Assembly (NCBI GenBank): GCA_020536535.1
Contig: JAHLWZ010000359.1
Location: 1-64,000, forward strand
Origin: Pelomyxa schiedti
Taxonomy: Eukaryota; Protista; Evosea
Reading direction: 5' to 3'
DNA length: 64,000 nt
In this document: positions 1 through 64,000 of the stretch, piece by piece
Layout of the letters: every line of letters begins with the position of its first letter
How positions within the stretch are numbered: position 1 is the stretch's first letter
Program-made: the position numbers and the translations under genes
Notes under the pieces: model-generated
The model's input: only the letters and a program-made list of their open reading frames with translations
Databases searched by the model: none
What the model was told of the DNA's origin: nothing

Positions 1-213
1 GTTGTGTGTGTTCCCTTCGGCGTTGTGTTTCCGATTGTGATGACTTGCCACCAGAATGAAGAACGGAAAAAAATGGTTTTTTTTTTTGACCACGTTGACA
101 GGGTTCTACAAAGTGTATCCCGTAGCTTGTTGCATTTTGTGTCACTGATAAGGTTCTGACTAGCTCAGTATCCGTATGCATCCTAGTCGAGTCGAAAAAC
201 CGGGTGTCGGGGG

Positions 214-220
214 AAAAAAA
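214..220 (-). terminator. Pol III terminator (T7 run) of tRNA-Ala
   Basis: A7 on the + strand is TTTTTTT on the - strand, 2 nt after the tRNA 3' end. Confidence 0.8.
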
Positions 221-222
221 GT

Positions 223-295
223 TGGAGGTGGAGGGTTTCGATCCCCCTGCCTCTCGTATGCAAAACGAGCGCTCTACCAATTGAGCTACACCCCC
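223..295 (-). tRNA. trnA-UGC: tRNA-Ala (anticodon UGC), intronless, 73 nt
   Basis: Reverse complement GGGGGTGTAGCTCAATTGGTAGAGCGCTCGTTTTGCATACGAGAGGCAGGGGGATCGAAACCCTCCACCTCCA folds as a cloverleaf. Anticodon stem CTCGT/ACGAG with loop TT-TGC-AT, G3:U70 alanine identity pair, discriminator A. Confidence 0.97.
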
Positions 296-503
296 TTCAC
301 AAGTGAACAATCCCGACAAGGGCATTTGAACCATCAAAAACCCATTTACAACGGTGTAATTCTACGATACGGTCAAAACAGAGAACTCTGCTAAACTTGG
401 TGGGACTTTGGTATTTGAAAAGGAAAAGGGAAAGTGTTACAGACATCAAAGTGCGAACAGAAACACTTTTTTTCCCCTCACCACACAACCCTTGCTTTGT
501 ATC

Positions 504-3500
504 ATGGCCTGGCAGTCTTGTGACTTCCCGAATCTCGCCGAATCCAAGAGGCTCGCGAAACATGGCAAGAAGGAACCCCATCAAGCACGACCACCACACC
601 CCGACCGCTCGTCATGGTGGTCCGACGACGACGACGACGACTACATAGTGGTGGACCCCTCTGTCTTCGACATGTACGGCGGCGGGCCCCCCAGCACCAC
701 CACCAAGAGCCACCGTCGCTCCACCACCACCTCCACCACCACCACTAGTGCAGGAAAGCAGAAGCATAAGCAGAAGCAGAAGCAGCACCGCGGCGGCGCG
801 GGGCCCCCGCCGCCCGTGCTGGGCGACTACCTGTGCGCCCCCGCCGCGCCCCCGGCTCGCTCCCCGCCCTCCCGCGCGGTCGACGACTACCTCCTTTCGT
901 TCCGCCCCCCGGCTGCCTTTGCGCCGTCTCGCTCCGGTGCCTCCACCGAGCCCCAGGACTCGCCGTACCCGCGCGCCTCGGCCTCGCCGCCTCCCCCGCC
1001 GTCGGCTTCCTCCGAGACTAGGCCCGCCGTGCAAGCCAATCAGGGGCACAAACCAAACTGCTGCGGGGGAGGAGGAGGCGGCGGGAAGGCCGCCGTGAAT
1101 AAGAACAAGCAGAAGCTGATGCTCGCAATTGAGGAATCCAAGCACCGGGGCCAGCGCTCCTGTGATTTCGCGCCGGTCGTCGCCCCCAGCAAGAAGAAGG
1201 CACAGCCACAACAGAGTGGGAAGACCAAGGACGAGAAGACCAAGTTGAAGACGAAAAAGGGGGGACCACCTCTTTCTTCTTCTTCTTCTTCTTCTTTTTC
1301 TTCTCCCCCTCCTTCTTCTATTCCTCCTCTTGTGGAGCCCATTGTGGGAGGTAGGAGTGCTTCTGTGGTTCCATCATCTGATCGCCGCTTGCATGTCCCA
1401 TGTAAGTCCTCCACGACTTGTTCTAGTTCTGAGGCTGTTTCTGCTGGGTCTTTGGCTGGCAGAGCTGATACCCATACAACAGGCACTCACATTGAAGGAC
1501 CTTCTGTGCAATCTGATCGAACCTTACATAGTACTGCTGCGAAGGCTCCGACAATCCCGGCTGAAACGGAGGTGGAAAGGCTACCCTCATATGCCAACAG
1601 CATTGCCGAGGAGCTACCTCCCTTGCATAGTGAAGTCATTCCCCAAAGTGCACCATCTCTCCAGAAGTATTCTGCAGTTGTCTCAAGGTCACCAGTACCT
1701 TCACTCCAGTACTCTTCTCTCAAGATCTACAAATATAATAACTGTGTAAGTAGGGCTCATGTGGCCCCTACTGGAACCTGGCCCTCTACTTCTGCCACAC
1801 ATTATGCCAATGTCTCCTTTACGTATTTTACACAACTATCCATGTCATGCAATTTTTCTGATGGTAAACCTCTGGATTCCTTGATCTTAAATCTAAGGTA
1901 TTTTGTATCCCCACATTCATCTACTGACCTAGTGCGAACCAAAGGCGCGACCCCTCTTACATCAACAAAATTCCCCCCATTCATATCACTGAATTCAAGG
2001 GCCAGTGGTACAGCTTAGACAACCGCCGACTGTGTGTTTCACATAGTGATTAATCATCTCAACCTCTACAAATAAAGGTATTGCTACAAGACAGCAAATA
2101 TTCCCTACGTTCCAGCAATTGTAGTGCCAGTTACTGATAAATTTTTCAACAGAATTATTCAACCTACCCATTTGGTATTTATTTCCCAGAAATGCCCTCT
2201 TTAACAAGTTGAAGGATTCTATTGCAATCCGAGACCATCACTCAAAGCCTACCTATTATTTGCCCCCTAGCTGTTCCTCATTGCATTGGATTTTGTCCCT
2301 GAATCTAGATGACACGTTGCTATCTAAATTCAGTTACAGTCTAATTCAAAACAGAAAACAGTTCCTGCACAAAATCGAACACCTTGACCTTGACTTTTCT
2401 TGTATTGAAATCTATTCATCCCAATGGTTTTGGATTTTCGCTGAGGAATGTAGAACAGTACTTGTGTGTACATTACCTTAGCTGCTTATCTAATATTGTT
2501 CTCTCCAGAGTGATGCTGCAGCACATCTCCAAGAATGGTGTAACATTCAAGTTACAGAATTGCATGTGCCAAAGGCATCAAACCCATTCTATCGCATTGT
2601 ATTTCAAGGGGATTATGATTTGCATCCATCAGATTTTGTTATCGTAAGAAACCCGATTCACCTCGACCTTCAATTACATGGAAATGTTGTACACGTTCCA
2701 CCCAATGGAAAGGACATCCTCGATCAGAGGGAGCATTCCGATGAGTATGAAATCGCTTTCATTGCGGCTGATGTACACCCTTTCCTTGGTGTGACTCTTG
2801 TCCTTTCTTTTAGTTTTTTTTTTTTTTTTGGACAGGTTAACCAATGCTCCCAGATTGCAAGAAATTTCCTCAGACATGGTGCATAGCACGGGTAACAAGT
2901 ATTTCACCTTTCAGGAGGGTTTTTGAAGCTCTGTCCAATTTACATTCCCATGGATTCGCTGCCCTGGAGAGCACAATTCTTGCCCACATTCTCCATCCAT
3001 CAACTTACAATGATGTTCCCTGCAGCAACCTTTTAAATGAGAATATCTGTAGCACTGCATTATACGAGTATTTAAATACTAAATTCAACTCCTCACAATT
3101 CGAGGCAATCAAGTATGCGTCCTGCCTTGAACCCGTAGCAATTATTCAAGGTAGGATAGAGAAATATGTGTGATGTAACTCTTTTAAGGGCCTCCCGGAA
3201 CTGGGAAGACGACAACGATCATTGGCTTGCTTTCAGTGCTCCTTGCACGCAACGAACGAGTTGTTCTGTGCTCACCCTCCAACATTGCTGTAGATGATGT
3301 TGCCATCAAAATTCTCAGTGGCCACACTCCTATTATTGGGGCTAATGGGAGCCCCACTGATGTTTCTATGGTCATGATTGGTAGTGAGGACAACAAAGAC
3401 CTAGACAGTCCAGTAGGCACAGTGTTTCTTGATTATGTTATCAGGGTTTTATGGAGTTTCTTTCAAAGTCTGTGCCGTGCATGTGAAGACCTTACTTCCT

Positions 3501-6500
3501 TGTCAACAATCAGTGGCCCTATAGATTCTGACCACCCACGCCTCATTGCTGCATCTTCATTGTTGAAACAATGCCACAGTACAGCAATTAAATTCAGGAG
3601 GCACTTTAGCGGGACACTAACCAACTGGCTGGCACAGCTTCAAACATTGGAGTCTGTTTGTGAAAGTCTGAAAAGTACCAAAGACCCTCTCACTATATCT
3701 GAGTTAGTGAGCAAATGTTCCCTCACCCTTCAGTATATTAACGCAAGGGATATCTTAATTGGAGTCAAGGACAACCTCCTTAGCTCACAACTTGTTCTGA
3801 GCACATTGAATAGTGCCGGATCCTGGGACTTCAGAAATGTCTCTTCCTCTCAACCTTTTGACACAGTAATCGTTGATGAGTGTGGCCAAAGTTTGGAACC
3901 TGAAATCATGCTCCCCTTACGTTTTGTGGCCCGCCGATTGGTACTTGTAGGCGATTGGAAGCAGCTGCCCACACTTGTTGAGAGTGAATTAGCTAAGTGT
4001 GTGTCTGTGCTTTTTTGTTTTCCCTACTCATACCATTTAATCTGCAGGGGATCAAACTATGATAGATCCATGATAGAAAGAATGGTGGAAGGGGGCCATC
4101 ATTACCGTAAGCTCACTACTCAATACAGAATGCATCCTCTTATTAGTGCCTTTGCTTCTGAGTGAGAAACTGCCTTTCTCTACTCTCACATTAATTTAAA
4201 AATTCTAGACAATTCTATGAAAAACAAATCGTGGACTCTCCTTGCTGTCTTACTGAGAGAAGTAGACCATGGCACACAGAAGAAATGTTTGGGCCACTGA
4301 AATTTTTCCATGTTGATGGAGTAGAAACTCGCAACCCACTGACCCAATCACTCTCAAATAGCTATGAGTCTCACTTTATCAAGTACCTTTCAAAACTGTT
4401 TTTCAAGCAGCACCCAAAGGAAGAGCTCACAATGGGAGTTATCACCCCTTACTCTGCACAATGTTGCGAATTGCGATTGTTGCTCTCTGAATTGAGTTAC
4501 CAAGTTGAGGTCAATACAGTTGATGGTTTCCAAGGAAGAGAGAGAGACGTTGTCATTGTCAGCACAGTTCGGAGCAATGATTGTGGCTCCCTGGGTTTCC
4601 TGAAGGACTTCAGAAGGCTAAACGTTGCCCTTACTCGTGCAAGGCTTGCTCTATGGGTTGTTGGGAACGCCTGCACACTAAGGCAACACCCTGTTTGGAA
4701 TGCCTTCATTGTCTTTGCAAGAGATCATGACTCATATATCGATGTCAGAAGTTACAATATTCCGATGCAACTTCGCGTTACTTTAGGGTATCTGTCCCCT
4801 GCTGATCTGAAGCATTTCAATGGCCCTTGGGTGTAAGTCATCTTTTTTTCCCCTCCTATTCTTCTCACTTGTATCCATAGAATGCACGCTCGCGATCAGT
4901 TCTATCGTGACTTAAGGCAATTAAATGAGGTTCAAAGAACGACAGTTGGCTTACATCTACAACAACTCTGCCAAGGGAGGTGGCCAAAACATCCTGTGAG
5001 CCTTCCCCCTAGCATCAGGCCGCTGCAACTTAACTCCATTATCCACCTCACACATACATGTGGCAAGATACTTGTCTGGTGTATTGATGTTGAGGTCAGT
5101 GAGACAGAAGGTGCCTGGCAAATAATTTCTGTTTTTGGAATTGTTGCCAAAGATTGTGTGGAAAAGGCTGTTATTAGCCTTCAGGCAATGATATTAGATG
5201 ATGGAAGAAGATCAGGCATGCGTTTGAAATTAAGAAAAACTCCCCCTTATGAGGTGCCTTCCATTGGATCTCGAAAGATGAACATGCTTCCTCAGCGATG
5301 GGATACTAACCAACTTGCTTTGGAACAAGCTGAGTACCAAAAGCATCCTTTAAAACTGGACAGACAACCAACAGACCCAGACATCACCTCGAAGGAAGTC
5401 TCTGTGTATAAGTACTTCAAAGTGGATACAGAGTTTATCACTTCAATTCTGGAGGGTGCCTTGCAAGACCTGCCAATGTCACTCAGCGTTAAAGAACGGG
5501 AACTCGTTTCACGTGATGGGCCAATTGTGGTGTGTGGTCGATCAGGCACTGGAAAGACAACGGTGTTGCTGTACAGAATGCTTATGTATGAACTACAATC
5601 ACCTGAGCTTCATCCACGTCAGATTTTTGTGACGGTTTCACCTTCTCTCTGTGCACATGCTCAAAATGAGCTGCAAACCCTATTAATGAAGCATAACGGC
5701 ACAACAGCAGACATGGGCTCACAGAGTGCAATCCAAGACCTCTCATTTGAAGAACTTGAAAAGGGAATTTCTCTCTTGGCACTTCCAGAATCCATCAAAG
5801 AATTACAGCCTTCCAATTTCCCGCTTTTTGTCACTTACAGAAAACTTCTTACAATGATTGATGCGGCTTTGCCCAGGCCCTTCAGATCGGTAATTGACAA
5901 GAACACACCTTTGTGGTGTGACGAAGTTGGCGCCCCACTAGCAGATCTTTTACATCAGAACAGTAAACACCTTAGCACACCAGAGACCAACTATATTGCT
6001 GATCAGTCAATTGTGGAACTGCTTAAAAATGAAGCTGGCAATGCATCTATAACATCACCATTCGCGGCGAAAGTGATGATGGCAACCACAACCACTAGTA
6101 CAAGAAAATTTGAAATTCAAGAGGTGGACTTCACTCGATTTTCACAGGAGTACTGGGTTCATTTCGACCAGAATCTCACGGCAGGCCTTGATTCAGTAAG
6201 TGTTTTGTCTTCAACTCTATTTCTTAAATCCACAAGGCCACGGTGTGGATTGAAATTCAAAGTGCGATCAAGGGAAATGTTCTATCTATCTTACCCACTA
6301 AAAAGAGCCTCACACTAGAACAATACTGTGAAATGTGTTCTCGGAGAGTAGCAACCATTAAAGATCCAACAAAAGTCTACAAATTATTTTTAAAATATGA
6401 AAAGGAGAAGGGACTGCAAAAAGGTTGGGATATGGCTGACTTCACTTTACATGTCTATCAGTCCCTGCAAATAAATCCCCTTGCTCTCCCACACATTGAT

Positions 6501-9500
6501 TTTGTGTACATCGATGAAGTACAAGACTGCAACATGGCTCAGCTTGCTCTGCTTAAATTCATTTGCCCACAGCCAAGTGGCTATTCATTGGTTGGAGACA
6601 CAGCCCAGACTATACATCAAGGAGTCAATTTTCATTTTGAAGCTGTATGTTTTTGATAATTTCATTCATATATTTATAATAGCTGTCAGCTGAAGGACAT
6701 GTTCTTTGAGATTATGGTTGGTAAAAATGCAAGGAACGTTCCACAAGTACTATTCCTTGCTCGGAATTACCGGACTCATGCTGGAATATGCAGACTGGCC
6801 AATGTTATCACTGAAACAATCATCCGATTCTTCCCAAATTCCATTGATAAGCTCCCCCCAGAAAGTGCTCCAGGTTCTGGAAACCTCAGACCAATTTTTC
6901 TGCGAGGGGGCATCTCTGCAGGAACATTATCCCAGCTATTTCGGTTTGGGAGGAAAGACCCTCAGATATCCTTTGGTGCGGGGCAAGTGATGCTTGTCCG
7001 CAATCAAGAAGCGAAAAAGAATATGCTGGAGCAGGTAGAATCAGGCCTGGTGCTTACAATATTGGAAGCAAAGGGCTTAGAGTTCAATCACGTGTTACTT
7101 GTAAATTTCTGGCATGATTCTATTGCCAAACACAAGTGGCGAACCCTTGTTAGTATCCTGAAAAATGAAGAAAAACCCACAATGGTGGACGACAAACTCC
7201 TCATTCTCTGTTCAGAACTTAAGCACTTATATACTGCGATTACAAGAGCACGGAGATTATTGGTAATGGTGGATGACTTCTATGAAGAGCAACATATGTT
7301 TGCAGACTACCTTGCGCAACAAGAAGTCATTTCCCTACAGGATACACTGACTTCAGACCAAATGGACCAACTAGCATCAGAGTCACACACTTCTCCAGAG
7401 GAATGGAAGAACACTGCTTTCAAAATGATGACAAAGGGAATGTATACTGAAGCTGCCTCCTGTTTTCATTTTGCTGGGGATGTTCGTGGAGAGCACAAAG
7501 CGATATCTATGAAGTTAGTAAAAGAGGGCAAGTCAAGTGGAGATGGAGCAGTACGCAAGGAGAAGTTTCTTTTGGCTGCGCAGAATTGCCTCTTGGCTGG
7601 TGATCAAAAAGGTCAAGCAAAGTGTTTCGAGCTGGCTGAAGAGTATCTGGAAGCAGTAGAAGTTTATAAGGCATTAAATGACACCCCAAGTGCAGTCACA
7701 TGTCTGATATCAGCTCACAGACCAGATTTGGCTTTTGAGCTACAAATAAAAACAAGCAAGGACGAGGCACTGGATATTGCTATTTACTTTTGTGCGCAGT
7801 CCTCTCAGAAACTCCCAAAGAAAGAACATATTGATGCACTAAGGAAGAAAGCACTTGATGCAATCAAAGCCACCCCAGATCTAGTTACCCTCAAGCCAGA
7901 ATACAAGAGATTCGTCCGAAATTCAGCCCTACTATTCAAGACCATAAGATCCATGGAGGACATGCAGTTGACATTGTTGTTACTGTCAGACACTGAAAGA
8001 ATACAATTTTTAATACGTTACAACCACACTGAATTAATAATACAAGAGTATTTGCGTCAAGGGAAGGAAGTTGAGGCAGCAGAACTCCTCTCTAGCCAAA
8101 TGAAGTATGAAGAAGCTGGCAAATTATTTGACCGCGCAGCTCAAAAAGCTAGTGCTAGTCCTACCCAAAGGCAGGCATCGAGTGTCCGGGCAGCCAAATG
8201 CTTCTTCTATGCCTCATACATTGGACGAGGATGCAAGAAAAATGCACTACAGAAAGCTTATGAATTGGCCTCAAAAACCACAAATAGAGGGTTTGCTTGT
8301 GAATTAAAAATGAGACTTTTCCAACTTGAGGAGTTACCACCCACAATGGATTTTGAAAAACAAGTCACTGAAGAATTCCCACGGAATGTATTACTGCAAA
8401 AACTTCTCTCTGACTTGTCTCTCTCTTCTGCACTTAAACAGTGCTGCAAAGGAATTTCATTTGAAAAAAGAATTCAGATACTTACAAAATGGGGTTTTAA
8501 TACTGTGGAATTAATTCAGTGTGCGCATCAGTGGCACAGTCTTGCTCCTGTCTATGGTGAAAACAAGTCTTATCTGAGGGAGACTTTACAAGACTATTAT
8601 ATGGTTCATCAATGCCCCGATGGCACTATGAAACTCACGGATCTTTCTTGGTTGCCAGTTCCTATGTATTGTGAGTCATCTTTTCTCAGAAGCAGTCGTG
8701 AGTTTGCCCAAGCTGCTTGCATCTCTCTGCACACAGGTCTTAATCTATTGAGTGCGTTCTTAAAGCATGTCTTTGATTCTGAAAAGGTTGTAACACTGGC
8801 AAATCTCACTGAAGCGCTCTCTGCTCTTTGTGCGGTACATGACATTTATCTAGCAATTGTCAATGCGACTAACAATGATCTGTTTTGTACTCAACTGATC
8901 TCTGGTTTGAGTCAAGGTATGTCATCCTGGTACCAGAAATTGATCTCAGATGTTATCGAGCTCTTATTAGCATCCCCAACAAGGACTATATTGTCTCCCT
9001 TACATCACCATCATCTCGTTGAGTATGCCATGATGAAACTATGGAGTACTCAATACCCGTACCAACAAATTAAAGGATTCCGCCTTGCCCTTGAACTGCA
9101 GGCTGGAGATATACTTAGCAAGTGGAATCTCTCTGCTCCCGGGCCAGAGGGGCAAGCATTGAGCTACTTTGCTCTTGCCAATTCTACCAATGGTGATAGT
9201 TTTTGGTACAGTGGTGTGAACCAGATGATCACATATCTTGGACGCAAACTTTCTTGTCCTGACTTGGATTGTCGGGATTGGTTAGCACTCACAGAGATGG
9301 TTCTAGGTTGTACTGTAGGTGCCACAAACTGGTTTCTTGTACCTCCTAAGTGGTATGCGAAAGTGATGAAAGCTAAAGGACCCACTCCCTTATTCCGTAT
9401 CCCCCTGCAGTCTCGGTCTCAACTTATTTTTGGCATAATTTCCCTCTGTGGAGTTATTATTAATAATAGTGCTGCATATGAAAGATGGATAAGCGCCAGG

Positions 9501-10581
9501 CATTCGAAGCAATTCTGGTTCGATATAATATTCGCTTTGCTTATTGCTATTATTAATCTGCCTCTCCGGGAGAATTTCATACGCCAGCAGTGTCAACAAC
9601 TACTTCAACATCCCGGTGTGATGCAAAGATGCTGGCAGTTTCCCGCCCTTCACCAGTGCATTCAGCAGAGTTTCCGTTTTTCATTCTCTGCGCACGCCCT
9701 ATTCCGTTTCTTCCTTCAATCCACGTGGGATCTCTCTGACCCACTGGTTCAAATTGTTCGCCCGGAACCTCCTATACTACGGGTTACGCATTTTCAAAAT
9801 ATAAGAAGAGTTGAGTGGCGTCAAGAAGAACCTGTGGAATCAATATTACCAACTGTGAAAACTCCAGCACAGTCGAGTGCGAATACAACCCCCTCCAATA
9901 AGCCGCAACTCGCAACTGAAATAGCGACTGACCCTATTGTAACTCCTGGTAAGGACGAGGAACCACCTGCTGTAGAAATGTATGAAGACGATGAAGAGGA
10001 GCAGCCTTTACCAACTGAAACAAATATCCCAGAAGTGGCAATCAAACCGTGGATCAAGAAGAAAATCTTGTCGTGGTACCTGCATACAAAGAAGAGACTG
10101 GAAGAGGTTGAGAAATGGACTGAAGAAGAGAAACTGGAACACCAGCTTAATGAAATGCTGTGCTCGCGGCTGTCAGAATCCTCCGGCAGCGGGATCACAG
10201 CAGACCAAGTGGTTGCTGTTGGACTCTATACCAAGGAGTTAGTAAGAGCGCAGAAGCTGAAAGATTCCCTTTTCAGCAAGGCCAATGAGCTGAATGATAT
10301 CGTTCGGAAATTGGAGGTACGGCCAGTTGTAAAAGAAATTGTATCCTAACTCAATAATACCGAAAAAGAATGACGAAGAAAATCTGCCCTCAATTAAGCA
10401 ACTCGAAATTCTGGATGAACACCTGGAACTCCTTGATGGTGCCAAGGCTATTGCTTCCGAGCTATCAACCACCAATGAAAAGCACTATGATATCCCAATG
10501 GAATGGCTTTCAAGGATTACCTCCCAAGCACAAACAACCCTCGAGAAGGTGAAAAAGGCTATCACCCATCATCGTGTATAA
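504..10581 (+). CDS. Giant TRANK1/LBA1-like protein: low-complexity N-terminus + UPF1-like SF1 helicase (AAA_11/AAA_12) + UvrD-like SF1 helicase + TPR-like helical repeats (spliced)
   Basis: Helicase 1 motifs: QGPPGTGKT, VDECGQ, LVGDWKQLP, QYRMHP, VITPYSAQ, TVDGFQGRERD, RRLNVALTRAR. Helicase 2 motifs: GRSGTGKTT, IDEVQD, GDTAQTI, NYRTH, TILEAKGLEF, ELKHLYTAITRAR, followed by A-x-x-F/Y helical repeats. ORF pieces join through short GT-AG introns. The exon structure at ~1750-2900 is uncertain. Confidence 0.85.
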
Positions 10582-10756
10582 AAAGTAATAAAAGTTTCAT
10601 GTTCGGCCAAGGAGTTTGTCCCATCATACGAAAGGTATGATGTAGAACAAAAAAAGCCGCCCGATTCCCGTGGTGCGCTACCTTTCCGGCAGTTCTAATT
10701 GGTTCGTTACACGAACAGTTTTCGGGTGTAATTTCCCAATTCGCTTTGAAAAACAA

Positions 10757-12968
10757 ATGGGTGACGACGGGGGACCAACAGGGCTCAGTGATCAAACGCC
10801 AACAAAAAGGAGGGAAACATTGGAAGATACGCCCTTGGGAAGAATTGTGAGTGCCACAATTCACTTCTTGCCACTCTGTGATTGGCGGTTCTTTTATTTG
10901 TCTCCCAAACCATAGGGATATACCCAACTCAACACAACATATTTGTTATACAGACACTTGGTGAAGGGATATCTGTTGGGTTGATGCCTGGCGTTGATGT
11001 TATCAAAGGACTTACACAAATTGGGGAGGTAGTTGCAATAAAGAGGTTCCCTCTTCGTGCCTTCGAATCTGTCTTGGATCGAACAAAGGTCTTAGTTCCC
11101 GTATCTCCTTTCCTCTTCCTTATCTGACACAGAATGAAGTGCACGCACTTGGCAATCTCTCGAATCCCCATATTGTTCATATGCTCGGCATGCATCAAGA
11201 TACAAAATTTCTTTATGTCATTCAAGAGTGTGTTCACGATATTATGAAACTACACTGACTTCCTCACCAACTCCCCTTGTCAGTTATGCTGAAAATGGGT
11301 CTCTCCTAGATTTGGTGTGTGAATTTGGATCCTTGCCTGAATCATTGTCTACAGGCTTCATATATCAAGTAGCTATTCCCACTATTCTCATTCCCAATAC
11401 AAACAATAAAAAAAAATCATAAACAAATATTAAAACCTTGTAGGCGTTGGTTGGACTGCAGTACTTGCACTCACAAAATGTTGTTCATAGGTTTCTTTCC
11501 ATTTTGCAGAGAAATTTTAACGGTTAATTAGGAATCTTAAAGTACTTCTTTTTTTTCCCTGGTGTTTCTAATGTGTACTGTACACATGGTAGGCAGCCAA
11601 TGTTCTTGTCACGAAGGTATATTTACCTTCCAATAATTCGAAACGTGATTTCAGTCTCATGTAGTCAGACAGGAACAGTGAAGTTATGTGATTTCTCTGT
11701 TTCATCATTATGGCACCAAGCTATTGGACTGGTGGAACTTCCTCATTGGAGTATGCATGGATTTTTTTCCTTTTTTTTTTTTTTTTGCTTTTTACAAGCT
11801 CCTAGAGGCACCGGAAGTTCTAATTGGTGCTGAGTGCACACCTGCCTGTGATATATGGTAGTAAAAACACCATTTTCCTCCAACTTATTCTTGCAGGAGT
11901 CTTGGTTGTACATTAATAGAGCTATTAACTGGCGCCCCCCCTTTTCCTGAGTAAGGCAGTTACCTGCACCTTCTCTTTGTAATATTGGCATAAAACAGTT
12001 TGGATGGAGAGGCTGCTGTACATAGTATTCTTCATCGTGAGATTCCATTACCGGATTGTTCTGAAGTGTGATCTTTGTTTTCATTATGATAGCATAAAGT
12101 CTGATTGTGTCAGGAAATTCGGCAAGTCCTCAGAAGTTGCCTTAGTAAAGCACCAGCGGAACGTGCAACATCCAGCGCACTGCTGAGAAATCCTCTTTTC
12201 CGAAACTACTCGAATCAACCTTCTGTATGAACACGAATATCTTTCCAGCCTAAATGACATTTTCAGGCTGACTATCATAGTGTGCGGCGGTCCATAGGAG
12301 AATTCAATCGCGGCAGAGGCTCACAAATCCTCAGCAGTCCTCTTTCACCCAACCGGAGAGTACCTGCACAAGATCTTGCCCGTGCCAAGCAAAACGTTGT
12401 CACAGTCGAGACAGAATTACATAAGAAAGAGCTGGAGTACAACACACTATTAGAAAAGCAGAAGGCTCTGCAGGTTTTTATTCTCTCAGCACCTCTTTTC
12501 TCTCATTGTTCAAGACAAGATTAGATGAAATTTCCAACCACTACTCATGGACTAAACTGGGTGCTTCTACTGTTTTCCGCAAACTGAAAAGCATGGACTA
12601 CATCAAGTAATTCCAGCAGCAAAGGAAAACCTCCAATACTCATTTGGCATCAAGAAATCCCACAAGAGAACAGAAAAAAATGATCGCTGACTGGGAGGAC
12701 TTGCTGGTCCAATACTTTTATAAAGCATTTCCAGAGCACGCGCCTCCTGAATTCCCCCGTGTATCTACTCTACTTTACACAAAACCAAAAAGGGATATAA
12801 CTCTTCACACAGACCACCCCCCTGACACTTGATGACAGTTCCCCATCCACATCCACATCCACATCCTCCACCAAAAATGTGCATAATGTAAACAGTCGCA
12901 CCACCCCCTCAACCCACAATCTCCAACTCCGTAGCACTTCTTACCCCACTCTCCAGAGCCTGTTTTAG
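10757..12968 (+). CDS. STE/Cdc15-like protein kinase-fold protein, probable pseudokinase, with C-terminal coiled coil (many introns)
   Basis: Spliced motifs VAIK, [64 protein letters not shown]. Gene ends are less certain. Confidence 0.8.
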
Positions 12969-13458
12969 AGTTTGCCTTTTATAATGGCTCGAATTGTACC
13001 AAAGTGTGGCTCTGTGAAAAGAAATTGCATTTAAAACGAGAAACAGGGTGTGGTCTTGTGAGTGGTGCATGCTGCTTCCACTGCCGCTGAGGTAACATAC
13101 ATGAAAAGGCGCTCCCTACTGCCGCTTTGTGAGGGTAAGATTGGTTTACATCTAAGACATCTCCAGAAGTTACAACTGCACTACCCCAAAATCAATCTGA
13201 CCGATCGTTTCTGAGTGGAAGAACAGATTTTTTTTGCAAAGCAAAGCAGACCAAGTTGGCGTCCTCCTGAGGCACACGGGTCGCTCTCGGGGAGTTGGAA
13301 CATAAAACCAATGAGAATTGATTAGTACGGTGTCACCACGGGGGAACTGTAGGACAGTGGCAGCAGTTGCCTGCGCACATGCCAACTTATGCCAATATAA
13401 ACAGTTGGCATATGCAACGGAGCAAACAAGATTTGCATCTAAGAAACAAAACAGTCAC

Positions 13459-15731
13459 ATGTATCACTGGTGGGTTGCGCTGTTGGCGTTGTTTGGCGGT
13501 GTTAGTCTCATACGTGGGGACCATGTATCATTTGGCACTGTTCTGAGAGATCATTTAGCTACCAATCAAGAAAAGAGTGGGGATGTGTGGGCAGTGCTTG
13601 TTGCAGGCTCCGCTGGATGGTCGAATTACCGGTAAGGTTGTTTGGTTCTCTCTTATTTTGATTGTTCCAGACACCAAGCGGACGTCTGCCACGCCTACCA
13701 GATTCTCCGAAAGGTACTACTTCTCTGTTACAGGGTCCTAGTTTGTCTAAACAAGTCTGTAGAATGGCGTCGATGATGATCACATCATTGGTACGAAGTT
13801 TGTGTGGTGAACTTCCTAATACCCATATAGTGATGATGTACGACGACATTGCTGACAACGAAAAGAACGGCCTGTGGAAGGGCACGATAATCAATGTATT
13901 CCACCTTGTTTTTTCCTCTTGTAATTTTGAAACAGGAACCAGGTGGAAGTGATGTGTATGCTGGTGTTCCGAAGGTAAGGCTTTCCCTTTCTTCTTCCCC
14001 TAAGTCAGGCAAAACATTGAAGGATTATGTGGGAAATGATGTTACACCACGTAACTTTATCTCTGTTCTCAAGGGAGAGTCTCATTCCGTGAAAGGGAAG
14101 AAGGTACCCTGTATCTTTTTCCTTTTCTAAGCAGGTTGTTACATTTTTTTTCCCGCAGGTTTTGAAGAGCACTCGCAACGACGACGTTTTTATATACTTT
14201 GCTGATCACGGCGGGAAGTTTTGTATTTGCTTCCCTCATGATGTACTGCATGCTGATACGTTGATATCGGCCTTGAATGTATGTCGGTTTGATTTGAGAC
14301 CAGTAAAAAAAAAATTATCCTCCCAGGAAATGCACGATCAATCGATGTACTCTAAGCTCGTTTTTTACCTGGAAGCATGCGAAGTACTTGCTTGAAGCCC
14401 TTGTTGTATCACTGAGAATTTTCTCTTAGAGTGGAAGCATGTTTGACAATCTTTTACCTCCTAATGTTGATGTTTACGCCCACACGTGCGCTTGCCAGTA
14501 AAAATCATACAGTATCCCACGATTTTGTAGGGCTGCTACGCCTGATGAGCCGAGCTATGCCTGTGCTCATGATAGTAGAGCCATTCTAGGATTCATCATT
14601 AATCTCAAGCAATAAACTTTTAGAGCAGAGGAACACTTACCTAAACGACTGCTGGTCGATTGCATGGATGAACGATGTTGAAGCCCATAACCCAGGTTAT
14701 ATCCCTCCATGCTGTTCTATGTATAATTGACTTCTAGCGGGGGAGACCCTCCAAGAACAATTTCAAGACACAAAAAATACTGTGACGCAGGTTTGTTTTC
14801 CTCGAGGAATTGGTCTCTAATTGGTCCCTAGTCCTGTCCATGCCAGGTTCCTTGAAACGAACCAACTATTCTTCCTCCTGAAGTTTCTTACTCCAAACAT
14901 AGTATGGTGATTTGGCTATAGCAGACGATTTTACTGTGGCAGACTTTATGGCAGGAAAGGGCACCTACCCATCCCAAAAACCGAACCACATTACTTTCAT
15001 GGATATGATAGTTGAGGAACCTTATCTATCTGACACTGAGTGGGATTTTGTCGGCCCCACTCCCTCAGAAGATGGTACACACAATCTCTCATCTTTGCCA
15101 TTCTTTAACTATTCTTAGTGGATGTTATGCTCCTGGTTCACCAGGCAACACAGTCTGGTGATTCCGGAGACCGTAAAAAGCTTCATGAAGAAATGGTTCG
15201 GCGAGCTGCCACGGATAACATAGATGATGCTATCCTTTCCGCCGCAAGATCTTTTGTATGCTTGTTTCTTTCTTCTTTTTTCAACGAAACTTTCGTCTAG
15301 AGTTCCCTAAGCAAATATGAGTCCTGTGGAATACAAAGTTGCTCGAACTTAAGTTGCCCTTGTGTTAGGAAGTGCCATGAAGATCCTCATAATGTATTCA
15401 ACTGTCCTTTTCATAAAACTGACTCTATCAATGAAAGTTGGATCATGCTTGGTGCCGATTGGAATGTTGTGATGAGAAAGCACCGTCTACACTTTGTCAC
15501 ATTGACCAACCCCCGAACCTTGCGTGCACTCACAAACTTATTGTGTGTAGCCCTTTGCTTTTCTGTCTCCTTACCAACGATTATCCAGGATTCTATGGTT
15601 CAAGTTACTACATTTCTTCCTTTTTGATTTTCCTAACCTTTATTTGCGGTGCAGTCATGTGGCCCATTTACAAGCTATACGATCAAGCACACAAAGTCCA
15701 TTGCCACAGTACAAAACAATCCAGCCTTTGA
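13459..15731 (+). CDS. LGMN: Legumain / asparaginyl endopeptidase (peptidase C13) with signal peptide
   Basis: Hydrophobic N-terminus [56 protein letters not shown]; catalytic FADHG and YLEACE-SGSMF. The 3' end is approximate. Confidence 0.9.
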
Positions 15732-15892
15732 AGAACCCACTAACAAATTAACAGTTGTGCCAATACATGCACCACCACAACGTGCCTTTGGAAGAAGGTG
15801 TGGCAGTCATACAAAGTGTTTGTTCCAAATAACAACCAGAAATAAGAGAAAACTTTCTTTGTAATTACAATAAAGCACACTACTTTTCCCAC

Positions 15893-17771
15893 TCATGGAT
15901 CTGGGGGGAAGTAAATAGGGAACAACTTCAGATACATGTTGTATTCAGAGTCCTTAAAACATGCAAACACAATGCGCTTGACCTAATGCTACTATTACTA
16001 GTCGAAAAAAAAAAGTGTAGCAAACTCACAATAAATCTGTGTGGAACTGACTCGAGGTAATTCCTAACAACACTCAGGGCTACGTGTGTTGCCGCTTCAA
16101 GTGGATATCCAAAAATTCCCGTGGAGATTCTTTGTGCGTTTTAGTGGTTTGTCTCATTTGCGCTATTTTAAGATTTTTTTTGGAAGGGTTCTTACCCACA
16201 GAAGGCCTGTGAAGTGAGTGGTTAAGGCGGGAAGAACAGTGGTGTGAATGTTACCTACCACTGTTCGTATTTCAAAAAAGTTAATAAAGCTGAGGCACTT
16301 TTCATAGGTGGCGGTAAGAACTTCTGGTTTCTCACCAATCGGCCCAACGGCATGTATTACATCTGTGGACCAGTAAAGGATTAGTATTCTTAGTGCTGGC
16401 TTTCACGTACATGGACAAGGTAGCTCATAACCAAAGGTTCTCTTGGCGTCCCCTTCATCGCAGCCATCAAGCAGCTTACATTCCTCAAATAGTTCAGGCC
16501 CCGCCGCTGTATGTATGGCACCATCGACTAGAAGAAAAAGTCAAAATATATTATGAAGGGATGACAAGCTTAGTACCTCCCCCTCCCCCTAGTAGACTGC
16601 TATTCGCGGCATTTACAATTGCGTCACCAGCAAGGTCCACAACTTGGAGGTTGTTTCAATTAGGTAAGTCTATTTTAAGGCGCAACTGACCACTGCCTTT
16701 GTAAATGCACAACATCTTATTTATCCAACTACTAGGTTTAAATGGCCCCCCAACTCTTCCCTTTGAAAAGTTCGTAAGCTAGTAGAGGTTAGATGTGAAG
16801 TGAGAAGGAAATTCACCTCCTCAGGAGTCCAGGGAATAGGCATTGACCCCTTTTTGAATTTTATTGTCATTTGGTGCCAGGTCTCCAAATCGCACTGGCA
16901 GAAAGTCAAGTGTTTGATGGGAAATCATTTAACAGGGGAAAACCATCTTGACTGGGTCTTTTGGCTTGGGCGGACTGAATGCAAATGCAGAGGCAGTGGG
17001 CATTGAAGTGGGTGTGAGCTGTGACAAAGTCATGTATCGGGGAGCCGAGGAAGTAGTACTCGTTTTAGGAGGAGAATTAGACCGAGAATGGGCCCGTGGA
17101 CCCGAATGAGGTGGTGAGCGTGAGTGTGATCTCGATCTCGACCTCGACCTTGATCTTGAGCTTGAGCTTGACCCTGAATGCGAGTGCGTGTGTGAGTGTG
17201 AGGGTGATGGCGAGGATGACCGGGATCCAGACGGTGAACGAGAATGTGAGTGGTGTGTGTGATGTGTGCGATGGTGGTGGTGGTGGTGGTTACCGTGCTT
17301 AGTTGGGGAATGTGAGTTATGGGACAGCTTGTGGTGAGCGTGTGAGACATTGTCGTGGCCGACAGAACCAACATCAGTAGTCGTCGTAGTTGAAGTTGTG
17401 GTTGCACTAGAAGCAGCAGTACGGCCCTAAAAAAAAAAACAACCAAAAGTGAGAATCGGGTGGTACCTAAAGCGTGTGGACACACGTCTCCAGTGCCGTC
17501 AACATTGCTAGGGGCAGCAGCAGCCGAGACTATCAGCTGATGCCGCGTGGTTTCGGTGGCTGCAGCAGTGGTTGCTAGCGTGTTGTCCTTGTCGAGTGCT
17601 GCTGCGCTACTTGTAGTAGTACTGCAGGCTGCTGACTCCATTGCAGCTGCGGCCACACTGCTTGTGGGAGGAAGGCTCGGAGCGTGCAGCTCAGCTTTAG
17701 AGAAAAACTTGTAAGATTAAACGCGAGTTGGGGTGGGTACGTTCATCCGGCGAACCTTCACTACCCGACAT
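15893..17771 (-). CDS. MacroD-type macrodomain ADP-ribose hydrolase with long His/Ser/Arg-rich N-terminal extension
   Basis: Spliced [68 protein letters not shown]; stop after YFPPDP. The 5' exons ([10 protein letters not shown]...) join in frame. Confidence 0.88.
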
Positions 17772-18272
17772 CTTCCAGGTTTCTCCGAAAATGAGCTCTT
17801 GTGTGTGAGCCAGCACCAAATACTCTACCGCAGATGCTGTACAAAGTTGTAGGCACTGTGGACTAGCACCACTCTTCCATTTGTGCTGCAAACTCACCAA
17901 TGGACTGCACCACAATGCCGTAATGTGGCAGTGCCGCTTCAACCCGGGCAAAAAAAAAGGGGGTACTTTCAAATAGACACCACCACGAAGTCAGAACCTG
18001 ACCCAGGACCAAAGTCGCCACTACAAGTCACACTCCTTCCCCGTGATGGCTCCGGAAATTTCACTCCGAGCTTCGTCTTAAAAAACCAGTTTTTTCCCGG
18101 TGCGCCGGATTGTGGGATCTTGCCCTCAACCCCTGGAATGTTCCAAAGTGCCATGCGACTTGTGGGGCAGGGAGAACAATCCATCCCCCTTCGCCACACC
18201 ACTGCCAATGAAACTTGTGCACAAGGAGAGGAACCCAGCCCCAAGTTGGGAACGAACCATAACAAAATAATA

Positions 18273-20233
18273 ATGGATGAGGACAACGATCAAAATGCCG
18301 CGCCACCGACACCTTCATTGCCGCAACAGGCACAGCCGCCGCCTCCCAAAAAAGCTAGGTTGGTGACGTCGCCGCAGCCGCGCGGGGCCGATGACGACGT
18401 GTTGCCACAGCAGTTGCACGCGACCCAGACCGAGCAGCAGCGGCCCCCTTGCGCGCAACAAGCGTCCTCGGCCGCGCCAAGTCGACTGGCCGCCGATTGC
18501 CTCGGCGCTTGGGCTGGCGGCGAAACCAGGAGGGCGTACCTGATGTCTCTGAGGCTCGTTCTTGGTGCCGATTCCGATGGCGATGGTGGTCGTGAGTGCT
18601 CTTCGCCGCAGCAGCTGAGAAGTGATGTGGAGCAGCAGAGGGAGGTGTACCGTAGGCAGTTGCAGCTGCATAATCAACAGACAGACGACAACAGGGAAGG
18701 TGGACCTCGTAGTGATGATGGTAATACTAGTACTACTAGTACAACTACTACTACTACTACTACTACTACAACTGCTACTGCGGCACTTGGGCACATTGTG
18801 TGGTCGTTCTTGATTGCTTCGGACCCCAGGTTGTTGGAGCCTTTGTGGCCGCTGGAGGCTGCTGTTCCAGACCATCTGACAGCCACAACACGTCAGCCAC
18901 TTGTTGCCCAACACTGGATGGTCGACTTCCTGGAATCTGTTGCCATCTCCACGACTGGTGAAGGTGTGTTGACCGCCACTTTTGTGCCTTTGATGACTCA
19001 AACAAACCAAAATCAACATTGGCAGGCTCGGAGGCCACCTCACAAGGAAACGACAAATGTGGAGACCTTCAAAGTCTGGCACACTTCTTGCTTGGAGTGG
19101 CACTTTCGAGGGAGTATGGGCCGTGGCCGTTCACTGACAAACTCAAGAGCGTGGAACACATCAATATTGCGGCTGATCGTGGTGACCAAAGGGCGCAGTA
19201 CTGGAGGTGGAGCCAGCACGGCAACCAAGGGGACGCTTACTTTGACGACCTTCGCAAGTCTGCCTCGCAGGGGTACTGCCCTGCCATTCATGCACTCGGA
19301 CACATGTACAAGGACGTTGACTCACCAGGCGGCGTGCCTTTGAACCGCGCTGAGGGCCTCAGGTTGCTGCAAGTTGGCGCCGAGAAAGGAAGTGCGTGGT
19401 GCCAGTTCGAGTTGGCTGCGGCATTGGCAGCAGTAGATAAGGGGGATGCACTGAGGAGGTTCAAGATTGCCTCTGACCAAGGTTTGTCCATTGCACAGTA
19501 CATTGTGGCGCGCGCTCTTTGCTCCCCTGTGACCAGTTGCTGGATGGAGAGAAATGTCCCGGAGGCACTGCGCCTGTTGAAGCTCTCTGCTGCTCAAGGT
19601 CTCACGGACTCATACACACTGCTTGGCATGATTTTCAAAAATGGAGACGTTGTGGAACGGAACTACAAATCAGCTGTCGAGTATTTACTGAAGGCTGCAA
19701 ATTCAGGTGATGCTGAAGCCCAGTTTGAATTGGCACAGTGCTATTTGGAGGGGAATGGAGTTGAAAAAGAAGATGAGGCAGAGGCGTTCAGGTTGCTGCA
19801 ACAGGCGCTTGAAGGTGGGATGGTTGAGGCACATGTTCAACTTGGAATGATGTACCTGGAAGGCAACACCATTGTGCAACAGGACATCACCAAGGCCAGT
19901 CACCACTTTCAACTTGCCGTTCAGAAGGACTGGAGAAAGTGCACACAGGCTTGCTTTTTCCTCAGCAACTTCATCTTCCGTGGTGTTGCGCCAGGGACCA
20001 CACGTGACGCAATGGACCTTTTGCGCAAGTCAACTGCCTCCATGATGCCAGAAAGCTTCATTGGGCTTGGTGAGGTGCATGAGAACGGGGTTGGTGGGGT
20101 CACAAAGGATGTGAGGGAGGCTGTGAGGTGTTACAGGCTTGCTGTTGCCTCATTGACACCAAATGACTCACTGCGAAAAATGGTCTCAGATAGGCTCAAG
20201 GTGTATCTCAGGAGGAAAGGGAAGAGGCAGTAA
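18273..20233 (+). CDS. Sel1-like repeat protein with low-complexity N-terminus (one intron, 18964-19025)
   Basis: Repeated A-x-x-x-L-G-x-x-Y-x-x-G-x-G-V units, e.g. AQFELAQCYLEGNGVEK and AHVQLGMMYLEG. A GT-AG intron links the two overlapping ORFs in frame. Confidence 0.88.
18726..18780 (+). repeat. Imperfect (ACT)n trinucleotide microsatellite encoding poly-Thr in the Sel1 gene
   Basis: Direct reading: actagtactactagtacaactactactactactactactactacaactgctactg. Confidence 0.85.
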
Positions 20234-20401
20234 TATTTGGCCGAGAGCCACACAATTTTCCTTCATTTTCCCCTTCAACCAACCAATTGAGAATAAGAAA
20301 AACCACAACCATTTTTGTTCTGTGTATGCGCATTGGCACAACGAAAATGTTGGCTAGAGCCCATCATCTGCCTGGGTTTCCAACTTGGAAACCCAAAAAA
20401 A

Positions 20402-21751
20402 ATGACCAGCCAACGAATGAACAGCTCACAACAACTGCTAAACGGTGTCCCTCCGCATTTGATGTGTCCCATTTCACTGAGTCTTATGGTTGACCCAGTC
20501 AGGTCTGCTGCCATTATTTGTTGTTGTTTCGTAGTTGTTTTTCCCACTTGCACTTCGTTTCTCTCTTTTTTGTGTGTGTCTTAATAACTGCTGACGCAGT
20601 ACGTCCGACGGGCACACCTACGAACGCGAAGGTCAGCATTACCACTCAAAATCCTGTGTTACTTTTTTTTTTTTTTTGAAATTCTACCAGCTATATCTCG
20701 GTGGCTGGAGAATCACGACACAAGCCCCGTCACTAGCCTCCCACTCTCTTCGAAGAATATTGTTCCGAATTACTCTCTCCGGGATGCAATTGCGGAATGG
20801 AATTCCCGCTCCGAATGCACTGATGGCAGCACACAATTTTCCACCTCCACCACCTCCACTACATCTACATCAATGGCACCTACGTCCTCTGCTCTTTCTC
20901 AAAGTTCTTCTATGACATCTTCTACAAATTCAAATAGTGCTGAAAAAATGGATGTTGCTGTATGCAACCTCCCTCCTTCCGAGGTTGCTCCTGCGGTATG
21001 TCTTTTTCTTGTAGTTGTCTTTCTAGAAAATTAAATTTGAAGTTGGCTTACAGGTGGCTTATATGGTAGCTGAGGCAATGTCTGGGGAGCCTGATGCTAT
21101 ATTTAAGTTTCCAGATGCATCCACAAGATTATCATGTATGACAAGTATTAACTCTTGCATTGCATCTGTGGCGTTAAGTTCTTGGGTATCATTTATTATG
21201 TGTCCATGAGTTCACAACAATTCAGGTAGTTGTTATGAAGACTACTGATGAGGGTAAAATTATTGGAGTCAGTGTGTGGACTCCTCCCGGGCAAGTTCTT
21301 CCTAAATCGGCCTTGTGGGCATCTCCTTTTTCGGTAGTTACATTATGGCACACTTTCTCTAATACCCAGAAAGGTTGGCTTGCTATCTACATATCGAATG
21401 TCAACATGGCGGCAGCACTGCGCATCTGCTCAGAGTACAGCAACCAGTGGGCGAAAACCTTGCTGGTATGAAACCCGTTAACTCAAACTTCACAAATGTG
21501 CACTAAGGACTTTATACTGGTTGGCTGTGCACCCCGGACATCAAAGAAAAGGAGTGGGATCCTTTCTTCTGCAGCAAGGACTGGCTAGAGTCAGGCAATG
21601 TGAACATAACCCAGTTATCTATGCATGCACAGCAAGTACTAATGGAAAGAATTTCCTGACAAAAAGGGGCTTCACAGTTGTTAGTGGAGTTGACTCCCAC
21701 CATACAGCCCCAGGGTACCCCCCTCCTGTCTGGGGACTGTTGTTTGGCTAA
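20402..21751 (+). CDS. U-box domain fused to GNAT acetyltransferase
   Basis: U-box: PPHLMCPISLSLMVDPV, DGHTYERE-AISRWL, TSPVT, PNYSLRDAIAEW. The frame stays open through an S/T linker into a GNAT fold: GKIIGVSVW, LAVHPGHQRKGVGSFLL (acetyl-CoA motif A), RGFTVV. Confidence 0.82.
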
Positions 21752-21803
21752 AAATTGTGCATAATCCAATGTAAAAAAATAAAGGCTTTCTTTGTACAAG
21801 GTC

Positions 21804-22596
21804 TCACAAAAGCAAGTCAAATGCTGCCTGAGGATCCCCATTGCATTTTGTAATGGCACTATGAACTATTTCTAGTGTGTAAACTTTAGATGACATTCCA
21901 CTTAGACAAGACAATAGCCTTATTGCCGGAAATTGCTGTGGTGTAATAGTATTGATGCCAAGTAGCTCCCTGATTGTTGATTAATTGAACAGGAAAGTAA
22001 TGCCAGGTCTTATGTAAGAAACAGTTGTACCTCTCCAAGGAGCACAGTTCCGAGAGAAAAATCAGGTCTGGGTCTATAACAGGCCTTGCGGTCCTGACAG
22101 TATCCAGGGCAGCTCTAAATGACATACCATGCTTGAGCATCAAGTATCCAATCACCACAGTGGCACTTCTGCTCAACCCTGACCCACAATGAACAAGCAC
22201 CTTATTTGCAGGATTCTCTCCAATAGCACTGTTCATTTATGGAGGTTATCGTTTGTTTGATGGAGATAATTCACTATCGAATAGGAAAGAGCAAACTGAA
22301 GTGAACAACACATGCACACACTTGGCCATCCACTCTGCAACAGGTCTCATGTGAGGGGCCAGTCTGTCACAGCTGTCATCCAACACCCTGCAATGATACA
22401 CCCTGTCGCCCCCGCCACTGGCACCCGAGCTCCCACGGCGGGCAAGCGCCGCGGCGACTGCTGCCGGCGCGGGGCACGTGTGCACCCGCACAACGTGGGT
22501 GATTCCCAGGGCCCCGAGCTTGTCAGGGCTCTCCCCTACGTTGGCATCTCCGATCAGTACCCCTGGGACAACCAACTGAGCCGTGCCTGTCCACAT
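21804..22596 (-). CDS. Dual-specificity phosphatase with C-terminal UBA-like domain
   Basis: LGITHVV, VLVHCGSGLSRSATVVIGYLM (HCxxGxxRS). The last exon reads YTLEIVHSAITKCNGDPQAAFDLLL*. Confidence 0.85.
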
Positions 22597-22697
22597 GTTT
22601 GTACTCTCGACACTGGCAACAAACCCAACAACGGAACGAAAGAAGACTTCTTTTCGTGAACCGTTCACAAAAAAAAAAACCCGGAAAGTTACGTTTG

Positions 22698-23306
22698 ATG
22701 AGTGCAGTGGAGCAGGGGCGAGTGCAGGTGGGCGTTTCGGTGCTGATGTTCCGTGACGTGGGTGGGGAGCGCTGCGTGCTTATGGGAGTCCGACGGTCCA
22801 AGAAAAGTGACGGGACGTGGCAGGTTCCCGGCGGGGGACTAATGTTTGGTGAGACTTTCGAACAATGTGCAGTCAGAGAGACTGTGGAAGGTTTGGTTGA
22901 TGTGACAAGAGGGTTTGTTGTATCCGACACTTGTGCTTACTTTGTTTGCCAATGAAACAGAAACGGGAATGCATGTGGGAAACGTGGAACTTGTGTACGC
23001 CTTCAATGACATTCACTTGGAAGTAAGGAAGCAGTTCATTGACATGTGTATGTGCTTCTGGGTTTCCCTTTGATATCCTAACTCTGGAAGACGTAACTGC
23101 GGATGCGGGAACGGAAGAACCTTCCAATCCGGAACCAACTAAATGTGATGGGTTTGTATTATGTTCCCTTTGTTGGTTCTCGACTGAGATTGTGTCAAAG
23201 GTGGATGTGGATACCTGTGAATAAGATCCCACGCAACACATTCCCATCAATAGTCCAATTCATCAACTCCAAGGCCAACACCTTTGGCATGAGATACATT
23301 GAGTAG
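22698..23306 (+). CDS. Nudix hydrolase (NUDT15/AtNUDT1-like)
   Basis: VGVSV, [29 protein letters not shown] (Nudix box), EPTKCD-GWMW. Confidence 0.9.
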
Positions 23307-23489
23307 GGCCAATTACTCCAAAAGCGGCTTTTTCCCTTCACGTACCCTTCTGGGGTATCTTTACCAAATAAAATTGGCTTGGAGCTCTTATTTTCAATAT
23401 ATTCACCTTGGAAAGTTTCCAACAGAAGGGAGAAGAGTTGAGAGTATGTCCCCATTTGAAAGCTATTTGTGCCACGTTGAATCTTCCGC

Positions 23490-24178
23490 TTATCTATTGT
23501 GAGAATCCAAAATAATTGTCACTGGCCCATCGTTTGTTGACTCGACTTCCATGTGCGCTCCAAAAACTCCATCTATTGTTGTTTGAAAACAGCACAATCC
23601 ATTATGAACAGACCTTTTATTAATGCAGGGTTATAGCTGCTGCGCAAGAGTTGCAAAAAGTTATCATAAAACACTCGAGCCTCATCGCCACCCATTGCAA
23701 GGTGAAAATCGGGCTTGTTCCCTGACAACAATTGGAAATGAACGTAAGGTCTGTGACATACCTTTAACAACCGAATACAGTGTGAATTGGCTTACTGATG
23801 TGAATTAGAGGAATAAATGCAAGAGTATTAGTAGTACCGCAAAGGATTTCCAAATTATTTTGCATCACGGATGTATCCCACTTTTTTCCATTGGCTGGAT
23901 TGTTCCACAACCGTAGGTTGAGTATCTTGCGAGCACTTTGCAATATGAACTGCGAAAGAAAAGTGCATTGTCTTACCAATAATCAGCATCGTCTGGTGTA
24001 TCCCCAGTCGTTATCCCTTGTGTCTTTTTCAGCAAGCAACGGTATAAAACCGAGGAACAAAAAGAGAAGAAATGTTCCACCCACCCACAAGACACAGCAG
24101 TCCCCTACCAATATTGCTCACAACGGAGCCTTCAACGGCGACCGAGGCACGCACGACCCTAGTGATCACAACTCGCAT
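23490..24178 (-). CDS. DTD1: D-aminoacyl-tRNA deacylase
   Basis: MRVVITRVVRASV, IGRGLLCLVG, KILNLRLW, SQFTLY, NKPDFHLAM, GVFGAHMEVESTNDGPVTIILDS. Confidence 0.95.
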
Positions 24179-24222
24179 TAGAAGAAAGCCTCAAAGAAAA
24201 GAACAAAAAAAGAACCTTTCGA

Positions 24223-25461
24223 ATGGGTAACCACGAGTCTTCAACAACAACGGGCGGTGCAGCGAGACCACCTGTGCGCATAACAGAGAAACAGGTTCAA
24301 AAGTTGGAGCTGATCTGGGCCTCCATTGTCGGCCACCCACCAAAAACCGTACGTTTCCGTTTCCTGATCTTCTTTTTCTTTTTTTGCCCTTGTTGGTTTG
24401 TTTCTACTCGTGCTCGGTTGTTCGTTTGACTACTCTCGGTTTTATTAAATGTAAATGTACATTCCGATGGGGCAGCCGTTTAACATGTGAGCAGGCAAAT
24501 CTTGCACAATTTAGAGAATTAATTGCAGAAGCAGCTCGAGTGGTTCCTGAAGTGCCTGCTTTTAGAGACCCTGAGTTTGCAGAGCAACTTTTTGAGGTTT
24601 CTAATTTCATAATGAAGTAACTAATGTGTGCTGAGCACCAAGTACAACTAGTGAATTCCAAATGCATAATCAGTGTTTAAAAGAATAAGTCTCTTTAGAT
24701 TCTGGATGTGGACCACAGCAACTCAATTTGCCACAATGAGCTCTTTGGTGGGGTGGGCACCACTTTTCCTTCTTTTTCCCTCCGAACTAAAAATGCTAGT
24801 TGGGTGTTCTTGTTCAAGGTGGGATGACTCACAAGGCAGCACTTGTCTTCAAAGCAGCTGACCTTAACGGTTTGTATCCCTTTCATTTGTATGCTATAGC
24901 ACCAATTCGTTCGTTTTTTTTTTTGCAGGAGATGGGTTCCTAAGCAAAGCGGAGCTTACTCACACTCTTGAGAGGTCACTGTACCATTCCAAGATTCTAA
25001 TTGCCCTTCAAACAGCTAGAGCCACTGGTGTTACCGTTGATGCCCAATACAGGAGAGATACCGGTAAACACTCCTTTTCTTTTCCTGCTCTAAATGTTCA
25101 CTAAATCACAAACTTTGGGTACAAAAAAAAATCAACAGCTGCCAAAGCCCGGGCTGAACTCCCCACATATTCCGCAAATATTCAGACGGCCGTTGAACAT
25201 GCATTCGAACAAGCAGATGTAAACAGAGACGGTCAGCTTTCATTGGAAGAGTGGTGCAAGTTCTGCCTCGTTGTCCCGGCCATCAGGTCATTGTTCCTGT
25301 TTGCAATTGGCGAGAAGCTCCTGCCCGAGTTGACAGACCCCAATGAACCAGCACACTGGGAGACCATGTTCCAAAGTCCCCTTCCCTCTGAACACGACAT
25401 CCTTGAAGCCACAAAAGCAGCCACAGCAGCCGCAACAACCACAAAGTCAAAGGGCCACTAA
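24223..25461 (+). CDS. N-myristoylated EF-hand protein (NCS/calcineurin-B-like)
   Basis: MGNHES myristoylation-type start; EF loops DVDHSNSI, DLNGDGFLSKAE, DVNRDGQLSLEE. Confidence 0.82.
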
Positions 25462-25613
25462 CCATTTTCTGCACCAAAAATTCTAAATAAAGAGACTTTC
25501 TTCAGAAAAAATTATTTAAAAAAAAAGAGGCAAGTGGAGGCTGTGAAATACAAAGTACTGTGGTGGAAGACCTTAGCAAAGGAGTAGTTGGAGTTCTTGT
25601 TTTCGAATTAAAA

Positions 25614-25828
25614 GTGGGGCTGACCACACGAGGCGGCAGTGCAGTGCCTGGGCAATCAGGAGGGCACCCAACTTGGCGGCGAAGCAAGCCCCACCACCAA
25701 GCAGACACCCCCAGCAACCCCACAAAAAATAAGTTTAATATCGATGCTACCCAATGGGCAGCTTTCAGATATTAAGCTGAAAAGAACAGATACTACACTT
25801 GATCTTAGCCAAAAGGCCGAGAAGGTAT
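25614..25828 (-). ncRNA. U2: U2 spliceosomal snRNA (~215 nt)
   Basis: The - strand begins ATACCTTCTCGGCCTTTTGGCTAAGATCAAGTGTAGTATCTGTTCT (canonical U2 5' end with branch-site pairing GUAGUA). Stem IIa loop TAATATCTGA, Sm site ATTTTTTG, 3' stem-loops with an ACTGCAC loop. The 3' end is approximate. Confidence 0.97.
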
Positions 25829-25883
25829 GAAGGTTTCTTCTGCCTTAGTGGCATTTAAAAATGACCCAAAAGTATCGACTCAC

Positions 25884-25891
25884 TTATGGGA
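25884..25891 (-). promoter_or_regulatory. snRNA upstream sequence element TCCCATAA (DUSE-like) of U2
   Basis: First C (25890) lies 62 nt upstream of the U2 start. Matches the Dictyostelium DUSE consensus WCCCAYAA, found ~60 nt upstream of snRNA genes. Confidence 0.8.
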
Positions 25892-25941
25892 AATCTGGTT
25901 TTCCCGGAAACAACAGGTTTTCAATCACAGACAAACAACAA

Positions 25942-27966
25942 TCAGTCAGATTGAGATTGTGAGAGGCCGAGCCTGTGCATCACCTGGAAGGTCTTGTAGA
26001 AGGGGTGAGCGTGAGGACATGAGCCCCATTGGTCAATGGTGGCACCCAACTTGACGGCCAAAACAGACTCCGAGATGAGGTCCCCCGCCGTCGCTCCCAC
26101 AATGCACACTCCCAGCACTCTACCAGCGTCGTTCTTGTTGTTTCCGCCACTGGGCGACGAGGTTGGGGCCACAACAGAGGCCGAATCGCCACGGGGTTGT
26201 TCATCTGATGATGTTGCTGCAGCCGCCTCCGCAGTTGCTACTTTGGTGACGTCACTGGGGCCTGAGGTGGTTTTGGTGTCGGTTGGTGGCTGATTTGACG
26301 TCTCGTGTTGGGCTGATGCTATGACTTTGACTATGCCTTCCAATTCTGAGCAGAGGGTGTCTCTCATGTCACTGTTGTAACGGAACCAGTGCACTTGGGT
26401 AGCAACTCCTTCTCTCTTCAAAGTTTCTTCGGATTTACCTGTTTGCTTTTTTTTTAATTGGTTTTCTATGTAGGGAACAAAGACCTGTCCAACTGAGCTC
26501 AGGTTGAGTATAAATAACACTAGGCAATGTGAAGTGATCCGGTGTAGTCGTAATATCACCACTATTACTACCGAACAGATATTCTACAACAGTGGCAGCT
26601 TCGAGAGCTGATTTGTGTGCTACCATTGGGCCTGGTGTGCAGTCGCCTGCTGCAAATATACTCTTCACACTAATTGACTGGCAGACATTATTAACCTGTT
26701 TTAAAGACAATTAGTGTTAATGCTATAGGTTATAACTTACACTAATGGCGCCCTTCTCATCTAAGGTCACACCAATTTCCTTTAGTCCAAGGTTTCCTGT
26801 TGCCGGTTTTCTTCCTACCGCCATTAGAACTACGTCACCTGATATCTCAAAGAGATTTCCAGTTGACGTTTCATACTAAAATAATGTTAGTGTACAAGCT
26901 TCACAGTGCCCTCGTACTTTGAGAGTGACCCCATCGGGGTGTATATCGGCAGATCGTACAGTAACATTGAGATTGAACTTCATTCCTTGAGCTTCAAGTA
27001 GACCTTGGTACTGAGAAGCTACATCTGGGTCTATCTTTGGAGAGCCAATATTACCAAGCATTTCCAGAAATTCCACTTGAGCTCCTTAATAGAGTAAGAT
27101 GAAGGAAATGGTGGAAGACACCATTAAACCCTTACCTAGCCTGGACCATATCGAGCCAAACTCTAGTCCAATTGCCCCTGCCCCAATAATAATCATTCTC
27201 CTTGGTACAGCTCGAAGTTCCATGCATCTATGACCATTTAGTTTCGCATGGAAAAGGAAATGAAACCCTGCTGATGACAGAACTACTTTCTCATCAATTT
27301 TTAAAAACGGTAAATCTGCACTCTCTGATCCCGTTGCAATCAGTATGTTCTCTGCGTTCCTAGTATTAGGTAAGCAGATATATTTTACCCTACTTTTGCA
27401 CAGTTTTTTCACGGATCCATCTGCTTGATCAATTGAAATTTCATTGGGCTTACTGAGAACAGCCCTTCCTGGTGTATGTCATGTGAATAGTTGTACTAAT
27501 ATAGCTGCATACCATTGTACAACGGCACCCTATTTTTTGCTAGAATTTCCTCAATTTGTTTCTGCTGGACTCTCTTAGCTTCATCTTTAAGTCTGTGCAT
27601 TTGGGGCAAATCAAATTGAACGTGCTGAGGCCTCAAAGCGTGCTCTTGTGCCCTTTCTTTCATCATTTTGAATAGGTGAGTGTTATAGCACATTGACTTT
27701 GTAGGAACACAGCCTAAAGAATACCGAAAGAGAGCACATGATTAGACTTTGTAAGGGAGCGAAAAAACAAACAACACCAAACACAACTCAACACAACAAC
27801 ACAGATCCCATAATGACCCACCCAAATTGACACAGCAACCTCCCACAACTTCCCGCATTTCCACCACAGCCACTTTCTTTCCATATTGAGCCGCCCTCAC
27901 CACAGCCCCAATCCCAGCTGGCCCAGCACCAATAACAACCAAATCAAGCCTCTCCTCCTCTGTCAT
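25942..27966 (-). CDS. DLD: Dihydrolipoamide dehydrogenase-family flavoprotein (divergent; E3/GCS L-protein-like)
   Basis: DLVVIGAGPAG, GGCCVNLG-CVPTK (redox disulfide), ILIATGS, GAGAIGLEFGSIWSRLG, AAGDCTPGPMVAHKS, IYTQPEL, VLGVCIVGATAGDLISE, HAHP. An alternative ATG lies at 27999. Confidence 0.88.
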
Positions 27967-28369
27967 TTGATTGGATACTAATTGCAGACCATACCACATT
28001 GTCCTGTGTTTGGGTTTTACCAACACTGAGTCATACCTTCCAAAACGAAATTTTGTGCCATTTGGTAGGGCACATGATAAATGGATTCACCTTCCCAGAG
28101 CGCCATTCCAGGTTCCAAACCTATACCTGTACTGTAACAAAAGTGTTCAAAACAAAAAAAAAATAGAAAACCGGGAATCATCCAGACGGCCAAAGTTCAA
28201 TAGCGGAAGGGCAAAAAAAAAAAAAGAAAAACCAGGCAGACGAAAACAAAAAAGAAAGAAACAAAGTAACCACGACAGTGCCAGCGGCATCGAGATCCAG
28301 ACACCACATTTTTTACACGCGGGCCAGTTACTTGTTGTTGTTTTGTTGAGCATTTAGAGGCCATACACT

Positions 28370-31300
28370 ATGTTCGGCAAGAAAAAAGACTCGTCGGCCA
28401 ACCTCAGCCGAAAGGACACACCCAAAAAAGAGGACCCAAAGAAAACCAAAGGAAGCAGTGCGGCTGCTCCGGCGACGCCGACTTCGTCAAAGGCCGTAAA
28501 TCCATTGACACAAAGCTCTTCACCTGCTACAACGCCTGCAGAGCCAAGGCCCTCTGATGAAAAAATCATTGCTGACTTTGCTATTCTGTTGGTACAAGAC
28601 GTTTCCATCCCGTTGTTATTGTTGTTTGTTGCCAGTAGAATTTCCACCCCATTGTTATTCACTCACGGTGCCAACAGCCTGAACTGGGGATTCCAGTCTC
28701 CAAGCAGACAGACATGCTCAAATTACCTGTTGATAGTAAATGGAAGCTGCTTCAGCAGATGCGCACAAAGAAAGTGCAGTCATCTCCACAGTATTTTATG
28801 CAAGAACTCAAAACCAACCCATCCGACCATCTCATGAAAGAGCTGCGTGTTAGCTTAACATCTGAGACAGTTAGCTGGGTCACCAACTTCCTCAAATTGG
28901 ATGGACTGGTGGAATTGATCAACTTACTCGATGCACTGTCCAAGAGAAAAGAGTATGCCACAATAGCAAAAACCCATATTCTAACGAACAATCCAAAGTA
29001 AAACACCTCAGGACATCACACTTTTGAGTGAGTGCATTCTGTGCCTTAAAGCACTAGCAAATAACGAACAAGTTACTATCGAAAATCTTCCCAAGGTTGT
29101 ACTTTCTCTATAACACTGTCCCCACTCACATCACCAAAACAAACAAAAAAACACAGTGGACCACACTCCTTGCACAGTCATTGGTTTTTGATTTGTCTGC
29201 AGATGCCAGATGTGCTGCATGCTATGTTTTAGCAAGTTTTGTCTACCATTCAGATGGAAAGGCTATCATAGCTGCCCCAGAGAAACAATTGTACTACTGT
29301 GCCACCCTTGTTATAGCTAAACGAATGACAGAGAGGTACTGAAAGCTCTAGATGCCGCAGATGCGAGAAAAGGTTCAAGATGGGTTCATATATTGAAAGC
29401 CTTTAAAAAAACGGAAGAGGAGCAGGTTTGGTATCAGTACTGCCTTGTGTAAATTGTAAATATTTTCTGTATTAGTTAGCAGCTATGACTCTCCTCAATT
29501 CTCTTGTTACGGACCAAGAGGAATTGACAACACGGCTCATCCTACGAAAGGAACTTGAAGATCTGGGCATAACTGCTCTACTTCAAGTAAGACTATGTTT
29601 ATCTTCGATTTAATCATTTCCTGCAGGCTGCACAAGCCAGCTCCACGGATGCGAAATTAGTTGAAACAATAACCATGTGGGATGATGCAAGGATTGATGA
29701 CGCTGCTGCAAACCCTGATTTGCAGGACGCTGATATCTCGTATGGTTTAATGTTTTCGTATTTTTTTTAAAAAAAAATTCTTTGCAACAGAGACCCCACA
29801 GCTCTTTTTTCAAAGCTTCTCAGAATTGTGGAGGGCACTGTAGGAGGAACTAGGTTACACTCTCTCCTGAGCGAACTGTATCTCTCTTGTAGAAGGGACC
29901 CTGATCATGGGTATAATGTAAAGTAAGCTTCCAGGAAACCCTGTTAACACTATGACAACAGACTCAAAGCCTTGGGTGCCATGGTTGAAGTTCTGAAAAC
30001 TAATTTGAATATTCAATCTGCCATTGCCTCCTTCGAAGTCAAAGATACAATTGATAACCTAAACAATGAGATAACAAGACTCAAGGTATCTCACTCTAAC
30101 ATTATCTCCTAATAACTGTTAATTTCTAGGCCAGTAATCAGCACAGTGAGCAGCAAGCACAGTCTGCTAAAGAAAAATTGGCAGCTGCATATGAAAAAAT
30201 ACAGGTACGTCTCATTAAAGAAAACACAATCCAATTGTTTGTAGGCTCTTGAAGAGGAAGTACAAAAGTGGAAGCATGAAGTGGAATCCCGAAAGCGAGA
30301 AGTACATAAGTTAACCTCCGATATGTCAAAGCAAACTACAATAGCTGACCATATTGGTAAACAATTAGCAGCAGAAAAAGAGCACGTGGCCCAGCTACAA
30401 GAAGAACAATCAGAGAGTGCCACACGTGAATCTGCACTTGCCCAAAAGGTTGCTTTGCTTGAAGCAGAGCATAAATCTCTTGTTGGCCGAGTGCATACCT
30501 TAGAAGGAGATCTGAGGCTTGCCCAAGAAGCTAAAAAGCAAGTTGAAGATGAAGTCAGTGGGCTTGAACAGAAGCTGCAACTGCTGTCTTCCGAAATGAA
30601 ACAATCAGGTGGGGAATCTGGTGAGTCTGGTTTCAGTAGTCAAGAACGAATTGCGCTTCAAACAGACAACTCCATTCTGAGTGACAAACTGAAGAACATA
30701 TCTGAAGAATTGAAAAAAACTCAAACTCTCCTACAAGAAGCCAGAAAAGACCAGCAAGCTGTTGAAGAAGAAAGCAAACGGTTGACCACGAAGTTGAAAG
30801 CGTTGGAGTCGCAAGTGAGTACTGGAGGTTCTGTTCGGGGTTCTGCACCACAGGTCCCTGACGACTTTGATCCAGGTCAACTTCCACCTGCCCCTCCTAT
30901 TCCTGGTGATGGCGCCCCTGTACCACCACCGCCGCCGCCACCGCCTCCTCCACCCATGAAAGGGAGACGAGGTGCCCCAGCCATGCTTCCTCCTCCAGAA
31001 CTTCCTCCCGTTGTAGACGGTGCGGACTCATCTGAGAATCCAACTCCAGTTGATGGAGAGTCACAAATCCCACCACCTCCACCTCCACCTGGAGGTGATG
31101 GCGCGCCGCCCCCACCTCCTCCACCCCCACCTGGCCCAATGGGAAGAGGAAGAGGAAGAGGACGTGGCGCAGTACCACCAGGACCGGGTGTAATGGGTGT
31201 GTACCCTGCAAACCTCCTACCCTTAACTTAACAAGCATTCAGCCGGTAGACCACCCAAAGTCTGTGAAGTCCCTCCGTCATGTAAAATGCTGCAACTTAA

Positions 31301-33197
31301 CTTGAAAAAAGTTACTCCTGAACAAATCAATAACACTGTGTGGGAAAATGCCAAGGTTCCTTTTTCTATACTTATATTGTACTAGACTTACTTTACATTA
31401 GGAGCCGGACATTAAGACACTGCTACCTCAAATTGAATTACTTTTTGCAGCAAAGACGGCTGCAGTGAAAACGCCTGGCACAACCCCAGAGCCTGAAAGT
31501 GCGTTTGTGGCCTTATTCCTGTTTAAAATAACCATCTGAATCAGAATCTGGCCCTGTTGCTGTGAAACTTCTGGATGGAAAGAAGTCAAATAACGTTTGT
31601 AAGCTTCAGGCTCCTTGTTTCCAAAACTAACCTTTACAGCTATTACTATTGGGCGTATCAAAATTCCTTTTTCTGACGTCGTTACGGCCATCTTTGCGTT
31701 GGATGAGACTGTTCTCACCCCATCCTTTGTCTCCAGTGTTTTAAAAGTCATTCCAACACCAGAAGAGGTACAGTCCACTGTCGCATGGTTTTCTTCTGAT
31801 CTTCAACCAGATAGAAACACTTAGAGCGTACCCAGACCCCCCAAGTACTCTAGACAAACCAGAACAATTCTTATTGGAGGTTTGTTTTCTCCCTTGGGAT
31901 TGTTCCTACAAATTTATGTTCCCAAGATTGCCAAAGTCCCTCGACTACAACAACGACTGGACGCGCTAAGCTTCCAGCAGCAGTTCCAGGATAAAATGAA
32001 TGAAGTTGAACCGGTCCGTACCGTGTTAAATCTGTGGAATGTCTAATTTGCCCTTTTGGTTAGATGTGCAAGTCTGTCGTTTTAGCCTGCCAGCAGTTGG
32101 TTACAAGTAAGAAGTTGATAACCGTTATGGAGGTTCAATCACCCCCTCTACCGAACCACATTTTTTACCTCTAGTTGTAGTTTGTTCTTGCCATAGGCAA
32201 TTTTGTAAATGCAAATTCTTTCCGAGGTGGCCTTTATGGGTTTAAAATGGACTCCTTGCTTCAAGTGCGCAAGACTTTTCTCTGCAATAAAACCTAAAAT
32301 TCTCTTCCAGCTATCTCAGACAAAATCTTCTTCAGATCCCAAACAAACCTTCATGCATTTTATTATTGATGCTCTGGGTAATCAATCCCCCGAGCTTCCT
32401 GAATGGTGGGACGAGGTTAGTGCTGTTGACGAAGCAAGAAAAGGTTGGCTATAGAATTTTGATCTCAGTCTCACCTTTTTTTCCCCCAGTGTCACTCACA
32501 CAACTTGCATCTGATGTTGCTGGGTTGCGTAAAGGTGTAAAGCTAGTACAGACAGAGATTGAGGCTGCCACGTCCGAGGACCCTATGGACAAATTTAAAG
32601 ACATTATGACTGTATAACTTGATTCCCATGCCTTTTCTTACCCACTGTCAAGGTCTTTTTCAAAACCGCGTCCGACGACTTCACCAGAGTAGAGACCGCT
32701 TTTAAAGAAGCTGAAGAAGCATTCAAGAAAGTCCTCGTTTTCTTCTGTGAGGATCCGAAAACCACACCGGAAGAATTTTTTGGGACAGTTAACACCGTAC
32801 TTTTCCAACATCCTAACAAACAACCAACAAAATAACCCACCAAACAGTTCCACATCGAATTCGAGAAAGCCAAAAAAGACATCAAGCTCATCAAGGAAAA
32901 AGCTATCAAAGACAAACAAAGAGAAGCACAGGCACAAGCCCGCGCCTCGGGTTCTGCTCCAGCCTCACCGGGCGGCGCCGGCCCAGCTAAAGGCAAGATG
33001 GACAATCTCATCTCAAGCTTACAAAGCCGTGACAGGGGCCGCGGGCCTCAAAGTATGTCCACCAATATTATTCCCTTTGGTTTCTAACAGCCAATGCTTA
33101 CTTAACAGTGCCGAATTTTGGAGCCGAGGCTCTATCTGTGCGGCTTAAATCCAGCACCGCCTCTTCCAATACAACAACCACGAGCTCTTCATCATAG
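28370..33197 (+). CDS. Diaphanous-related formin (GBD/FH3, coiled coil, FH1 polyproline, FH2, DAD)
   Basis: LRVSLTSETVSWVTNFL (GBD), poly-Pro tracts at 30900-31140, FH2 motifs (LAIGNFVN, YGFKMDSL, EEFFGT), DAD-like GKMDNLISSLQSR. Confidence 0.92.
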
Positions 33198-33373
33198 CTG
33201 TATGAAAAACCCGCAAAAGAAACCTTTGTACCAAACTAAAATTTCCGGCGGAATTTTTTGATTTGAGTTTCCATCCAACGTTTGTGGCTATTTTAAAACA
33301 ACACCGGTAGTATTACAGGCCTTTCTTAAAAATACAGCAAAACACCCAAAAAAGGGTTGGTGACTGTGACCCA

Positions 33374-34492
33374 TTATGAATACAAGCCATCGAAATACTC
33401 CAAAAACTGAGCTATCTACACAACAGTGAGAGGAAAAAGTGAGAATAGAATGAGAATGTGACTGAATACCTCGGTGTTATCTTTTACAAATCTACCAAAC
33501 TCTGTGGGTGTAATGAGTGAAATGTTTGTGATGGTGAAATAGTGCACACGCTTGGCATTGAGTTTCCCATCGCAGTCTGTGTCTAATGAGTAAAATGATT
33601 GCTCCATGGATGTATTGATGTACTCAGAGTCATCTACTTGATTGACAAATTGTAGATCGCGGAATGATAAATTCTGGGACTTTGTTATGCGGTTTCTTTC
33701 TTTCTACTGGCCATACATGTACAGAGAGAAGTTTTTCACAGGCAGCCAAAGAAATTCTAATGGCTTGGTGAACTTCTTCAAGACTTATTGTGCCATCACC
33801 ATTTTGATCAAACAACTTGAACAAAACTGTCATGTTGGTAAGACAGCACATCTATACGGTGCATTAATACATGATATTTTTTCTTCTTTGTTCCCTTTGC
33901 AAAGAACTAAAGGTAAACGAAAAGAGCTGAAGTGAGTACAGTGCAAGTTACATTTAAACAGAAAGGTGAAAGCTTACTGCTCATGCCAGTTGCGAATTCC
34001 ACAAAATCGACAAAACCATCTGTATGTTTCTTAGACCACCATGTAGGAGCCACTTTCTGTACCGTGATTGAGATCGAATGCCAGAAAGAAACATTCGGCA
34101 AGTTCTGCAGTGATACCAAAACGTTGTTGCATTAACTAATTTATGACTGTATGTTACACTTTTAGGAGTACAGTTGGTGCAACCTCGGAAAAAGTGGTTT
34201 TCTCCAGCAGTACTTGCGGCACGCTACCAGGAGGTGTGGAACCCCTTCTCCTGTTGTCACGAGAAAATTCCTTCAAGTCCTGTAACAGTCTATCCCTCTG
34301 GGAGCCCGAAACTACAAATGAGCCTAGGTGAGTGTGCGTAGAGTATCGTTTATAAGGCACTGCGTGTTGTTGCATTGAGGTGAGAGAAAATGATGTTTAT
34401 TAGGAACACTTCTCTAACAAAAGACAAGGGTGTTAATGCCAACATTTGCACGTATATACGGGAGATCTCTTGGTACTACACACATGGCCCAT
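33374..34492 (-). CDS. N-acylated EF-hand protein (NCS/recoverin-like)
   Basis: Probable start MGHVCS; EF loops FDLNH-DGFVDFVEF, FDQNGDGTISLEE, DTDCDGKLNAK-EF. Confidence 0.78.
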
Positions 34493-34786
34493 CCCCCACT
34501 TCGCCTTTTTTTTTTCCTTCGTTTTTTTCCCGCAACAAACGAAAAAACCGAACGGCAGGTGCCGACGAAGAGATGCTTCGGTTTATTTTTTCTCATTTTT
34601 TTTGCGCCATTCCCAGTTCTATTTGGTATTACATAAAGCCAGGTTGGGAGCGAGTCCCAAATCCAACTTGGCCACAGCACTCCAGCGAAAATGAGTGCGA
34701 CACACACAGGGCCCTCCACTTTTGGTGGTGGTTCGTTGAGGCGAAATGGGAATTGGAATTCAGTCTAAGGTCGATTCTGATGTGAT

Positions 34787-35949
34787 TCAGGTGGTTTGTT
34801 GTGTTGCCGTTGTTGTATGGTGGTTGCTGCGGGGTGGCGTTTTGAGGGGAGTTTCAAAGGGTGTGGTTGTTGATGAACTGGTTGTTGGAGTTGGGGTTCT
34901 AAACAGAGGTGTCAGCGGTACTGCGATTCCAAAATTTTGCAGCTGTTGTGGGGTGTGGGGTGAAATAGGAGAACTGCACGTGCGGCCGGATATTCCCTCG
35001 GAGTTTGTGGCGAGTGGGGGAGTGGGTGGTGATGATAGAGCCCTAATTAGGGGCGGGGAAGGTGCTAAATGTAAGTTTGCGTGCGGCGTGTGTGTTTGAG
35101 TGGCTGGGGAGGGTTTGGGTATGAAAGGTGGTGGAGGGGGAGGTGGGGGAATTGAGTATTGTTGTGAGGGTGCAGTTGGTTGCTGTGCTTGTGGCCTGTT
35201 GATTGAGGGAAGCTGCGGTTTTTCACAGAACGGGACCGGGGCAAAACTTGACAGGCCAGAGACATTACAATTCTCAAGCAGGCTTCTAATCTCGGAGTTT
35301 TTTTTTGCAAAATCAATCAAGAGAGTTGCACAGGCACTAGTCATGCTCTGAAGAAGAGGTTGGAAAGGGAATACAGAATAAAGAAAGCCACCTGTTGGAA
35401 AAACCCTTGCCACTCTGTCTTTGATTGGAAGTCACCGTGTACGTGGAGAAGGGTATGCTGTTGCTCATACTCCCAATTGTAACATTTGACATCTGGAGAA
35501 ATCTAGGTTGCTGTCACTCTTTCAAAAAGGAAGGAAAAGGGAGAAAACAGGGATGTGAGTCAGGGACCTGAACACCCTTCAAGAATCCTTCTTGATCCAG
35601 CTGGATAACAGCCACCGCTCCACTCTCTGACCGCTTTTCAGGATCACATTGTAATTTTTTGTGTTTGTGGTTGGCGGGGGCACCCAACTATAAAGAGCAC
35701 AGTACCACACAAACAAACTAACAATAAATCACACACAAAAATAGAAAAAATAAACAGACCATCGGCTTGCTCTCCTTCGTAGACAAAAGTAGGCTCCACC
35801 ACAAAGGCGCGATCGTTGGAGTGCAGGACAATTTGCAAGTCGTGCCACTTGATCCCCGTCTGTGGCCACGCTGTCGTAGCCGACGAGCTCTGTGTCTGTG
35901 ACGTAGTCGTGATTGCACTGCTGGTCGTCGTGGGTGCGGTCTTGTCCAT
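34787..35949 (-). CDS. Hypothetical protein with Pro/Thr-rich C-terminus
   Basis: Exon-like ORFs (MDKTAPTTT...; RVFPTGGFLYSVFPFQPLL...) separated by GT-AG intron-like gaps. No recognisable domain. Confidence 0.55.
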
Positions 35950-36065
35950 GGGAACAAAACCACGATCAACAAACAATTGTGTTTGGCGAAGGGGCGTGTG
36001 TGATCGGCTGTGCTTCTGTTGTTTTTGCTTTTTTCCTCTTGTGTGATCTGGAACTTGCAGTTCAG

Positions 36066-37054
36066 CTAGCTGATCATGGCCAGGATGCGCTGTTTGAGGT
36101 CTTCAGGTAATTGGGTGAGGTGTTCGGTGTTGTTGGGGATATTGGGCCAGTTGGTGGCGATTGTGTACATGCAGAGTTCTACGAGGGGGCCAGTGGATGT
36201 GACGAGATAGGGAATTGTGCCAACCTTCAGGCCCAGTGTGAGTAGCACCATTGTTCGTTCAACGTTGAGGCCAGTTCTTGTGCACAATGATACGAAAGGT
36301 ACGCCGAATTCCTCTGCAAGTGCGGTGCCTTCTTTGTGTTCCACAAATGGAGGCAGTAGTGAAGGTGGGGACGTGGAAGGTGTACTGGGTTTAACAACCC
36401 ATAGGTTTTCAACGAGGATGAGCTGAGGGTTCCCAGACAGTTTTAGAGTGCGTAAGCAATTCCCTGCCGCCTCAAACGAGGAACGATCAGCATTGCTGTA
36501 TATCACAACAGCACCACTGGCATTCTGGAGAGAAATTGGAAGAAACACATTGTTTTGTTTTGAGGTGAAAGAGGGAGGAGGGATCAGAGGATTTGGGTAC
36601 AATACATTTGGTGTTTTGTGAAATACCTTGCAGAATGAACCTGTTGTAGAAGCAAAACTTTGAATGGTATAAGATTACAAGTACTCGAAGTTAAGCGTCT
36701 ACATACTTCGGGGCAGTACTGCATACGTCGAGCTTGAGTGACAATTAGTGAGAGTTAGTAACATATTCACCAGTCCACACCAAGTTGATTTTAATCTTGG
36801 ACTTGCCAAAGAGCCTTACAGCAGTAAAGAATTGAATGCCCACCGATGGCCTATAGATTTCGCTGACGGGCTTGAAAGTGAACCGTCGTGCAAAGGTTGT
36901 TTTACCCACCTACGCCAGTGGTGTCAAATTGTAACGGTCAGTCATATCGGAGTAGCCATGTTTGCGGAGTTACTTTAGGCCCGCCAATGACAAGGATTTT
37001 GAAGAAGTGATCGTACTCAGGCGGCTGCTCCAGTTCTTCTTCCTCGTCGTTCAT
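36066..37054 (-). CDS. Divergent Rab-like small GTPase with C-terminal BC-box/SOCS-box-like motif and no CAAX
   Basis: EYDHFFKILVIGGPK-VGKT, ASGAVVIY, DRSSFE, ALAEEFGVPF, RTGLNVE; tail PLVELCMYTIATN...LTQLPEDLKQRIL. Confidence 0.8.
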
Positions 37055-37294
37055 TTCAGGAAAGATCTCTCCACACGTCTCAACCAACAACCTACCTCTT
37101 GCGCAGCACAGTATTATTTTCATTATGGAATACACATGACACAAAGATCCCCTTGGAGCCCGAAGCCGGGGCAAGATGCCAATCAAGCCATCAAACTGTC
37201 ACCAGAGAAAAAAATGAAAAAACAGATCTGGTTGTTTTTTCTTAAAAATTAAAACCAGCAGAGGTGTGGTAGGGGCGCAGAAGACGGACTCGCA

Positions 37295-37952
37295 ATGGCG
37301 ATGAAATCTAAGGGCTCGACTCCTATTGACGGCGACTACCACGAGGTTTTCTTGTTGTGCGGTTGATCGGTGTGTTTAATATGTAACGCAGGCCGAATAC
37401 ATTTCCATTTACGTTTCTGACCCCGTGACTGTCCAAGATGGCACCGGCACTTTCACTCGCTACAAAGTAGCTACCGAGGTAAATTTTTTTTTCTTCACCC
37501 TTGGTTCATCTGATTACCCCTTCACACTCCACCAAGACAACATTCCCGGAGTACAAGAAGGGACCGAACTTCTTTGTGTACCGCCGGTACAAGCAGTTTG
37601 TTATGCTTAGTGACCACCTCAAAGAACGCTTGGCAGCAAATCCAAGGAACCTAAAATTCGGAGGTTCTTCTACCTTCCTTTTTTTTACACATTCAGTACT
37701 TAGAATAAACTGTATAATTTATGAAGCATGGATGTAACCTTTAGGGTAATTCCAGATGTACCCGACCTGCCTGGAAACACTGTTGGATCGTTGTTCAATA
37801 TTGGAAATTCCCGTTATGAAGCAGAATTTCTGGAAACCCGTAGAAAGGGCCTGGAGGAATTCATCAACGTAGTGGCAAAGCACAACGCTTTCCGGTTTGA
37901 GCCTGCAGTGCACAATTTCCTCCAGAACGACGATTTTACTCAGCCTCTTTGA
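37295..37952 (+). CDS. PX-domain-only sorting nexin (SNX3/12-like)
   Basis: IYVSDP, FTRYKV, VYRRYKQF, PDLPG, FLETRRKGLEEFIN, HNFLQ. Confidence 0.9.
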
Positions 37953-38073
37953 GTTGTATAACTGGACCACCAGACTAGACACAAAAAAAAAAACAACACC
38001 TCATTCACCAAAAACCATAACAAAAAAAAAAGGATTTTTTTCCCCCTTTTCTCCATTCTAGGCAGCTATTTCT

Positions 38074-41000
38074 TTACTGTTGAAGTGTTGCATGGAACCC
38101 CACAAGGTGCTCAGTAATTAGAGGTTTAGGATTCGCCAGCTTTATGAGTGAGGCGGGGTACTGGACTACAACAACGACTGGCCTGTCCACAAGCGAATTG
38201 CCTACGGTCTGAAGTGGCAGGTGCAACTCCCCGACAATGTCCATCACAGGCGCACCAAATGTCAGCAGGAAGGTGGCGTGCTCGCTGGTTATCTCCGACA
38301 GCCTCACGCTCACGTTGGCGGTGTTGCACCACACCACCACGATCTCGCTGGCCAGCTCGTTGGCGATGACCCACGGGTGGTACATGGAATCCGCCGGGGA
38401 CACCGGTGGGCCGGCGTTCTGGTAGGCGTACGGGGCCAGCGTCGGCGAGACGAGCTGGAACTCCGCCGTCGACGTGTGAGGCGGCAGGAACACGGCGGCC
38501 GGCTGCGACGGTGGCGGCGACTGCGTCGACGGGATCTGCTGCTGGTGCTGGTGCTGGTGCGGGGGTGCGGAGTGGCTGGGATTGTTGTTGTTGCTGCTAT
38601 TATGGGATGAGGTGCTGCTGCTGGGGTGGGGGAGGACGTTGATGCTGGTGCCGGATAAGATGGTACCGCGCTTGACGTGCGTGCAGCGAATTGGGGGATT
38701 GAGTGCGCTTTTGACGGAAGTGTGGCCGGGGTGATTGTTGCTGTTGGTGAAGCTGGTGTTGGTGTGGACTGAATGGGTAACTTCAGGGGCGAATGCACTG
38801 CCAGAGAAGCTGCTGCTGCTACTGCTGCCGTTGTTGTTGCTGTTGTTGTTGTTGGTATGAGGCACTGGCGTGATGGAATTTGGAAGTGCTGGGGAGGGGG
38901 CTGGGGTGTGGTGAGGAGTGTGAATGTGGGATGATGAGTGGCGCAGAGACGATACCGACATTGTATCTGGCTCTGATGAGAGGGGGTGAGAACGGGAGTG
39001 CGGGAGTGCGGGAATCGACATATATTAATGAAATGAATAATTTAAATCACCTGCGGTATCTGGGAGAAGATCAGAACAAAATTCACTTTGGGCCTCAAGT
39101 TCGTCTATATAGGTATCATCCTTTTTTTTTTTCTTTAGCATTTTGTGCCTGATTGGAAATGCAGAACTTACTTGAAGAGTATTAAAGTATCTTGTGTCTC
39201 CTTCCCCTCGGAGATGAGGTACGATTGGGGGAGTCTGATTTCGTATCACTTATCAAGTGAAGGAGATACACATATGGGGGAAAAAAAGACAAAAAAGAAT
39301 AAGGATACTGCACCATTTGACATCCTTGAAGAAGGCGTGCTGCTTCACTGCACAAGCGCCATGAACAGATCCCAGTCTTTTTGAAGGCTCCGCTGCCAGT
39401 AGCTTCTTGATAATATCTTTGGCATTTCTTGAAAGCTGGAATAACAGTTAGAAGGGCTTAGGGAAAAAGGGAAAGTCTAAACTGGGTAGAGGGGTTCATG
39501 GAATTTAATGCACCCGCTCAGAATTTGAGAAAAAGTGTCCTCTTTACTCTGCCCACGGAAGGGTGTAGTACCACACTGGAGGACTCAGGTCAGAAATGGC
39601 ATATCTTGTATGGAAAGGAAACCATCATCTCGTAAAGTAAAATTCCAAATGTCCACCTGTACTAAGACATTTAATTGCGAAAAAAAGCACTTCTTTGCAT
39701 ACCAATCAACTGAACTTGTGTGTCCATAGCCCACAATAACTTCTGGGGCAATATACTCGTGTAAGAGTAAAGGGCAACAAAACGAGAAAAAAAGAAATCA
39801 AAATGAAAAGGATATCTCAGTGCCCACAAACGAGTTGGAAACAATTCCTGGATCCGTGGCAATAAGTGTTTGAGAGAAAATCTTCTTCACAAGCTGGGGA
39901 AAAAAGGATGGTGAATCATAATATATCAGAAAAGAGTCAGGTACTCACTTTGGGGGTAGGTTGAACAGCGGCCTGCTTGGATAAATCAAAATCCGTTAAC
40001 ACAACATGGCCACTCCCTTGCAGTAGAATATTTTCTGGCTTCAAATCTATACAACAAGAGACAGCATTTAGGGAGACAAATATAAAACCAACACAAAAAC
40101 CTCGGTAAATGAATCTGTTTTGTGTAAGGAACAAAATTCCTAAATATTAATATAGGATGAGACATACCCTAGCATATGCAGGTATTCCAGGGCCAGTAAC
40201 ACCTCAGCTGCATAGAATCGTGCTGCGTCCTCTGCAAGGCTTTGAGAGTGTTTCAACAAAAGTCTAGAAGAAACCTGGTAAACATTTTCCTCTTTGTCTT
40301 TGTAGTGCCTGGAAGAATTCACCTCCGGCACAATATTCCATTACAAAATATAAACAGTTTGTTGTCTTAAAGAATGAGGGGAAATAAGGCAATGAGTATC
40401 TGGTGTACTTGGAAAGACCAGAAAAGGGTTATCACAAATGGGTGCTTTGCTGTATGAAGAAGCTCTCGCTCTGTATGAACTCGTTTCACCTGAAAGAAAT
40501 CAGAGAAACGCTGTTATACCACAATCGCACTTTATTTTTGGCTATCATATCAGCCTTGGGGAGAATTTTCATGGCATATAATTGCCCAGTAGAAATATGC
40601 TGAACCAAGTATCTAAAAAGATCGTTAAAAATATATAGAAGTTGTTAGTTTAATGATTAAAGCAAAGAAAAAGAGACATGCACCCTGCCAACATCCCCCT
40701 TTCCCAATAGTTTAATACGCTTAAAGTCCTTGTAAGAAGTTTGATCATTTGTTTCTATGGATTATGAAAGAAGGTCAAAGTTGGGCTGTCTCACTTGCAA
40801 AATCTTGGTGGCTAAGGGATGCAGGAGAAACAGAACGTGAAGGTGGATGGCTGTTGGATCCAGATAAGATTGGTGATTGAGATGGCTGTGCCACATTCCA
40901 AGGTGATAAAGGAGAGAATGATGAGGCTGGAATAGATTGGTAAAGGGTTTTAGCGGAATTCTGGGAAGCAAGTTGCCTAGCGGGATCGATAACTGTACTA

Positions 41001-42526
41001 TTACGCAATAGTGGTTGTTGCGGATGGTGTGTGTGGTTTGCTTGCATATGGTGGTGCATTTGATTGTGTTGGTTTTCCCCCGAGTGGTGCTCCGGGTCAC
41101 CTGGTAGAGAGTACACTTGATTTTGTAGTGCCTGATGTTGGGCATAAAACTGCGCCATTGTTTCCAAAACATGGCTGTTACTCATTCCCTTTGGTGATTT
41201 GGGTATTGGAATTTGTATATCAGGGGGTGGTGAAGGCGACCCCTTTTTCTGATGCAAAGTTGTGGCTAGCACGCCAACGTCGGCAGCTGTCAATGACGAC
41301 TGTTGTCTCTTGAGGTTCTTGGAATGACTATGGCTTCTTCTGGATTCTGCAGAACGTGACCGTGACCTTGATCGAGAAGGGGAGGATTTGGATCGGGAAC
41401 GTGAGCGAGAGCGAGAAGAAGAAGGGGTCCTAGAACGGAAATGGGACTTGGATCGTGAGTGAGACCTAGACCTGGATTTGGACCTAGAACGAGAGCGAGA
41501 ACGAGACTTTGAGTGAGAGCGGCGCCTAGACCTGGAATGTGACACCCGCGACCTGGACCGTGACCGCGACCTCGATCTCGATCTAGACTTTGACCTGGAC
41601 CTGGAGCGAGAGCTGGAGCTGGAGGACTTGGACTTTGACTTTGCCTTGATCTTTGGCGAATGGGCGTGCGAGTGGTGGCCGCTGGGGCCGCCGCTTCCGC
41701 CGCCGTGGTTGCGGGTAGTAGCAGCAACTATAATGTCGGCCGGCGACTCGGGGCTCGAGTGCAGCGACGGCCTGGCGGGGGTCGAGGGCTGTGGGGGGCT
41801 GGCCGCGCCGGAGCGGTCCTGCCTGGGCAGAGCGGGCGAGGACGGCGGCAGCGGCGGCGGCGAGGCCGAGACCGCCTGGGCCGGCGGGGAAGGCGCCGGC
41901 GACAGCCCCGCGGCGGCCTCGTTGGAGGGCGGCTCGCTCCGCTGCTGCTGCTGGTGATGGCGGTGGTGGTGCTGGTGCGGCTGCTGCTGCTGGTCGGGCT
42001 GCGGGGGGCTGTGGGAAACGGGGGGGCTGTGGTCGGCGGGGACGGCCGCGGTGGCCGCGTCGTAGCCGTTCTCGGTGGGCTGTTGCTGCTGGAGGTGGTG
42101 GGAGGTCGGCGGTGTCGGCTTCTGCGGCGACGGGATGAAAATGGTGTGCGAGGATGTGGACAGGCTGCCCCCGCTGTTGTTCGACGTTGTTTTCTTTTGC
42201 GGCTTTGGTTCGGCGGCGGCGGCAGCAGTTTCCCCGGCCCTGGCCGAAGACGACGACCCCGAGTGGTGCGACTGATGGTGCGCGTGCGATTCGCACTCGA
42301 TTTCTGGGCTCTTCTCCTTGTTGTTGTTGGTGGTGGTGGTTCCGCCGTCGTTGCTTTCGTCCTCCTTGTTCTTGTCCTTGGCTGCGTGGTGGTGGTGATG
42401 GTGGTGCGAAGACGACGCGACGAGGTCGGGCGACGGCGCGTCGGCTACAAGGTGGGGTACGGCTTTGCTGCTCGACCGCAGCGGCGACGTAGAGCCGTTG
42501 TTGTTGCCGCTTTCTGCGCCTTTCAT
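38074..42526 (-). CDS. AGC kinase of the DFD type (Fpk1/Kin82/Nrc-2, plant AGCVIII-like) with RS/His-rich N-terminus and probable long C-terminal extension
   Basis: [68 protein letters not shown]. Whether ORF 38074-39021 joins through an intron is inferred; otherwise the gene stops at 39025. Confidence 0.85.
41350..41640 (-). repeat. Degenerate hexamer repeat encoding an Arg-Ser (RS) tract of ~90 aa in the AGC kinase
   Basis: Translation [44 protein letters not shown]... Confidence 0.9.
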
Positions 42527-42812
42527 AGTCGTATGTATCGCGCTGGTGAACGAACGAACGAAAGGAAGCAGGCAGCTCACTCGGCAAAAATTGTGCTTTG
42601 AGCGAAAAACCACCGCCGCCACTACGCCGCGCGAAGTGGAAAACAATTCCGCTTGATTTGATGATTCGAACATCGGAAACCATCTTCTTTCTGGGTCCTT
42701 CCAGAAGATCACTACTCTAGAAGGTACTAGATGGAACACGTTTTAGGTGGGTGGCTTTCGCAACACATGTTGGAGTTGTGAGATAGTAGCAGTAGCAGAA
42801 GGGGTTCTCTTG

Positions 42813-44936
42813 TCACACGTAGGTGCAGTTGTTGTTGGGCACGTTGCTCCAAGGGGTCCATTGATCGTGGAATTGTGCCGGGTCGCAGGTGGAATCGGTG
42901 CGGTGTGTGGTGTATAGGTCCGGCAGGCAGTCAATTTGTTGCTCTTTGAAGGTTCGTAGGAGTGCTGCTGTTGTGCCGGGATACTCGCGATTGTGTTAGA
43001 GAATTGAAAGTGCACTTGTGGGGTTTATGTTTGTTTTTTGTTTGCTGTTGGTGGGTTTTTTTTTTTTTTTTTTGTTCTTACCTCGTTTGCTAAGTTAGTT
43101 GTTTCGTTGGGGTCTTCCTCGATGTTGAACAGCCACAGTCCTTGTGTTGGAAGTGGAGGTACATCAGGCTCGGGTGGTATAAATCCGGCAGGGGGTAACC
43201 TTGGAGTTCCAGCAAATGCCACAGAGCCTTTCACTGAGCTTTCAATTATGAGTTTCCATTTTCCAACCCTGATTGCACCATGTGAAAGCCCGTCAGATTG
43301 TGGTGGCATATTGAAAATAACACTGTCTCTTGGTGGAATAGTTCCTTGCGTGAGAGAATTCCATTGGTCCACACCATCAATTTCAAAGGATGGAGAGGGC
43401 AAATTTGCTGCAGTGAGAAGGGATGGCATCCAATCCACAACGTGGAATAGGTTGTTGTTGATAGAACCAGTTAAGGAAGGAGAAATATTAGATCCAGGAC
43501 CACTTAGGAAGGCAGGAACACGTATTCCTCCTTCCCAGTTAGAGGTCTTATTGCCTCGGAGTGGGTAATTGTTAGCCCCAGCACTGTTGGCTCCTCCATT
43601 GTCTGAGGAAAAAATAAGAATGGTGTTATTCCACATCCCATTCGCTTTCAGGGCATCTGTGACATTTTTAATGGCTTGATCCATGGCAGTTATCATTCCC
43701 GCCATTAAACGCCGGTTCCTGTACACATGAGAGTTGAGTTGCGCACTTTATTGTTAGCAATAACATGTCATCTATTGCATTGTATGGCTCAGTAAACTCC
43801 TTTGGCACTTCCAATGGATCGTGCACAGACTATTGCGTCTTATGTCATTGGAGTTGGAGGATTTTTTTAAAAAAAAAACCTGAAAGCTCAGGAATAAGAA
43901 GAGCCCACCATTTCCATAATTCTTCGAGTGCTCTTGTATAAGTCTAACAGATTCAGCACTCAAAAGGTACGTCGAATACACTCCATCACAATTTAGAGCC
44001 ACGGGAGAAAGTACATTAGGTTTAGACCCGTTTCTGAAATCATAACCTAGAAATTGTAAGGCATGATTGGTCTCAGAATTCTAGGTACCAGAAAAGCCGC
44101 CATCCTGGGATATGTGAGAATAATAAGTTTCATCACTGGAAAGATAGCCCAGAAATGAATCAAATCCTCTTTTTGTACTTCAAAAAACCTGAACCCACTG
44201 CAGGAAACAAGATACCTAAATGTTGGGGTATACCGTTCATCACAAAAGCCTAAATGCCACTAGTACTAAAATGAGGGTGGAAGACACTGTGAGACATCAT
44301 CAACATACTTTTCCAACGAGATGAGTCCTGTAGCCACCACTGTGAAGTAATTCTGGAAGGAAAGCATGTTGACTAGGCATAGCATATGGAAAACTAGTCT
44401 GTGAATCTGAGATGGCTTCTAATCGAGGGGAAGGCAGTAATACCTTAATTACATATGGTCCAAGTCCCGTATGGGAAGGGTACCGCGAGGTCATTAGTGC
44501 TCCCCTTGTTGGTGAACACCTATGGGTCACTGGAATAAGAAATGCGAAAGGGAGGTTTCATTCAAAAAAGTCTCAATTGAATTGGGAGAGTGCATTGTTT
44601 GGGCATAGTGCTGTTCCAATCTTATTCCAGAATAAGCCAGTTCATCCAGTGTAGGGGTAGCTATCACGTTATTAGTAGTGACGCCTTCCACTTGGTGATA
44701 TCCCACGTCATTCCATCCAAGGTCTTGAAAAATTCAGAGTTGCAAAATATAGAACACAAGTTGTAAACCCAAAGTACCAAAAAAAAAAAAACCGAAGCAC
44801 CACACGCAAAGAGCAACTTCACAAACAAAGACGGGGAAAACAAGGCACCATCGGCTACTACTAGAACCAAGTTGGGCAATTGTGCACAATAGCTGCAAAC
44901 CACAACGAAGACGAGAACCCCGAAACAACGCCACAT
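42813..44936 (-). CDS. Secreted/lysosomal arylsulfatase (ARSB-like, Cys-type)
   Basis: Signal peptide; PNLVLVVAD-DLGWNDVG, CSPTRGALMT (CxPxR), GKWHLG, FSSDNGG, PLRGNKTSNWEGGIRVP, DGVDQW, LFNIEEDPNE, C-terminal CDP...WTPW. Confidence 0.92.
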
Positions 44937-45289
44937 TGCGGCAGCGATGAAAGTTTTTCGCGCCAACTTGGCTTCTCTCTCCAATCTTAATCTCGGATCG
45001 ATTCCGAGTCTTGTGATTGCAGGATTGGTGGTGTCGAGTCTGTGTATGAGAGTACCGAGGTGGACGCTCAGGTTCTAGGTCTCCCACACCAATTTCGGAA
45101 TTGCTTTCGGTGAGGATGCCAAAACGATCTTCATAAAAAAAAAAAAAGAACCTCGACGGTAGTGACCGGTCCCGTCTTCCGCGACACCGACTCGACTTGG
45201 GGAAAAGCAGGTACTAACAATGGCGAGATCTGATCTACGCTCGCTACGACGTCGTGCCAATGTAACGCACACAGACAGATCATCGTTGG

Positions 45290-48200
45290 ATGAACGTGGC
45301 CAGTACTACGTCGACAGGGTGGACACCGCAACCTGAGGGTCTCCACAGACTCCTTGAGTTGTTGAGGAATGTGCCAAATCCAAGTTTTCAACAACAGATA
45401 AAACAAGTGCGTTTCACCACCACATCACAAAAACAAATGAGCAAAACAAAAGTCTCAACACGAAAGGTGGTGGGGTGAATTGTGTTGGCAATTCCCAGTT
45501 GTCATCGAAAATATTCCTCTGCTCCCATTGGCATCATTTCACTACTCTGAATGGTCCTGAAACAACACTAATCACTGCGAAATCCAGGACTTTGAAAACC
45601 TTAAACAACACCCTGAATGGGGGAACTACTTGTTGTTTGTCATGACCAACTGCACTACAGAACCAGAGCACGTGAGGCAGGTGGCTGGTCTTCTACTTAA
45701 GAACTATTTATGGACAAATACCAACGTGTATGCACTGAGCCATCACCAGTTTTTTATTTATTGGTACCAATTTATATACAGGCCTCATCTCATACAAGCA
45801 GTAAAAGAAAACATCCTTGTAGCACTGAAGGACCCCAAGTGGTCAGTTGTTTGTTCTGCGGCCAGTATTATCTCAGCGGTAATTCGTAAGGAAGGACTTG
45901 CTGGTATTGGAAACTCTCTTACTGTATCAATACCAATTTCCTTTTGTTTTTCAGCATGGAACACTTTACTTCCATGTCTATATCAGCAACTTTCAAGCAC
46001 TGACAACACCTTTCTGTCGAGTATTCTTTACACTCTTGCCATTTTGTGTGAGGTGCATCTCTGGCTCTTTTTTTTGTTTGTTGTTACGAGAAGGATTAAG
46101 AAGCAAACAGGATTATAGTGTGGAAATGGACAAACCTGAAATTGGCCAACCAGCTTCCTATCTTATTCCTAAATTCATCGAACTTTTCAAACATCCCGAA
46201 GGTTGTGTCATATTCTACATTCCCTCTCTAATCGTTGATCAGAAAAAGTACGGCATTTAGCGCTCCGTTGTATAAGTGAATTTCTACCTTCTATGCCATC
46301 TTCAATGACAACCAATTTGCCTCCTTTTCTTCCGGTTTCTCATTTCGTAGTTTTAAGTACTTCTTATATCACTAGGCTCTATTTGCGCTTGCAACGGACC
46401 AAGCCCCTAAAATTCGACAAAAAGTGTGTCGTGCAATTGTAACAATCACAGAACAGCATGTCAGTATTCTAGCACCACATATGGCTGACATTGTCAGATA
46501 TATGTTGTATTCAACACAAGTATGTTCCTCTCGGAAGACACACTTTTTTTTTACCTAAAGTAGGATGCTAACTTGAGTGTTGCTGTTGAAGCTTGTGAAT
46601 TTTGGCAGGCTATAGCTTCCTCTAGAATGTGTATAGACTCACTCAAAGAATTTCTTCCCACGTGTGCATCGGGTACTGAAGTATCACAGTGATAATTTTT
46701 CCCTGTAGGCTTTTACCTGTACTGCTGAACAAAATGGTGTACACCGAGGCAGATATTACACAGATTGAGGCTGAAGATGACAATAGGTATCCAAGTATCG
46801 ACGTCCTTGACATTTACCTAATGGTGTAAATCAGTCAGACACCTGATAAACCGCAAGACATTAAACCAAGGTTCAGGCACACCAAAGGGTATATTCCTCC
46901 ACACAAGATTTCTACTTTATTGACTCTATTTTTTTAGTACCTTGATTGATGAGGGGGACGAGGATGGGGCAACTGATGACTATGGTGAGCCCTCCGACTG
47001 GACCATCAGAAAATGTAGCGCCGCTGGTCTTGACACGCTTTCAAATGTGTTCAAGGACGACCTGTTGCCTCCTTTACTTCCTCTTATTCAACAGACTTTA
47101 AGTCCACAAATGACTTGGCAAGGTTAAACTCTTGAAGTACAGGGATCCCACTTATTGGAGTAGTTATTGAAAGTGGAATTCTTGCTATTGGAGCGATCGC
47201 TGAAGGCTGTCTTAATGGACTGTCCCCGCACTTGCCAATACTACTTCCTTTCCTCTTGAATTTCATGAGCCATCCACAACCATTAATACGAAGCATTTCT
47301 TGTTGGACACTGAGCAGATACTCTCGATGGATAGTTGTAGATGCCCAAAAAGTGGGTCATGATAAGCATCTTAGACCACTAATGGGAGGTCTTCTTCAAT
47401 GCATCCATGACACATCCAAACGTGTGCAAGAGGCAGCTTGCAGGTTGCCCCTCGTTCCCCGACACGAATTCTGAGCTTTGCCTAGTGCGTTTGCAACCTT
47501 GGAAGAGGAAGCACAAGTCGAGTTGGTTGTTTATCTGAAACCAATTGTCGAGAACTTGATGCAGGCCTTCAAGAAGTACCAAGCAAAAAATTTAATGAGT
47601 ACTTGGAAGCGAAAACAACAAACACACTCTATTCAAACTTTGCAACTAATATTCTCTATTAGTATTGTATGATGCTATAGGAACCTTAGCTGATGCTGTG
47701 GGGTCCGAACTGAATACTGATGAATACAAGTCCCTTCTTTTGGGGCCTTTATTTGAAAAGTGGAATGCTCTTGGTGATAGTGACAAGTAAAACCCACCCT
47801 AAGTACCCTACCCCTCATTTGTTACAGGGCGTTGTTCCCGTTACTAGAATGTTTAACATCAGTTGCTGTGGCCCTTGGACAAGGTTTCCAAAACTTTGCC
47901 CTACCCGTGTTCCGCCGTTGTTTGCAGATTATAGAGTCCGTCTTACTTCTATTTGTGGTGTGAACTCGTATCTTTTATGTAATCTAACTTTTATTGTAGG
48001 TTGCCCAAACCGACTCTCACAAAGACTACCCTGACACGGAACTCATCGTTTGCTCGTTGGACCTATTGGGTGGGTTGTTTGAAGGTCTCCAGCAAAACAT
48101 TGCCCCTCTCTGCACAAATAGCAACATTGTGCCACTTGTATTCCAGTGCTTGAAGGTCTCTATAACGATTAGCTCCCTCTTATTAACTCGGAATTTACAG

Positions 48201-49016
48201 TTACGAGCAGCTGATGTGAGACAGAGTGCGACTGCCATAGTGGGAGATTTGGCCAAGTATGTGTATGGAATGCTTGAACCTGGGTTACCAGAGATTTTAC
48301 CCTTGCTTGCTGAGAACCTCAACCCACGTAACCTCATACACGTGCCAGTTTAGACTAATTTAATGCAGAGTATATCAATGTGTGCAACAATACAAGTTGG
48401 GCGATTGGTGAAATCGCCCTCAAGTACCAAGGAAACATGAGGCCGTTCGTACCCTCCATAATTCCGCGGTTAATTCCAATTATCTGCCGGTCCCGTTTAA
48501 ATAAGTGAGTCTCACAAGAATAAAAAGCCTCCCTCAGCACTATTTTAGGATAATGAGAGAGAATGTTGCTATCTGTATGTGTAGGATTGCGCAAGTTGCC
48601 CCTGATCTCGTTGCTACGCAAATTACTGATTTCTTACCAGTTTGTAACTCTACTCCCTGTTTTTGTAATAATGTCTACAAGTTCCTCTGCCTCGTTCTTC
48701 GTGCCATGCGCGAAGATGCAGAAAAGGAATCCGCCTATACCGGACTATATCTGTTGGTGTCTACCAATCCTAAGGGGTCACTGCAGTACCTAGTTTACGT
48801 CTGTGATGCGTTTTGCGCCCATCGGCCTCAGAACAACAAGTTGCTTCTACAATATGGTCAACTGCTGCACTTCCTCAAGGCACAGATGACCCCACAAGAC
48901 TGGGAAACAGCGAAGAGTGCATTTCCTCCTCAACTCAGTCAGGTACTTATCTCCGTCGGAAAATTAACATTACTCACTTGCCCTAGGTTTTGGGGGAGAT
49001 ATTTGATTTGAGATAA
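45290..49016 (+). CDS. TNPO1: Transportin-1 / karyopherin beta2
   Basis: WTPQPEGL start, [16 protein letters not shown], acidic loop, [58 protein letters not shown]. Confidence 0.95.
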
Positions 49017-49268
49017 ACTCCCGTCTTCTGCTTAACACATTGTTGCGCACCGCACTGATACTCTGCTGTTCAATGCAATTCGATTCAATTTTTGTTGTGT
49101 GTGTCTGTGTTTTTTGTGTGAAAATATCCTATATGTTTCCCTTGTCCTTTTTCTTAGAGGTAATAAAATTAGAGCCTGAGGGACTGAGGCTCAGTTGCAG
49201 AAATCGGGCATCACTTGCATAGAACAGATTCGAAATCAAATTAAAGCCACCGCACGCGAGGCTCATCG

Positions 49269-51519
49269 ATGTTGTCCATTGACGGTAGTCGCGATTCCGG
49301 AGAGGACGTTAGATCAGAGAATGGTGTGTGAGAGTCGTCGGTTGTTGTTTTTTATTATTTTTTTCTTTCTGGGCGGGGATGGAGTTGGTTTTTGTTGCTC
49401 TTTTAATGGGCCGTTCTCCTCGCAGTCACTGCTGCTATTGCAATTGCAAATGTCGTGAAGAGTTCGTTTGGACCTGTGGGATTGGATAAAATGATTGTGG
49501 ACGATATTGGCGACGTGACTATCACTAATGACGGTGCTACGATTTTACGGCTTCTGGAAGTTGAGCACCCAGCTGCCAAGGTGTTTGCTTGCTGTTTGCG
49601 GCCTTTTTGGAAAGAAAACCAACCAATTTCAAGGTATTGGTGGAACTTGCCGATCTTCAAGATAAAGAAGTTGGCGATGGCACAACATCAGTGGTTCTTG
49701 TTGCTGCTGAACTTCTTAGGGTATGCCGGGTTGTTTTGGTTCCACAATAACCAGTGAAGAGGGCCAACGAGCTTGTGAAACGCAGGATTCACCCTACCTC
49801 TGTGATTGCTGGTTACAGACTTGCAGCGCAAGAGGCTTGCAAGTATCTTCAAACAGTCTTATCTTTGAAGGTGCCTATGACTCGACCCCTTCATAATTTT
49901 TGCAAACAAAATGAACAAATTCAGATAGATGCACTTCCCAAAGACACACTCATGAATGCAGCAAGGACATCAATGGCCTCAAAAATCATTGGCAATGATG
50001 ATGCCACTTTCTTTTCACACATCGCTGTGGAAGCCTTGTTGAGAGTGAAAAGAATAGATGAGAAGGGAACTGTCAAGTACTCGAACTTTATCCCTACTCT
50101 TTTCTCAATACTTTTGACCAGGTATCCTGTCAAGTCCGTAAACATTTTAAAGGCACATGGAAAGAGTGCAAAGGAATCCGTTATGGTTCCTGGGTATGCT
50201 CTCAATTGCACAGTTGCGTCCCAAGGTAGCACTCTGCTAAACATTTCTTGTTCTTATTGATCCTTTCAGCCATGCCCAAGCGAATTGCAAATGCCAAAGT
50301 GGCTTGTGTGGACTTTAACCTCAACAAAGAGCGAATGCCCATGGGTGTTGAGGTACTCATCACTGACCCAAACAAGCTGAATGATGTCCAACTCAAGTAG
50401 CATCCATCTCTGTTACAATGTTCTCACGACAGTGTAGGGAAGCCAACATCACCAGGGAACGAATTGGGATGATTTTGCGAACAGGAGCCAATGTTATCCT
50501 CACCACAAAAGGAATAGATGATATGTGTATGAAGTATTTTGTTGAGGCCGGTGCCATGGCTGTAAGACGAGTGAAGAAGGAGGATCTTAGAAGGATAGCC
50601 AAAGCCACTGGAGGTGCATATGCCTATTTTATGTTTCCTCGTCTTACGGTACTCAGCAACCATTCAGTTGACTATGGCAAATATGGAGGGTGGCGAGTCT
50701 TTTGATGTTAGCAGTCTTGGCGTCTGTGACGAGGTAATCCAAGAGAGAGTCGCCGACGACGAATTGCTATTATTCCGCGGAGCTAAGATGAAGTCATCAT
50801 CAATCATTTTGAGAGGAGCAAATTCCTTCCTTCTTGATGAAATGGAGCGGTAAACAACCCTAAGTTCCTCAAGCTTCTAAATCCTGGGTAGATCCATTCA
50901 TGACGCCTTGTGCATTGTCAAGAGGACTCTAGAGTCGAGCACACTCGTTGTAGGTGGTGGAGCTGTTGATACAGCGCTGTCCATTTATCTGGAATCATTT
51001 GCACGAACACTGGTACTTTTCTTCAGCGGAACTACTTACCGGGTGCGACTAACGTTTGTACCCAGGGTTCTCGGGAACAAGCCGCTGTGCACGAATTTGC
51101 CGAGGCATTGCTGGTTATTCCAAAGACCCTTGCAGTGAATGCCGCCTGTGTAAGTGGACCTACCCTTTTTATACAACTCTTTCCTCGAAGCACCCCGCAC
51201 TCTAAACCAAATCAATCTCAACACCAACAACCACCGTTCCTCATTTACCCAACAGGATTCCATGGAACTGGTGTCGCAGCTTCGCGCGCATCACTACGCC
51301 TCACAAACAGACAAAACCAAAGTGGCAATGGCACACGACGGCCTGGACCTAGTCAATGGAGCCGTTCGCAACAACCTAGAAGCCGGCGTTGTTGAGCCCG
51401 CAGTCAGCAAAGTCAAGTGCCTCAAGTTTGCCACTGAAGCCGCCATCACAATCCTAAGAATCGACGACGTAATCAAATTGTCACCCAAACCAGAACCCCA
51501 AAGAGAGGAGGACTACTAA
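49269..51519 (+). CDS. TCP1: T-complex protein 1 subunit alpha (CCT1)
   Basis: [67 protein letters not shown]. Confidence 0.97.
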
Positions 51520-51654
51520 ACAAAAACAACAACAAAAAAAAAACAAGGAGAGCCACAACCACTTGACTTTTTCTTTCTTTTTCTGTTGTTGGTTCGTGTC
51601 CTTTGAAATCACATTGAGGGCAGAATTAGAAAATAGAACGGACCATACAGAAAG

Positions 51655-52688
51655 ATGGCGGAATGGTTGTGGGTGCTGCAGGTTGTGAGTGGGTCGTACG
51701 TGGGCTTTTTCGGGCTGTATTTTGTGAGTTGGATAGTGGCGCCCAGGCTCATGAGGAGGCAGTACGAACGCGTCGAGGACGAAAAAAAGCAGGAGTGGCA
51801 CCAAAACTCTGTGTCATTTGTTCACTCCTTCCTGGTGACTCAGGTTTGGTTCCACAGGAATCCCGATACAATTGACAGAGAAGTGTAGGGATCGTTGCGT
51901 GGCGTGGTGTGGAGATTGATGCAGGTGGAAGTGTGGGATGCATCGCACCTGTCAACCGTTGTGGTGTGCGGCAGTAGTGAGGAGTACATTCACAATTATG
52001 CATTTTGTGTGTAGTTCCCTCCATGGCATTGGTTTGGTTCTAAGTGTCTTCCTTTTTTTTTTTTTTGTAAACAGGGCTGTTTGTGTCATGTGGATATTTT
52101 CTGTACGACATGACTCTATATCATGTATCCACCTGCTCTTACTGATTTGTTTTTTTTTAAAATCTAACATTATCACCAAGACATTTTCTAAAAACGGGAC
52201 CTTTTTCAAGCATTTGCACCACATAATTCCTTCGTTGGCCATATTTTGGTTCTACTATATGGATGTCAGTGTTCCGGTTGTTTCTGCATTCAACAGTAAT
52301 GAAGTACCTAGCCTATTGTGCTTGTTATTTTCTCTATCTCACAACTGGCCAGATAAGTACACCCTTCCTGGAACTGATGTGGTTTTTCCGGTATACCAAC
52401 CACAGCGCACTTGGAATGGCAGCCACAGTAATGTTTGTGCTCTCATTTGTAGTATCACGTGTTATTGGTGACACAATTCTGCTGTGCCTTACTCCCTGGG
52501 TTGTATGGGACACTGCAATATGCTCTACTGGTGATGACATACACCCACTACCACATAGAACTCATGTGATTGTCACTGTGCACGTACTGATGGTAGCCTA
52601 CTGCCTGCTTCAGTACGTTATGATGGGGCAGGTCACACTCTACATAATAAAGTTCTTCACCAAAAGAAAGGAAACCAAGGAAGCATAA
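51655..52688 (+). CDS. TLC-domain multi-pass membrane protein (TLCD/TMEM56-like)
   Basis: EWHQNSVSFVHS, HLHHI, E-ISTPFL, several hydrophobic segments. Confidence 0.8.
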
Positions 52689-52724
52689 ATACATAAAAAC
52701 CATTATTATCGTTTTTCATTCATT

Positions 52725-52876
52725 GGAGGGATGTCACCACCCCACACACAAAAATTGTTTCCAAGCAAAAGACGCGTGGTCATTTGCGGGAACAGGTAAG
52801 TAATTCGAAGAAGCGCCGCGACAAGATTGCCCCCGTGCTAGGCACGGGGGATCGCATCAGGCGCACTGAATTGATT
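52725..52876 (-). ncRNA. Candidate novel Sm-class snRNA (~150 nt) with internal 5'-splice-site-complementary ACUUACCUG
   Basis: Long 5' hairpin (52872-52802), ACUUACCUG (52801-52793), stem-loop (52792-52759), Sm site AAUUUUUG (52756-52749), 3' hairpin GGGGUG-GUGA-CAUCCC. CCCATAA element at the U2 spacing; lies between convergent genes. Confidence 0.7.
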
Positions 52877-52931
52877 TAGTTTCTCATATTCACACCGTTT
52901 CGTTTTTGTAGGGGGGGAGCTGCTCTGACAA

Positions 52932-52938
52932 TTATGGG
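52932..52938 (-). promoter_or_regulatory. DUSE-like element CCCATAA upstream of the candidate Sm RNA
   Basis: Same core as the U2 element; +62 nt falls on A52876, just before the 5' hairpin. Confidence 0.65.
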
Positions 52939-53029
52939 CGGCGGCGGTTGGTGGTAGGCGAATTCGGAGCTTTTTTGCTAGAAAGGGTAGGTAGGGGTTA
53001 CCCTCCAACTTGGTTTGCGCGACTTACGT

Positions 53030-54220
53030 TTATTGTTTCTCAAAGGTGGGTGGTACTTTATTTTTGGCTTTTCCTCCACAAATTGCTGCTAGCAACAGTG
53101 ATTTTGATGCTTTTGGTGGTGAATCGAGGGTGTCAATGGTTTTCGTCTTAAGAGAGCCTGCAACCTTGGGATTTGTAAGTGTGAATCGAAGACAACAAGA
53201 ACAGTTACCTTCTTTGGTACTCGTAAGTTTTTCTGCATTTGTTGCCTCAAGCGCTTCATTTTTCTTTTGCAACTCGGCCTTAGTGGCTTGCAACTCCACG
53301 CAAGCTCTCTCAAGACGATTACGCAAGTCTAGAATTTCGTTCTGCAGTGCACTCTTTTCTTCATCTGTGCGAGCGATGAGAAAGGAGCAACCTTCTCTCC
53401 AACACTGAAATGAAAGGACGCACTTAATGCCCGTATAGCGTCCTTCTTGGCGTTCCATCTGGCCACTATGAAATCATATTGTGCATCAAGTTCTCTATCC
53501 AAATCAGAGGGATGTGGAGTTGCCATTTGAACAGAAGAAGCTGGAGCTGGAGCATAAGCCGGGACTGCACTTGCAGTTCCCATTCTGATCACCGGGGTAT
53601 ACTTGGAATTAATTCAGATAACCATCACAGAAAATGAAGAAAATGTGAGCAGAAACAAATACCTCGAAAGGGTTGTGAGTCTTCTTTGGAATCATCGTGA
53701 TAATTACACCGTCAGTCTTGCAAGCTTGCTCACGAACATATTTCTCCTGCTGGTCCACTTCTTGGTCCCAGTGAACTATAACTGATGCTCTGAATCCAGC
53801 ATTCACAAGGAAATCGATATTCCGGCCGCGTGTTGTGCAAACAACTGCTTTTCCATTGATAGTAGCTATGTGCTTAAGAAATTCACCCCTCTTGTGCAGA
53901 TGTAAATAGAAACCATCAGCCACACCGACCACTACACACCTTAACTGCCATTGGTACTAGTGTCACTTCAGCGATCCCGCGCCGTTTAAGTGCCCTCATC
54001 ACGTACTCACACTCTTCCCATTTTTTGCAGTACACTACCGTCAAACCACTCAACACCAAGGCTATATTTGTTGCCAACCTGGAAAATCGCAGGGACCAGT
54101 AAGTTCACACACGCAACATCGTTTCTTTACAGCAACAATCAAAGCGTAACAATCCCGCAGCACATACCGCGTAATCTTGTCATCATCGCTGGTGAACTCG
54201 TCCTGCACAATGTGCACCAT
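53030..54220 (-). CDS. Stand-alone degenerate SF2 helicase C-terminal (RecA2) domain + coiled coil
   Basis: Spliced DDKITRL...LTVVYCKKWEECEYVMRALKRRGI (motif IV-like), KAVVCTTRGRNID, VIVHWD, YVREQ, GVIITMIP; then heptads LQNEILDLRNRLERACVELQ. The 3' end is uncertain. Confidence 0.6.
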
Positions 54221-54431
54221 CACCACACCGTCAACAACCCCAAAAAAATCCGCCACAAACTGACGTTAATGCCCGGCAAGCGTTTTTTTTTCCCAGGCCT
54301 AAATATAAAAGCTCCGAAATCGTCCATCGTGTGTGTTGCGTACTTGGGGTGCATTGCTTTGGGGTGACTAACTTATGGTTACGAATATGGTCACCAGCTT
54401 TTCTCCACAATGTGGAGGTCGGGTGGTGTTT

Positions 54432-57159
54432 TTATTGCAGCAGCAACAGTGCTACTCCATCCGCGGTGCCAAACGCGGTTTCTTCAGCATTGAGCCCGCG
54501 GGGGAGGTTTTTCATGAGTAATTGCTGGAGAGTTGTTTGGGAATCCACAGCTACCTTCTTGGTTCTTCCTCTGCACGTAATAGAAACTGGGTAATAGTAT
54601 TTTAGTAAAGTAGTGGATCCTCGTCTGGAATTTTGATACCAAAGCTGGGTAGCTCTCCTGGTTTGGGATTTTTTGGGAACATTGGCTTCTCTTCATCAAA
54701 GGGTTGGAGTTGCACAGCTGGGTGTACTGACTTGGGAAGATATAGGTGCAATTCAAGTGTGGGCTCTACGGTCACCACTTTTGCGTCCTTCTGTATCCTG
54801 ATTGATGGTGTGTCACCTTCCCACAGTATTTGCTTCAATGTGAGCTCTGATTCCTTGGCACCAGACACTGGTGCCCCAGCATTGTCAACAAAGATCCAAG
54901 GTGAAATACTTGTGAACTCTCCTGTTTCATCAACATCTTTGCGCACTCCAGTGAGTCTTTTGTTGCTGTGTAAATGGCTGGTGAGAATGGTGGGAAAAAG
55001 AAGTTATTGGCGCGTACCTTTCAATTTCCCACAAATTGGAACCATGAGAGGGATAGTTGGCATCAAAGACATCGACTTGGCTGAGTGTCTCAGGGCCTGT
55101 AGGTTTGAGCATGGGTGTAGTTTTTTCAAGGTAGCAGTCTCGAGGATTGGATAACAGATAGGAGATTGCATTTCTGTGGGTTGTTTCTTTGTTTGCTTAT
55201 TTGCTTATGGTTGTGTTGTTTCGTTTTAGTTTGGTTTTATTGACATCGCACACAATCATATGCCACATTTTTCTTCAAACACTCAAAATGAGTCAAGGGG
55301 CAGTTACGTGAAAGCAAGCCTCAGGATTCCCCAGTACTGCAGGTCTTTCTCCATGTTGCGCTGTGTCTCCTCATCATAATTGTCAAATTTAATCACGGAG
55401 CTTCGAGGTAACAATGTGGCACCCAGTATTTTAATGATGCCCTCCTCCACTTCATCCTCACCACTAGCCCTGTTGATGAAGTTGCACACAACAATTGGAT
55501 TCCTTCCAGCACTTAAAATATTCATCACATGGGCACCAAGTACCTCAAGGCACTCTTGGCTTCGGGCAATGCCAATTGGGAAAATAATAATGACAGAGTG
55601 GATTATCTGGGACTTGTCACATGCCACAACACTGTGAATCGAGTCATTCATGTGTGTATCTGGCCCAACCCTGCCAGTCAAGAAGTCGGAAATACTCAGG
55701 TGAAGGTAGTTGCTCTCTGTGATGCCCCATGGTTCCCAGAAGTGCATGTTGAGTCTCTTCATCATTTTATCAGTTGGAGCGTTCCCAGGGAGGAGATCGG
55801 CAAGTGTGTGACAAGTGTAGTCAACAGTTACGTGACGTGACGACGCTGACGCCTGGAGTGGTGTAACAACCTCTTGCCCAGAGCTGAATGAGGTTGCCAG
55901 GCCATTGCAAAACGTGGTCTTTCCTGAGCCAAACCATCCCCAGAGCTGTTTTGTTGGTGAGGGTAAACAAAAGAGTATTTGTGGCACAACATACAAGAAT
56001 GTTTATCCTCGTCTTGGTTGGATTTGGCAACCTCGTCCTTTCTGGTAGCCACTCCGCTCCAAACCACGCTGCAATTATGGAGACGTAAGAACCAAATATG
56101 AAATCAAAAACAGAAAGGAAACACTGACAAACCAAGGAGCAGTGTGACATAGCCTGTATACCTGGTACCATCCATAACACACTCATAGTGCACCCTCTCA
56201 GGCACCAGATTTCGGTAAATGAGAGCTCTCTGGTCTGGCATCAGGGTGACAGTCGTCTCAAATGGGTGGTCCCTAGTGGCTGGGGCAGTAGTTTTTACAA
56301 CTTCATTATTATAGAAACCGGGCAGAAAGTGTAGGATTGTTCCCTGTTGACGTGGTCAGTTTCCTTTTTAATTTTTAGTAGAAACACCCACCTCTGGAAT
56401 AGCACAGTCAGAAAGAACAGGAGTAATTACCACCTTCAGCGTTACAGGATCTCTGCTGGTTTGCAGGTTGCTTCCAATTTGAGAGCAAGATATCCGTAGC
56501 TTTGGCGCATAGTTTGGGGAAATAGGCCTCAGTGCCGTCAAAGAATTGAAGAGGTGTTGGTAGTCCGGCGACAGGAATCGGCGGGCGTCAGGCAGGATGC
56601 GAGCAAACTGTTGCTCCCGTATTCCAGGGCCAACTCCAATAGCAATGATAACAGGCTGCGGCGTCAGGTTCATCAAGGAACGGTAAGCCTCTGTGATGGG
56701 TGTCGATGGCTCGCCCATCGCCGCGGCGACGATTATCAATGCCGGCTTGGACGTTTCTGACATGTTTCTAAGGAACGAGCGCGTGGCCGACGCGAGTGCG
56801 TCGGCTAGGTTCGAGCTTCCGCCCTGGTGTCTCATGCCGGGGTGCTTCTTGATAGCCTTTGTGGGATCATGTGGAAACCTTGGGTGGGGCACAACTTCGT
56901 CAGTTCCTTTTATTGCTGTCATCAGCGCACCGTTGTCATTGGTGAATGGACAGACAGTCCTCGCTGCATTTGCGAATTCGATCACGCTGCGCAGCATTCT
57001 GTCGGTGTTCTCCACAATGAGGGGCAGGATTTTTTTGGTGAGGATGGCGTCGTAGCCCGGACCCACAGACCCAGAGCTGTCCACCAAGATGCTCAGAAGA
57101 GTGTCTGTGGACAGCTCCTTATGTAGTTCATTGACCAACAACAGGCTCGTGTCCACCAT
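54432..57159 (-). CDS. vWA + beta-sandwich + IFI44-like P-loop GTPase + C-terminal beta-grasp-like domain(s)
   Basis: LVDSSGSV (MIDAS), IIAIGVG; INIL-LWGWFGSGKTTFCN, HVT, FWEPWG, IHSVII, PIVVCNFIN. Exons join in frame down to VSITCRGRTKKVAVDSQTTLQQLL. The last exon is uncertain (stop at 54602 if unspliced). Confidence 0.75.
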
Positions 57160-57561
57160 TTTTTGAGACTATATTTTAATGATCATCATAAATCTGTTTT
57201 CTGCAAAAAAAAATTTTCGTGTTCTTCTCAGTTGAAGTGTCAGTTACTTCGGTGGGTGAGCGCCTCGTGCAACAAGTATTCAGTCTGGTGGTTTTTGTGC
57301 TGAATGAATGCAATCCAAAAAAGCCCGGTGTAGATGGAGGAGCCCTGTGCGCTGGCTGCAGTGTTTCCTTTGGAGTCGACGTACTGGGTCCCTGTGGTTT
57401 CTGCCAACCGGTGGAGTGATTGGAGTCGAGCCATGGCGCTTGGGTGATTGGCTTTTGGGTCAGATGTCCAGCCACTACAGCATATGAAGAGAATCGGAGA
57501 AAAACGTAGTCGATGAGGCTCTGTGTTGGTTGAGTGCCGCGTTGCGCTGCCCTCGTTGCCA

Positions 57562-57626
57562 TTATGGGTCACCTCCCCCGATGTTCGCGTCCTGCGCGAG
57601 TGCGGCGGTATGCGAGCTTCCCATAA
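57562..57626. promoter_or_regulatory. Divergent pair of DUSE-like elements: ACCCATAA (-, 57569-57562) and TCCCATAA (+, 57619-57626)
   Basis: Two perfect WCCCAYAA matches back-to-back in one of the longest non-coding gaps of the window. Confidence 0.55.
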
Positions 57627-57680
57627 GAGAGAGTTCAAAGGACCACTTTCAATCGGAACACCAGTTTTCCCGGATCAGGT

Positions 57681-58020
57681 GGCAGTGTGCACAAGACCTT
57701 GCGGGGTTCATAGAAAAGGCTATTTGACACACCGACAAAATCTCATTGCAATAGCGACCAAAAACCTTTGTCACCACGTTCCAGTCTCTCTCATCTCTGG
57801 TTGGAGAGCACTTAATTACTCGTAGTGTCAGATAGCTGGCCGACGACTCTGATACATGGCCAGTATCGAGAGAGTGTACACTCAAGCACGGTGACATAGT
57901 TGAATGGCACCCTCAAGATGAGCTGTCCAAGCTAGGAAGTGAAAGAGCTAGAACGCCAGGGAGAAGCATTGAATCTGTTTCCTCTCAGGAGGTTCCTCCA
58001 AAGTGATTCACCACTGTTTT
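57681..58020 (+). ncRNA. Candidate ~340-nt structured ncRNA of unknown class
   Basis: Starts ~61-62 nt after TCCCATAA. The 5' and 3' ends pair (GGCAGUG/CACUGUU) and it ends in UUUU. Many nested helices; no convincing ORF. Confidence 0.6.
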
Positions 58021-58331
58021 GACCCAGTTCCAGTCACGAAAACCACAAGAAAAAGAGCCAGAACTACCTTCAGTTCCTCCTTTCGGCAAGTCCACAACGT
58101 AGAAACCGAAGACTTGGCAGAACAGCGGGGAAATTTTGGTTTAGGGCAGTTTTCTTCTTTCCTTTTTCTTCAAAACCACGTCAAGGAAAAAGGCATTTCC
58201 CGGTCGTTTTCCATACCCCGGTTCTTCTCATAGCGACTCCCCCTTTTTAAACGGTCAAAAAACAATCAGTACCACAAGAAAAAAAAAAAGCGAACCAATC
58301 AAGAGCAACAAAGCGAAATAAAATAACACTC

Positions 58332-60522
58332 ATGGCAGCATCCACAGAAATCGAGAATGGTACACAACTTTACGTTTCCACACTGTGGCCTTACTTTACC
58401 AGTTCCCATGTTCTGCTTCCAATGCGAACAAACAGTCAAGGCCGAAGCTTGTACAGTCCGAGGCGTATGCACCAAGTGTGTTTTTTTTTTTTGGAGTTCG
58501 CCACCTCCTTTTTGCTCATTTAAATTTACAGGGATCCTCAATTGGCCGCTCTAGAGGACCATTTGATGTGGGGGCTCCAGTCTCTGTCTGTGCATGCTCA
58601 GGTCGCTCTAGATGCAAATATTGCTCTGCCTGCAAACTTTTACAAGTTCGTAGCCAAGGTTAGCTTTCCATCTCTCCCCGAGTTAATGGGGCTTACTCTT
58701 GAATAGGGCTTGTTTGCTACTCTGACTAATGTGAACTTCTCGTGCGAAGATATTGCCTCTTTCATTCGCGAGTGTGTTGCTCTTAGGGACGTAATCAAGG
58801 GAGCTAATCCACCTCCAGCACAGCCACTTCCTGGTATTTTCCCCTTTTTTGTGGTTTATTCCTTTCTCTTACATTTCATTAAACCTAGCTGTTGCTGCTT
58901 GGGCACCCGGAACAACAATTCCCGAGTTGGTTACCGAAGCTAGAGCGTACTTGATCCCTAAGCGCTTTGCTAGACTTGGAAAGGGTGAGATTTCCTCTGT
59001 TTAGTATTTTTCTCTCATTTATTGAAGATCGAGTGTGTTTGCAAGAACTTCTTATGTACGGCCTCAAGGGAGTTGCTGCTTACTACTTCCACGCTCTAGT
59101 TCTTTCGATGGCCAATGACGATATTGGCAAGTTCTGTGTTAAAGCTCTTGCTTTCGTGGTATGAGTATTTTTTTGACTCTATAGTACCTAACTATGATAG
59201 CACAAGGAAGAACCCACAATAGATGAACTCCTGGGGATGTGCCTTGAATGCGGAAAAAGTACTTTTTCCTGTCCAATTTCATCACTGATGGAGTATAGTT
59301 AACCTTGCGGCTATGGAGCTCCTGGACAAGGCCAACACAACGCACTATGGCAACCCCGAGCCAACTCAGGTTCTCTGGGCTAAGACTCCTCAGGCTGCCA
59401 AAGTCGGGAAGGCAATCCTCGTCTCAGGACATGACTTGCTGGAACTGGAGGAACTCCTCAAGGCTACTGAGGGCAAAGGCATCAACGTGTGGACTCATGG
59501 AGAGATGCTCCCGTGCAATGCATACCCTCTTCTCAAGAAGTTCCCACATCTTGCTGGTCACTATGGAACAGCATGGCAGAATCAGAAACGAGAGTTCGAG
59601 GCATTCCCTGGTCCTATCTTTATGACCACCAACTGCTATATCCCAGCTCCTCCATCGTAAGTGCAACATCTTGGTATTCCACTTTCTCACATTAATATAG
59701 ATACGTTCACCGAGTATTTGCAGCTACACCCGTCGGCGGTGTTGATGTAAAGCAGCGTGAGAACTTCGAGGCGATGATTCAATCCGCTCTAGAGATGCCA
59801 GGATTCCTGGAGCCCACTGAGCCCCTCTCTCACCTTACTATCGGGTTCGCACACAACACTGTTCTTGGTGTTGCCGGAACAGTCATTGACGCAGTCAAGA
59901 GCGGTGCCTTGCGACGTATCTTCCTTATTGGTGGCTGTGATGGATTTGAAAAGGAGCGCAACTATTACACAGAGGTGACTCTCCCCTCTTTTTGTAGCTT
60001 TCTCCGTCTCATTGTATTTCTAGTTTGCCGAGAAAGTTCCAGCTGACTGCTTGATTCTTACCTTGGCCTGTGGCAAATTCAAAATTAACATGAGAGATTA
60101 CGGGACACTCGGTGGACTGCCCAGATTGTTGGATATGGGACAGTGCAATGATGCCTACTCGGCCATCAAGGTGGCTGTGGCACTTGCAGGCGCATTCAAC
60201 ACTGACGTCAACTCTCTGCCGCTTTCCATGATTCTCTCTTGGTTTTTTCCTCCTCCAATCTCAATATCCCCACACTAATGCCCACCCAAGGTTTGAACAA
60301 AAGGCTGTTGCCATTCTTCTCACCCTGCTATCTTTGGGAATCAAGAACATCTATGTGGGACCTCGCGTGCCAGCATTTTTCACAGTAAGAGCCTCCCCAA
60401 TGTATATAACTGTCCTAACCACGCAACAGCCAACAATTCTGGGTGTTTTGGTGGAGAAATTCTCTCTTCACGTAGTTGGGAATCCCGACGATGACCTCAG
60501 GACCATTCTCGGAACACACTGA
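58332..60522 (+). CDS. hcp: Hybrid cluster protein / hydroxylamine reductase (prismane), intron-containing
   Basis: [98 protein letters not shown]. Confidence 0.96.
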
Positions 60523-60690
60523 GTCCCCAATTGGCAGGCTAATTGGCCAACAACAATGTGCCCGTAATAGAAAGAAAAGAAAAAAAGGCTCTGTGGCCCT
60601 TGAGTTGTCATACGAAACGTCTCTTTATTTTTTTTTCTCTGGACCAGACCATTTCTACAATTTGGATCTTGAAAGAGGGAGTTGGGCTGT

Positions 60691-62432
60691 ATGAGTGGAC
60701 CGAGCCGAGGCATTTCTTGTTTCTCGTTTGTGAGTGGTCTGGGTGTGGGCGCTGCGGCAGTGGCTGTTGGGTGTTGGTTGTATCGCCGCCGGAAGACCGA
60801 CAACGCCGCGACACCCCTTGGCGACATCAGCTCTTCGTCGCGTCTCTCGAGAGAAGATCTCCCGCCTGAAATGACTCCTCTGTCGCACTCTGTTGGTTTT
60901 GTGAAGGAGATCTCTGGGAGCGACGGGGCGGTGGCGTTGAGCTTGCGTGACAGGGTAGAGGGAATGTTCCTCACGATGGCCGTTGGCGATGCTTTGGGAA
61001 TACCGTTCGAAACTATGACGCAGGAACAAGTGGCCCGAATTCTGGGTGACAGCAATTACCCTGCTTACTTCCCGCCCTCTCTGAACAAACTAGTTCCTCC
61101 TGATCACCCAAAAGGTATGATTTGCTTTTATTGTTGGCAAGTTCCACTGCAGTTGTTCTCCCTTCATCACAAGAACAACATCAGTGAGCAACTGCAGTTT
61201 GCTGTGGTAGTGTCCTACAAACCTTTGTTTTAAATGGACCATTTCTTTCCAGGCTGTTGGACAGATGATACTCAGGTTCTTCCCTTTTTTCTTATCCTTC
61301 TACTAACTTGTTAATAGTTGAGCATGGCCATGGGACGCGGTATTATTCACTCTGTGAGAAACCTTGGAGTGTGTACATTGCATGAATGTTCGATCCATTA
61401 GTGACTTCTTCACAAAGCAAATTAGAGTTGTCATGCATTCAATAGTGAACGAGCACGTAACAGAGTGGTTCAAATCGACTGCGGGATGGGGTGGAACAAA
61501 GGACTCTGTTCAAGCAATAGCAGAAGGAAATGTCACTTGGAAACAATCAGGTTTTCTTATTAATTATGAGTTGCAACTTACCTGAGAAAAGGAAGACCCA
61601 GTGCTGTTGGCAATGGCATCTTAATGAAATTGGCTCCTCTGGCATTGTATTACCACTTTGTCCCAGATGCAACCTTGTCGAGGCAACACAAAATTGAGGA
61701 TGTGATGGTACTGTTCCATCTCTCGGTTAAACGATCTAAGTCCGGCAAGACTCTTAGCAGGGTGACACATCCCGGACCCGTACCATTGTACACAGCCTGC
61801 TTTCATTATGTATTTTTAGATGATATATTCAGGTTTGCTAGAAAAACCGTGAAGTCATGAAACCACTTACTGTTGAACACAAGTCAATCCCCTGCAAGCT
61901 TGTTAAAACAGCAAAAGCGTGCCGAACTTCTGCGTGGTCTCATCCCTGAGGCTGAATATTTTGAACGTGAAATGCTTCCCCCTAATGTGCTTGGTTTGCT
62001 GTCCTACCCACAACCAAGTCCAATATAATTCCACAGAAAGGAACTTGTCATCGAGAATCAAAGCCCTGCTTCAATGTGAATCTTCATACCACCCATGGCC
62101 CACAACAGAGGAGATCCTTTCAATTTCCGGTGGTGCCACTTTCCAAGCTATAGACTCTTTAACTGCTGTGTGTGGCTTGTTTCTCCAGGTAACATCGCAC
62201 ATACTTGCCATGGTTAACTTTTTACCAGGAGCCATTTGGCTTTGACACTGTGGTGCGTGCAACCAAAATGGGAGGCGACACAGACTCCAATGCGGCCATC
62301 ATTGGCACCATCGTGGGTTATATCTTGGGACCTCAGTGCATACCCAGGCACCTTCTTGATGGCCTGGCGTCACACTCCATTGTTGCTCAACACGCCACTG
62401 ACTTTGCCAATTTACTCTCTGGGATGTTGTGA
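60691..62432 (+). CDS. ADP-ribosylglycohydrolase (ARH/DraG family) with N-terminal signal-anchor
   Basis: AVGDALG, WTDDTQ, GNG, GGDTDSNAAIIG; N-terminal GLGVGAAAVAVGCWLY followed by RRRK. Confidence 0.9.
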
Positions 62433-62588
62433 TGACAAACCAATGTTCCCACTCTTGTTCCCTCCTTACAAGTCAAAAATACAGTTTCTACTTTCTTCCT
62501 CCGACCACAATTTTCAAAAAGAAAAACCGTACCGCATGTTTGTGTGTCATTTGTAATAAGAATTCAACCATCAACACTTTGTTACCTG

Positions 62589-63926
62589 ATGTCAACCACC
62601 GATAGCAGACAACAACACCGTTTTGGCAAAGTGGTTGTTGTAGAACCCCCCTCGGATACACTGCACGATGCAGGGACCCATAATTCTCATTCGTGGCCGT
62701 GTCTCACGGCCAGGGAGCAGGTGGGGGTGTTGGCTGCTGGCGCCCACCCGCGCTGTGGTGCCTGTTGCGCATTGTTGGTACCTATTTTGGCGATTATGGG
62801 AGGATGTGGCGACGGCGCAGGAGGGGAATTTGACAGCACGTTGGTGCTGAGGGTGCTGTGGAATTGGATTATGGGACATTCCAGGTTCTACTGCATCAGG
62901 TTCCACACCACTGGCTCTCATGTGGTTATGATGACTTTTGGTGTGTCACCACTACTGCTGACACTTACACATAAAATGAAGTGGTGGGTTGACAGGGCCA
63001 CTGAGTCATTAATGGGGGCTACTCAGCATTACTTGATGGTTCAAAGAGGCCCACTGTGCTTTCTGCAGGACGTTGTGACAGGCCAAAGGGTGCCGTTCTG
63101 GACAAAGAAGAAACACTCCTGGAATGCCTGCTTGAACTCTAAGTGGTTTGCTTGCTGTGACCGGTCGTCAAGAAAGAAACTCCTTCTAATCGAGCTTCCA
63201 AAGCTGTACCCAATGGGTTCAACTTCCCTTGAACGGCAGACAACCGTTGTGCCACTGAGTGTTTGCAGCAGGAAGAAGCACTGCCAGCTGTCACTTGGCA
63301 GCTACAACGATAATCATCTCTTGATTTGCTTCGGAAATCACCTTTTCTTTTCGACCGATTGTGAGTTTCTTCTTGTGGACCTGGTGCAAACCACTCGCAC
63401 CAAAACCCTTGCAGTTCTGAGCCTAACTGTTCCTCTATGTGCTGGCCTGTGCCTTCCTAACCTTGACCCAATTGTCTGGGGTGATCAATGTGTATTGGCC
63501 AATCCAAGAACCGGGGGTTCTCGCTCTATTATTGTGATGTCAGAGGGTGCTGACTTCGCCATTAGCATTGAGGAAGCAACAGGAAAAATTCAACCCATCC
63601 AATCCCATATGATTGGGGTTGGGGACGATGACTCTAGGTCATTGTCACTTCTCAGCCAGTCACAGTTCTGCATAACCACCGAAAAAGCGGAGGATTCCTA
63701 CGAAGTGTGGGATGTCAATGACACAGCCAGGCCCATCAGGACACCAGGGTTCCGCGAAGGGTGCACGGCGGCTCACGCATTTGTTGAAGGTGGACTGCTG
63801 TTCCATATGAGCGAATCACTCACGGAAATGCACGTGACTGAGGAGTCCTCTGGTGCCCCGGTCATTGCTTTCAAGTTACTCGAACGACTGAAGGAAGTCA
63901 CTAAACATTTCTCCTTTCACCCATGA
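62589..63926 (+). CDS. Intronless lineage-specific protein (AREQ..AAGAHPRCG motif, degenerate beta-propeller-like C-terminal part)
   Basis: 445-codon uninterrupted ORF with motifs NSKWF, YEVWDVND, FVEGGLLF, VTEESSG. It resembles a large expanded family I recall from Pelomyxa (not verified). Confidence 0.7.
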   Translation: MSTTDSRQQHRFGKVVVVEPPSDTLHDAGTHNSHSWPCLTAREQVGVLAAGAHPRCGACCALLVPILAIMGGCGDGAGGEFDSTLVLRVLWNWIMGHSRFYCIRFHTTGSHVVMMTFGVSPLLLTLTHKMKWWVDRATESLMGATQHYLMVQRGPLCFLQDVVTGQRVPFWTKKKHSWNACLNSKWFACCDRSSRKKLLLIELPKLYPMGSTSLERQTTVVPLSVCSRKKHCQLSLGSYNDNHLLICFGNHLFFSTDCEFLLVDLVQTTRTKTLAVLSLTVPLCAGLCLPNLDPIVWGDQCVLANPRTGGSRSIIVMSEGADFAISIEEATGKIQPIQSHMIGVGDDDSRSLSLLSQSQFCITTEKAEDSYEVWDVNDTARPIRTPGFREGCTAAHAFVEGGLLFHMSESLTEMHVTEESSGAPVIAFKLLERLKEVTKHFSFHP

Positions 63927-64000
63927 AACTCCATTGTGCCCCCTGAAGCAAGCCGGCAACCCCACAAAGTGCCCTCTGATCTTGACTGTCTGGAACCTCA

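Follow-up and report, generated by a model that had tools for sequence, protein, structure and literature searches.

A candidate Sm-class small nuclear RNA gene of Pelomyxa schiedti with a U1-type donor-site sequence behind a 5' hairpin

In the genome of Pelomyxa schiedti, a gap of 340 nt separates two converging protein genes and raises the question of whether it holds a gene for a small nuclear RNA and, if it does, what an RNA that carries the donor-reading sequence of U1 internally might do. The window referred to below is the whole stretch of DNA that was analysed, 64,000 nt of contig JAHLWZ010000359.1. An initial annotation had proposed an unrecognised Sm-class snRNA at this place, and the elements that it named (a 5' hairpin, ACUUACCUG, a middle stem, an Sm site, a GUGA hairpin and, upstream, CCCATAAT) were all found again at the same positions. 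Genomic comparisons were made with the P. schiedti assembly of 52,367,397 bases in 5337 contigs, described as a genome of 52.4 Mb in 5337 scaffolds with 149,016 introns (PMC8887013). The features of the locus, in window coordinates, are as follows.

52263..52688, + strand: last coding stretch of a TLC-domain gene (PF03798, E 6.8e-7), stop at 52688, converging on the RNA gene
52697..52724, - strand: A-rich 3' flank, A fraction 0.50 against a median of 0.52 behind other snRNA genes
52725..52877, - strand: predicted ~150-nt Sm-class snRNA, its start (52877 or 52876) placed by promoter spacing
52728..52743, - strand: 3' terminal hairpin with GUGA (GNRA) loop, -8.5 kcal/mol, z -3.5
52749..52758, - strand: 2-nt spacer AC and Sm site AAUUUUUG (Sm site 52756-52749), with the same 2-nt spacing in 20/20 U1 genes
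52759..52792, - strand: equivalent of helix H (UUCC 52792-52789 with GGAA 52762-52759) and one 26-nt hairpin replacing SL1-SL3
52782-52771, - strand: degenerate U1-70K-like segment within the middle stem (52792-52759)
52793..52801, - strand: U1-type donor-site arm ACUUACCUG, internal, predicted unpaired (unpaired probability at least 0.9 over the first 8 nt)
52802..52872, - strand: 71-nt 5' hairpin, irregular, its tip 9 bp and GC-rich; without a K-turn and unmatched in the rest of the genome
52901..52910, - strand: second promoter box, an A-rich run with CG at its end, at DUSE+36, score reached by 2.8% of random sites
52931..52938, - strand: CCCATAAT, a promoter element of DUSE type lying 62 nt upstream of 52876; its PWM score is 13.8, within the training range of 9.8-16.6
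53030..53458, - strand: end of the upstream protein gene; its stop, with AATAAA, precedes the DUSE by 92 nt

The RNA polymerase II snRNA genes of this organism have a DUSE-type element (described in PMC7919456) about 60-64 nt before their start. Their own promoters (U1, U2, U4 and U5; 39 of them for the CG box) provided the reference set, and the CG of the second box lies at DUSE+34 to +40 in all but one of the 39, with a mode of +36. The locus carries both boxes, the DUSE at -62 and the CG at the modal +36, the second box scoring rather low within the training range. As had been annotated, CCCATAAT begins at 52938, 62 nt upstream of 52876, which equals the spacing in the U2 gene of the window. 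The spacings of both boxes predict a start at 52877-52876 and, therefore, the 5' hairpin would belong to the transcript, in agreement with the earlier proposal; of the start at 52875-52876 suggested there, position 52876 is kept but the best placement moves to 52877-52876. Forty-four sites with DUSE and box were found in the DNA examined, which is enriched for snRNA loci, and 37 of these are known snRNAs; among the remainder, only this locus has an Sm site at the expected distance. The Sm site AAUUUUUG is of the form PuAU4-6G and, by fold and sequence, single-stranded between hairpins, as in Sm-class Pol II snRNAs.

The fold of the locus is stable for its composition. The whole RNA has a folding z of -3.4 to -3.6 against shuffles, and only 5 of 852 windows of 150 nt (U2 being among the 5) fold better after GC correction, which places the locus in the top 1% of the window. 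The 5' hairpin alone gives -34.9 kcal/mol (z -5.07) on the - strand and -31.8 kcal/mol (z -3.70) on the + strand. For the whole region the two strands are nearly equal (+ -54.8, - -56.0), and this is one point in favour of supposing that there is no - strand RNA at all, the 9-mer being a + strand donor in the TLC 3' UTR, a chance assembly or part of a dead gene. The + strand does offer a perfect donor and a good acceptor-like run: an intron from a donor at 52796 to the acceptor-like TTTTTGTAG (52903-52911), ending at 52911, would be 116 nt long and filled with hairpins. However, what looks like an acceptor is the reverse of the conserved promoter box, the TLC stop is already 105 nt behind at the donor, the G-U pairs of the 5' hairpin favour the - strand, and five independent features (the DUSE and the CG box, the Sm site, the terminal hairpin and the A-rich flank), each at an snRNA spacing, read on the - strand. 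We regard such an origin as unlikely, and very probably the locus does hold a gene for an Sm-class snRNA, of whatever kind.

The arm is indeed the sequence with which U1 reads donors: ACUUAC(CUG) is present at 52801-52793 and predicted to be unpaired, and it pairs with CAGGUAAGUAA at -14.7 kcal/mol, compared with -14.0 for U1. The 9-mer by itself is unremarkable, with 291 copies in the genome against 298 for a control pattern. It is its setting that recalls U1. In all 20 U1 genes examined, helix H directly follows the arm and its 3' strand ends 2 nt before the Sm site, and helix H covaries completely across the U1 genes of this organism. At the locus, a 4-bp UUCC/GGAA helix adjoins the arm, and exactly 2 nt part its end from the Sm site; this spacer, AC, is that of the canonical-arm U1 class. 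TACCTG with an Sm site 26-56 nt further on occurs 31 times in the genome; inspected by eye, four Watson-Crick pairs in the register are present at this locus alone, two other matches reaching four with the help of G-U pairs. When the 121 nt preceding the Sm site were shuffled 2 million times, the exact arm came up in the exact helix-H register at a frequency of 7e-6, a figure for which a factor of ten or more should be allowed, the test having been chosen after the sequence was seen. With a covariance model made from the U1 genes of this organism, 52726-52803 comes out on top in the window at 17.1 bits (E about 0.002), ahead of a runner-up at 14.2, its alignment skipping the three-stem domain; a score of 17.1 bits is not significant genome-wide, and the RNA is absent from the genome-wide search with the genome-specific U1 model. 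Promoter, Sm site and helix-H register together thus support the proposal of a previously unrecognised gene for an Sm-class snRNA whose U1-type arm is internal.

The sequence of helix H is unlike that of every U1 class, its pairing nonetheless being kept, and comparison with the organism's U1 genes shows no likeness to U1 beyond the arm and the Sm site. A helix that differs yet pairs, with no other likeness to U1, would fit an old, maintained gene better than a recent broken copy. The same lack of likeness can be read as favouring a genuine Sm-class RNA whose function is unrelated, its arm pairing with some specific non-coding RNA or its match to U1 being accidental, and other unclassified DUSE-driven RNAs do exist in this genome. 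An exact 9-mer in the exact helix-H register makes an accident improbable, and no partner stands out: a scan for complements among ten snRNAs gave a best p of 0.03 in ten tests, which is not significant after multiple testing, and the 340-nt RNA candidate at 57681-58020 has no clean site for the arm. An unrelated function is accordingly improbable, if marginally the least so of the alternatives considered here.

The genome has 27 full U1 genes with the genome-specific model (25 by Rfam), and the RNA is consequently not the working U1 of the organism; a rearranged or 5'-extended minimal U1 had been one option of the initial annotation. The differences are considerable. The arm lies at position 77 from the start predicted by the promoter, whereas that of U1 is at position 3; helix H encloses 26 nt compared with 93-101 in the organism's U1 genes; and the RNA lacks both an SL2 with open U1A loop and an SL3 in a four-way junction. 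The letters GAUCA and AG of the U1-70K loop do not vary among the 19 U1 genes aligned, whereas the RNA has GACCA and then CGCGUC. GACCACG, which had been likened to the U1-70K loop, is present as letters, but the fold closes GAC with GUC and leaves 5 nt in place of the 10-nt loop of U1. Similarly, CUAGCAC equals the U1A-loop variant of one U1 gene, but in the RNA it is buried in the 9-bp stem of the 5' hairpin; the open loop earlier drawn for CUAGCAC/GCCUAGCAC is disfavoured by the model, at -8.1 against -17.9 kcal/mol for the stem. Neither the U1-70K nor the U1A resemblance thus survives comparison with the invariant motifs of the organism's U1. Rfam RF00003 (U1) gave no match to the RNA at E up to 10. 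U1-70K is encoded by one gene in the genome and U1C is represented by one strong match, and no dedicated paralogue of either was found there for the RNA. Judged from its sequence, the RNA falls outside U1, yet it would keep the parts that pair with a donor and carry an Sm ring.

It has also to be considered whether the ~150-nt RNA is a precursor from which the 5' hairpin is cut, leaving an ~80-nt minimal U1 that begins near 52803 and serves only a subset of introns in splicing. U1 position 2 is exactly where the 5' hairpin stops, and the U1 model aligns end to end with the 78 nt that are left; trypanosome U1 offers a precedent for the size (PMC4041458). Such a form would, however, have no start of its own, as the interval 52-82 nt upstream of the arm contains no DUSE and hence nothing placed to start an RNA there; its cut end would be capless, and its U1-70K loop would still be wanting. 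We know of no U1 that is processed by removal of a 5' hairpin, and we consider this course quite unlikely.

Several features of the U1 genes themselves deserve mention. Many are in head-to-head pairs (C455:34088-34542, C448, C290, C966, C171, C716, C1082). There are three types of arm, ACUUAC, ACAUAC and ACGUAC, each with a distinct helix H sequence. Copies without SL3 or with an altered position 11 occur at C1151, C918 and C22:72485-72641, several at contig ends, and these are likely to be decayed copies.

Set against U1 as a family (RF00003 and the organism's 27 genes), the RNA shares the type of promoter, the arm ACUUACCUG, helix H, the 2-nt spacer, the Sm site and a terminal hairpin, but has an internal arm, an altered 70K loop, an extra 71-nt 5' hairpin and a single copy, and is without SL2 and SL3. 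A close parallel is the U1 of T. brucei, which is 75 nt long and functional without SL2; arm, one central hairpin and Sm site are common to both, but in the trypanosome RNA the arm is 5'-terminal and the AUCACGAA U1-70K site is retained, and the cell has no other U1 (PMC4041458). The Pelomyxa RNA differs from it in having an internal arm, a degenerate 70K site and full U1 genes alongside. The variant-arm U1 RNAs of Entamoeba, Mastigamoeba and Physarum are likewise instances of U1 diversification in amoebozoans, but in those the four-stem fold is kept and the letters of the arm are changed, the reverse of what is seen here (10.1101/2022.06.08.495308).

An alternative to be taken seriously, though the initial annotation had not considered it, comes from the inventory of minor spliceosomal RNAs. 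The other snRNA genes of the organism comprise 10 for U4, 18 for U5, about 20 for U6, one for U11, one for U12 plus a weaker match, and one for U6atac; no U4atac was found in the genome with Rfam and six patterns, one of these searches being too loose to be informative, and a candidate at C906 was dropped as it has no Sm site. The RNA might then be a highly divergent U4atac or a derivative of it, the 9-mer being a drifted strand of stem I and the likeness to U1 partly coincidence. U11, U12 and U6atac are present at one or two copies, the gene considered here is single-copy like those of the minor snRNAs, and it shares with U4 and U4atac (RF00015, RF00618) the overall topology of hairpin, single strand, hairpin and Sm site. 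In addition, its middle hairpin has by eye two short motifs, CCCGCA and CUUUUGCUU, in order before the Sm site, in common with the 3' stem-loop of human U4atac (10.1101/2021.08.01.454689), for which a rough estimate of chance is 1e-2 to 1e-3, and U6atac stem I is complementary to the arm and its surroundings at 8 of 10 bases.

Pairing of the RNA with U6atac is nevertheless at the level of shuffled sequences: stem II gives -7.6 kcal/mol (p 0.54) and stem I -4.1 (p 0.84), where the U4/U6 control gives -26.1 and -8.5 kcal/mol, with p < 0.002 for stem II. The major U4 outpairs the RNA on U6atac (-11.6, -9.2), and with U6, too, the RNA has no significant pairing. A K-turn is found in all U4 and U4atac (PMC2396436), but on inspection the 5' hairpin of the RNA has no tandem G-A pairs beside a 3-nt bulge and thus no K-turn. 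Rfam U4atac does not match the RNA, and U4atac commonly goes undetected outside opisthokonts (PMC11347168). Identity with U4atac is, on this sequence comparison, unlikely, at about the level of the ~80-nt minimal U1. U11 (RF00548) resembles the RNA in being single-copy and DUSE-driven and in having a helix that closes 2 nt before the Sm site; however, the true U11 gene is on contig C820, and the arm of the RNA would read donors of the major, not the minor, type.

Among the minor snRNAs, U6atac (C841:53279-53397, +) has GCCGA, the 'CC' variant that Acanthamoeba and Physarum are also known to carry (PMC2396436), and the organism's major U4 can pair with it moderately. The second U12-like match (C859:7899-8035, +) scores 41 bits, below the cut-off.

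It had further been suggested that the RNA is a chimera of U5 and U1. The GCCUAGCAC motif matches U5 loop 1 at 6 of 9 letters, and the RNA has a long irregular 5' stem. The motif is, however, paired in the 9-bp stem, the invariant U run is absent, and nothing corresponds to the open loop 1 GCCUUUUAC; alignment to the organism's U5 gives p 0.80 against shuffles, Rfam U5 does not match, and 18 true U5 genes exist. A chimera is thus the least credible of the alternatives and very improbable. A spliced-leader RNA would have a leader followed by its own donor and be multicopy, whereas here the gene is single-copy and contains the complement of the consensus donor but not the donor itself; the comparison with Rfam SL1 gave 11.8 bits against a cut-off of 75 (E 8.1). 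By inspection there is no CCCUAA-type template as in telomerase RNA, and identity as a repeat element was rejected.

Searches for relatives covered this genome and metagenome contigs. Rfam scans at three sizes returned only chance matches for the RNA; BLAST, a covariance model of the RNA and four patterns found no paralogue in the genome; and a pattern scan of metagenome contigs gave 8 matches, all without fold or promoter context. The TLC piece, used as a single open frame like the other protein queries, found no homologue that would point to a syntenic locus, which says nothing of longer kin. As no homologue came to light in these searches, the RNA itself offers no covariation. A single other site whose promoter is plausibly of snRNA type, C762:36857-37054 (+), fits a DUSE, an internal ACNTACCT and a U-run at similar spacing; it may be chance, does not fit the U4atac pattern and is unmatched by the covariance model of the RNA.

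Other small RNAs were noted in passing. An unclassified family of ~120 nt with DUSE and CG box lies head-to-head with U4 genes (L022:1772, +; L023:1773, +; L026:1368, -; L027:417, -); its members begin with an A-rich segment and have a GGGUG/CCCC hairpin, a stretch rich in U and a 3' hairpin that is conserved and includes CUCAU(U/A)GCAG. A U6-like variant (33.6 bits) with a DUSE in front of it lies at C386:144461-144569 (-); it reads ACAUGAGA where ACAGAGA would be expected, is extended at its 5' end by a segment that folds back onto the region for pairing with U4, and does not end in poly-U. Within the window are the U2 snRNA (25614-25828, -; 139.8 bits), which has a lengthened stem III and a promoter with DUSE but no CG box; a DUSE followed by a structured stretch of ~340 nt with a U run at its end (57620-58020, +); and a tRNA-Ala(TGC) (223-295, -).

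The reading that we prefer, with a probability of roughly 0.5, is that the locus encodes a U1-derived accessory Sm snRNP that binds strong donor sites and is more likely to mask or regulate them than to take part in routine splicing. Of the three options in the initial annotation, that of a regulatory snRNP is the one retained. Promoter, fold, accessibility of the arm, register and loss of the U1-70K and U1A sites are seen in the sequence; transcription, capping, Sm loading and descent from U1 we infer from it. The single-copy RNA polymerase II gene would give a capped RNA of ~150 nt, which would be loaded with an Sm ring. Its 3' half would retain the geometry of the U1 core, with SL1-SL3 exchanged for one short hairpin, and the 71-nt hairpin would precede the arm and might be the docking site for a dedicated protein of the particle's own. 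The particle would pair with strong donor-like sites of the type CAG|GUAAGU(AA), in competition with true U1, and, being without the normal contacts to U1-70K, U1A and SL3, would more likely mask or regulate a small set of such sites than assemble spliceosomes routinely. This reading is put forward because the 27 full U1 genes of three arm types cover routine splicing and because the particle is single-copy and without normal U1-70K and U1A contacts; that it masks rather than activates is purely conjectural. A small set of sites would be in keeping with the finding that perfect consensus donors are not enriched in the genome.

No RNA with an arm behind a hairpin was found described in the literature, which does not prove that none has been, nor did we find there a U1 that reads donors other than by its capped 5' end. 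More tentatively, and at somewhat less than even odds, the RNA may be the core of a functional tenth spliceosomal-type Sm snRNP, derived from U1, with its arm internal behind a 5' hairpin and without U1-70K and U1A sites. It would be a dedicated regulator or an alternative factor for donor recognition, possibly archamoebae-wide and missed by screens with covariance models. If this is true, a U1 core placed behind a large hairpin would mean that the donor arm can work internally, and cells would be able to build a second donor-binding particle for control and not for routine splicing. Inventories of snRNA based on Rfam would then miss real amoebozoan particles, which would bear on the lineages reported to be without U1 or U4atac.
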